A DNA stretch of 42,780 bases from a virus. Lineage: Duplodnaviria; Caudoviricetes. The stretch is taken from IMG/VR virus record IMGVR_UViG_3300038393_001787, positions 1 through 42,780 of that record; one strand, 5' to 3'. The notes under the pieces are model-generated. The model was not told the DNA's origin. It did not search any database and was given only the letters and a program-made list of their open reading frames with translations. The position numbers and the translations under genes are program-made. Below, piece by piece: positions 1-42,780 of this stretch (its first letter is position 1; every line of letters begins with the position of its first letter).

Positions 1-132
1 TTTGAGCGCGGCGCGCACGGCCGCGCGCAAGCCGATCGGCTCCGGGGAATCAATCTCGCCGGCGTGCTCGAATTTGAGACGGTCGCCGACGAGGAGATCC
101 GATCAATCATTTTAGCGAGGCTACGTCCATGA
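1..132 (+). CDS. 3' part of hypothetical protein (variant copy of 42331-42618)
   Basis: Reads FERGAHGRAQADRLRGINLAGVLEFETVADEEIRSIILARLRP*; stop overlaps the next start (ATGA). Confidence 0.7.
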   Translation, partial: FERGAHGRAQADRLRGINLAGVLEFETVADEEIRSIILARLRP

Positions 133-294
133 CCAACGAAACAGCAACGAGCCAGGTCGAACGCGCGTGCGAGCTCCGCCGGCGCGATCGCCTGGCCCAC
201 CTTTGGGCCGACATGGCAGTCGCAATGGCGATGGAGGAAATGCGCAAGGACAACGTCGATCCCGACCGTCGGCCGCTGCGCTTCGCGGCCGACG
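1..294. repeat. Terminal direct repeat, left copy (imperfect match to 42487-42780)
   Basis: Manual alignment: 294 bp with 9 mismatches (positions 14,16,22,24,25,42,48,49,167). Confidence 0.95.
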
Positions 295-461
295 TCGCCA
301 CGTTGGCGACAACGATCCTAATCGACAAGCTCATCAACGACGATCAGGCGATCGCCACGCTGCGCGCGCAGATGGAGGAGTATAAACGTCAGCTCGACCA
401 GGTGCTCCGGATCGTGCCGCCGAGCATCCAGATCAAGACTATAACAGGGGATCCGCTATGA
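129..461 (+). CDS. Hypothetical protein (110 aa, C-terminal coiled coil)
   Basis: ATGA coupling at both ends; normal composition. Confidence 0.75.
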   Translation: MTNETATSQVERACELRRRDRLAHLWADMAVAMAMEEMRKDNVDPDRRPLRFAADVATLATTILIDKLINDDQAIATLRAQMEEYKRQLDQVLRIVPPSIQIKTITGDPL

Positions 462-1036
462 AGATCGGTTACGCACGTGTGAGCTCGAGCGGCCAATCGC
501 TCGAGATCCAGCTCGAGGCGCTAAAGGCCGCCGACTGCGGCAAGATCTACCGCGAGAAGGAAAGCGCCAGGTCGACGACGAACCGCCTCGAGCTCGATCG
601 AGCGCTCGAGGATCTTCGACCAGGCGACGAGCTCGTTGTGACCAGGCTCGACCGCCTCGCCCGATCGGTCGCGGATCTCTATGCGATCTTGGCACGGATC
701 GACCAGGCCGGCGCGAGCTTCTCTTGTCTGCACCAGGCCGGGATCGATACCAGCTCGGCAACCGGCAAGATGCTGCTCGGGATGCTCGGCGTTATCGCCG
801 AGTTTGAGAACGAGCTGCGGCGCGAGCGCCAGCGCGAGGGGATCCAGAACGCCAAGGAACGCGGCGTCTATCGCCGGGCCAAGACCAGGCGCATTGATCC
901 GGCGATCGTGCGCGCGGCCGTGAAGGAGCACGGCGGCGCCACGGCCGCCGCCAGGGCGCTCGGAATCGGCCGCGCCTCCGTTTACCGGATCCTCGGGCCG
1001 GAGCTCGCTGGCGAGCTTCCAGCGGAGGGCGTGTAA
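458..1036 (+). CDS. Small serine recombinase (resolvase/invertase family) with C-terminal HTH
   Basis: MKIGYARVSS catalytic motif, GDELVVTRLDRLARS, AEFE..R.ERQREGI, C-terminal AAARALGIGRASVYR HTH; 192 aa, so not a large serine integrase. Confidence 0.95.
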   Translation: MKIGYARVSSSGQSLEIQLEALKAADCGKIYREKESARSTTNRLELDRALEDLRPGDELVVTRLDRLARSVADLYAILARIDQAGASFSCLHQAGIDTSSATGKMLLGMLGVIAEFENELRRERQREGIQNAKERGVYRRAKTRRIDPAIVRAAVKEHGGATAAARALGIGRASVYRILGPELAGELPAEGV

Positions 1037-1037
1037 C

Positions 1038-1238
1038 ATGACGCTGACAGCAGCTATCCGAGGATATCTCGAGAGAACCAACTCGCGCCGTGTAACGTGC
1101 CAGGAGCTCGCCGCCGGCGTCGCCAACCAACTCGGCCACACCCCAAGCCTCATGGCCGTTTCGAGGATCATGGGCGGTGAGCCCGGTTGGAACAAGGTAC
1201 AGCTTGCCGGCAAAGTCGGCTTTGAGAAGGAGCACTAA
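1038..1238 (+). CDS. Small hypothetical protein (66 aa), possible winged-helix DNA-binding protein
   Basis: GGAGG SD upstream; VTCQELAAGVA...PSLMAVSRIM helix pattern; start codon overlaps the CGTGTAACATG palindrome. The DNA-binding role is inference. Confidence 0.65.
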   Translation: MTLTAAIRGYLERTNSRRVTCQELAAGVANQLGHTPSLMAVSRIMGGEPGWNKVQLAGKVGFEKEH

Positions 1239-1242
1239 TCAA

Positions 1243-1755
1243 ATGATGAGTCAGTGGCACGTCACGGCCGAAGCCAACGAGCAGGAGATCGAGCTCACGA
1301 TCTACCGAACGGATGATCCGGGTCCGATGAAGGAATGGAAGCCAGCGCAAACCATTTTACTCGACCAGGCTCACGCGACGGAGCTCCTCGGGACGTTGGC
1401 GATCGCGGTCCACAAACTACAGGAGAACGGGATCTCGGCCGCGGCCGTCCACGCAGGATTACGCGACGCGATCGAGAAGGAGGCCGACGTCGGAATGGCC
1501 TACTCGATCGCGCAGACCTTCTCCGACAACGTGAACGAGCTGGTCAACGCGCTCGCCGATCGCAAGGACGCGAGCGTTGCGACGTCGCTCCTGGCGCGGG
1601 CGCTCACGGCTCGAGCCTTGCTCCTGGTCGCCGGCGATTGGTGGGCGAGCATGGGGAGCGGGCCAGGGCCGGCCTATCACGCGGCGCTGCGATCGTTCAT
1701 CGACCAGGCGCCGGCGGGCTATGCCGACCGATCGGCGCTCAAGGGCGCGGGTTGA
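1243..1755 (+). CDS. Hypothetical protein (MMSQWHVTAEANEQ...), last gene of the early operon
   Basis: Start reassigned to ATG 1243/1246 behind AAGGAGCACTAATCA. Confidence 0.75.
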   Translation: MMSQWHVTAEANEQEIELTIYRTDDPGPMKEWKPAQTILLDQAHATELLGTLAIAVHKLQENGISAAAVHAGLRDAIEKEADVGMAYSIAQTFSDNVNELVNALADRKDASVATSLLARALTARALLLVAGDWWASMGSGPGPAYHAALRSFIDQAPAGYADRSALKGAG

Positions 1756-1780
1756 TCGTTAACGTGTTGGAGAGTATATC
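1752..1780 (+). promoter_or_regulatory. Putative sigma70-type promoter for the small RNA
   Basis: TTGATC (1752-1757), 17-bp spacer, TATATC (1775-1780); predicted start near G1787. Confidence 0.6.
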
Positions 1781-1786
1781 GGCCCC

Positions 1787-1878
1787 GCTCTGTGCCGGAT
1801 CTGATTAGTGCTCCAACGCTAAACTGACCGTAGAGCGCGGGCCGTCCTCGGGAAACCAAGGGCGGCCCGTTTGCATTT
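1787..1878 (+). ncRNA. Candidate trans-acting small RNA with anti-RBS seed (UGAUUAGUGCUCCAACGC)
   Basis: 5' GCTCTGTG pairs with CGTAGAGC; inner stem TTAGTG/CGCTAA presents loop CTCCAA; terminator follows; seed is complementary to seven early-operon sites. Confidence 0.65.
1837..1878 (+). terminator. Intrinsic terminator
   Basis: GCGGGCCGTCC-TCGGGAAACCAA-GGGCGGCCCGT stem followed by TTGCATTT. Confidence 0.7.
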
Positions 1879-1949
1879 CGAGGCACCGTTCATCGCGCGG
1901 TCATGTAGCTTTCATCTGGAACCGCTTGGACTCATCGGTGTTTTGAGAC

Positions 1950-2110
1950 TAGAAGATACCCGCCCGCTTTTTGGGGCGACGCCACCAACCCCCCCGGTTG
2001 AGCGTCGTTCGGGGGGTGGGAGCCTAAACGGCGGGGCCAGGACACCGACGGGCGTCCTGGCCCTCTATCTTTCCCACCGCGTCGCGCTTTCGGGAAAGCG
2101 CCCTAACCTT
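1950..2110. ncRNA. Second structured non-coding element (multi-stem), strand and function unknown
   Basis: CCCGCC/GGCGGG, C7/G6 stem, GGGCCAGGAC/GTCCTGGCCC and GCGCTTT/AAAGCGC stems in a gap with no convincing ORF. Confidence 0.4.
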
Positions 2111-2181
2111 TGACAGGCTCGAGCGACCGAGCGCGATCTCCTTAGCGGCAGCATGGCTTTGCCGCAAATGGACAATCCTGA

Positions 2182-4083
2182 TTAATCCACAGGATTTAGA
2201 TCGAGGATTGACGGAAGCGGGATCAGTGTCGACCAGGAGTTGAGGCCAGGGCCGAAGCGCACGCGCACGCGGCGCTCTGCCTTGCGGACGATCGGCGGCT
2301 CGCCGGCGGCGCCGGCGATCTTGTACCGCACGCGCCCAAGGCTCTGCGACCAGGTGCCCGCCGACCATTCCGTATCAGCGAACACGCTCGCCAGGCCAAC
2401 ATGGTTGTTCGCGACCGCGAGATAGAGCTCGGAGCTCGGCGTCGAGGCTTGCGGCGACTTGACGCCGACATGATCCTTGCCGTCCTTCAGCGTGATTTTC
2501 TTCTCGACGATCCGGAGCCCGAAATTCTCGAGCCGCTCGCGCGCTTTGATCGCGTCGGGCTCGAGCGCCGCGCGGATCGTCCGTATCACGGGCTCGGGCT
2601 CCTCGCCGCCGCGGCCGCGGAGGAACGACGTCGCGAGATATTGGACAACCGCCTCCTCGTCGGAGATCTCGGTCACCTTCTCGGCGAGCGTATCGGCGCG
2701 GAGGCGATCGGCCCATTCGAGAATGTTGGAATCCTCGGCCTGGTCGTAGAGCATGATATCGGCGATCGCGAGCAAGGTTCCGAACTGATCGCCCGATCGG
2801 CCGCTGTGCCCGGTGTCACCGAGCGCCGTCTTGTAGCGGTCAATGAGATCATCGACGCGGTGCCAGTGGTCGACCAGGCGGCGGCGGAACTGGCGGCCGA
2901 GCTCGCGCAGCTCCTGCTCGTCGATCGTCGGCGACTTGAACACCTGGCCTTCGGCCGCCGCCTTGTCGGCGAGATCCGACAGGGGATCTAGCTCGAGCAC
3001 CGCGAGGCGGTTCTTGTCCTGGGTGGGCATGGGTGGAAGCTTGATCGACGAGAAGAGGAAGCACGAGCGGACGGTAAACTCGGCGCCCTCGTGGTTGGCG
3101 CCGCCCTTGAGCACCTGGTCGCCGGAGCTGGCGACGCGGGCGAGCTCGATGACGGCCGTCGCCTTGCGGTTGTCGTCCTTCGCCTCGAGCTCGTCGAAGA
3201 ACACGGGCAAGGTTTGCTGCTTGAGGAGCTGGCGCAGCGAGGCTTCGGTCGCGTTGCTCGTTGTCAGTGAGGCGCCGCCCTGGATCGCGCGCAGCAGCTT
3301 TTGCAGCGTCGACTTGCCGGTTGCCGAGCCGCCCGTAATCCAGGCGTGCGGCCGCCAATCGAGCGCGCCGCCGAGCATCGAGCAAGCGATGTGCCCCAAG
3401 AGGAGCATGGGATCGATGAGCGGCCGCTGCCAATTCCAGGCGCGGAGCATCATCAGCACCTTTTCGCCGGCTGCCGTATTCTGTTCCAGCGGATCCGGAC
3501 GCGGCCGCGACGGGCCGGCGGGATAGACGTAGCCGGCAATGAGGCCGGGATCGACATAGCCGGCGTGCGGCCCGGTGATGAATATCTTGTCGCCGCAATG
3601 GAGCACGAGCTCGCCGAGATCCGAGCGATGCGCGCCGGTGCCCCTAACCTTACCCTGGGGGTCGAAGATCCGGCGCATGGCGCAAGCGCCCATGAGCTGC
3701 TCGGCCGCGACTTCCGGCTTCCACCCGGTGACGATCGGCTTGCCGTCGGGTCCGGTCTTGTCCGAATAGCGCGGCCAATATTCATGGACGAGCTTCGATC
3801 GTCGGCCGAACAGCGCGAGGATATGCGTCTTGCCGTGCTTCTGCGGATCCAGAGCGATGAGCTGGCGCTGCTCATCCAGGTAATAATGGATCTGGCCGTT
3901 GACCCCCAACGGCTCGACCGGACAACCCGGCAACAGCATGGGGAGCTCGGGCTCTCCCTCTTCCGCGGCGCCGGCGTGCTCGCCGCCGCGCCGCTGCACC
4001 TTCGGCGCCGGCGTCGCCTGGTCGAGCGCGCCCGAAATCACCGTGAGCCCACCGCGGGCGCCACCCTTGTCACTCTTCGCCAT
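2182..4083 (-). CDS. Replicative P-loop ATPase/helicase (primase-associated)
   Basis: Walker A GGSATGKS, Walker B PVFFDE; directly downstream of a TOPRIM primase; 633 aa. Confidence 0.8.
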   Translation of the reverse strand: MAKSDKGGARGGLTVISGALDQATPAPKVQRRGGEHAGAAEEGEPELPMLLPGCPVEPLGVNGQIHYYLDEQRQLIALDPQKHGKTHILALFGRRSKLVHEYWPRYSDKTGPDGKPIVTGWKPEVAAEQLMGACAMRRIFDPQGKVRGTGAHRSDLGELVLHCGDKIFITGPHAGYVDPGLIAGYVYPAGPSRPRPDPLEQNTAAGEKVLMMLRAWNWQRPLIDPMLLLGHIACSMLGGALDWRPHAWITGGSATGKSTLQKLLRAIQGGASLTTSNATEASLRQLLKQQTLPVFFDELEAKDDNRKATAVIELARVASSGDQVLKGGANHEGAEFTVRSCFLFSSIKLPPMPTQDKNRLAVLELDPLSDLADKAAAEGQVFKSPTIDEQELRELGRQFRRRLVDHWHRVDDLIDRYKTALGDTGHSGRSGDQFGTLLAIADIMLYDQAEDSNILEWADRLRADTLAEKVTEISDEEAVVQYLATSFLRGRGGEEPEPVIRTIRAALEPDAIKARERLENFGLRIVEKKITLKDGKDHVGVKSPQASTPSSELYLAVANNHVGLASVFADTEWSAGTWSQSLGRVRYKIAGAAGEPPIVRKAERRVRVRFGPGLNSWSTLIPLPSILDLNPVD

Positions 4084-5170
4084 TGTTCCCCCCCGGCTCG
4101 TCGCGCGGCGTCCCGCGCAACACGTCGTTGTAATCCTTGAAGCCCGCCGGCGGATAGACCAGGAACACGGCGTAACCGCGCTCCTGCAACCGCGCGAGCG
4201 CGCCCTCGAAAGCCTCGATCGCCTTCATCTTTTCGTCGCGCTGCGCGAGCAGATAGGCCGGGCACCCGTCGGGGAGCTCGATCGATCCGATGTTAGACAG
4301 CGACACGCCGGCGATGATCCGCAAGCTCGGCCGAGCCAGGGCGACGCTAAGGCCGTCCTCGATCCCCTCGCTGATATAGATCGGCGTCGACGGCGGCAGA
4401 TCCTTGAGCGCGCATTTGTGCTGGCCCTTCCACAACGGAATAAATCCGCCCTGGTACTTGCCGATCGACTTCTTCGCCTCGACCAGCATCGCCTTGCCGA
4501 CGCCGTCGGGCGCGAGCCAGGTCCGATGCGTGCCCAGGTGGCGGCCGTCGAGGCCGACGATCGGCGCGACCATTGCCGGCAGATCCTTGCGCACTTCGGC
4601 GCAATAGGCGCGCGGCGCATAGCGGATCGCGCCAGGCGCGTTCAGGTCCGCTTTGCGGAAGTCGATTCCGCGCGAGCAGAGGTAGGTTTCGACGATCGTG
4701 TCGGGATAGGGATCGGCCGACAGGAACAATTGGTGCGCGCGGCGGCGGTTCTTCTCGGCGCGCTCGACCGCATCCTTGTCCGCACTGGCCGCGGCGCGCT
4801 GCGCCGTCGCCTTACTCTTCGCCAGCGCCTCGGGATCCAGGTTGTCGATCCCAAGCCATCGGCGGAGCCACTTGCACGCCTCGCCGACATTGCCGCCAAA
4901 CTGCACCTGGGCGACGAGCTGGATCACGTTGCCGGAGTAGGACGGCGAGCCCTTGGCCGCGGAGAAATCGGTCCATAGCCCGCGCGTCGCGCCGCGAAGA
5001 TTGACCTTCAGGCTCTTGCCTGGCTCGCCCTCGATCGAGCCGGCTTCCCAATAGCCGCAATTCTCGCGGCCGTTGGGGAGCAGATGCTGCGCGATCGCGC
5101 GGATCTGCACGTTGGCGAGCTCCTTCAGCTCGTCGATCGAGATCGCGAATTGCGTCGCGCTCCTGCTCAT
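4070..5170 (-). CDS. DNA primase (TOPRIM domain)
   Basis: N-terminal LLPNG...GSIEGEPGKSLKVNL..GLWTDF, ETYLCSRGI, GTHRTWL, TOPRIM ISEGIEDGLS, C-terminal KDYND. Confidence 0.88.
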   Translation of the reverse strand: MSRSATQFAISIDELKELANVQIRAIAQHLLPNGRENCGYWEAGSIEGEPGKSLKVNLRGATRGLWTDFSAAKGSPSYSGNVIQLVAQVQFGGNVGEACKWLRRWLGIDNLDPEALAKSKATAQRAAASADKDAVERAEKNRRRAHQLFLSADPYPDTIVETYLCSRGIDFRKADLNAPGAIRYAPRAYCAEVRKDLPAMVAPIVGLDGRHLGTHRTWLAPDGVGKAMLVEAKKSIGKYQGGFIPLWKGQHKCALKDLPPSTPIYISEGIEDGLSVALARPSLRIIAGVSLSNIGSIELPDGCPAYLLAQRDEKMKAIEAFEGALARLQERGYAVFLVYPPAGFKDYNDVLRGTPRDEPGGNNGEE

Positions 5171-5331
5171 TTCGGCAAAGGCCGCGATATGGCGACCCCC
5201 TCTAAGCTAACGCCATGCTTGGCGGCCAGATCGACGTGGAATTGATTTAGAATAACACCGTGAGCGCGCGCCCACCGGGCGAGGATCTCCATCCCCTGTT
5301 TGCTATCGAGCGGAATCGCGCTCTGGCTCAC
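5167..5331 (-). CDS. Small hypothetical protein (54 aa, MSQSAIPLDSKQGMEILARW...)
   Basis: Translated by hand; GTGA and ATGA overlaps couple it to both neighbours. Confidence 0.6.
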   Translation of the reverse strand: MSQSAIPLDSKQGMEILARWARAHGVILNQFHVDLAAKHGVSLEGVAISRPLPK

Positions 5332-5552
5332 GCTTGCGGCTCATTCTTGAAGCCGGGCAGGAACCGCACGCCTACGGTGGGCACGAGCGCCGGGCGCCAC
5401 ACCATGCCGCAATGCTGACAGGCGTGCGTGTGATGCTCCTTTGTAGCGAACTCGCCTTCATCGATATGCCGAGCGCCGCACGCCGGGCATGTCAGTATCA
5501 TTGGGATCGACGCGATCGGCGTCGGCATAAGAACGGGCGGATCTCCCCTCAT
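5328..5552 (-). CDS. Small zinc-ribbon protein
   Basis: CPAC...H and CQHC motifs; coupled at both ends. Confidence 0.7.
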   Translation of the reverse strand: MRGDPPVLMPTPIASIPMILTCPACGARHIDEGEFATKEHHTHACQHCGMVWRPALVPTVGVRFLPGFKNEPQA

Positions 5553-5794
5553 TCGAGGATCCCATTCGGGCAGGAGCCAGGATTGGCGGCGAGCCAGGCC
5601 ATTTCGAGGAAGCGCATCGACTGTTGGCGCGCTTGCTTTGGGGTGAGCCAGGCGAGCTCACGGTCGCCATGTAACACGGCTACGCCCCATTGATCGCCCT
5701 CGCGCCGGAGCATCAGGCTCGGCGGTTGTCCCTGGGGCACATAGACCCGCTCGCTCCGCTTGAGGCCGAGCCGGCGGCGCAAGCCTTCAATCAT
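5549..5794 (-). CDS. Hypothetical protein (MIEGLRRRLGL...)
   Basis: Start reassigned to ATG 5794, overlapping the end of the upstream gene. Confidence 0.6.
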   Translation of the reverse strand: MIEGLRRRLGLKRSERVYVPQGQPPSLMLRREGDQWGVAVLHGDRELAWLTPKQARQQSMRFLEMAWLAANPGSCPNGILE

Positions 5795-6389
5795 TGACGC
5801 TTGGGTTGCCGAGCGGATCGCGGCCGACGTCGCCGATATACTCTTCCTCGGCCGCGAACGTTGAGGCCGGTTCATAAGTGGCCGGGCATGTGCACGGTCC
5901 CGTTGCAACGCGGCCAGCGCAGCGATCGCAGTCGTCGGCGTTGAGCAGGGCGAGATCCTCGTCGGCCGCGAGCTCGGCCCCGAGATCCTCTCCATCATCG
6001 GCGCGCGCGAGCTCGTCGCGCAGCCGTTCGACGGCCCCCTTGAGATCGCCGATCTTTATCATCAGCGCCGCGACCATTGCCCGGTCCATCAGCACCAGGT
6101 CCGCACGATCGAGATCCGCGGCCAGCCTCGCCCGCCGCCCGACGCGCGTCGGCTCGCGACTGCTGGCGTTCACGCTATCGATCGCCGCATCCATGTGCCG
6201 ATTGAACGCGCCGGCGACGCTCTCAATCTCGCGCGGCGCGTCGCGCCTCGGATCCTGCTCGAGCAATCGGCGCGCGAGATCGAGCTCGTCGTCAGTCGAG
6301 CCGGCTGCGCAGAGCAAAGCCGTCGCGAGAATGTGAACGCCGGCGAAAGGCCGCTCGTCCGTTACGCCGTCAAGCGCCTCTTTTGCCAT
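5787..6389 (-). CDS. Hypothetical protein with C-terminal Cys cluster (CDRC..CTC)
   Basis: Start ATG 6389 behind GAGGGGGG SD. Confidence 0.7.
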   Translation of the reverse strand: MAKEALDGVTDERPFAGVHILATALLCAAGSTDDELDLARRLLEQDPRRDAPREIESVAGAFNRHMDAAIDSVNASSREPTRVGRRARLAADLDRADLVLMDRAMVAALMIKIGDLKGAVERLRDELARADDGEDLGAELAADEDLALLNADDCDRCAGRVATGPCTCPATYEPASTFAAEEEYIGDVGRDPLGNPSVND

Positions 6390-6399
6390 GCAACCCCCC

Positions 6400-6648
6400 T
6401 CATAATGCGAGCGCCTGTTGAGCGGGCGCCGCCACAACCGTTCCCCCGTCGGGGCGCGGATAGAAATCATTGGGCTCGACTCCGACCAGGCGCTCGAGCT
6501 CGAGCATCCAGGCCGGCTTCGGGATCTTCCCCTTGCTCTCCCAACCGTGCCAGGTCGCGCGGTCGACGGGCTTGCCGTCAACGACGATCTTTGCGCCGGC
6601 CTCTTCCATCGTCAGGCCGTGCGCGACGCGGAAAGCTTTGAGCTTCAT
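6400..6648 (-). CDS. Cro-like XRE HTH regulator
   Basis: MKLKAFRVAHGLTMEEAG...DRATWHGWESKGKIP...VEPNDFY; first gene of the replication operon; alternative start 6666. Confidence 0.8.
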   Translation of the reverse strand: MKLKAFRVAHGLTMEEAGAKIVVDGKPVDRATWHGWESKGKIPKPAWMLELERLVGVEPNDFYPRPDGGTVVAAPAQQALAL

Positions 6649-6668
6649 TTGGGCGATCGTTCCCATGC

Positions 6669-6725
6669 GCCCTGTTTGCCGCGCGCTAACAGGGTTGACA
6701 AGCCCTGTGGAAAACGGGGACACAA
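6669..6725. promoter_or_regulatory. Divergent control region with inverted repeat and a TTGACA element
   Basis: CCCTGTT...AACAGGG dyad (6670-6693) abutting TTGACA (6695-6700), between divergent genes. Confidence 0.5.
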
Positions 6726-6767
6726 CCGACCGTTGGCCGACGGGCCGGCAGGACAAGAGGGGGGTTC

Positions 6768-6959
6768 ATGCAGGAACCAACACACGCGCCAGGCTGGCGC
6801 GGTAGGCCGCGACGCTTCGGCCCAATCCATGACGATTCGCCGCCGCGCTCGTGCCTCGAGCTGGTCCTCTATGCCGTCTGCTATTCGATCGGCGCCGGAA
6901 CGCTGGCGATCGGCGTGCTCGCCTGGACGGCCGATCTCTTCGCCGGGCATATCCGATGA
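6768..6959 (+). CDS. Small membrane protein
   Basis: GAGGGGGG SD; hydrophobic C-terminal segment; ATGA-coupled to the next gene. Confidence 0.6.
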   Translation: MQEPTHAPGWRGRPRRFGPIHDDSPPRSCLELVLYAVCYSIGAGTLAIGVLAWTADLFAGHIR

Positions 6960-7240
6960 TCGGCGCCGCGCTCGAGGATCTCGACCTAAGCGCCGTGCTC
7001 GCGGCCTTCCGCGACCAGGAAGCCCACGGCCACACCGCCGAAACCGACGCGGAGCGCAAGCTCGAATGCTTCGGCAACGATCTGCTCGAGCGGTCGGCCG
7101 AGCTGCGCGACGTTATTCGCCCAGGCGATCGGCTCAATCTCAACGTTGGATATCGGCGCGCGGCCAGGCTGGCGGCCTACGCGATCGCGACCATGCGCCG
7201 GATCCGCATCGAACGGGACCAACAGAAGGAGTGTTTATGA
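6956..7240 (+). CDS. Hypothetical protein (MIGAALEDLDLSAVL...)
   Basis: ATGA overlaps at both ends. Confidence 0.7.
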   Translation: MIGAALEDLDLSAVLAAFRDQEAHGHTAETDAERKLECFGNDLLERSAELRDVIRPGDRLNLNVGYRRAARLAAYAIATMRRIRIERDQQKECL

Positions 7241-7527
7241 CTGACCAGGACGACGGCGATCCATGCACCGACGGCACTCATTGCTGTTGTTGTCTCGATG
7301 CAGGGGACAAGTGTTGTGATTGCGGCGAGGTTCCGGTGCGCGCGTCGGAGGTGCTCGCCTTCATCGATTTCTATGCTGGCCAGGAGAACGAGGCGGAGGA
7401 GGTTCGCGACTTCGTTCAACTTGCCGCTCGCGGAGTTGCAGAAGGTAAGACCCGCCGAGAGTTTGCCGCGGTCCATCAACTCGCCGCCTTTGTTATTTGG
7501 TCCGAAGAAAGGATCCCCGCCCGATGA
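7237..7527 (+). CDS. Hypothetical protein with Cys-rich N-terminus
   Basis: AAGGAG SD; CTDGTHCCCCLDAGDKCCDC. Confidence 0.7.
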   Translation: MTDQDDGDPCTDGTHCCCCLDAGDKCCDCGEVPVRASEVLAFIDFYAGQENEAEEVRDFVQLAARGVAEGKTRREFAAVHQLAAFVIWSEERIPAR

Positions 7528-8099
7528 ACGGCGAGCTGTTCTCCATCGCCGACGCGGCCGCCTTCATCGGCGCGATCGACCAGGATCTCGCCGATTGCGC
7601 CGCCGCCCATGTCGACCAGGTGCGCAAGGGGCGGCTCACCCAACACGAAGCCGATTATGTCGTCGGCGTGCTGCGCGATATCCGTTCCGATCTCGTCCAT
7701 GCCTTCGGCCCGCTCGACGTCGGCGCCTGTCTCGAGCGCGAGGAAGCGGCGGTGCGCTGGCGCGCCAAGGTCCGCTGGATCAATGGCGAGCTCGAGGCGC
7801 GGCGCAGCTCCTACCCCGAGCTCGTCGCCAAGGGCCGCCTCGAGGAGCGCGCCGCCAAGCGTAAGCTCGCCATGCTGCGCACGCTTCATCGCCTATACTG
7901 GCGCGAGCTGTTCATGTGGGAGCCCGACCCTGGGCCGGCGCTCGAGTTCCTGCTCGCGATCCGCAAGCGCAAGGATGCGACGGCGGACGAGATCGATCGG
8001 CTCATTCCGCGCGGGCGCCAGATCTACCGCGAGCTCGTGCGCAAGCACGTCGCAGCGGTCGAGCTCGAGGATGGCGGACAGATGGAGCTGGTCGCGTGA
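7524..8099 (+). CDS. Hypothetical protein (MNGELFSIADAA...)
   Basis: ATGA overlap; two similar internal segments (QVRKGRLTQHEA / ELVAKGRLEERAA). Confidence 0.75.
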   Translation: MNGELFSIADAAAFIGAIDQDLADCAAAHVDQVRKGRLTQHEADYVVGVLRDIRSDLVHAFGPLDVGACLEREEAAVRWRAKVRWINGELEARRSSYPELVAKGRLEERAAKRKLAMLRTLHRLYWRELFMWEPDPGPALEFLLAIRKRKDATADEIDRLIPRGRQIYRELVRKHVAAVELEDGGQMELVA

Positions 8100-8299
8100 G
8101 CGGCCTTAATCCGGGAGGATCCCGCAACAGCAACGGGCAGCGCCGCGTGTTCACCGCTTCGGAGGTTCAGCGCGTTTGCCGCCAGGCGAAGATTGCCGAA
8201 GTCGACAAACCGAGCGGCAGCATCGCCGCTATGCCGCACAGCAACAGCCGCGAGGTTCAACGACGGTTGCGCCAGGCGGCGAAGCGGGAGCGGTCCTAA
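8096..8299 (+). CDS. Small basic hypothetical protein
   Basis: GTGA start overlap with GGAG SD; TAATG overlap with the next gene. Confidence 0.55.
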   Translation: MSGLNPGGSRNSNGQRRVFTASEVQRVCRQAKIAEVDKPSGSIAAMPHSNSREVQRRLRQAAKRERS

Positions 8300-8496
8300 T
8301 GCCGACATATCGGGCGCGGCGCTTCCGCGAAGCGAACCGCCGATCGCCGGTCGTTTACGGCAGCGTGATCGGCGAAGGCGGCAAGGGCTGTTTTTACCGC
8401 CTCGCCGATGAGCAAACGTTCGAGCTTAACGCCGAAGAGTGCCGCGCGATCGGCCATCCGCGTTGGGCTTTCGAGGAGGAATGCTGTAGCGTGTAA
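8299..8496 (+). CDS. Small hypothetical protein (MPTYRARRFRE...)
   Basis: TAATG coupling, GGGAG SD. Confidence 0.6.
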   Translation: MPTYRARRFREANRRSPVVYGSVIGEGGKGCFYRLADEQTFELNAEECRAIGHPRWAFEEECCSV

Positions 8497-8531
8497 CACG
8501 GGCGCCGACGGGCGGCCCGATCGGGGGGAAT

Positions 8532-8891
8532 GTGTACGCCTATGTGAAGTTTCCGCGGAGCTGCGAGGTATGCGGTCAATCGCTCGGCAGCGAAAGCGAC
8601 GTGCTCGAAATCGGCGATCTGCGCCTGGTCCGTTCCGAGCACAGCATTACCTGGAAGGGCCGCCCGGTTCCGCTGACGCCGCATGAATATGGGATCGTCG
8701 AGCTGCTGGCGATGCGGCCCGGCAAGGTGATCCGCAAGGACACGTTCTACATGCTCTTGCTCGGCACCGACGGGGATCCAAAGCGGCTCGACGTCCATGT
8801 CTGCCGAGTGCGCGCCAAGTTTCGGGCAATCGATCCAGCGTTCAACCGGATCCGAGCGGTCCCCTGTTGCGGCCTGACCTGGCGAAACTAG
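8532..8891 (+). CDS. Stand-alone OmpR/PhoB-type winged-helix DNA-binding protein with N-terminal CxxC and no receiver domain
   Basis: LTPHEYGIVELLAMRPGKVIRK...LDVHVCRVRAKFRAIDPAFNRI fits the trans_reg_C pattern; GTG start behind GGGGGG. Confidence 0.82.
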   Translation: MYAYVKFPRSCEVCGQSLGSESDVLEIGDLRLVRSEHSITWKGRPVPLTPHEYGIVELLAMRPGKVIRKDTFYMLLLGTDGDPKRLDVHVCRVRAKFRAIDPAFNRIRAVPCCGLTWRN

Positions 8892-9030
8892 GGAACAGCC
8901 GTTGACGATCGGCGTTGTCGATCGCGGGCGCTAATCGGTTTGGTTTCCTAGAGCAGAGGCACAGGCCCGATTTGCGCCCAATCCTCGCCGGCGAGCTCGG
9001 CGCCGGCACTTCAGGCAGGAGAGCCGCAAC

Positions 9031-9252
9031 ATGGCCGAACAAAACAAGAGCGCGTTTTTCGATCAAGCGACGGTCGACCAATGGGATGCCCGCGAAACCG
9101 GCCAGGCCGCGCGCGCGGTGCTCGCCAAGATCGGGCGGATGAACCGCACCAACGGTAACACTGAGCAGATTAGAACCGCGCTCGAGGGAGATCCCGACGC
9201 GATCAACGGGCTTGAGCATTTGCGCGAGCTGCTCCGCGCGCCAACTCGTTAA
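9031..9252 (+). CDS. Small hypothetical protein (73 aa)
   Basis: CAGGAG SD; preceded by a structured ~140-nt spacer. Confidence 0.65.
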   Translation: MAEQNKSAFFDQATVDQWDARETGQAARAVLAKIGRMNRTNGNTEQIRTALEGDPDAINGLEHLRELLRAPTR

Positions 9253-9297
9253 CCGACCGGCGTGTTACACGGGCTGATTTTAAGCCCGTACAGCGCC

Positions 9298-9343
9298 AAA
9301 AGAAGGGCCGGAGGGTATCGACTACCCGCCCGGCCCTTCTTTC
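9298..9343. terminator. Bidirectional intrinsic terminator between convergent units
   Basis: AAAAGAAGGGCCGG...CCGGCCCTTCTTT dyad with A and T tails on both sides. Confidence 0.75.
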
Positions 9344-9391
9344 GTCTGAGCGCGCCGGAAAACCGGCGTGGCGTCGATTTGGCGTTACGCC

Positions 9392-10291
9392 TTAACTCGG
9401 AACTGTGTGGCCGAAATCCGAGATCCAGACTCCGCCGGCGACTTGCGGCACTCCGCCCAACCCGATCTGATCTACCGCTCCCATGAAGGTGGCTATCGTC
9501 GTGGTGGAAACGAGCACCCAATCGATGCCGTCAAAGCTCCAGTAGAAGTTGAGATTGGTCCCGTCGTTATTGATGCGGAGCCACATCACTTGAGGAATAT
9601 AGCCGAACGAGAATCCGCCGGCCAAAGAGCTCGCGAAGGTCGTCGGGTTTGTCCATTGCTGAACGTAGATGCCGGCGGGAGCGGAAAAGCTTGTGATGAA
9701 CGTCGTCAGCTTTCCATTCGCCGAATTGCGGAGGATCAACCCGAACGACGTGTTGACCCCAAACGCTGCCTTATGTGACACCCGAAGATAGAGATCCCAG
9801 GGGGTCGCCGGCGCCGCCTTCACCGCACCTTGAACTGTGTTCGCACCGGACGCTGTCCAATCGTACATGTGGGCGCGCGTTTTGTCGGTAAGCGTGATGT
9901 TTGCGCTGGCCCCAACGATCCCGGTGAGGGTCGTTAGCGATAAGAGATTGCCGAACCCCTCATAGGCGTGCGCTCCCGCACCGGCGATGAGCGCGTCGAC
10001 CTGGGCAATCGAATAAACCGACAGGTTGGCGCGGGCCGTGACTGCCGAGGCGACGTCGGAAAGGTTGAGCGCCTTTTGCAGATAGCGGCCATCGGCGAAT
10101 GCCTGGCTGATCCCGCCCGCCGGAATGTTGGCGGTGATATAGGTGAGCAATGCGGCAAGCGAGCTGCGCCGGCTGTTGCCGTGGTTGGTGACATTGCCGC
10201 CGCCGTCGCGCGCGACGCCGGCGACCAGGTGGAACTCCTCCGTCCCGTCGAGAACGCGAAGCGTGAGATCCGCGACTTCCTTACTTGCCAT
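9392..10291 (-). CDS. Probable tail fibre/receptor-binding protein with lectin-like (concanavalin-type) C-terminal domain
   Basis: YLQKALNLSDVASAVTARANL tail-fibre motif; WLRINNDGTNLNFYWSFDGIDW beta-sandwich pattern. Confidence 0.6.
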   Translation of the reverse strand: MASKEVADLTLRVLDGTEEFHLVAGVARDGGGNVTNHGNSRRSSLAALLTYITANIPAGGISQAFADGRYLQKALNLSDVASAVTARANLSVYSIAQVDALIAGAGAHAYEGFGNLLSLTTLTGIVGASANITLTDKTRAHMYDWTASGANTVQGAVKAAPATPWDLYLRVSHKAAFGVNTSFGLILRNSANGKLTTFITSFSAPAGIYVQQWTNPTTFASSLAGGFSFGYIPQVMWLRINNDGTNLNFYWSFDGIDWVLVSTTTIATFMGAVDQIGLGGVPQVAGGVWISDFGHTVPS

Positions 10292-10640
10292 GGTTTCCCC
10301 CTTTGACGCCGACCGTGATCGCGGCGCGCAGTTTGTCGTAAGCCTCGGCCAGCACGTCGAAGGCGCTCACCGCCCCGTCATGCTTCGCCGCGCATTTGCG
10401 GTACTCGAGCGCGAGATCGCTATCGGCCTGGGCTATCCCCGCCGGCGACGGGTCCGTGACCTTTGCCGGCGGCGGGCACGCCTGGCGGACTTGCGGGTCC
10501 ATCCTCGGCGCCGGCAAGGTGCTCGTCGAGATAGCCGCGAGCGGCGTTGATTGCCGAGAGCAGGCCGGGAGACAGGCAACGATTAGGATCAGCGAGGTTG
10601 CGGTCGCGAAGGATCTCGCGCGTGATGATCGGTTGAACAA
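10281..10640 (-). CDS. o-spanin (Rz1-like lipoprotein), overlapping the i-spanin gene
   Basis: TTG start at 10640; signal peptide SLILIVACLPA-C with lipobox; Pro-rich mature part; different frame from the i-spanin. Confidence 0.7.
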   Translation of the reverse strand: MFNRSSRARSFATATSLILIVACLPACSRQSTPLAAISTSTLPAPRMDPQVRQACPPPAKVTDPSPAGIAQADSDLALEYRKCAAKHDGAVSAFDVLAEAYDKLRAAITVGVKGGNHGK

Positions 10641-10980
10641 AGGTTCGCCCTTCCGTGTCGATGGTTTGGATTTTTCCGTTGGTGTCGGCGCCGATCGCCG
10701 CGAGCTTGGTGTCGAGCTGCTTGTCGATCGCGCCGACGATCGCGCGGGCGAGCTCCTGGCGCTCGAGCTCGTGCAGCCGGTCTTGCTCCTTGGCCCGCTC
10801 ATAACCGCGATGATCGAGGAACCAGGCGGCGAGACCGATCGCGATCGCGATCGCACCGAACAGCCACACTTGCGGCGGGATCTTGCTCGCCGCCTTCTTG
10901 ACGGCGCCGAACCCGAACAGGCGCAGCACAATGCCGGCGATCCCACCAACGCCGAGCAAACCTGCTAACAGAGCGATCAT
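10420..10980 (-). CDS. i-spanin (Rz-like)
   Basis: N-terminal hydrophobic segments followed by coiled coil; downstream of the endolysin. Confidence 0.72.
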   Translation of the reverse strand: MIALLAGLLGVGGIAGIVLRLFGFGAVKKAASKIPPQVWLFGAIAIAIGLAAWFLDHRGYERAKEQDRLHELERQELARAIVGAIDKQLDTKLAAIGADTNGKIQTIDTEGRTFVQPIITREILRDRNLADPNRCLSPGLLSAINAARGYLDEHLAGAEDGPASPPGVPAAGKGHGPVAGGDSPGR

Positions 10981-11117
10981 TCTTCCCCCCTGTTGAAATG
11001 GTCGATCGGCGCCGGCACCGACGTATCGACCAGCACCGCTTGCTGCGGCGGATCGAGGCGGGCGGCGATCGTCAGAGTCAGCGCCGCCAGGCCGACCACC
11101 ATCGCCAACTCCCTCAT
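10977..11117 (-). CDS. Small membrane protein in the lysis cassette (46 aa)
   Basis: MRELAMVVGLAALTLTIAARL...; ATGA-coupled at both ends. Confidence 0.55.
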   Translation of the reverse strand: MRELAMVVGLAALTLTIAARLDPPQQAVLVDTSVPAPIDHFNRGEE

Positions 11118-11704
11118 CGCGCGGCCTCTGGTCTCATGCAGAAGCCAGCGAAAAAGGCGCGCCGATCGACCAGGCCGCGGAAGCGGTTGAACCACTTCCC
11201 CTTGTTCGGGCCGCTGGTGATCCGCCGGCTATCCATCGCGCCCTTGGCCGGGCGGGCTGTGACAGAGCCGACGCGGAAAGACGCGATCGCCGCGCAAGCC
11301 GCTGCCCATTTGCCGGCCTTGATGTCGGCCGCCATTGGCGAGCTGCACACCGCACCAGGACCGGCATTGAACGACGTATCGATGAGCGCCGCGAACTCGT
11401 TGCGGCGATCGGCCGAGAGCAACTGCGGCAGACAGTGGGCGATCTTGGGCGCGTAATCAGCCGCAAGCCTCTTCCTCAGTCGGTCCATGCACTCGCCGCG
11501 CGAGTAGATCCGCGAGGGATCAAGATCGCTTTGATCGACGCGCTCGCCGTAGCAGCCCGTTTTGATCCCGATCGGATCCGGCTTCGCCTTGGCAACGAAG
11601 CCCTCGCGCGCGGCGGTGAGCGGAGCGCAGACCACACACGCGGCCAAGATCAGCGCTCCCGCCTTTTGCTTCCTCGAGACGTCGGCCGCTGGCTTGTCAG
11701 CCAT
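11114..11704 (-). CDS. Endolysin, GH24 lysozyme, probably SAR type
   Basis: E-x8-D-x5-T triad (REGFVAKAKPDPIGIKT), AALIDTSFNAG, GLVDRR; weakly hydrophobic N-terminal anchor. Confidence 0.88.
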   Translation of the reverse strand: MADKPAADVSRKQKAGALILAACVVCAPLTAAREGFVAKAKPDPIGIKTGCYGERVDQSDLDPSRIYSRGECMDRLRKRLAADYAPKIAHCLPQLLSADRRNEFAALIDTSFNAGPGAVCSSPMAADIKAGKWAAACAAIASFRVGSVTARPAKGAMDSRRITSGPNKGKWFNRFRGLVDRRAFFAGFCMRPEAAR

Positions 11705-11942
11705 TATCGGCGACTTTCTTTGCGTCGCTGCGCGAGGCTGCCTCGACGATCAAGTAGGACAGGACGCCGGCGATCAGCCCCGCCGCTCCCTGGTACTTGG
11801 CCGGGATGATCGATGAGATCGCCCCTTGAAGCTGGCTCGCATTGGCGACGATCGCCGCGACCAGGACGGCTTGCAGCGCATTGAGCCGAGCGCCCCAAAA
11901 CTGGATCCGCGCGCGGACGTAATCGGCGATTGTTTGCATCAT
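11697..11942 (-). CDS. Holin/pinholin candidate (2 TM)
   Basis: 81 aa, two hydrophobic helices, charged C-terminus, directly upstream of the endolysin. Confidence 0.7.
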   Translation of the reverse strand: MMQTIADYVRARIQFWGARLNALQAVLVAAIVANASQLQGAISSIIPAKYQGAAGLIAGVLSYLIVEAASRSDAKKVADNG

Positions 11943-12307
11943 TCCCCCCCGTAGGTTGAGCCAGGCATGGCGTTGAGCCGATCGACAATCTCGTCGAGAT
12001 CCCGCTTGGGCTTGGGTGCGATCGTCGACAGGATCCGCGCGACTTGCTGGAGCACCTTGTCGCCAGGGTGCCGCTCGGCCGCGTGGTTTATCATCAGCAT
12101 CAGCGCCTCGCGCGTCGCGGCGAGCTCCATCTCGACATGCTCGAGGCGATCGGCGAGGCGCTTATGGCCGACGTCCATCCGCGCCGTGACGAACTCGATC
12201 AGCCACTTGGCGAATTTCATCGCGCCGACGAGCGCGATCGACGCGGCGAGGATTCTTGGCCCTCCAGAAGTCGCCAGGTCGACCCCGATCCCGTCAGACA
12301 TTTTCAC
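11939..12307 (-). CDS. Hypothetical membrane-anchored coiled-coil protein
   Basis: One hydrophobic segment plus coiled coil; start 12307 or 12301. Confidence 0.65.
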   Translation of the reverse strand: MKMSDGIGVDLATSGGPRILAASIALVGAMKFAKWLIEFVTARMDVGHKRLADRLEHVEMELAATREALMLMINHAAERHPGDKVLQQVARILSTIAPKPKRDLDEIVDRLNAMPGSTYGGE

Positions 12308-12350
12308 TCAACCCCCCACAGGCTCGGCCCGTCGGCCGAAACGCAAAACG

Positions 12351-12779
12351 CTAGAACGTCCCCCCGCCGGCACCGCTCGCCGCGATATCGACGTTGCAAC
12401 TTGCCACTACGACCAGGTCCGACTTGCGCCGGATCTCGAGCAGGAACGATCCCGAATGCCCGGCGTGAAGGGTAGCGACTGCGCCCCATCCCCACGTCCA
12501 CGACTGCGCGAGATCGAGCCAGACATTGTATTGCTCGCCGAGCGGCGGCCACTCGAGCGACGTCGCCGTGGCCCGGCACTCGTAGAGCTCCATCCCCGAT
12601 TGCGGCGTGATCCAGGCATAGGCCGGGACGAAAGGCGCGTCCTCGGAATGGTAGATCCAACCGTCGTTGGCGATGCGCCACTTGGCTTTGAGATCGCCGC
12701 CTACGCTATCGTCAACGAGCGCAACCACGCCAGGCGGAACGCTCTCGGACACATAGCAAGGACCGAGGAGCAAGCTCAC
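12351..12779 (-). CDS. Hypothetical protein, probably tail-fibre associated
   Basis: GTGA-coupled to the tail fibre stop; beta-rich composition. Confidence 0.6.
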   Translation of the reverse strand: MSLLLGPCYVSESVPPGVVALVDDSVGGDLKAKWRIANDGWIYHSEDAPFVPAYAWITPQSGMELYECRATATSLEWPPLGEQYNVWLDLAQSWTWGWGAVATLHAGHSGSFLLEIRRKSDLVVVASCNVDIAASGAGGGTF

Positions 12780-14011
12780 GCGGCCGTGACCTTCGGGCCG
12801 ACGATTGTAAAGTCGTTCGCCGCCCAGCGGTTGATGTGCGCGACACCGCCTTGCGCCAACGTGAGCGTCGTCGCCGCCACCGTCGCGCCGTTCGCCATGA
12901 TCGTGACCCCGCCGTCAAACGCGATCGTCAGCGTCCCGGTGCCATGGTTGCGAACTACGGTTCCCCAACCGTCGCTGAGCGCGTGCGTCGCATCGAGCCG
13001 CAACGTCGCCGAGGCAGCGCCGCCAGTGTAGAGGATCGACTTGCCGCCGTGCGTATCGTCGAAGTCGAAGGCGCCGGCCTCCGTAACGACGGCGAGGCCG
13101 CGGTAACTCGGCGCCAGCGCATCGCTCGAGATCGTGATCGTGTCGCCGGCGTCATTGACTGCGATCGTGATCCGCGAGCCTTGTTGCAGACAGGCGCCCA
13201 TGACGTCGCGCACTTGCTCATCGGTATAGCCGGCGCCGATCGTGTTGGTGATCGTGATCGTTCCCGCCGCATCGTCATAGACGATATCGATCCCGGCGCC
13301 GTCGACGAGCATCGCGCCGATGATATCCTGCACTTGCTCGCCAGTGAGCGCGCCTGGCCCGCCGCCACCGTCGTTCGATTGCGCGTCGCCCGAGAGCTTC
13401 ACGCAATCGGGCAGTGTGTCGATCCCCGACGCCGAGATCTTGATCGTGTTGGCGACGTCGTCGACGGCGATCGCGATCCCGTTGCCCTCGACGAGCGAGC
13501 TCGCGATCGTGTCGCGGATATATTCGGCGTCGATCGAGCTCGCGATCGTGATCTTGTTGCCGGCGTCGTCGACGGTGATTGTGATCCCGGCGCCCTGGAC
13601 GAGCAGCGCGCCGACCAGGTCGCGCACGTCTTCGCGGGAGAGAAGATCGCGGGCGAGCTCCTGGACAATGCGCGTCAGCTTGTCGAGTGAACGCTCCTGC
13701 TCCTCGACCGGGAAATCATCGCCGGGCTCGCGGTCGACGAGCTGGTCGCGCACCGTGTTGCGGTCGATCTGGATCGTCGCGCCGGCGATGCCACCGTTGG
13801 TTTTGGTGATCGATCCGGTCGCGCCGGCGCCGCCGGCAACCGTGTAGTGTGTCGGATTGACGAGCAGGATCTCGGTCCCGTCGACGAGGATCCGGCTAAC
13901 CGAGATCTCGTTGTCATCCTGGAACGTGAAATTGATCGCGTGGACAAGCGTAACGCCGTCCTCGACGTAGGAATCGCGCGGCGGTTGAGCTGCGTCGCTC
14001 GGAACAGTCAT
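12776..14011 (-). CDS. Tail fibre protein (podovirus-type N-terminal attachment domain) with four internal repeats
   Basis: Start ATG 14011; N-terminal INFTF...HYTVAGG...ERSLDKLTRIVQE; repeats E.VRD..GA.L..G.GI.I..DDA...ITI. Confidence 0.8.
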   Translation of the reverse strand: MTVPSDAAQPPRDSYVEDGVTLVHAINFTFQDDNEISVSRILVDGTEILLVNPTHYTVAGGAGATGSITKTNGGIAGATIQIDRNTVRDQLVDREPGDDFPVEEQERSLDKLTRIVQELARDLLSREDVRDLVGALLVQGAGITITVDDAGNKITIASSIDAEYIRDTIASSLVEGNGIAIAVDDVANTIKISASGIDTLPDCVKLSGDAQSNDGGGGPGALTGEQVQDIIGAMLVDGAGIDIVYDDAAGTITITNTIGAGYTDEQVRDVMGACLQQGSRITIAVNDAGDTITISSDALAPSYRGLAVVTEAGAFDFDDTHGGKSILYTGGAASATLRLDATHALSDGWGTVVRNHGTGTLTIAFDGGVTIMANGATVAATTLTLAQGGVAHINRWAANDFTIVGPKVTAA

Positions 14012-14030
14012 TGGTGCCCCCCAGGCTATT

Positions 14031-16496
14031 TCAAAGTTTCGGAGCCCGCTTCGGCGCCGTCGCGCCAGGCTCCCACCAAAAGTCTTGTCCCTGCTGTTTT
14101 GCCTTTCGATCCATCGCCCGCCAGGATTTGCGATAATCCGGGTCGAGCTCGTGCTGTATTTGATCCGCCAGGATGCGGTTAAACGCAAGGCGCAAATACC
14201 AATTTGACGAAAGGATCGGAGTTTCGGCCTTCAGCATCTTGGTAAGGTCGCGACCTGGTCGCGCCTTCTTGTCGCCGAGGCCGGCGCGCAGCGAGGAGAA
14301 AGCGAGCGTTCCTACCTCCTGCCCGGTCGACGCCAGCGGCCCGGCGATCGTCTCGCCGAGGCCGCCGCCGAAGCGGTTTTCCGAAGCGCCCAGGAAATCG
14401 CCGAAGATCCCGAAGCCGCCGCCCTGGAGCGCGGCCGCGCCCCAATATTCGGCGTGCTTGAGCGGCGGATCCTTTTGCCTCGGCACTGGCCGCGGATCCT
14501 GCCCCTTCGATATGAGCTTGAGCTCCATCGCCGCGGCGCCGCCGAGCGTCGCCATCAGGAAATAGATCCCCGCATAGCGCGCCAAATTGGCCGGCGACTG
14601 CTCGAGCATCCGGCGGCCGTGCGTCATCATGAGGCTGATCCCGAACGACTTGAACAGCAGCGCCGATCGGGTGAGCTCGCCGGCCCAGGTGCCCTTGGGG
14701 GCGATGCTGTTCATCATCGCTCGCGTGCGCGGATCCGCGACCGGCACCGCAAAATCGGTTTCCGTCTGGATCATCTGAAGCAGCCGATCGCCGGCGAGCT
14801 GGTCCTCGACCTTCGCCGGCATGATCCAGCCAACGCCCTTGTGAACCTCGAACGGCGAATTGCGAATGACGTCCCAATTCGCCGGAGTGATCCCGTGGCG
14901 CTCCATTGCCCGCGCGAGCCTGGGATCGAGCTCGTCGAACCGCTTGGCGACCTGGTCAGTCAGGTGCCCGAGGAACTCCATTCCGAACGCCCACCGGCCC
15001 GCCTGGGTGTAGGCGGCGAGCCCGGAGATCCGGAGCGCGCCCTCGGCGAGATCTCGCGCGACGCGACCGGTAAGCTCCTCGGACAGGATCCGGTGCTGCG
15101 CGGCCGTCATGCGCGACCACTCCTCGGCGATCAGGCCGGCGCGCACGGCGAACTTGCGATCGGCGGCATTGGCGGGATTGAGGAGGCGCGTATAGCCGCC
15201 GATCATCTTGTACGCCGGCAGACCATTGAAGCGCCTGGTCACCAGGCCGAACGCGGGATCCGTCGGCAGCGCGGAGAGGATTGCGGCGCCGAGCTTGGCC
15301 GACGTCTGCACCGAGCGGATCGTCCCGAAGCCGAGCGCCAGGCGCTCGTTCTCTGGCCGGCGAAGGCTCCCGGTCAATTCGTCATAGAGGCGCTGGATCT
15401 TGGACGCGCCGGCGTTCGCACGCTCGATCGCCTTGCTTCCCGGCGCCGTGTCGAGCTCGGCCGACTTGGTTACCATGTCCTTGAGCCAGCGCACCGTCGC
15501 CGGCGGATTGGGACCGAGGATCTCCATCATCCCGATATCGCGGCTCATCGCCTCGATATGGCCCATCATCGCGTCGAACGGCGTCCCCGATCCATACTTG
15601 TTGTGATAGGTAAGCCAGACGTCGCCGTCGGCGAAGTGGAGAAAGCGGTGCTCGGCGTGGCTGTTGGCAAGCATCTTTCCGCCGGCGTTGCCCGCCTCGA
15701 TCGCGCTCCATCCATTGGTGCGGATCTTCTCAAAGGTGTCTTTGAGCACGAGCTCGAGCCTGGCGTCGGTGAACGGCTCGCCGGTCATGTTGTCGATCAT
15801 GCGGCCGCGGTCGAGCAACGGCACGATGAAGTCGCGCCAGGCTTGATAGCCAGCGCGGCGCACCAGCGTTGAGCTGTGGCTTTGCGGCAGACCCCAACGA
15901 TCGAGCTTGCCGATCTGACCGCCGGCTTCATTGAAGCGCGCGCGCAGCATTTCCGCCGCCTTGCCCCAGGCTTCGGCGAGCCCTCGAGCATAGTCGTTGC
16001 CGGTCGATCCTGGATTGAACAGCTCGCGGACAATGTCCTCGACGTCGGCCAGGCGGCGGATCTGGCCGAGCAAATTCTTGTGATGATTGGCGAGCAGCTC
16101 GTCGATCATCGCGTGGGCGCGGCCCTTGATCGCGTTGATCCGCGCGGCGACCGTGTCGTTGTGACCGGCGCGGCCGTCGAACGCGAGCACCGCCTCAACA
16201 CCCTTGGGATTGATCGGGCCGCTCGCCGTAGGATCGCCCCCGTCATAGGAGCGCGCTTTCATCAAGCCTTCCTGCTGCGCGCGGATCATCCGGATCGTGT
16301 TGCGCTTCTTGTGCGCCGCGGCCGCCTCGAGGCGATCGACCGTTGCTTGCGACGCGAGCGCGGCCGCGGTCTCCGGATCGTGGCTCCGCTCGTAGAAGCG
16401 GCGGAGCTCGTCGTAGAGCTCGCGCGCCTCTTTCGATCGGCCGACGTCGAGCAGCCCCTTGCGCTCGAGATCGGGCAGACAGGCGTCGAGGCTCAT
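14031..16496 (-). CDS. Large internal virion/ejection protein (821 aa)
   Basis: Position before the tail fibre; helical, with C-terminal glycine/hydrophobic QGGGFGIFGDFL motif. Confidence 0.7.
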   Translation of the reverse strand: MSLDACLPDLERKGLLDVGRSKEARELYDELRRFYERSHDPETAAALASQATVDRLEAAAAHKKRNTIRMIRAQQEGLMKARSYDGGDPTASGPINPKGVEAVLAFDGRAGHNDTVAARINAIKGRAHAMIDELLANHHKNLLGQIRRLADVEDIVRELFNPGSTGNDYARGLAEAWGKAAEMLRARFNEAGGQIGKLDRWGLPQSHSSTLVRRAGYQAWRDFIVPLLDRGRMIDNMTGEPFTDARLELVLKDTFEKIRTNGWSAIEAGNAGGKMLANSHAEHRFLHFADGDVWLTYHNKYGSGTPFDAMMGHIEAMSRDIGMMEILGPNPPATVRWLKDMVTKSAELDTAPGSKAIERANAGASKIQRLYDELTGSLRRPENERLALGFGTIRSVQTSAKLGAAILSALPTDPAFGLVTRRFNGLPAYKMIGGYTRLLNPANAADRKFAVRAGLIAEEWSRMTAAQHRILSEELTGRVARDLAEGALRISGLAAYTQAGRWAFGMEFLGHLTDQVAKRFDELDPRLARAMERHGITPANWDVIRNSPFEVHKGVGWIMPAKVEDQLAGDRLLQMIQTETDFAVPVADPRTRAMMNSIAPKGTWAGELTRSALLFKSFGISLMMTHGRRMLEQSPANLARYAGIYFLMATLGGAAAMELKLISKGQDPRPVPRQKDPPLKHAEYWGAAALQGGGFGIFGDFLGASENRFGGGLGETIAGPLASTGQEVGTLAFSSLRAGLGDKKARPGRDLTKMLKAETPILSSNWYLRLAFNRILADQIQHELDPDYRKSWRAMDRKAKQQGQDFWWEPGATAPKRAPKL

Positions 16497-19400
16497 AGAC
16501 AGTCCTTCATGGCTTTGATCGCCTTATCGTCGTCGTCGAGCTCTTTCAGAAGATCCTCGGCCGAGACCGGCTCGCCCTCATCCGACAGCCGGAAGCTCGG
16601 TTGATCGGCCGCGTCGAATAGCCCGAGGCCGCCGGTTCCGTGCGCGTCGATCGCGCCGGGCCGCATCGGCGAGGCGGTACGCAGCGCAACTTCCTGGCGA
16701 AGCCGATCGGCGATCGCCGGGTCGACCTGGTCGACGAGATCGAGCGCCGTCGCGGTCGCCTGGGCTTCCTCCGGCGTGAGCGTCGGCCGCGGATCTTCGG
16801 AGCCGCGGAACTTGACGCCGTTGTCGGTGAGCTCGAACCAGATCTCTTGTTCGCCGGTGCCACCCTGGAGGCGGGCTCCGCTTTTCCGGTAGGCGTGAAC
16901 GTAGGTCACTTCCGGATGCTCTTGGTGAACGAGCGCGAACAGCTTGCGCAATTCGATGGGGCCGAGCTTCACCGGGTTGTGCGTGTCCCCGATGTTGAAG
17001 CCTTCGATCAAATTCCCGTCGACCGTGTAGTTGCCGCCGACCACCGTCCCGTCGTCGGCGACGTAGCGGAAGCGGTGATACCCTGGCTCGTCGGGGAACG
17101 GCTCGACCGTGCGGAACTCGCCGGGCTTGGTGTGCTCGAGCTCGGCGGTCGCGGCCTGGATCCGCTCGCGCCTGGTGAGCGTGGTGCGCAGATCGTGCAC
17201 CAGGCTTTCGGCCTGGCTCTTGACCGCCGGGCCATCGGGATTGGAGAAACGTTCGGTAGCGTGCTCGAGCTCAATTAAGCTCGGCTGTTCCGGATCCCCA
17301 TGTTGCGCTGATAGTTGCGAACCTTCTTCGCCAGGGTCGCCGCCGCGTCCTGCTCCATCAGGTGCGAGACGACTTGCATCGTTGCTGGCAACCTCTCGGC
17401 TGACAGTGGCGAGATCGAGGCCGCGGACGTCGTTGACGAATCGATCGACGACGGATCCGAGCTTGTGTCCTCCGGCGAGATCGCGGGCGGCGCCATTGAG
17501 GGCATCGGCGACGGGGCCGCGGCTGAAGGCGAGCCTCGAGACGATATCGACCGCTTCGGCATTTGCCTGTGCCTCCTTGGCGCTTTGCTCTCGTGCAATC
17601 GACGAGCCTACCGCCTCGAGCGTATCAGCTTCGGCGGCGGCCGTCTTGTGCACCAACCCCAATCTGCGGAGCTTGGCAAGACCCTTCTCAAGCACCTTCG
17701 CGCGCTCGAGCATCAACGAGCTGACGAGCTCGCGGGCGCCAAACAGCTCGTTTTGGGTCTCGTGATGGAAGCCAGCGGCGATCCCCTGGCGCACGATGCT
17801 TTCGGCCTGGCCGCGGTTCGCCGGGTCGGTCTTGACCAGGAGATCGACCATTCCCTCGTGGGCTTCTGGCCGATCGGGCAGAAGGTGCCCGATGACCGCC
17901 GCGAAATCTGGCGGCAGCACGTCGTTATAGACCGCGCCGAACGCCGCATCGGATAGCCGCGCCAGGGCCGCACCGTCGCGCACCAGCGCCGACTTAGGCG
18001 GCAAATGCTCGAGCACATGCGCGCCGGCGTCGCGAATGACCTTTGCCGCGTCGACGGCGGTCCCGGTGCCTTCGGCGATGTTCTTGAGCGCCGCATAAAC
18101 CCGTGCGTCCTCGGAGCTGACCCCGTCGGCTTCGCGCAAGGTGATGGCGTCGACGCCGATCGGCGTGTGTCCCTGTTCCTCGAGGCGCTTCGCCAGGCCG
18201 ACCCGTTGATGGCCGTCGGCGACGAACACGCGGCCGCCCTGATCTTCCCAGGCGACGATCCGCCCCGCATACATCGGGTTCCACTCGTCGACGCCGCGCA
18301 GCCGATCGGTTACTCCCAGTGCATCGCCGCCGGCCTTGAACTGGAAGCGATCAGCGTCGACCAGGATATCGCTCGCCGGATAGCTACGGCCATACATTGG
18401 CGGGAGCCCGGCGACGGGCTCGGCCGAGCCGATCGCGCTTTGCTCGAGCTGCAAGCTTTCGGCGTTCAATTGCGCGACGAGCGGATCCTCGGTCGCCGCA
18501 TCGAGCGCGCCGGCCCCGCCTCGAGGCGCAACGGAGACGGTCGAACCGCCCATCTTGTCATGCGCCCAGGCAATGATCTCGCTTGCCGACTTGCCGCGGA
18601 AGTAAGGATTGCGGCGGAGCACGTCCTCAGACAGGATCCGCTCGATCGGCGTCGAGGGATCGGCCTTGAACACCTTCGGCCCGTCGCCGGCGCCGAGCAC
18701 GTGCATGGCGTAGAGATTGCCGGTGTTGACGCTCTCGCCCATCGCCGTGAGCTTCGCCGCATTGTCATGGGTGAGCGCGTCCATGAGGCGCTCCTGAATT
18801 TGGCCGTTGTCCTTCAGCTCGTGCGACGGGTGCGCGCCCGGATCCTGGCCGAAAACCCTGCGGTAATAATCGCGAAAGGTGCCGTCGGTGAAATTGTAGC
18901 GGCCGCGCGCGCTGCTCTTGGGATTTTGCGCGTGGTCGTTGCCGCCGCTTTCCTTGGTGCGCACGCGGTCCTTGAACGCCGCAATGGCGCCCGCCGTGTC
19001 GACCGGTGCCGTCGAGACTTGCGGCCGCCGGGCGGTGGACAAGGCCGCCGGCGGCCGCTCCGTTGCGGCTGCTGGCGTAGCCGCTCCGGTGCCTTCGCTC
19101 GCGGACACAGAAGGAAGATCCGCGAGCTCGGGTTTAGGGTCTTCGAGATCCTTGATTGCCTGGGCGAGGCTGGTTTCGTGCGAGACGTCGCCGGCGGGAC
19201 CGTGCTGGAACGGCGACGTGTCGCCGATATCGGCCGCGCGCTCGAGCACGTTGCCGGCGGCCGTCTCATCCGGCGTGAGCTTGCCCTGGTGCGCGTCGTG
19301 CGCAAATTCGGCGAGATCCCGGTTGGAAAGGTCCGAGAAGAACTCGCTCGCCGGCATGTTGCCGACCTTCATCCGGCTTGCCCATTTGGCTTGCGCCGCT

Positions 19401-20527
19401 TCGGGCAGAGCAGCGAAGATCTTGGCGACCGTCACATCGTAGCCGCGGCCCGCGGCGCCAGCGAGCGCCTTGCCGCCGGTGCCGGCAGCATGGAGGGCGC
19501 CGCCGAGCACGCCGCCGCCGGCGGCCGCGATTCCGACGTTGGTCGCCGCTTCGCCGAGGGTTAGGTGCTCGCCGAGCTCCTGGCGATTGCCGGCGACAAT
19601 CGGTTGCTGCGCGAGCTCGAGCACGCCTTGCGTCAACGCCTCGCGCGCCGCGATCTGGACCAGCGTTTTGCCGCCGCCGCCGATCGGCAAGGTGGCGAGG
19701 TTGAGCGGATCATGGAACGATTCGACCGCGCCGCCAGAGAGCTGCGCGAGCGCTCCGGACAGACCTTGAGAGCGGGAAACGGTCGCGGCCGCGCCGGCGC
19801 GCTTGGCCTTCTCCTGCTCGAGGAAATAGGTATGCAGCCCGTCGACCGTATCGGGCACGCCCTTGAGGAAATTCGGATCCTGCGCCCGGCGTTGCCGGAT
19901 CTGGTCGACGATGAGCCGCTCCTGGAGATCGCGCGAGGCGAGCCAGGTCGAGCCGATCGGGTTTTCGCCTTGCTGGGCGGCGGTTGCGAGATCCGACGGC
20001 TGCCCCATCGTTCCGACCTTGGCGGCGGTCGCGGGATCGGGCGAATAGAAGCGGGCCGGGTTTTCGCTGTCCCGAAGGTTGAGGGCCTTGACGATCGGCG
20101 CGTAACCGTCGCGGAGCATGATCTCGTCAAAATCGCTCCGATCGGAGCGCATCATCCGGCGTGCCGCCTCGAACGTCTGTCCGAATGTCGGCACGTCCTC
20201 GAGCGGCGCCATCGTCGGCCGCACGGGGGCAAGGTCGGGCTTTTGCTCGATCGTGTCGGCGAGCGTCCCGGTGCCGTGCAGATCGGGCGCGGCCGCGGGT
20301 GCGGGCCTGGGCTTGCCTGGCGCCGCCTGGCGCGAACCCGTGCCGATATCCGCCGGCGCCGGCGGCGCGGCCGCCTGATCGTGCTCGAGCGGATCGGGCG
20401 GCGCGAGCTGCACCGGCGAGAACTGGCCGACGGGCGCGCCAGCGGCCTTGGCCGCGGCATAAGCGGCCGCGGGATCTTGGCCGAGCTCATCGATCCGATC
20501 GGCCAGGCCGTAGTTGCGATCCGCCAC
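16493..20527 (-). CDS. Large multidomain internal virion protein with lysozyme-like and ParB-like domains
   Basis: KESGGN...SSARGRYNFTDGTF...NLYAMHVLGAG (transglycosylase-like); GRIVAW...VFVADGHQR (ParB/Srx-like); start probably GTG 20527 (TAGTG overlap), alternative 20557. Confidence 0.75.
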   Translation of the reverse strand: MADRNYGLADRIDELGQDPAAAYAAAKAAGAPVGQFSPVQLAPPDPLEHDQAAAPPAPADIGTGSRQAAPGKPRPAPAAAPDLHGTGTLADTIEQKPDLAPVRPTMAPLEDVPTFGQTFEAARRMMRSDRSDFDEIMLRDGYAPIVKALNLRDSENPARFYSPDPATAAKVGTMGQPSDLATAAQQGENPIGSTWLASRDLQERLIVDQIRQRRAQDPNFLKGVPDTVDGLHTYFLEQEKAKRAGAAATVSRSQGLSGALAQLSGGAVESFHDPLNLATLPIGGGGKTLVQIAAREALTQGVLELAQQPIVAGNRQELGEHLTLGEAATNVGIAAAGGGVLGGALHAAGTGGKALAGAAGRGYDVTVAKIFAALPEAAQAKWASRMKVGNMPASEFFSDLSNRDLAEFAHDAHQGKLTPDETAAGNVLERAADIGDTSPFQHGPAGDVSHETSLAQAIKDLEDPKPELADLPSVSASEGTGAATPAAATERPPAALSTARRPQVSTAPVDTAGAIAAFKDRVRTKESGGNDHAQNPKSSARGRYNFTDGTFRDYYRRVFGQDPGAHPSHELKDNGQIQERLMDALTHDNAAKLTAMGESVNTGNLYAMHVLGAGDGPKVFKADPSTPIERILSEDVLRRNPYFRGKSASEIIAWAHDKMGGSTVSVAPRGGAGALDAATEDPLVAQLNAESLQLEQSAIGSAEPVAGLPPMYGRSYPASDILVDADRFQFKAGGDALGVTDRLRGVDEWNPMYAGRIVAWEDQGGRVFVADGHQRVGLAKRLEEQGHTPIGVDAITLREADGVSSEDARVYAALKNIAEGTGTAVDAAKVIRDAGAHVLEHLPPKSALVRDGAALARLSDAAFGAVYNDVLPPDFAAVIGHLLPDRPEAHEGMVDLLVKTDPANRGQAESIVRQGIAAGFHHETQNELFGARELVSSLMLERAKVLEKGLAKLRRLGLVHKTAAAEADTLEAVGSSIAREQSAKEAQANAEAVDIVSRLAFSRGPVADALNGAARDLAGGHKLGSVVDRFVNDVRGLDLATVSREVASNDASRLAPDGAGRGGDPGEEGSQLSAQHGDPEQPSLIELEHATERFSNPDGPAVKSQAESLVHDLRTTLTRRERIQAATAELEHTKPGEFRTVEPFPDEPGYHRFRYVADDGTVVGGNYTVDGNLIEGFNIGDTHNPVKLGPIELRKLFALVHQEHPEVTYVHAYRKSGARLQGGTGEQEIWFELTDNGVKFRGSEDPRPTLTPEEAQATATALDLVDQVDPAIADRLRQEVALRTASPMRPGAIDAHGTGGLGLFDAADQPSFRLSDEGEPVSAEDLLKELDDDDKAIKAMKDCL

Positions 20528-22551
20528 TAGCGGAGGTTCCTGATATCGAACTGCCAAGGTCGGTTGTCCTTGGTGACCACATGGCCGCCGTCAGGTCCGG
20601 TTAGCCGGTACACGCCAGGGCTCACTGTCTCGAGGCGATATTCCGGCAGATGGCGGATCATCGATTCGCTCATCGCAACGCGCTTGCCATCGGGGAGCGA
20701 ATAGTAAGGCGCGGCGCCGGCGGCCTTGGTCCAATCGGCGGGACCGGCGCGACTCATACGCCGCTGGAAATCGTCGCGGCTCATATCCTGGGGAAGCCAG
20801 GCGTAGCTGCCGTACCATTTGACGAAGCCGCCGGTGGCGCTGCCCTGTCCTGGGCTCCCGAGCATCCCGCCGGCGCGCTGCACGGCCGAGCGGAATGCGT
20901 TGGCGAGCTCGTCGCCCGACGGGTTGGACTTGCCGAACTCGGCCGCGGTGCCGGCAGTGATGTTGCGCGCGGCATTGAGCACGGCGCCCTGCATGTCGAC
21001 CGGGATCCCGCTCTTGTACGTCTCGAAAATGTCGGTGAGTGCCTGGGCATCTGCCTGGCCCTGGCTCTGGTCGTTCGCGCCCAGGTGAACCGTCTTGTCC
21101 TTCAGCGCCTCGACGCCGCGCTTATAGATCTCCGCCACACGCGGATGCAGCCCGACCATGAGCTGAATATCCTTGTTCGTCGGGTCGATCTGCTTGACGA
21201 TCGCCGTCGCGATGTTGCCGCCGAACGTCTGCCGGAGCGCGGCCGTCGCGTCGAGCTGGCCCGCCGGCCCTTGCTTGATCCGATCGCTAAAAACCTTCTG
21301 CTCGTCGGGCGAGAGATAGGGCACGTTCTGCAAGCCCGAGGAGGCCGCGAAGGCGCGCGCCCAGGTGACCCGCTGCTGCACCGCCGAAGGGTCGGGATTG
21401 CTGAGATCGAGCGCCGGCGCCGGCGTGCCGGCTTTGGCCGCGGCCGCGAACGGATCGGAGTTGAACTGGCTGATCGCTCCGCCGGCAAGGTCCGACAGAT
21501 GCTTGAGACGGAGGCTTTCCGCCGGCGTCCGGTTGTCGCCCTTGGCCTGAAGATCGTTAATCTGGTTGTGCCATTGCGCCGGCGTCCAGGTGCGGGTTTC
21601 GCGGTTGACGTCGCGAAGATCGCGCCAGTTGGCGAGATCGATCACTTTACCCTCGAGGCCGTATTTTTTCGCGGCGGCCGTTGCCGCGTCGAACTCCGCG
21701 TCGGTCACATTGTAGTCGTTGAGCTCGGTAACCCTTTTGCCGATGACATCGATGCCCTCGGTCGTCAGCGCCTTGTCGTGCGAGAGCTGCGCGCGAGCTT
21801 CGGCTTCCTGGCGGCGGATCTCGACCTGGCCGCCGTTGCGCAGCGACTTGATATCTTCGGGCTCGAGGTAAGGCGAAATGAGCCCGCTATCGAGCGCGTG
21901 GAGGAGCGTTCGCGGATCCTTGTCCGCCATCGAATTGCCCCAGGCGACGGCGACCTTGCGCTGCTGCTCCTTGATGAGCTTGGCTTTTTGGTCGGCGTCG
22001 ATCCCCTGCATCGCGTCGACCGTTGTGTGGATGGTGTTGAGCGACGTCTCAAAGCCGACAGGATCGGGATTAGCCGCCTGGCCGTTGGCGAGCGTCGTTC
22101 CGGTGTCGTCGACGTTCTGCGCCATGTAATTGACGCGCTTCGCCGCTTCCCACCCATATTCACGGGTGACGATCTGATCCTTGAGCTGCGCGTAGTTTTG
22201 CTGGAATCGCGCGCGGATCCTGGGATCCTTGATGTTGCCGAGCGCCTGGGCGCTCTGTTCGTCGACCGCTTTCGCGATCGCGTCGGCGTGCCCGGCTGCG
22301 CCAGGCGCTGCATTGTTGCGCGCGTCGATCGCCGTCTGGTCGAGCTGCGTCGAGATCTGCGCGAGCTGCGTTCCGGCTTCGGCCGCTTGCTGGTCGCGCT
22401 CGAGCTCGCGATGCTGATGGATCGCACGATCGAGCGTGTCGCCGGCTTGCTCGAGGCCGCGGCCGACCGCGGCGCCGGCGTCCTCTGGACTTGCACCGGA
22501 GAAGGTTGGAGTGCCGCCCGGCGCGAGCTGCGACTGATAAGGGCCGGCCAC
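20527..22551 (-). CDS. Internal virion protein (674 aa)
   Basis: Ala/Gln-rich helical protein in the ejection-protein block. Confidence 0.7.
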   Translation of the reverse strand: MAGPYQSQLAPGGTPTFSGASPEDAGAAVGRGLEQAGDTLDRAIHQHRELERDQQAAEAGTQLAQISTQLDQTAIDARNNAAPGAAGHADAIAKAVDEQSAQALGNIKDPRIRARFQQNYAQLKDQIVTREYGWEAAKRVNYMAQNVDDTGTTLANGQAANPDPVGFETSLNTIHTTVDAMQGIDADQKAKLIKEQQRKVAVAWGNSMADKDPRTLLHALDSGLISPYLEPEDIKSLRNGGQVEIRRQEAEARAQLSHDKALTTEGIDVIGKRVTELNDYNVTDAEFDAATAAAKKYGLEGKVIDLANWRDLRDVNRETRTWTPAQWHNQINDLQAKGDNRTPAESLRLKHLSDLAGGAISQFNSDPFAAAAKAGTPAPALDLSNPDPSAVQQRVTWARAFAASSGLQNVPYLSPDEQKVFSDRIKQGPAGQLDATAALRQTFGGNIATAIVKQIDPTNKDIQLMVGLHPRVAEIYKRGVEALKDKTVHLGANDQSQGQADAQALTDIFETYKSGIPVDMQGAVLNAARNITAGTAAEFGKSNPSGDELANAFRSAVQRAGGMLGSPGQGSATGGFVKWYGSYAWLPQDMSRDDFQRRMSRAGPADWTKAAGAAPYYSLPDGKRVAMSESMIRHLPEYRLETVSPGVYRLTGPDGGHVVTKDNRPWQFDIRNLR

Positions 22552-23090
22552 TAGTAGAGCATTCCCGGCAAGCTGCCGAAGGAGTTGCCGACCGGGAGCG
22601 AGCTCGGCGCCGGCGCGTTGATGTTGACCGCCCAGGGCGAGCTAAGGTTCGGCGGCGCAATCGACGCTCCGCCTCCGCCGGAAGGAACGCCCCCGAACGC
22701 GCCGGCAACCTCGCTGGCGATCTCGGCCGCGCCGGAAAGGATCCCGCCGGCCATCGCCGACTTGCCTTGCGCGTAGGCGAGATCCCCTTGCTGTTTGTAG
22801 CCAGCGGCGGCCATGCTCGCCCGCCGCCGCGATACCGCGAAATCGAGCTCGCGGCTGATCGCGCTTTCCTTCAGCGCGTCGAGCGCCGAGCCGGTGCCGG
22901 AGGCAAAGCCGCTGCCGCCCTGGTCGACGAGCTGCTGGCCCATCGCCTGACGCGCCGCGAACCGGATCCGATCGCGTTCGGCGACCCCATCGTTGAGCGC
23001 GTTCTGCGAATTGGTCGCCATGACCTTGCGCGTGTATTTCCCGGCGTCGAACGCCGAGATCCCCTGCGCGAACATTCCGACCGCCTTCAT
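22551..23090 (-). CDS. Small internal virion protein (positional analogue of T7 gp14)
   Basis: Gly/Ala-rich, GSGFASGTGSALD motif; follows the GNAT-like gene. Confidence 0.65.
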   Translation of the reverse strand: MKAVGMFAQGISAFDAGKYTRKVMATNSQNALNDGVAERDRIRFAARQAMGQQLVDQGGSGFASGTGSALDALKESAISRELDFAVSRRRASMAAAGYKQQGDLAYAQGKSAMAGGILSGAAEIASEVAGAFGGVPSGGGGASIAPPNLSSPWAVNINAPAPSSLPVGNSFGSLPGMLY

Positions 23091-23647
23091 TTCACCCTCT
23101 CAAACAGAATGTGATCGCTGCCATCAGGACCGTACCCTCTTAGCGTGTGCACCGGCTCGAGCCCGACGAGCCGCGCCCAATCGATCGCCCGCAAGTTGGC
23201 GGCTTCGACAATCGCCTCGAGACGGCGGAACCTGGTGTTTTCGATCTGCCAGCGGGCGAAGCGCGAGATCGCCAGGTGATCGGCGCCGAGCGCGGAGGAG
23301 AGCGACGCCCATACGACGGCGTGCCCTGGGAACAGCTCGCGGAATCCGGCGATCGTGACGATCCTCGAGCCGCGGTGAGCGGTCCATGCGTCGCCATTGT
23401 CGGCGAGCTCGGCGCCTTCCTCGAGCGTATAGGCCGAGTGATAGCGGCCGAGCTCGAAATGCTGTTGCGGCTGAAGCTCGAGCAGCACCGCATCGCCGGC
23501 GAGCATCGGACGGAATTGTAACGGCGGCTCCGCGGCCGATTTTCTGGCCGCTGGCGCGCTCGAGGCGGCTTCCAGGTGGGAAAGAACCTCGACGAGCGAA
23601 ACCGTCTGAGCTGGCCGAAAATCGGCCTTGGCGTCGATTTCGTTCAT
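23087..23647 (-). CDS. GNAT-fold protein in the virion module
   Basis: FRRLEAIVEAANLRAIDWARLVGLEP...LRGYG pattern; usual position after tail tubular B. Confidence 0.65.
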   Translation of the reverse strand: MNEIDAKADFRPAQTVSLVEVLSHLEAASSAPAARKSAAEPPLQFRPMLAGDAVLLELQPQQHFELGRYHSAYTLEEGAELADNGDAWTAHRGSRIVTIAGFRELFPGHAVVWASLSSALGADHLAISRFARWQIENTRFRRLEAIVEAANLRAIDWARLVGLEPVHTLRGYGPDGSDHILFERVK

Positions 23648-25902
23648 TGCGGCATTTCCTCGATCTCATACGTCGGCACGAGGAGCGAGATGATCGACGG
23701 GAGCGCATCGTCGCTGACGATCGTTGGCGCGTCGCTGAAATCCGAGCCGCTGCCGACGGCCACCGCCTTGGTGTCCCCGTTGAACAGCGGCGGCGGCGTG
23801 TCCGTCGCCAGGCTGTTGGCCCGATCGAACATGCGCTCTTTGGTGCCGTTGCGGTTGAAGATGATCGGCGACGCCGAATCGATCAGGCGGGCGAACAGGC
23901 GCAGCACGCGCTTGCGCAGCCCCTGAAGCGTCGGCGTCCCTCGCGCTTCGGCGCGGAGCAGCTCGAGGCGCGCCGCATAGCCGAGCCCGATGTGCACTTT
24001 CAGGGCCGGCTTGGGGAGCGTGATCGCGCCGTCGACGACGGTAAGCGTGTTGTGCTCGACACCGTCGGCGAGCACCCGCACCGCCTTGCCGTTGAGGTGC
24101 GACAGGCCGCTCGTGAACTCCTGCTTGAGTACGTCCGCGCCGCCGACGCCGGCGCCGGTCCCGTCATAAGACACGCCCCAATCGACAAAGAAAGCATCGT
24201 CCTGGGCGAGCCCGGCGTCCTCATCCCAAAAGTCGCCGAGCTTCAGCACGGCCTTGGCGCCGTCGAGCTCGGCGAGGATCCACAGATCATCACTGTTGCC
24301 GTCGTCGCTGGTAATCGACACGCCGGCGAGCGCCGTCCCTTGCGCGAGCTGGTGCCTAGAGAAACCCTTGATCGCTTGCTCCGGGTTGTGGGGATGCGCG
24401 ACGATCGTCCCGTCGTTGCGGCCGCTCCAGAGAAGCTCCTCGGGCTCTTGCTGCCAGGCCAGCCACTTGAGCCCGCTGCGCGTGATGTGGCGGGCATAGA
24501 CGGCAATGTTGGTGCCGACGAACCGACCCGCGTCATAGGAAAACGCCGCCTCGCGGATCTTGCGCGCGCCGCGCTGCACGAACAGGACCGCCGTCCCGAT
24601 GATCGACGGCCATACGTCGGACGATCCATAGGATGATTGAGGCTGCGCCTTGAGGTTGGTCCCGGAAATGCCGGCGTTGGCGTTGACCTGGCCGACAACG
24701 ATCTCCTCGCTGTGCGATCCGAGCAGGAGATATTCCTTGTCGGCGTGCAACCAGGTTGGCGGATCCGAGATCGCTAGATCGAGCCGGAACGCCATATCGG
24801 GCGCGAAGTCGCCGGCGTCGTCGATCGGGCTCATGTTCCAGTAATCGGCGACAACCGAGCCGATCAGTTGGGTGCCCTTGATGAAGATCAGGCGGCCGCC
24901 CCAAATGCTGACGAGCTGCGGATAGCCCTCGACGTCGGAGAAGCAACCGTGCGCCCAAAGGTGCGTCGCGGCCGCCAGCGTCGGAAGCGCGCGAGTGACC
25001 TTGAGGGTCGCCGACGTGGTGCTGGCAACCGCCGTGATCGTGCCGATCCCGTACCGGTCGAACCGGTAGCGCCAGAGTGCGCCCGTCGTGTCGGTTGTGC
25101 TGGCCGTCTGCGCGCCGGAGCCGTCCCATTCGTCGCCGGTCGTGTGCGTCGGCTCGACCGAGCCGGTAAGCGTGTGACCGCCCTTGTCGACCAGCTCGTA
25201 AACCTTGCCGTCTGACTTGCGCAGATCGCCGATCGCCAGCGAGGAGAGCTTGATGTTGGGCTCCCACGCCTTGATCGAGGAGAAGCTCTCGACCTCGAAG
25301 ATGAAGGGCGCGCCGACATGGCCCTCCTGGAAGATCCCCGTGGTCGCGGTGAGCGTCACCGAATCGCCGATCGCGCCGGCGGCGCCGGCCCAGGAGACCG
25401 TCTGCGTCTTGTCGCTGTTGAAATCCTTGAACGGCCCACTCTTGAGCGGGATCGGCGCATAGCTGAAGGTTTCGGCGTCGGTCCTGGTGAGCATCGCCGG
25501 CGGGTAGGCAGAATGCGCGAGATAGAGCCGGTCAAAGCTCTGCTTGCTCGAGACCCGCGGCGCCTCATTGGCGCGATAGGGAACCGTGAGCTCGTACGGC
25601 GCGCCGCTGAAATCGATGCGGCCGCCATTGGTGAAAAAGCGAAGCGTCTTGTCGCCCCACTCAATCACATAGGCTTGCGTCGTGTTGTAAACGAACCGCG
25701 ATAGCCAGGTCGACGTGAACATGGCCTCCTTGATGTAGCGGAAGCCAGGCCGCTTGGTGGCCGGCCCCTCGACCGTCGCCACATAGTTGAGCATCGTCTT
25801 GACGGCGCGATCATAGATCCCGTCAAGATCCGATCGGCCTTCCATCCGGCGCGAGATCTCGCCGCCGTTGAAGGCATAGATCGGCGTGCGCACCTTGGCC
25901 AT
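23644..25902 (-). CDS. Tail tubular protein B (nozzle)
   Basis: AFNGGEIS..M.GR.D..Y, G.A.KRPG, GYP......GRL, FVQRGARKIRE; 752 aa, beta-rich. Confidence 0.88.
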   Translation of the reverse strand: MAKVRTPIYAFNGGEISRRMEGRSDLDGIYDRAVKTMLNYVATVEGPATKRPGFRYIKEAMFTSTWLSRFVYNTTQAYVIEWGDKTLRFFTNGGRIDFSGAPYELTVPYRANEAPRVSSKQSFDRLYLAHSAYPPAMLTRTDAETFSYAPIPLKSGPFKDFNSDKTQTVSWAGAAGAIGDSVTLTATTGIFQEGHVGAPFIFEVESFSSIKAWEPNIKLSSLAIGDLRKSDGKVYELVDKGGHTLTGSVEPTHTTGDEWDGSGAQTASTTDTTGALWRYRFDRYGIGTITAVASTTSATLKVTRALPTLAAATHLWAHGCFSDVEGYPQLVSIWGGRLIFIKGTQLIGSVVADYWNMSPIDDAGDFAPDMAFRLDLAISDPPTWLHADKEYLLLGSHSEEIVVGQVNANAGISGTNLKAQPQSSYGSSDVWPSIIGTAVLFVQRGARKIREAAFSYDAGRFVGTNIAVYARHITRSGLKWLAWQQEPEELLWSGRNDGTIVAHPHNPEQAIKGFSRHQLAQGTALAGVSITSDDGNSDDLWILAELDGAKAVLKLGDFWDEDAGLAQDDAFFVDWGVSYDGTGAGVGGADVLKQEFTSGLSHLNGKAVRVLADGVEHNTLTVVDGAITLPKPALKVHIGLGYAARLELLRAEARGTPTLQGLRKRVLRLFARLIDSASPIIFNRNGTKERMFDRANSLATDTPPPLFNGDTKAVAVGSGSDFSDAPTIVSDDALPSIISLLVPTYEIEEMPQ

Positions 25903-26538
25903 TTAGACGCCCGGCGCCCGATCGACGCCGCTCTGCCGAGCCCGCGTCCAAGGTGTCATGGCCTGGCGCTTCGGCGCCTTGGTTCGCGCATTGGTCCGCT
26001 TCGCGATCCGTAGCGCGCCGGTGTAACCGTTGAGCGCGCGATCCTTGCGCGCCTTGTCGGCGCCCATTTCGTCGGAGATCTGCCAGGCCAGGTAGAAGGA
26101 AAACGCGCGATCATATGACGGCGGCCAGCGTGCCGGATCAGCGATCGCGGCCGTGTCGCGGACATAGCGGATCGTGATCGGGCCGGGATCGTCGACCAGG
26201 ATCTCCGAACCGCTCGGGCCGGCTTCGATCGAATAGAGATCTTCGTCGTCGTCGAGCTCGGGATCGACGATCTCGATAAAACTCACCAGGTCCGCCGGCA
26301 GCGGAAAGGCGGTGCGGCCGAGCGCGATCGGGAACTCCGGATCCGCTGGCCTCGAGCTCAGCGCGACGGTGCGGACTGCAAAGCTCCAGTGAGCCTCCGA
26401 AAGAACGAAGAGGCGGACCCCTTCCCAGGCGGCCTTGACCGCCCTGGCGCCCTTGCTGTCCTCATCCGGGCTCGCGATGCGATCGCTTTCGCCCAGGTGC
26501 TGAAGTGCCATGTTGGCGAGCGGAACGTAGGTGAGCAT
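25903..26538 (-). CDS. Tail tubular protein A (adaptor)
   Basis: LANMALQHLGE..I.S...HWSFA...LPAD pattern. Confidence 0.85.
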   Translation of the reverse strand: MLTYVPLANMALQHLGESDRIASPDEDSKGARAVKAAWEGVRLFVLSEAHWSFAVRTVALSSRPADPEFPIALGRTAFPLPADLVSFIEIVDPELDDDEDLYSIEAGPSGSEILVDDPGPITIRYVRDTAAIADPARWPPSYDRAFSFYLAWQISDEMGADKARKDRALNGYTGALRIAKRTNARTKAPKRQAMTPWTRARQSGVDRAPGV

Positions 26539-26559
26539 CGCCGGTCATTCCCCCCCAGG

Positions 26560-26616
26560 AAAAAAACGAGCCGGCCCCGTCCAACAGGAGAGAGAGGAGA
26601 GGTTGAGGCCGGCTCG
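26560..26616 (-). terminator. Intrinsic terminator after the capsid genes, with CU-rich loop
   Basis: - strand CGAGCCGGCCTC...GGGGCCGGCTCG followed by T7. Confidence 0.8.
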
Positions 26617-26658
26617 CCTCATCGAGCCGACGGTTGGCGCCCGCCGGCTCGAGATCGA

Positions 26659-27102
26659 TCAGTTTTGCAGCGTGTATTCGGTCTCAACGACGATGATCGT
26701 GCCATCGTTGGGAAGCGCCGCGACCGCAGTCGTGAGGAACTGATCCTCATCGGCCGCGAGCTCGGCCGCGAGGTTCGCCGCCTTGGCGATCGTGACCGGC
26801 GAGTTGGCAGTCGTGTAGGTTGCGGCGGCCGCATATTTCGCCGTCGTGCCGGTAATGCCGAGCGCGAGCGTCGACGTGCCGAGCGTCGCCGATACCGTGA
26901 TGCGGTGCTTGATCCCGCGTGCGCCCTTGGGAACGCGCGGAAGCATCAGCCGCGAGCCGGCGGCGGCGGCGCCGCAATTGGTAGCGTCGCAAACGAAGCT
27001 CGAGACGGTGCGGCGCAGCTTGGCCGCAACGGCGTTGGCGGAACGTGCGACCGTCGGCTTGGTCGTACGGGCCGGCGCCTCTGAAGAGTAGAAGTCTGCC
27101 AT
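26659..27102 (-). CDS. Probable capsid decoration/cement protein (147 aa)
   Basis: Directly after the major capsid gene, AGGAGG SD, Ala/Thr-rich beta composition. Confidence 0.65.
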   Translation of the reverse strand: MADFYSSEAPARTTKPTVARSANAVAAKLRRTVSSFVCDATNCGAAAAGSRLMLPRVPKGARGIKHRITVSATLGTSTLALGITGTTAKYAAAATYTTANSPVTIAKAANLAAELAADEDQFLTTAVAALPNDGTIIVVETEYTLQN

Positions 27103-27202
27103 TCAATCCTCCTAAATCTGCCTACCGCTGTTGGAGGGCGCGGAGCCCTTGGGTCATGTGAGCCGCCCGTTTTCGGGCGGGCGGCTCACCGCCCCCCCGG
27201 AC

Positions 27203-28138
27203 TTAGCTCTCGACGCAGAGAATGTAGCCACACCGGTTATTGTCGGTGCGCGACGCTACGAGCTGCGTGCGGGAATAGACCTGGGCGCTGAAGTGCTGCG
27301 TCGGCAGCTTGTCGACCGACGTGAACAGATCTTCCCAGGTCGCCATGACCATGCCGTCAGCCGACCAGAACGGCACCTTGCGGTAGCCGTTGCCGTCGAC
27401 CGTGAGGCTCGCATTGTCGAACAGCGGATTGCCGAGCTCGATCTCGATGAACTCGAACCCTGCAAGGCCGGTCAGATACTTGCCGTCCTCGCTCCACTTG
27501 GGCTTGAGCGCGTTGAGAAAGTCGGTGTTGGTCGCCTTGGCGTCCGCCGTCAGATCCTCGACCTGAGCCGAAGTGAGCGCCATGTAGAGCGCCTGGTCGA
27601 GATTGACGTAGTTTTTCGCCAGGATCCGGCGCGCACGGCGGATCTTGGGCACGTTCATGCCGGCGTTCGCAGCGGCCACATTCGGCCCCTGGAAGTCGAC
27701 CGCAACGACGTTCGCCGCCGGGAAGGCATTGAGCACCGTTCCGGTTTTGCCGGTAATCATGTCGCCATAGAAGCCGGCGAGAAAAGCGTCGTCCTTGGCC
27801 CGGACGATCGCACCGGAGTGGCTCATGACCTCGCCGCCCTGGATATCGACGTTGGTCAGGAGCTTGTCCTGATTGTCGACCAGGGTCGCGTAATAGTCGG
27901 GATCCGGCGCGGCCACCCAAATGCCATCCCAACCGGTCGAGTCATGCACGACCTGGCCGTTGCGCTCGGTCTTTTTGCGCGTCTTGCCGTTGGAGATCAG
28001 GTTTTCGAGCTTGGTCTTTTCTGCGCCAGCGGTATTGCGCTGGATCGCCTTCGGCGCGAGCTTCGGCTGCTGCTGTTGCAGCTCGAGCCGCATATTCGAT
28101 TCAAACCGCGTTGCGGCGGTAAATGTTACGTCACCCAT
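27203..28138 (-). CDS. Major capsid protein
   Basis: 311 aa; LELQQQQPKL, LVDNQDKL, RAKDD, VDKLPTQHFSAQVY...RT; position between scaffold and tail tubular genes. Confidence 0.85.
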   Translation of the reverse strand: MGDVTFTAATRFESNMRLELQQQQPKLAPKAIQRNTAGAEKTKLENLISNGKTRKKTERNGQVVHDSTGWDGIWVAAPDPDYYATLVDNQDKLLTNVDIQGGEVMSHSGAIVRAKDDAFLAGFYGDMITGKTGTVLNAFPAANVVAVDFQGPNVAAANAGMNVPKIRRARRILAKNYVNLDQALYMALTSAQVEDLTADAKATNTDFLNALKPKWSEDGKYLTGLAGFEFIEIELGNPLFDNASLTVDGNGYRKVPFWSADGMVMATWEDLFTSVDKLPTQHFSAQVYSRTQLVASRTDNNRCGYILCVES

Positions 28139-28352
28139 AGCGGGCTCCCCGGTTTCTTGGATCCGGGGCTCTGGGAAAGCGCCGATCGGATCCGGTTGAA
28201 TGGAAAGCCGATCGGCGTGGCGGCCATTTGGCCGGGCCTATCTACCGTTTGGCGGCACGGTTCGCCGGGTGATTTCCCCCCACCAGGGCCGGGGCTGGCA
28301 AGCCAGCGTGGCCGGTTCGTCCAATTCCCCCCCAGGAACGAACTAGGGGCCG

Positions 28353-28381
28353 ACAATCTCGCGACTGCCGGCCCCTGTCAA
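28353..28381 (-). promoter_or_regulatory. Putative promoter upstream of the capsid gene, embedded in an inverted repeat
   Basis: - strand TTGACA, 17 bp, GATTGT; AGGGGCCGGCA/TGTCGGCCCCT dyad overlaps it. Confidence 0.5.
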
Positions 28382-28407
28382 CGGCCAAAATGCAACAGTG
28401 TGGCGAA

Positions 28408-29046
28408 TTAGCCGTGCGCCGGATCCGCCGGGATCACGATCTCCCAATCTTCGGCGAGCACGTCGGTCTGACTTGCGAGCCAGGGAACGACGTTTTCCTG
28501 CGCCGTTTTCATCGCGATATAGGCGCCGTAAGGGACAAGTGCGTCCTCGCCCCAATAAGCCTTTGCTGCTCCCGTCTGAGCGGGATAGCTGTTAGCCGGG
28601 ACCAGGTATAGGAACATGCCCTTGCCGTTCCATCCTGCTCGATGGATGCGATTGCCGAGCTTCAGCGCCACCAGCGCGTCGCTGAAGCTCATATTGGCCT
28701 CAACCGTCCGATAGGTGCGCTCGAACACGTCCGCCGGCGACCAGGACACGTAACCGGAGAAGCCCTCGACGTTCGGCTTGCCGCCATCGGTATATTCGAC
28801 CAGGTAGCCCGCTTCGGTTGGATCCTCATCCGCCGGCATCTGCCAGCCCCTGAAAGCGTTGTAGGCGCCGCGGGTCATCGGCCCGCCAAACAGCGTCTTG
28901 GTCCCCTGGTAAAGGATCATATCGGGCAATTGCAGCTTCGCTGATTCCTCGCCGAGCTCGAGCACGTCGGGCGCGAAATCGGGCTGAGCTTCAACCGTGC
29001 CGACCGCTTCGCCTTCCTCGGTAATTGCATGTGCGTTATCGTCCAT
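28408..29046 (-). CDS. DUF2829/Tad2-like nucleotide-sponge domain fused to an N-terminal GYxSWSPxxxFE domain
   Basis: C-terminal MSFSDAL.ALK.G..I.R.GWNGKGMF...PWLASQTDVLAEDW is the DUF2829 pattern; start ATG 29046 behind AAGGAGG. Confidence 0.8.
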   Translation of the reverse strand: MDDNAHAITEEGEAVGTVEAQPDFAPDVLELGEESAKLQLPDMILYQGTKTLFGGPMTRGAYNAFRGWQMPADEDPTEAGYLVEYTDGGKPNVEGFSGYVSWSPADVFERTYRTVEANMSFSDALVALKLGNRIHRAGWNGKGMFLYLVPANSYPAQTGAAKAYWGEDALVPYGAYIAMKTAQENVVPWLASQTDVLAEDWEIVIPADPAHG

Positions 29047-29160
29047 TTGTCCCTCCTTGCGTTGAAAAATGCGGGCCGCTGGCTGAGCCACTCAAGGCGC
29101 CGCCCAATGACGGCGCGCCGGGAGCCTCGCGAGCTGTACCGGACGGCCCTGGGTATCTCG

Positions 29161-30219
29161 TTAGGCTTTGCTCTCGAGCGATCGAAAATGCGCCAGAGCA
29201 TCCGTCAGGCGATTGTAGCGCGCGACGGTGACCGGATCCTTGTTTCGGAGCTTTTTCGCCGTTTCCGTATCGGAGATCATCGCGTCGATCGCCTTCTTCG
29301 CGCCCTCCGCATTAGCGACGCCAAAGCGATCAGCGGCGCGACCGCCATTGCCGGCAAAGAAATCCTCGCCGGCGAGCTGGCCGATCTTGGCGAACAGGTC
29401 GAGCGTTGCGCCGGCGCCGAACCCAGTCTGGATCTTGGAGATATCGGCGACCTTCAGGCCAAGCGCATTCATGCCGCGGCGGAACTCTTCCTTCCGCTGC
29501 TCGGCTTCCGGCCCCCATTCCTTGACCTTGGCGGCCTTGTCGGCGTTGAGGCGAGAAGCTTCCTCGACCATACTCCCGTACTGCGATTCCATGAACTTGG
29601 CGGCCAGGTCCGCGAAGGCCGCTTTCGGAATGTTGTGCTTGAGCGCGATCTCCCGGAACGGATCCATGAAAGCCGCGTCGATCTCGACGTCTTTGGCCCC
29701 TTCCGGCAGAGCAACTTCATAGCCGCCAGCCTCCTTTGGCGCGCCGATCGCCTCGCGATAGGCGGCGATCTCGGCCTCGGTCGCACCTTCGCCAGGCACC
29801 TTGACCTTGCCGCTCTCGCGAAGGCCGCGCTCGGCCGCACGGTAGCGCGTTACGACGTCGTCAAGATCCTTGGCGCCGATCTTCGCCAGCCACTCTTGGT
29901 TGCTGAGCTGGCCCTCGCCGGGCTTCTCGCCAGAAAACGACTTCATCCATTCGGCGACCGCGCCCTCGCCAGGCTTCTCCTCGCCAGGTTTTTCCTCGCC
30001 GGCGGGCTTCTCCTCGCCAGGCTTCGCCTCACCAACAGGCGCCGCCGCCGGCGTCTCGGTGCCGGCAAAGAAATCCTCTTCCTCGACCGCGGCCGCGCCG
30101 CCGCCAGCACCACCGCCGGTGTCGTCACCCTCCGGCACGCGCCCAAAATTCGCAAACCGACCAAAGCCGAGCGCTATCGCGCACGTGCTTGCCAGCAATC
30201 CCCCCCTACTCACGCCCAT
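29161..30219 (-). CDS. Capsid scaffolding protein
   Basis: Acidic low-complexity N-terminus with EEKPG repeats, IGAPKEAGGY, KEWG; between portal and capsid genes. Confidence 0.75.
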   Translation of the reverse strand: MGVSRGGLLASTCAIALGFGRFANFGRVPEGDDTGGGAGGGAAAVEEEDFFAGTETPAAAPVGEAKPGEEKPAGEEKPGEEKPGEGAVAEWMKSFSGEKPGEGQLSNQEWLAKIGAKDLDDVVTRYRAAERGLRESGKVKVPGEGATEAEIAAYREAIGAPKEAGGYEVALPEGAKDVEIDAAFMDPFREIALKHNIPKAAFADLAAKFMESQYGSMVEEASRLNADKAAKVKEWGPEAEQRKEEFRRGMNALGLKVADISKIQTGFGAGATLDLFAKIGQLAGEDFFAGNGGRAADRFGVANAEGAKKAIDAMISDTETAKKLRNKDPVTVARYNRLTDALAHFRSLESKA

Positions 30220-30544
30220 TGTCCACCTCCACTAATGCCCGAACCTCAGACGGTTCGAGCTCCAAAAAATCGAGCACGCGATTGACCACTTCGCGGCGGC
30301 CCTCGATCCGCGCCATCGACAACGGATCGATCTTGCCGGTGAGATCGCGCAGAAATGCGTGCTGCTTATGCGAACCGAGCTTCGCGAACTTGCGCAGATC
30401 GGCGAGCAAGATCGCCCCCTCGAGCGTCGGCTTGCCGACTTCATCCAGGATGCACGCTTTGACCGATCGGGCGAGCTCGAGCGCACGGCGGCGCATCAGA
30501 TCCTCGACCGCCTGTTTCAACTTGTCGGGATGAAAGACGCTCAC
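30206..30544 (-). CDS. Small conserved virion-module protein (Bbp19-like)
   Basis: ILLADLRKFA...MARIEGRREVV pattern directly after the portal. Confidence 0.65.
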   Translation of the reverse strand: MSVFHPDKLKQAVEDLMRRRALELARSVKACILDEVGKPTLEGAILLADLRKFAKLGSHKQHAFLRDLTGKIDPLSMARIEGRREVVNRVLDFLELEPSEVRALVEVDNGRE

Positions 30545-32223
30545 AGGCCGCCGCCCTCGCCGAGCTTGGCCGCAATCTCGCGGGTGCGCGCCATGTTCAG
30601 CGCCGCCTGGGACATATCAGGCGCCATTTGCGCTTCCTGGGCCGCGTCGGTGCGGTCCTGGTTGGCCTGGCGCTGCGCCGCGAGCTCCTCGTCGCTATAG
30701 ACCGACGTCGGCCGTACGCCGAGCACTTCGGCCGCGTTGACCATGCCGTCATCAAAGTTGATCCGATCGAGCGCGTCGCGGCGCCCGGCGGCCGCGGCCT
30801 GGCTTCCCATTTCCACCCACCGGTTGAAGCCGCTGACTTCCTCCGCGCGCGCCATGCGCGACAGCGGATTGGTCATTTGGATGATCGGCTTCGCGCCGGC
30901 CTCGAGAACTTCAGGCGGAAGATCGTCAATCGCCTTGGCGTTCATCATGATATCCAGCTCGCGCTCGATCTGCGGCCCGAGCTTCTCGGTTTCCCGGCGC
31001 CCCGCGAACGGCGCGATGAGCACGCCCTCCTTTTGCAGCGTTTCCATGACTTGCGTTGCCGTCATGCGATCGGAGGGATCGGACAGGAGCCGGAAAAACT
31101 CGTCGAGGAACGCTTGCTTGACGACGGCGCGCTCGCTTTGCTGGATCTCGAGCCCGACCGGGATCTGGCCGCCCGTCATGAGCGGATGCACGAGAATGTG
31201 CCCCTCGCTATCGACGCCGCCGGCGGTGAGCCCGCCCGGCTTGGTCACCACTTTGCTGATATCGGCGTCGTCGGCGTAGAGCAGCGGCGGATCGACCGCC
31301 TTGTTGGCCGCGTCGAGGATCGTTCGGCCCATCACCTGGAGCCCTTTGACCGTCGCCAGCACCTTCATTGCCGGCGATCGGCCGTAAACGTCGCGCGGCC
31401 CGGTGACATGGCGCGAAACCGGGATCGGCATGGTGCGGAATCCGGCGCGGCGGATCACATGCTTTTCGCCGAGCTCGATATAGAGGCTCTCGACCGGCTT
31501 GCCCTTGGCGCCGAGATAGCCAGGCTCGAAATCCCGGTTCGGCCTGACAACGTGCAGGATCTCGATCTCGTTGTTGCGCTTCTTCGCGTCCGCATAATCC
31601 ATGCGGCTCTTGTCGGAGAGGTTGTCGAGCCCAAATTCCGCGGCCGCATTGCGGATCGTGCAGACATAGGCGCGGTGCACGGTGTCGATCCGGCCCGAAT
31701 AGTCCTCGTCGACATAGACCTCGCTCATGTGGAGCGTCTTGTAGAACAGACCCTTGCCGACGACTTCGCCGACCCACATCGCCGACGTGCCGTATTTGCC
31801 TTCCTGGCGGATATCCTCATGCGCCTGGGCCTCGAAACCGGTGTTTGGCGCATAGCGCGCGATGAACAGCCGATCGGCCGCGTGCGCGCACCAGCGCTTG
31901 ACGCTCGGCAGCTTCATCAAATCCTTGTCGGCGAAGGCAACCCCGTGCCAGCGCTGTTGCCGCGGGATGGTAATTCCGGCGATCGCGGCCGTGTAGCGAT
32001 CGAGACCGTCGAGCGCGGTCACATCAAACAGCTCATCGGCCAGGTGGAGCTGCGGCGAGCTGCTCTTGTCCCACCCACCGGCGCCGTGCGGATCGACATA
32101 GCGATCGATCTCGCGCCAGGTGCTCTCATAGAAGGCGCGTTTTTCCTTCAGCCGCTCGTGATTGGAGAGGATCAGTTGAACGTTTTCGGTGTCGAGGCTC
32201 TCGGCCGCGGCTTGCTCTGCCAT
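30541..32223 (-). CDS. Portal (head-to-tail connector)
   Basis: 560 aa; W.EI..YV.P, YGTSAM, YGRSPAM, VDPPL, MTATQV motifs of T7-type connectors. Confidence 0.92.
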   Translation of the reverse strand: MAEQAAAESLDTENVQLILSNHERLKEKRAFYESTWREIDRYVDPHGAGGWDKSSSPQLHLADELFDVTALDGLDRYTAAIAGITIPRQQRWHGVAFADKDLMKLPSVKRWCAHAADRLFIARYAPNTGFEAQAHEDIRQEGKYGTSAMWVGEVVGKGLFYKTLHMSEVYVDEDYSGRIDTVHRAYVCTIRNAAAEFGLDNLSDKSRMDYADAKKRNNEIEILHVVRPNRDFEPGYLGAKGKPVESLYIELGEKHVIRRAGFRTMPIPVSRHVTGPRDVYGRSPAMKVLATVKGLQVMGRTILDAANKAVDPPLLYADDADISKVVTKPGGLTAGGVDSEGHILVHPLMTGGQIPVGLEIQQSERAVVKQAFLDEFFRLLSDPSDRMTATQVMETLQKEGVLIAPFAGRRETEKLGPQIERELDIMMNAKAIDDLPPEVLEAGAKPIIQMTNPLSRMARAEEVSGFNRWVEMGSQAAAAGRRDALDRINFDDGMVNAAEVLGVRPTSVYSDEELAAQRQANQDRTDAAQEAQMAPDMSQAALNMARTREIAAKLGEGGGL

Positions 32224-32296
32224 TGATTGGATCCCCCCCAGGATAATTTGGGCGCCGGCGGAAGATTGCCCCCACCGCCGGCGCCCCCTCGCGAAA

Positions 32297-33217
32297 CTAG
32301 CCGAAGATCAGCGCCCGGTTGAACGCGCGCTCCTGGCCCGGCTCAATGCGAACCGCGGGATCGAAGGCGCAATACCCAACCTGGCTATCCCCGAGCAACA
32401 GCCCGGCGCCGTGAATCGACTCCGGCGCCGTCGCACCCTTGACGTGGATGACCGGCGCGACCGCAAATTGATTGGTTGCGAAGCGGTGGAGCTGGTCGCC
32501 GGCGATCTTGATCGGGCCGAACTCGACCAGCTCAAATTCGCCGTTGGAGAACGCGATCTCGAACGCGCCGCCGGCGTCGATCGCCTGGGCGATCTCATCG
32601 GCCGTCAGGCTTCCGAAAGTCGGCCCGACGTCGCGCGCCCCTTCTGGCCTCTCGCGAACCGGCGCCGGCGCCGCGGGCTCGGCCGCGGCTTCCGAAACCG
32701 TCGGCGACGTGCCCTTGCCTTCCTCGGCGAGCAGATTGGCTAGACGGTTCTTTTCGTTGATCGCGTCAGCGACGTCGATCTCGAGCTCGGCGACTTCGTC
32801 CTCGAGCTCTTTCACGCGCGACTCTGCCCTGCTTGCCCGCTCGGCCGCGGCGATCAGCGCCTGGTCGCCCCCTTCCGGCGTCTCCGGACCCTTCGCAATC
32901 TGCGCGTCGAGCTCGACGAGCGCGGCCTTCAGCTTATCGATCGTAACCACAGCGGCGGCGCACGGATCATCCGTCTCTGTAAGCTCAACGATGCCGGCAA
33001 CGGCCAAGGTTGCCTTCAGCTCGGCGATCGCGAGCATCTGCTCGCGCCAGCGCTTCACGATCGCGATCGATTGCTCGATAGGATCCTGGCCCTCTTTGAG
33101 CTCGATCCCGTTCGCGGCCATTGCCATTGCCAAAGCCGAAACTCCGGCCTCGAGCATCGCCAGGCGCTTGTTGTTGTCCGGTGTCTTTTCGGCACCGCCC
33201 CCGGTTGATTTAGCCAT
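32297..33217 (-). CDS. Hypothetical coiled-coil protein (306 aa)
   Basis: AGGAGGG SD; long heptad stretches. Confidence 0.75.
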   Translation of the reverse strand: MAKSTGGGAEKTPDNNKRLAMLEAGVSALAMAMAANGIELKEGQDPIEQSIAIVKRWREQMLAIAELKATLAVAGIVELTETDDPCAAAVVTIDKLKAALVELDAQIAKGPETPEGGDQALIAAAERASRAESRVKELEDEVAELEIDVADAINEKNRLANLLAEEGKGTSPTVSEAAAEPAAPAPVRERPEGARDVGPTFGSLTADEIAQAIDAGGAFEIAFSNGEFELVEFGPIKIAGDQLHRFATNQFAVAPVIHVKGATAPESIHGAGLLLGDSQVGYCAFDPAVRIEPGQERAFNRALIFG

Positions 33218-33239
33218 TCTTCAATCCCTCCTGTCAGTC

Positions 33240-33464
33240 CTAGCCGAGTTGCGTTTTCGACGTTGATCCGGCCTCGGCGCCGCCGGTTCCCGTTACCTGG
33301 TCCGCCTGGCCGCCGCGGCGGCCGAACAGAGCATCTTGTGCATTCGCTGCGTCGCGAGCCGTGTCGCGCGTCACAACCGGCGTCGGCGCCGGCGGCTTTG
33401 GCAGCTTGGGGATCAGACCCAGGGCTTTAAGCGGGGCCTTGATGATGGAACCGATCGCTTTCAT
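33240..33464 (-). CDS. Small virion-assembly-region protein (74 aa)
   Basis: Pro-rich middle, Gly-rich end terminating in LG; between terL and portal. Confidence 0.65.
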   Translation of the reverse strand: MKAIGSIIKAPLKALGLIPKLPKPPAPTPVVTRDTARDAANAQDALFGRRGGQADQVTGTGGAEAGSTSKTQLG

Positions 33465-33470
33465 TTGGAC

Positions 33471-35063
33471 CTACCTCCCGGTGTGAATGTTGTAGTCGCG
33501 TTCAACTTTGACCTCGCGGCGGCTCGAGCGCTCGATCGCGCCAGGATGAGGCCGCCCGACGTCGCTTTCATCGCCATTGCCTTGCTTGGTGAGCCCACAG
33601 CACAGGTATTGATTGGCGTCCTGGACGTGCGAATAGTCGTTCTTGACCGGCTTATCCTGAAACCGGCCCATGCCGTTGGAGAGCTGCGAGCGGCCGTAAA
33701 TGTACATGCCCTTGAAGCCGCGGCGGAGGATCTTGCAGCGCGTCGGACAGACCAGGTAACCCGGCTCGCCGCCCTCGACGATCGTCCGCATCGGCTTGCG
33801 CACCGCCTCGAGCCGATCCTCGAGCCGGTTTCCCTTCACCGGAGCCGGCTTCACTCGAATATTGTCGCCGAGCTCCTCGCGCAGCCCCTTCTGGAAATTC
33901 TGCCGCCAGGAAGGATCCGCGCCTCGCGCCCCCTCGCCGGCGGTGCCCGCCGGATCGATCCAGACAATCTCCGACACCGGGTTGTCGGGGAATTGATCCT
34001 TGCAATAGCGGCCGACCATGCGCCCGAAAGCGGTCGCGCCGAGCTGCTCGAGCGCCTCATCTTCGCTTCCGGCAAAGACAACGACCTCGCCGAGCACGCG
34101 GATCTGCCCACGATGGTCGCGTTGGCCGATCACCGCCGCCGGCGTCAGGCCGGCGTCCGCCGCGATCCTTAGCGGCACGTCCTTGATCGGGCGAAGCTTG
34201 CCCTCGCCGACGTGCAACTTGTCCTCATACTCGGTGTAAACCGGTTGGCCCTTCCGCACCGGGCCGAACTCATTGTCCACCATGCGCCGGACTTTGTGCT
34301 TGTCGCGGCCCATGCCGAGAATTTGCTGAGCGTAATAGCCCTTCGGCAGATTATGGATGTTCTCCGGCGACGGATCCTTCGATCGGCCACCAGGTTGCAC
34401 GTAGAAACCGATGCCAAAGAGCTCGCCGAGCTCCTCTTTCAGCTCCGCGATCGTCTCAGGGTCGAGGCCGAGATCCTGGTCGACGAACAGCTCATAGGTC
34501 CAATTCTCGACGTCGGGCGCGTTCATGTCGAGAATGATCCCGCGCCAGGCGCAACCGCCCTGCATCATGCTTGGATAGCGGCCGACGCGGCCGATCCCGA
34601 TCGTGAACACGTCGCGAACGCACAGATCGCCCTCATTTAGCCACAGGCCGGTGAGCTCCCACCCGCGCATGACGTCCTCGACCTTGTGCTCGCCGATCGC
34701 GGCGAAAATGACAGTCAGCTCGACGGTGAACTTGCGGCCGCCCATGAACACCGAGAAGCGCACGGTATGCTCGAACGGAGCCTCACCGTTCCAATCGCCG
34801 AGCGCCTTCGGAAACCACTGAAACCAGCTCGCGAGCGCAGTCTTTTTGAGCTGCGGATAGGTGTCGCGGATCACGCCCCACTTGGCGCGGAATACGCCAT
34901 CGGGACCGGGCCGCTGCCAAAGCGCGCCGTGGATCATCTTGCGGATGCATGTCGTCGTTTTCGCCGAACCTACCGGCCCCATGATGCCGGTAATGAGGCG
35001 CTTGTCCCAGGCGAACGCCTCCGCCTTGGGACCGACCGGTTTCATGAGCTGCGCCAGGGTCAT
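33471..35063 (-). CDS. terL: Terminase large subunit
   Basis: Walker A GPVGSAKTT, IRDTYPQLK, ELTGLWLNE, nuclease DAGLTPAAV and SHVQDANQY. Confidence 0.92.
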   Translation of the reverse strand: MTLAQLMKPVGPKAEAFAWDKRLITGIMGPVGSAKTTTCIRKMIHGALWQRPGPDGVFRAKWGVIRDTYPQLKKTALASWFQWFPKALGDWNGEAPFEHTVRFSVFMGGRKFTVELTVIFAAIGEHKVEDVMRGWELTGLWLNEGDLCVRDVFTIGIGRVGRYPSMMQGGCAWRGIILDMNAPDVENWTYELFVDQDLGLDPETIAELKEELGELFGIGFYVQPGGRSKDPSPENIHNLPKGYYAQQILGMGRDKHKVRRMVDNEFGPVRKGQPVYTEYEDKLHVGEGKLRPIKDVPLRIAADAGLTPAAVIGQRDHRGQIRVLGEVVVFAGSEDEALEQLGATAFGRMVGRYCKDQFPDNPVSEIVWIDPAGTAGEGARGADPSWRQNFQKGLREELGDNIRVKPAPVKGNRLEDRLEAVRKPMRTIVEGGEPGYLVCPTRCKILRRGFKGMYIYGRSQLSNGMGRFQDKPVKNDYSHVQDANQYLCCGLTKQGNGDESDVGRPHPGAIERSSRREVKVERDYNIHTGR

Positions 35064-35344
35064 ACGAGGCGCCCCACGTTTTCGTTGCGCTCAATCCACT
35101 CGCGGACCTCGCGCGCAGCGTCGACGTAGGCGCGGCTCGGCGTCTTGCTTTCCTCCTGGCCGGGCCGGAAGGTCGCCCATATTTTGGTTCTGAGCTCGAG
35201 CGGGAGCTTATACCAATGCTCGCGGCAACCCCACAGCGCCGGCGGAACTTTCCGCGCGCAACCAGGCCAATGGCAATGGTGCCCTCTAGCCGGCGTGCGA
35301 ACCCGGTCGCGGACATATTCCGCTTTGCGGCCGATCGAGCTCAC
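35060..35344 (-). CDS. Small Cys/His-motif protein (HCHWPGC...CREHW)
   Basis: Start reassigned to GTG 35344 (GTGA overlap); ATGA-coupled to terL. Confidence 0.7.
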   Translation of the reverse strand: MSSIGRKAEYVRDRVRTPARGHHCHWPGCARKVPPALWGCREHWYKLPLELRTKIWATFRPGQEESKTPSRAYVDAAREVREWIERNENVGRLV

Positions 35345-35490
35345 CAGCGCGAGCCCGCGAAGAACGCCACCGCCAGGCCGGCGAGCATGACAACCCAACC
35401 CGCGGCGTGCTCGCCCGGCTCATAGCTCCTCGAGAGCGGCGCGCCCCATTTGACGAACGCCAAGGCGATGATGAGCTCGAGCACCATCAT
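35341..35490 (-). CDS. Small two-TM membrane protein (49 aa, MMVLELIIALAFVKWG...)
   Basis: Translated by hand; coupled at both ends. Confidence 0.6.
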   Translation of the reverse strand: MMVLELIIALAFVKWGAPLSRSYEPGEHAAGWVVMLAGLAVAFFAGSRW

Positions 35491-35729
35491 GCCGGCACCA
35501 CAGCGGCTTCATAGCCGGCGATCGCGACGAACTCTTTCGGGACAAACCACAGTCGCAGGGACTTCGTGCCTGGTAAGGGCCGCGTCCGGATCTCGAATCC
35601 GTTGTGCCTGGCAAGCTGCAAGATGCGGCCGTTCCGCTCGACTTGCTCGTCGAGCTCAGCGCGCAGCCCTGCAACGTCAATCGCAGCGACGTCGGCCGCG
35701 ACTTGCTTCGGCGTTGGGGAGGAGCTCAT
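35487..35729 (-). CDS. Hypothetical protein (MSSSPTPKQVAA...)
   Basis: GGAGGG SD before ATG 35729. Confidence 0.65.
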   Translation of the reverse strand: MSSSPTPKQVAADVAAIDVAGLRAELDEQVERNGRILQLARHNGFEIRTRPLPGTKSLRLWFVPKEFVAIAGYEAAVVPA

Positions 35730-35930
35730 CGCCCCTCCCCGCGCCGCTCTGCCGTGCTTCGCCGAATTACTCGGCACTCGTCTGCCGCCCCGCCCCGGCA
35801 CCACAGCACGGCCCTATTACGGCTGCGAGCAGTAGCAGCCGCTGAAGCGGGCGAGGACGAATTTCGTCGCACGGACGCGCGCCGACAAACGTCGGCCTCG
35901 CGTGCACGTGCACGTGAGGAGCGCCGGCGG

Positions 35931-36173
35931 TCAGTCAATGCCGAGCGCCTGGCGATAAGTTTCGAGCAGCGCGTCGGCTTCCTGGCGAGCGTTCGCGTCC
36001 ATTCCCCGAAGCTGGATAATCCGCCTCATGGTCTTGGTATCGTATCCGCGCGACTTCGCCTCGCCGTAAACGTCGCGAATGTCGTCGGCGATGCCTTTGC
36101 GCTCCTCGTGCATCCGCTCGACACGCTCGATCAGGAGCCGGAGCTCGTCGGCCGCAACGCTTCCTTCAGCCAT
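35931..36173 (-). CDS. gapR: GapR/DUF2312 nucleoid-associated protein homologue
   Basis: AADELRLLIERVER..EE.K.IADDIRDVY.EAKSRGYD.K.MR.II.LR...R.E..ALLETY..ALG is the family signature. Confidence 0.92.
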   Translation of the reverse strand: MAEGSVAADELRLLIERVERMHEERKGIADDIRDVYGEAKSRGYDTKTMRRIIQLRGMDANARQEADALLETYRQALGID

Positions 36174-36306
36174 TTTCGCGAGCCCTCCCCTGCTCGAGGT
36201 GCCAGGCGAGCCACATCACATGGGGCGACGATCGCCAGGTCAGAAAACCGCCGTCGCCAAGTGAGGCGACCAGGCGCTGTTGTTGCACGACTTTGCCCAG
36301 GTTCAC
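36166..36306 (-). CDS. Possible small protein (46 aa)
   Basis: GTGA-coupled ORF that fills the gap before gapR. Confidence 0.35.
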   Translation of the reverse strand: MNLGKVVQQQRLVASLGDGGFLTWRSSPHVMWLAWHLEQGRARENG

Positions 36307-36689
36307 GCGGGAAACGCCGGCGCGTCGACGATCCGCCGCTTGTCTCGAACCGTCCTCGAGATCGCAGCCCGGCGCTCGGCCCGGTTGCGCGGTTTCGTCG
36401 GTTGCGCCGGCTCGTCGATTAAGCCGCGCAACTTATCCACAAAAATAATGAGGTTGCTTGTGGGCGCGTCGGGTTGGTCGACGATTTTCGCTCCGTAGCG
36501 GCAGATCGCCTCGAGCTCGGCCGCGGCGATGATCGCCGGCGGCCACCCGGCGGCGAGAGCGCGAACCCTCGCCGCCAGGGCCATAAGACGAACGAGCGAC
36601 GTCGACGCCAGTTGATCGAGGCTTTCCCGATCACTGGAGATTCGGCTATCCAGCGCTTGCACGACTAAACGTGCGTCGTCGCGATCCAC
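36303..36689 (-). CDS. Hypothetical protein
   Basis: GTG 36689 behind GGGGGG; TTGACA further upstream; C-terminal NRAERRA motif. Confidence 0.55.
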   Translation of the reverse strand: MDRDDARLVVQALDSRISSDRESLDQLASTSLVRLMALAARVRALAAGWPPAIIAAAELEAICRYGAKIVDQPDAPTSNLIIFVDKLRGLIDEPAQPTKPRNRAERRAAISRTVRDKRRIVDAPAFPA

Positions 36690-37031
36690 CTTCCGGATCC
36701 CCCCACAAAAACCCGAGCCCGTCGGCCCGAGTGAGTTGCTTGTTTCCCGCGCGCTGACGTGCTTTGTCAATCCCTCGCCCAACGAGTCGACCCTGACCCG
36801 CGCCCGTGCCCGCTGCTCGGCTCCGATTATCCGTCGTCGCCTATCGGCTGACAGCCTGAAGGGGCCGGATTTCGGCCCGAAATCGGTCGCGTAGCGAGCG
36901 CTACGGGGGTCCGGGAACAGGCGCGCGCGTTGGGGGGGGTGCCCCCCGTCGACCGGCCACCATCCGGCCCGTCTGTCTCATCAAGGTCTTAGACGTTGGC
37001 CGAGGCGCCCGATCGGCTCCGGTCTTTCGCT

Positions 37032-37607
37032 CTAGTCGCCACCATCCGGCGAGACGTCTTGCGAGGGTGAACCCACAAGAGACGGTGAGAGATCCTCGAT
37101 TTCGGCCGTTTCCCAATCGATCCCCTCGACCAGGCCGGCGTTCACTTCCTCCGCGATCGCGTCGAGCGTCGAGCCTGGCACGTTCGGCCCGCCGGCCATA
37201 ATCATGACCACGTCGGCCCGCTGGCGCACGTCGACGCTGATCGGCTGCTTCCCCTCGACATACGGCAGGAGCTCGGCCGCGGCGCGTATGCCGAGCTGCG
37301 CGGCCTCGAGCTTGGAGCAGCCGAGCTGCGCGGCCAGGGTTTCGACCGGCGTCGAATAGGCGCGCGCCAGGGCGAGCGCCGGATGCGGCGCCAGGGCCAG
37401 GAGCTGGTCGCGGAATTTCTGATTGCGCCGGTTGAGCGATCCAGGCGGACGGCCGCGGCCGCGGCGCTCGGCGATCGCGACCGCCGTCCCGGCGTCGCGG
37501 TTCGGCACCTGGTCGCGGATGAGCTCGAGCTGCTCCGGGTCGGCGAGAAGCGCGGTGTCGCGCGCCTGGTTGAGCTCGCCGGCGATCGGCGACGGATGAT
37601 CGGCCAT
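37032..37607 (-). CDS. Probable terminase small subunit
   Basis: RGRGRPPGSLNR motif and AAAELLPY...KQP; first gene of the late strand; AAGGGGGG SD. Confidence 0.65.
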   Translation of the reverse strand: MADHPSPIAGELNQARDTALLADPEQLELIRDQVPNRDAGTAVAIAERRGRGRPPGSLNRRNQKFRDQLLALAPHPALALARAYSTPVETLAAQLGCSKLEAAQLGIRAAAELLPYVEGKQPISVDVRQRADVVMIMAGGPNVPGSTLDAIAEEVNAGLVEGIDWETAEIEDLSPSLVGSPSQDVSPDGGD

Positions 37608-37717
37608 TATCCCCCCTTAGAATATTCGCTCCCCGTCGAGAGCGGCGCGGAGGAGCTTATCACGAGCCGCGGCGCCTGGTCCAATTTCGCTAAGTCGTTG
37701 ATCGCGCGCGCTTTGCC

Positions 37718-37980
37718 TGTTCCACTGTTCCCAAATTTGTTCCCAACGAAATCGGGCTTCAGGAACAACCTTTGCACATCAATTCAATGACTTATTAGAA
37801 TTGTTCCATTGTTCCCAAAGAAACGCAAAGCCCTACATGTGCGCGCGCAAGCGTATTCACGCGCGCGTATGACCCGCGCGCGCGAGTCGCTGGGAACATG
37901 GGAACAATCGGCCTAAGCCTCTGATTTCGTTGGATTAGTGCGTTCCTACGGGTGGGAACAGCGTTGGGAACATGGGAACA
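37718..37980. repeat. Symmetric TGTTCC(CA)/(TG)GGAACA iteron array, putative replication origin
   Basis: Forward copies at 37718,37726,37738,37802,37810; reverse copies at 37891,37899,37953,37965,37973; one opposed copy per arm (37762, 37941); central CGCGCG tracts. Confidence 0.75.
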
Positions 37981-38300
37981 AATCCCCCGCCCATTTGAAG
38001 CCGGCAATCTGGCCTGTTTCATGCTTGAAGGCAATGGGCTCGGGCGAGGGCGAGGGAGAAGGAGGCGCGGAGGAGCTCGAGCGGTCGCTACGGGCGCGGG
38101 CCAGGAGATCGATCGGAGCGGCCGCTTAAGCGCGGCCGCGCTTTGATTTTATTGGAGATCTCGCCGCGGGCGAGATCAATCGGAGATCGCTTGCACGAGC
38201 TCGAGGCGACCGCTGCGCGCTCGCCGAGCTCGGCCGCGATCGCGCCAGGCGCCGCGCTCCTGGTCAACGGATTGTTGCGCGAACGACACGCAAGCCGAGT

Positions 38301-38346
38301 GTGTCTCGCATGGTGTCTTGCAATGTGTCTCGTCTTGCTGTACGCC
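38301..38346 (+). promoter_or_regulatory. Putative early promoter overlapped by three 12-bp-period direct repeats
   Basis: TTGCAA (38318-38323), 17 bp, TACGCC (38341-38346); GTGTCTYG at 38301, 38313, 38325. Confidence 0.55.
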
Positions 38347-38384
38347 TCACGGCGTTGGAGCACTAGCAGACAGGAGCACGGAAG

Positions 38385-38519
38385 ATGATTGACCGAAGCG
38401 CAACCGCCCAGGCACTCGCAAAAGCGATCGCGTACAAGCAATGCGGCAAAGACCAGGACGCGAAAGAGTGGGCCGCTAAGCTGGTCCGCATCCTCGAGTG
38501 CGCGGACATTCTGAAATGA
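38385..38519 (+). CDS. Small early protein (44 aa, MIDRSATAQALAKAIAYKQCG...)
   Basis: Translated by hand; CAGGAGCAC RBS; ATGA-coupled to the next gene. Confidence 0.65.
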   Translation: MIDRSATAQALAKAIAYKQCGKDQDAKEWAAKLVRILECADILK

Positions 38520-38671
38520 GCCGCCCGATCGACCAGGAGCGCCAGGCGCTCGAGCTCGAGCTGCGCGCGAAGTCGCCGAAGCGCGGCGAGCCTGGGCGAG
38601 CGCCGGCGGCCCAGGCCGACGCGGCCCACCTTCCCCTTTTCATCGCGGCCAACGAGCCGAAACTGTTTTGA
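38516..38671 (+). CDS. Small early protein (51 aa, MSRPIDQERQALEL...LPLF...KLF)
   Basis: Translated by hand; ATGA overlap. Confidence 0.55.
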   Translation: MSRPIDQERQALELELRAKSPKRGEPGRAPAAQADAAHLPLFIAANEPKLF

Positions 38672-38685
38672 GAGGAGCACTAGCC

Positions 38686-39147
38686 ATGAATAACACAACC
38701 GACACCGCCGCCGAGCTCGCCAACGTCGCGACCTGGCGCCAGGTCGCCGCCGAGCTCGAGCTCACGATCGACGACGCGACGCAATGGGCGACCATCTACC
38801 GCGACGGCCGCCCGATCGCGACGGCGCAACGCCGGCGCGTGCTCGATCGCACGTCGCCGGATTGGCAAATCTTCGGCCTCGACGGGCGCCGGATCTTCGC
38901 GCTCTACTTCGGCGGCCAGGATCCAGCGGCCAGGATACGCAAGCGCCTCGCCGCGTACCTGGTCGACCAGGCGCCGGCGCCGGCGCCGGCCAAGCTCGAC
39001 GAGATCCAGGAGCTCGAGGCGCGCCGGCGCCAGCTCCTGGCCGACCGCCTTATGACCAACGGGCACGGGCGCCGGGCGCGGATCCAGGAGCAGATTGACG
39101 CGATCGACGCCAAGCTCGAGCTCCTGGCCGAGCAAGCCGGCGCCTAG
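38686..39147 (+). CDS. Hypothetical early protein (MNNTTDTAAELA...)
   Basis: GAGGAGCACTA RBS before ATG 38686. Confidence 0.75.
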   Translation: MNNTTDTAAELANVATWRQVAAELELTIDDATQWATIYRDGRPIATAQRRRVLDRTSPDWQIFGLDGRRIFALYFGGQDPAARIRKRLAAYLVDQAPAPAPAKLDEIQELEARRRQLLADRLMTNGHGRRARIQEQIDAIDAKLELLAEQAGA

Positions 39148-39201
39148 CGGTCGCGACCTGGCGGCCGCGCCTGGCGCGACCGCCTAGCCGCAATCGTGCG
39201 G
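39147..39201 (+). repeat. Intergenic hairpin repeat, copy A
   Basis: GCGGTCGCG-ACCT-GGCGG...CCGCC-TAGC-CGCAATCGT-GCGG. Confidence 0.7.
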
Positions 39202-39221
39202 GAATTGTTGGAGCACAGAAC

Positions 39222-40001
39222 ATGAGCACACGAGCAACCTACCTAGTCAACGGGACGCCGTTCTACATTCACACCGACGGTTATCCGGAGGGCGCGGCCG
39301 AGTATTTCCGGCAGATGATCGGCGCGCTTACCGCGCCGGCGGCCGACGGCCTGGCCGTTGGCGCGATCGCCGATCGGCGTGGCGGCCTGGTGCACGCTTT
39401 CATCCGTGGCAACGATCGCGCCGAGCCGACCGAAAGCCACCAGGCGCACGGTGACACGAAATATCGTTGGGACGTCGACGATCGGCGGCCAGAGGCCAAA
39501 GGCGAGATCCTGGTCCGTTGCCAGGCGCGCCGGTACGACTTCGACGGATGGGGCGCCTGGTCGACCTGGGCGCCGATCGAGGAGCTGATCGGCCGCCACT
39601 ATCCCGGCGCCATCGTCGCGATCGTCGACCCCGATCGCTACATGGGCGGCCGAAAGATCCTGGCGACGATCGGCAACGCCCTGGCGATCGCCCGGCGCGA
39701 GCTCGAGATTGCCGGCGCCTTCCAGGACGGTAACCCCCCGAACAAGCCGGGACACCAGGCGCTCGCGACGGCCTGGCTCCGCGGCGTGATCGAACAGCTC
39801 CCGGCGCGCGTCTCTTTCCTCGAGAAGCAAGCGGCCGCGTGCCGGGCCGAGCTAGCCAAGGGGTCGACCTGGGGCCGGGATTACTACGAGCGCGAGCTCG
39901 CCGAGATAGAGGAGGAGCTCGAGGAGCTCCGGGAGCCGCTTCCCGATAACGTCGACGTCGACCAGGCGCCCGAGCAGCTCGGCCTAGCGATCGCGAACTA
40001 A
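39222..40001 (+). CDS. Hypothetical early protein, MSTRA...Y.H.DGYP type
   Basis: GTTGGAGCAC RBS; N-terminal MSTRATY...FYIHTDGYPEG motif. Confidence 0.8.
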   Translation: MSTRATYLVNGTPFYIHTDGYPEGAAEYFRQMIGALTAPAADGLAVGAIADRRGGLVHAFIRGNDRAEPTESHQAHGDTKYRWDVDDRRPEAKGEILVRCQARRYDFDGWGAWSTWAPIEELIGRHYPGAIVAIVDPDRYMGGRKILATIGNALAIARRELEIAGAFQDGNPPNKPGHQALATAWLRGVIEQLPARVSFLEKQAAACRAELAKGSTWGRDYYERELAEIEEELEELREPLPDNVDVDQAPEQLGLAIAN

Positions 40002-40059
40002 CTCTCACGACCTGGCGGGCGCCGTGTAACATGGCACCCGCCTAGCCGCGAGAGAGCGG
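40002..40059 (+). repeat. Intergenic hairpin repeat, copy B
   Basis: CTCTCACG-ACCT-GGCGG...CCGCC-TAGC-CGCGAGAG-A-GCGG. Confidence 0.7.
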
Positions 40060-40080
40060 AAAACAGTTGGAGCACTACAC

Positions 40081-40314
40081 ATGAAACACGACCCTTTGAA
40101 TTTCGGCCGAGCTCGCCCTTGGCAGTCGGAGGCAACCCGTCGCCAGCAGCACCAGGCGCGCCAGGCGGCGATCGCCGCCCTGGTCTTTGCGATCGCGTGC
40201 GCCGCGGCGATGCACGTCGCCATGAACCACGGCAGCGCCGGCGGCGCGCTCCTCTTCTCGCTCGGCGGATCGCTCGCGCTAATGTTCGTTGCGTTCGCGG
40301 CTTCGGAGGCATGA
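40081..40314 (+). CDS. Small two-TM membrane protein
   Basis: GTTGGAGCACTA RBS; two hydrophobic helices. Confidence 0.7.
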   Translation: MKHDPLNFGRARPWQSEATRRQQHQARQAAIAALVFAIACAAAMHVAMNHGSAGGALLFSLGGSLALMFVAFAASEA

Positions 40315-40850
40315 TGCGCTTCGCCAAACGCCCTCGCTATCCGTTCACCTGGTCGCAGCGAAAGGCGGCCGCCGTGCTCGTGAGCCAGCGTAAGGCGCGC
40401 GAGCGGCTACCGTTGTTCGCCGACGCGATCGCGGCCGAACAACCCGACGTCGACCAGGTGCGCGACGATCGCGAGCTCCGTTGGATTGCGCGCGAGCTCG
40501 AGCAGCGGAGCAAGGAGGCGGCCAAATGGCGCAAGACCAGGCGCGAGATCGACGCGCTCGAGCCGCCGGCGCGCCGGCTGTTCCTCGACTACTGGAACGG
40601 ACATAGCAAATCTCCAGGCAACGCCGGCTATCTCGCAACCGTCCTTCACATGTTCAAAACCGGGCGCCTGGTCGAGCACAACGGTAAGCTCGAGTCCCCG
40701 CATTGGATTGCGCACGATCGGCGCCTCGAGGCGAAGCTCCGCGACATGAGCGACCAGGAGCTCGACAGTACCATTCAAAGCCATGTGAACATGCATTTCG
40801 TCGAGCTCGGCCGAGCCGAGAAGCGGCGCCGTTGGGAGCAGCAACTATGA
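40311..40850 (+). CDS. Hypothetical protein (RERLPLFADAIAAEQP type)
   Basis: GGAGG SD, ATGA overlaps at both ends. Confidence 0.75.
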   Translation: MMRFAKRPRYPFTWSQRKAAAVLVSQRKARERLPLFADAIAAEQPDVDQVRDDRELRWIARELEQRSKEAAKWRKTRREIDALEPPARRLFLDYWNGHSKSPGNAGYLATVLHMFKTGRLVEHNGKLESPHWIAHDRRLEAKLRDMSDQELDSTIQSHVNMHFVELGRAEKRRRWEQQL

Positions 40851-41224
40851 CCGTGTTACATGGCCCGCCGGAAACGGGCCGCGGAGCGCCTCGAGGGGAT
40901 CCGGCGGAGCATGTTGGCCGCAAATGCCCGGAGTGCCTGGGCGCGGTCGATACGTCGCTAGACTGGCGCAAGATGTTTTGTTGCGAGAAGCACCGCCAGG
41001 CGTTCCACAATCGCCAGCTCATCCGCGGCCGCAAGCTCGTTGTCTTGTGCATGGCGGAGCGCGTGACCCGCTCCGGCTATTGCCGACGCAAGCAAACCGG
41101 GATCGAGGCGCGCCAGCGATCGCGGCGGCTCATGGACGCCTGGCACAAGGAGGACATGGCCGCCGGGCGCATGGCAATGGACGAATATCTCGCGATCAGG
41201 ACGCGGCTCGGCTTCCAGGATTGA
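40847..41224 (+). CDS. Zinc-finger-containing basic protein
   Basis: CPEC...FCCEKH; ATGA overlap; palindrome CCGTGTTACATGG just after the start codon. Confidence 0.7.
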   Translation: MTVLHGPPETGRGAPRGDPAEHVGRKCPECLGAVDTSLDWRKMFCCEKHRQAFHNRQLIRGRKLVVLCMAERVTRSGYCRRKQTGIEARQRSRRLMDAWHKEDMAAGRMAMDEYLAIRTRLGFQD

Positions 41225-41225
41225 A

Positions 41226-41277
41226 CTGTCACGAGCTGGCGAGCCGGTGCGATCGGCTCGCCTACCCGCGACAGCGG
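41226..41277 (+). repeat. Intergenic hairpin repeat, copy C
   Basis: CTGTCACG-AGCT-GGCGAGCCG...CGGCTCGCC-TACC-CGCGACAG-CGG. Confidence 0.7.
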
Positions 41278-41298
41278 ACCACAGAAGGAGCACAATCA

Positions 41299-41736
41299 AT
41301 GCCGAAGCTATACCACAACGGCCAGCTCGAGGGCTGGCAGATCCCAGGCCAACAGGATCCGAAGGCGAGCCGCGTCCACGTGCCGAGCTCGCCGGCGGAT
41401 CTCGCCGCCTGGCTCAACCATCGTCGCGTAGGACCGACCGGAGCCGCGGCCGAGCAAGAACGACGGCTCGAGGAGTTTGACGACGCGCCAAGCGTCGACG
41501 AGCTGCTCGAGGCGGCCGATCGCGCCGAGCGCCAGCGCCCCAAGGTCGCCGGCGTTTGCGACTCGTGCGGCCGCTCGGCCGCCGGCGCGCTGAAGCTGGC
41601 CCAGGGGAACGAGCTCGACGCGATCGAGCAGTGGATGGAAACCGCCGAGCTATGGGCGATCCAGCAGCTCGTCGAGCGCGCCCGCTCAGTCGTTCGCGCC
41701 CGCGGCGAGGCACTAGACGGAAAGGGCATTCAATGA
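41299..41736 (+). CDS. Hypothetical early protein (MPKLYHNGQLEGWQ...), contains CxxC
   Basis: AAGGAGCACAATCA RBS before ATG 41299. Confidence 0.75.
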   Translation: MPKLYHNGQLEGWQIPGQQDPKASRVHVPSSPADLAAWLNHRRVGPTGAAAEQERRLEEFDDAPSVDELLEAADRAERQRPKVAGVCDSCGRSAAGALKLAQGNELDAIEQWMETAELWAIQQLVERARSVVRARGEALDGKGIQ

Positions 41737-42215
41737 ACCGCACCGTCATTGTCGCGTGCAGCGCGACCAAGCGCACCGACACCGCCGAGCTTTCCGCGCT
41801 GGCCCGTTACGACGGGCCGGCCTGGCGCACGTTGCGGACGCACCTTAGCTGCATGATCGAGCCGCCGCTCGCCTTGTCGGCCGAGCACGGCCTGATTTCC
41901 GCCTACCAGGAGATCCCCAACTATGACCGGCGGCTCGATCGGCCGCGCGCGTGCGCACTCGTGCCTTTCGTCGCCAAGCAGCTCGAGCGCTTCGCCTACG
42001 AGGGCCGGCTCCGCGGCGAGATCTTCGCCTACGGCGGCGAGATCTATCGCGAGCTGCTCGAGGCGGCCGCGGAGCTGGCCGAGCACGAGCTCGGCCGCAA
42101 GCTCCTGCTCACTTACTCGAGCGGCGGCATTGGCGAGCAGCTCGGCCAGCTTAAAGCCTTCCTGACCAGGGCGCCCGTCATGGTGCCCGCGATCGTCGAC
42201 GAGGAGCTCGCATGA
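41733..42215 (+). CDS. DUF6884/YaaA-like protein
   Basis: IVACSATK...A..RYDGP.W, LSAEHGLI...I.NYD, GGEIY, GGIGEQL motifs. Confidence 0.7.
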   Translation: MNRTVIVACSATKRTDTAELSALARYDGPAWRTLRTHLSCMIEPPLALSAEHGLISAYQEIPNYDRRLDRPRACALVPFVAKQLERFAYEGRLRGEIFAYGGEIYRELLEAAAELAEHELGRKLLLTYSSGGIGEQLGQLKAFLTRAPVMVPAIVDEELA

Positions 42216-42334
42216 TGAGGACTTTCCTGGAAGCTTGGCGTCGACTTGATACTTTCGAGAAGACCCTCGGCGCTTTCATGCTTGCGGCGTTCGCCGGCGC
42301 AATGATCGCGGTCGCGTGGAGGATCGCGCGATGA
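42212..42334 (+). CDS. Small membrane protein (40 aa, MMRTFLEAWRRL...)
   Basis: Translated by hand; GAGGAG SD; ATGA overlaps at both ends. Confidence 0.6.
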   Translation: MMRTFLEAWRRLDTFEKTLGAFMLAAFAGAMIAVAWRIAR

Positions 42335-42618
42335 GGAAGATCCTAGTTTGCTGCACCAGCGCGCGCGATCGCGATTATTGGATCAGCCGCGCGGTGGACG
42401 ACGGCGGCAAGTTCGTGCCGCCCTCCGCGAGCCGCGGCCCCCAGGTAATCTTCGCGCGGCTCGAGCTCGAGCTAATGTTCCTGGTCTTTGAGCGCGGCGT
42501 GAACGGCAGATCGCAAGCCGATCGGCTTCGGGGGCTCAATCTCGCCGGCGTGCTCGAATTTGAGACGGTCGCCGACGAGGAGATCCGATCAATCATTTTA
42601 GCGAGGCTACGTCCATGA
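42331..42618 (+). CDS. Hypothetical protein (MRKILVCCTSAR...)
   Basis: GGAGG SD, ATGA overlaps; its 3' half lies in the terminal repeat. Confidence 0.7.
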   Translation: MRKILVCCTSARDRDYWISRAVDDGGKFVPPSASRGPQVIFARLELELMFLVFERGVNGRSQADRLRGLNLAGVLEFETVADEEIRSIILARLRP

Positions 42619-42780
42619 CCAACGAAACAGCAACGAGCCAGGTCGAACGCGCATGCGAGCTCCGCCGGCGCGATCGCCTGGCCCACCTTTGGGCCGACAT
42701 GGCAGTCGCAATGGCGATGGAGGAAATGCGCAAGGACAACGTCGATCCCGACCGTCGGCCGCTGCGCTTCGCGGCCGACG
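42487..42780. repeat. Terminal direct repeat, right copy
   Basis: TTTGAGCGCGGC...GCGGCCGACG matches 1-294; implies a circular or terminally redundant unit of about 42,486 bp. Confidence 0.95.

Follow-up and report, generated by a model that had tools for sequence, protein, structure and literature searches.

A predicted phage small RNA complementary to the repeated ribosome-binding tag of an operon, and its co-variation with that tag in related genomes

Introduction

The C4 RNA of P1/P7 is described as a phage-encoded, trans-acting antisense RNA that controls its own operon through short pairings (PMC8198154). The CI RNA of P4 is processed from the transcript that it controls and pairs with two sites, seqA and seqC, causing premature termination (PMC4825925), and the P22 sar, lambda OOP and aQ RNAs are phage antisense RNAs that lower the translation or stability of phage mRNAs, acting on a single gene each (PMC12197685). 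Among alphaproteobacterial RNAs, MmgR/suhB (RF00519) and AbcR1/2 are anti-Shine-Dalgarno sRNAs whose hairpin-displayed motifs address the ribosome-binding sites of many mRNAs (PMC7143759). Cluster K mycobacteriophages carry the SAS, a private extended ribosome-binding tag found in one orientation on non-structural genes (PMC3203893, PMC11373665), whose function was still called unknown in 2024 (PMC11373665). A single reverse SAS occurs in four K1 phages, and that report leaves open whether its partner is RNA or protein (PMC3203893).

The window analysed here is a stretch of 42,780 nucleotides from a tailed phage (Caudoviricetes; IMG/VR virus record IMGVR_UViG_3300038393_001787). From its sequence, the segment 1787-1878 is likely to be a phage-encoded small RNA that acts in trans as an antisense RNA. 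A sequence-only reading had proposed that this one RNA pairs with the ribosome-binding tag shared by an operon; complementarity, synteny and co-variation uphold that core, whereas three of the seven sites proved weak.

Like C4, the window RNA is predicted to be a phage-encoded trans-acting antisense RNA that addresses its own operon by short pairings. However, the target of C4 is icd-ant, the operon in which it is itself encoded, and its part there is to support the C1 protein repressor (PMC8198154), whereas the window RNA has seven sites spread over 5 kb for its one seed and a predicted promoter of its own beyond the end of the operon. The window RNA follows the last gene rather than heading an icd-ant operon, neither icd nor an antirepressor was matched among the operon genes, and no Rfam family matched the window at E up to 1 and none was significant in 1700-2200. 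With P4 CI RNA it would share RNA-only control by pairing with its own transcript, including at a site near the 5' end (PMC4825925), but the window sites overlap the ribosome-binding sites of six genes, Rfam gave no match, and, where the P4 RNA is leader-processed with targets on both sides, all seven window targets lie upstream of the RNA, 0.6-6 kb away on the circle. It differs from sar, OOP and aQ in being encoded away from its targets and matching many, and from MmgR/suhB in having no CU-rich motif, no RF00519 match at E up to 10, and a seed that reads a private tag of phage genes. Judged from sequence, the window RNA would thus work like C4, CI RNA, sar and the multi-target anti-Shine-Dalgarno sRNAs, yet it falls outside their defining features. 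In the literature covered (titles and abstract openings, with most subscription papers outside this scope), no paper describes one phage RNA that pairs with a repeated ribosome-binding tag of its own operon.

The genome and its tagged operon

The window contains the entire genome of the phage, a circle of 42,486 bp; positions 1-294 are repeated at 42487-42780 with 9 differences. Two further soil runs contain pieces identical to it. Family matches reveal a module of podovirus-type morphogenesis genes, a DUF7146/Toprim primase and its helicase-like partner, and a small serine resolvase; among the late-strand genes they pick out a Tad2-like anti-defence domain (28408-29091) and a GapR-like DNA-binding protein (35931-36173). 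The window ORFs scanned include no integrase except the small resolvase, no partition gene, no plasmid Rep and no CI, and the absence of integrase, partition and CI genes fits a lytic role. Because helicase relatives at 35-45% identity sit in Sphingomonadales and other alphaproteobacterial assemblies, the host is presumably alphaproteobacterial. No cultured close relative was found among 50,697 phage records, the best match having 38-42% identity. Before the small terminase gene lies an A/T-rich region with repeated GGGAAC/GTTCCC (37720-37990), present in relatives too, which is a candidate replication origin or packaging site.

The tagged operon comprises 15 genes on the + strand, from 38385 across the circle junction to 1755, and its promoter, small unknown genes, gene content and orientation make it likely to be early:

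38318..38346, + strand: predicted operon promoter (TTGCAA, 17 nt, TACGCC) with GTCTCG operator-like motifs; spacing kept in 5/5 genomes
38385..42618, + strand: operon genes 1-11, mostly without family matches, one with DUF6884
129..1755, + strand: operon genes 12-15, across the circle junction, including the small serine resolvase (458-1036)

Translation starts in this operon fall into three kinds: 6/15 genes carry the tag, 8/15 overlap the upstream stop by ATGA, and the remaining one follows its upstream stop after a 1-nt gap. All nine untagged genes are therefore coupled to upstream stops, as the sequence-only reading had held for nearly all of them.

A structured unit downstream of the operon

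A promoter-like, hairpin and terminator-like unit had been claimed at 1752-1878, and I find it there as described, with TTGATC and TATATC 17 nt apart, two hairpins and the loop CTCCAA:

1752..1780, + strand: predicted sigma-70-type promoter of the RNA (TTGATC, 17 nt, TATATC); sequence and spacing kept in relatives
1787..1836, + strand: 5' hairpin (50 nt, by fold prediction) of the predicted ~92-nt RNA; syntenic hairpins in the relatives G001-G004
1802..1819, + strand: seed (anti-tag), with the open loop CTCCAA at 1811-1816 and the remainder in the apical stem
1837..1878, + strand: terminator-like hairpin with an interrupted U-tail, which would also end the upstream operon transcript

Segment 1787-1878 folds into these two hairpins with z = -4.53, and 0/200 shuffles were equally stable. 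A consensus scanner called neither promoter nor terminator for the window unit, and the units of the relatives finish in longer T runs than that of the window. A 347-nt contig from an independent soil run spans 1690-2036 with zero differences to the window, which rules out an assembly artefact. Neither a single-protein locus search nor a scan of viral contigs for the exact 18-nt seed gave a result. The RNA presumably has a promoter of its own, used by host RNA polymerase, and transcripts of the operon presumably also run on into the unit; there is no terminator between the last operon gene, which ends at 1755, and the hairpin.

Between the RNA and the end of the helicase gene, a conserved non-coding block (1940-2110) with a C-run, a G-run and a long hairpin is also present in G001 and G002; it has no Rfam match and is a candidate origin or terminator element.

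Complementarity between seed and tag

Seven seed-complementary sites had been listed, and all are present at those coordinates and lengths (net pairing energies include opening costs):

38352..38365, + strand: target 1, 14 nt, 5 nt past the predicted -10 box and upstream of the first ribosome-binding site; the strongest, net -11.8 kcal/mol
38373..38379, + strand: target 2, 7 nt, ribosome-binding site of gene 38385; weak alone, net -1.6 kcal/mol
38674..38682, + strand: target 3, 9 nt, gene 38686; weak, net -1.5 kcal/mol
39207..39216, + strand: target 4, 10 nt, gene 39222; net -4.5 kcal/mol
40066..40077, + strand: target 5, 12 nt, gene 40081; net -8.9 kcal/mol
41287..41298, + strand: target 6, 7 nt (41287-41293) plus 5 over one bulge, gene 41299; 7-nt core net -2.0 kcal/mol
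1229..1241, + strand: target 7, 13 nt, gene 1243; net -7.8 kcal/mol

Over the exact stretch, the sites at 38373, 38674 and 41287 thus reach only -1.5 to -2.0 kcal/mol and the other four -4.5 to -11.8, while co-folding of the whole hairpin with the targets gives -4.1 to -20.0 kcal/mol. Six of the seven sites overlap GGAG and the spacer, the forward tag copies stand at a fixed distance to the AUG, and different targets match differing sub-stretches of the 18-nt seed. On the + strand GGAGCAC occurs 11 times (the seven sites, one copy inside the resolvase gene at 925, and three antisense to - strand genes), and on the - strand twice, at 402 and, in the hairpin, at 1808.

I ranked exact complementarity to the hairpin across 58 hand-curated gene starts, 15 from the operon and 43 others, some of the latter possibly misplaced. 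The six tagged genes take ranks 1-6 with 7-14 nt, and the best of the 43 non-operon starts has 6 nt. A matrix built from the seven targets alone, themselves selected by the core motif, has the hairpin as its best opposite-orientation match in the genome, at 20.0 bits with the next at 11.4, and 0/100 Markov-4 genomes attain that score; of 21 opposite-strand GAGCAC cores, the one in the hairpin has flanks far better than any other. A loose 9-mer test across the genome (22-nt windows and machine-called starts, in the window, G001 and G003) did not single out the RNA and was dominated by GC-rich coding repeats. Duplex energy alone ranked the starts poorly and did not cleanly separate the tagged ones. 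As a motif, GGAGCAC before ATG is uncommon in hosts of the Sphingomonadales type, since five such genomes (3.9-6.4 Mb) hold just 33, 35, 21, 65 and 17 copies.

A fortuitous complement to a strong ribosome-binding sequence spread by local duplication might be suspected, given that the leaders are clearly duplicated and that the loose tests do not single out the RNA. Against this stand the Markov genomes, none of which attains the window score, and the three different seeds that, in the genomes described below, match their own tags at one syntenic position; chance is so improbable on this evidence as to be largely refuted.

Synteny and co-variation in relatives

Helicase-anchored searches yielded 196 loci, and the 15 closest helicase homologs (64-77% identity) were left out of the DNA comparison. 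The resolvase-bearing operon, whole or in part, is present in six other records (G001-G005 and L054), and a scan for the leader pattern across 102 loci, mostly unrelated, later added one new clade member, the truncated G007 (L339). A 26-row tree of the helicase unites the window with G001-G005 and L054 in one clade (97/94), within which G001-G003 are a subclade.

The structured unit is kept at the syntenic position in G001-G004, which are complete or partial phage genomes, with fold z of -4.80, -2.36, -4.89 and -3.20. A TTG-N20-TA spacing lies 4-9 nt before the first stem in 5/5 genomes (chance 0.0006-0.001 per position, where each RNA was taken to start at its first stem base, a choice made in knowledge of the promoter). 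Tag and seed change together. The window state is GGAGCACTA versus TAGTGCTCC, that of G001-G003 is GAGCACCGATCA versus TGATCGGTGCTC, and that of G004 is GAGCAACCA versus TGGTTGCTC. In G001, G002 and G003, GGAGCACCGATCA occurs at 5, 7 and 6 operon sites and the syntenic hairpin-terminator unit contains TTTGATCGGTGCTC; G004 has GAGCAACCA-type tags and, directly after the resolvase gene and a few bases past its stop, a hairpin with TTGGTTGCTC. The three tag/seed states represent two changes, because G001-G003 are one clade with one tag.

Mean longest matches to the cognate versus the other seed classes are 10.3 versus 6.0-6.9 in the window, 12.3-12.7 versus 5.5-6.0 in G001-G003 and 8.3 versus 5.0-5.6 in G004, and for 30/31 tags the own seed class is the best match. 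At the orthologue of gene 41299 (target 6), the tag state changes at one homologous site across G001-G004, and at 8616 in G003 a C to T change in a tag keeps pairing through a G-U wobble. Matrices built from targets only rank the hairpin first on the opposite strand in 4/4 genomes (window and G001-G003), with Markov nulls of 0/100 for G001, 79/100 for G002, which fails, and 1/100 for G003; in G004, where targets were selected once the seed was known, the hairpin is second of 38,047 positions and the null of 29/60 is not significant. Five tags in relatives are without GGAG and lie a short way ahead of the actual ribosome-binding site (29919 in G001, 5655 in G002, 4995 in G003, 1123 and 1698 in G004), so the tags are not a mere Shine-Dalgarno preference. 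The predicted open loop in G001-G003 spans just the 3' end of the tag, and aligning the four RNAs as DNA gave too poor a result for base pairs to be counted.

The co-variation of seed and tag that the sequence-only reading had looked to in related phages is thus borne out, with the unit in place and three states, and no tagged member of the clade was found to lack the complementary hairpin, G007 carrying a tag variant on a record that stops before the RNA position and so cannot be judged. L054 has a cut-down operon with neither tags nor hairpin. From these sequences, the tag-plus-antisense system is real, conserved and co-evolving.

In G005 the operon genes share no uniform tag. Of the two hairpins at the syntenic position, one is stable (z = -3.81) and the other is not (z = -0.22). 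Both (L005:12690-12945, - strand) have loops complementary to GGGGTGGT, a motif at the ribosome-binding sites of several replication and late genes, including the helicase gene. As a fourth tag/seed pair this motif was rejected, since reverse copies lie in or before replication genes.

Two side observations concern the relatives. In a related rhizosphere phage contig, the site orthologous to target 6 (window 41259-41619) is in the other tag state. The 3' half of the syntenic RNA of G004 scores 44.6 bits on RF00519 (cut-off 41 bits), so that this unit (L002:12964-13075, - strand) appears as a tag-reading hairpin fused to a suhB/MmgR module, a possible link to host anti-Shine-Dalgarno sRNAs.

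Pairing could also act in another way, the hairpin forming the 3' terminus of the operon mRNA (in cis or once processed) or the duplex leading to termination or RNase cleavage. The run without a terminator from the last gene into the hairpin speaks for this, as does the start of the G004 hairpin so close to the resolvase stop; moreover, the strongest window site is at the predicted 5' end of the transcript, before any ribosome-binding site, as for P4 CI RNA with its premature termination (PMC4825925). However, a separate promoter spacing is kept in 5/5 genomes and 6/7 window sites overlap GGAG and the spacer, and I consider this alternative improbable.

Co-variation of an inverted copy is likewise predicted if a phage protein binds the tag as an asymmetric site on DNA, similar to a stoperator, with the hairpin copy an inverted site and the changes reflecting altered protein specificity. 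The asymmetric 13-bp stoperators of L5 are a precedent (PMC3203893), and the phage encodes Cro-like and winged-helix proteins. Yet the single inverted copy sits, in 5/5 genomes, in the apical arm of a stable hairpin within a non-coding unit bounded by promoter and terminator, and the fixed distance of the forward copies to the AUG and the differing sub-stretches of the seed that window targets match also argue against a DNA site. G001-G003 differ from the window in their tags, yet their Cro-like proteins share 80-89% identity with that of the window; separate operator-like motifs exist. A DNA site is quite improbable on balance. A further candidate, an RNA-guided DNA-binding protein (TnpB/TldR-like), was considered, and no such protein matched in family scans.

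Leaders and protein regulators

Further elements that could act on the operon are the leader stem-loops and two regulator genes:

39148..39202, + strand: leader stem-loop before target 4, a putative RNase III processing site and a member of an 11-copy family
40002..40059, + strand: leader stem-loop before target 5, z = -3.66
41226..41277, + strand: leader stem-loop before target 6, z = -2.44
6400..6666, - strand: Cro-like XRE HTH gene, 88 aa, with no CI-like gene found divergent from it
8532..8891, + strand: CtrA-like winged-helix gene, stand-alone, with an N-terminal CxxC

The first leader family counts 11 copies in 5 genomes, including the three window leaders, and the second 5 copies in relatives; in each the fold is shared while paired bases vary, and a long, irregular stem is followed by a small alternative hairpin. 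The RNase III sites in the early leaders of T7 are stems, long and irregular, that enclose a conserved internal loop. Both families recall these sites and are, by analogy, candidate cleavage sites.

GTCTCG lies in the spacer of the operon promoter in 5/5 genomes. GTGTCT/GTCTCG motifs are repeated over this promoter in the window (38295-38335), and G001-G003 have a GTCTC..GAGAC inverted repeat around the operon -10 box. A second + strand gene cluster (6768-9252) is divergent from the Cro-like gene and ends with the CtrA-like gene. The palindrome CRTGTWACAYG occurs in the window at 1032, 5670, 8492, 9263, 40025 and 40854, and also in G001-G004 and L339; counts of its 7-nt core are 6 (window), 18 (G001), 10 (G002), 10 (G003), 2 (G004) and 0 (G005). 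In G001-G003 it directly precedes the -35 box of the operon, and several leader hairpins have it at their tip; it is a candidate operator or nucleoid-protein site.

None of the 11 ORFs divergent from cro in five clade loci matched a repressor, in a scan that covered 24/39 listed ORFs of at least 90 aa; outside the clade, two of four loci (L058 and L127) have a repressor divergent from cro and L146 and L134 gave no match. The earlier remark that no CI protein is seen in the genome therefore holds for the usual place of CI in the clade, but Cro-like HTH and winged-helix genes are present. Because the genome has HTH regulators and operator-like motifs at the operon promoter, the RNA is probably not the sole control.

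Proposed mode of action

That pairing controls the tagged operon in some form is very probable. It is an evenly balanced proposition that the RNA does so by blocking translation of the tagged regulon, shutting off early genes as a group once infection is under way. The seed-loop of 6 nt would nucleate pairing on the tag and the apical stem would then open, after which the duplex would cover GGAG and the spacer up to the AUG and block the ribosome; coupled genes would be silenced along with their tagged leader gene. If the leader stem-loops are RNase III sites that cut the long mRNA into pieces, each piece would need its own tag. A stable RNA that builds up would slow host-takeover genes after a delay. 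A host-type promoter would, however, be active as soon as infection begins, and this fits poorly with a timed shut-off.

Alternatively, pairing may serve as the repressor of a plasmid-like carrier state and of superinfection immunity, with the RNA in place of CI and the tag/seed variants defining immunity groups. A host-type promoter, kept in 5/5 genomes, and diversifying seeds favour immunity, diversifying specificity being typical of immunity systems, and the small serine resolvase, the circular ends and the want of a repressor divergent from cro in the five clade loci (L058 and L127, outside the clade, have one) point the same way. Distant helicase homologs (27-29% identity) lie on 39-41 kb Phaeobacter and Leisingera records filed as plasmids, the G005 hairpins mirror the ribosome-binding motif before the G005 helicase gene, and P4 CI RNA and P1 C4 RNA are precedents. 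Nevertheless, the replication, cro and late genes of the window are untagged (best 6 nt), so that the RNA alone would not restrain lytic replication, and no partition or plasmid Rep gene was recognised in the window. The repressor pattern is itself blurred by L146 and L134, which lie outside the clade and also have no repressor match (24/39 listed ORFs scanned), and a scan of bacterial genomes yielded no clade member. I regard a carrier state as rather unlikely; shut-off is preferred over immunity because of the untagged replication, cro and late genes and because no partition or integrase gene was recognised.

Cluster K and other tagged phages

The likeness of the window system to the SAS is one of arrangement only: the 13-bp SAS consensus GGGATAGGAGCCC is not found at the window tags, which read GGAGCAC with other flanks, and the two differ in having unrelated sequence and hosts of different phyla, with no co-variation in cluster K. 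In Adephagia, the single reverse SAS (58682-58694; L256:28783-28795) is a hairpin loop between genes 92 and 93, the interval in which late transcription is reported to begin (PMC11373665), and this hairpin sits in a non-coding region (~300 nt) that is conserved in cluster K phages (169 records). The anti-SAS loop is kept in 5/14 cluster K phages (Adephagia, Anaya, Angelica, LastHope and Amelie) and altered in Amgine, Bryler and Shandong1, with the SAS unchanged in the two checked; it is absent from the ~300 nt examined in Yuna, Keshu and Pharb and from the 50 kb examined in TM4, Pixie and TribleTrouble. Cluster K was accordingly rejected as proof of generality, given 5/14 and no co-variation, and kept as a lead.

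Repeated private ribosome-binding tags without a complement in the DNA examined were seen in L179 (10 sites), L229 (5) and L335 (3), and a tag-plus-complement detector applied to loci of at least 5 kb flagged the distant L028, L032, L070, L086, L093, L148, L149 and L151.

Implications

Known phage antisense RNAs address one gene or two nearby sites each, and one RNA addressing a tagged regulon would amount to a new layer of phage gene control, with the natural tag/seed pairs as ready-made orthogonal translational repressors. A broader reading, tentative and somewhat doubtful, is that a lineage that has lost CI and integrase runs a whole operon by an RNA address system, that the co-switching of tag and seed defines immunity or shut-off groups through RNA, and that the same logic applies to start-associated tags of other phages, such as the SAS of K1 mycobacteriophages. 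The system also offers a concrete hypothesis about the cluster K SAS and directs attention to one place in Adephagia, the loop of the hairpin that separates genes 92 and 93.
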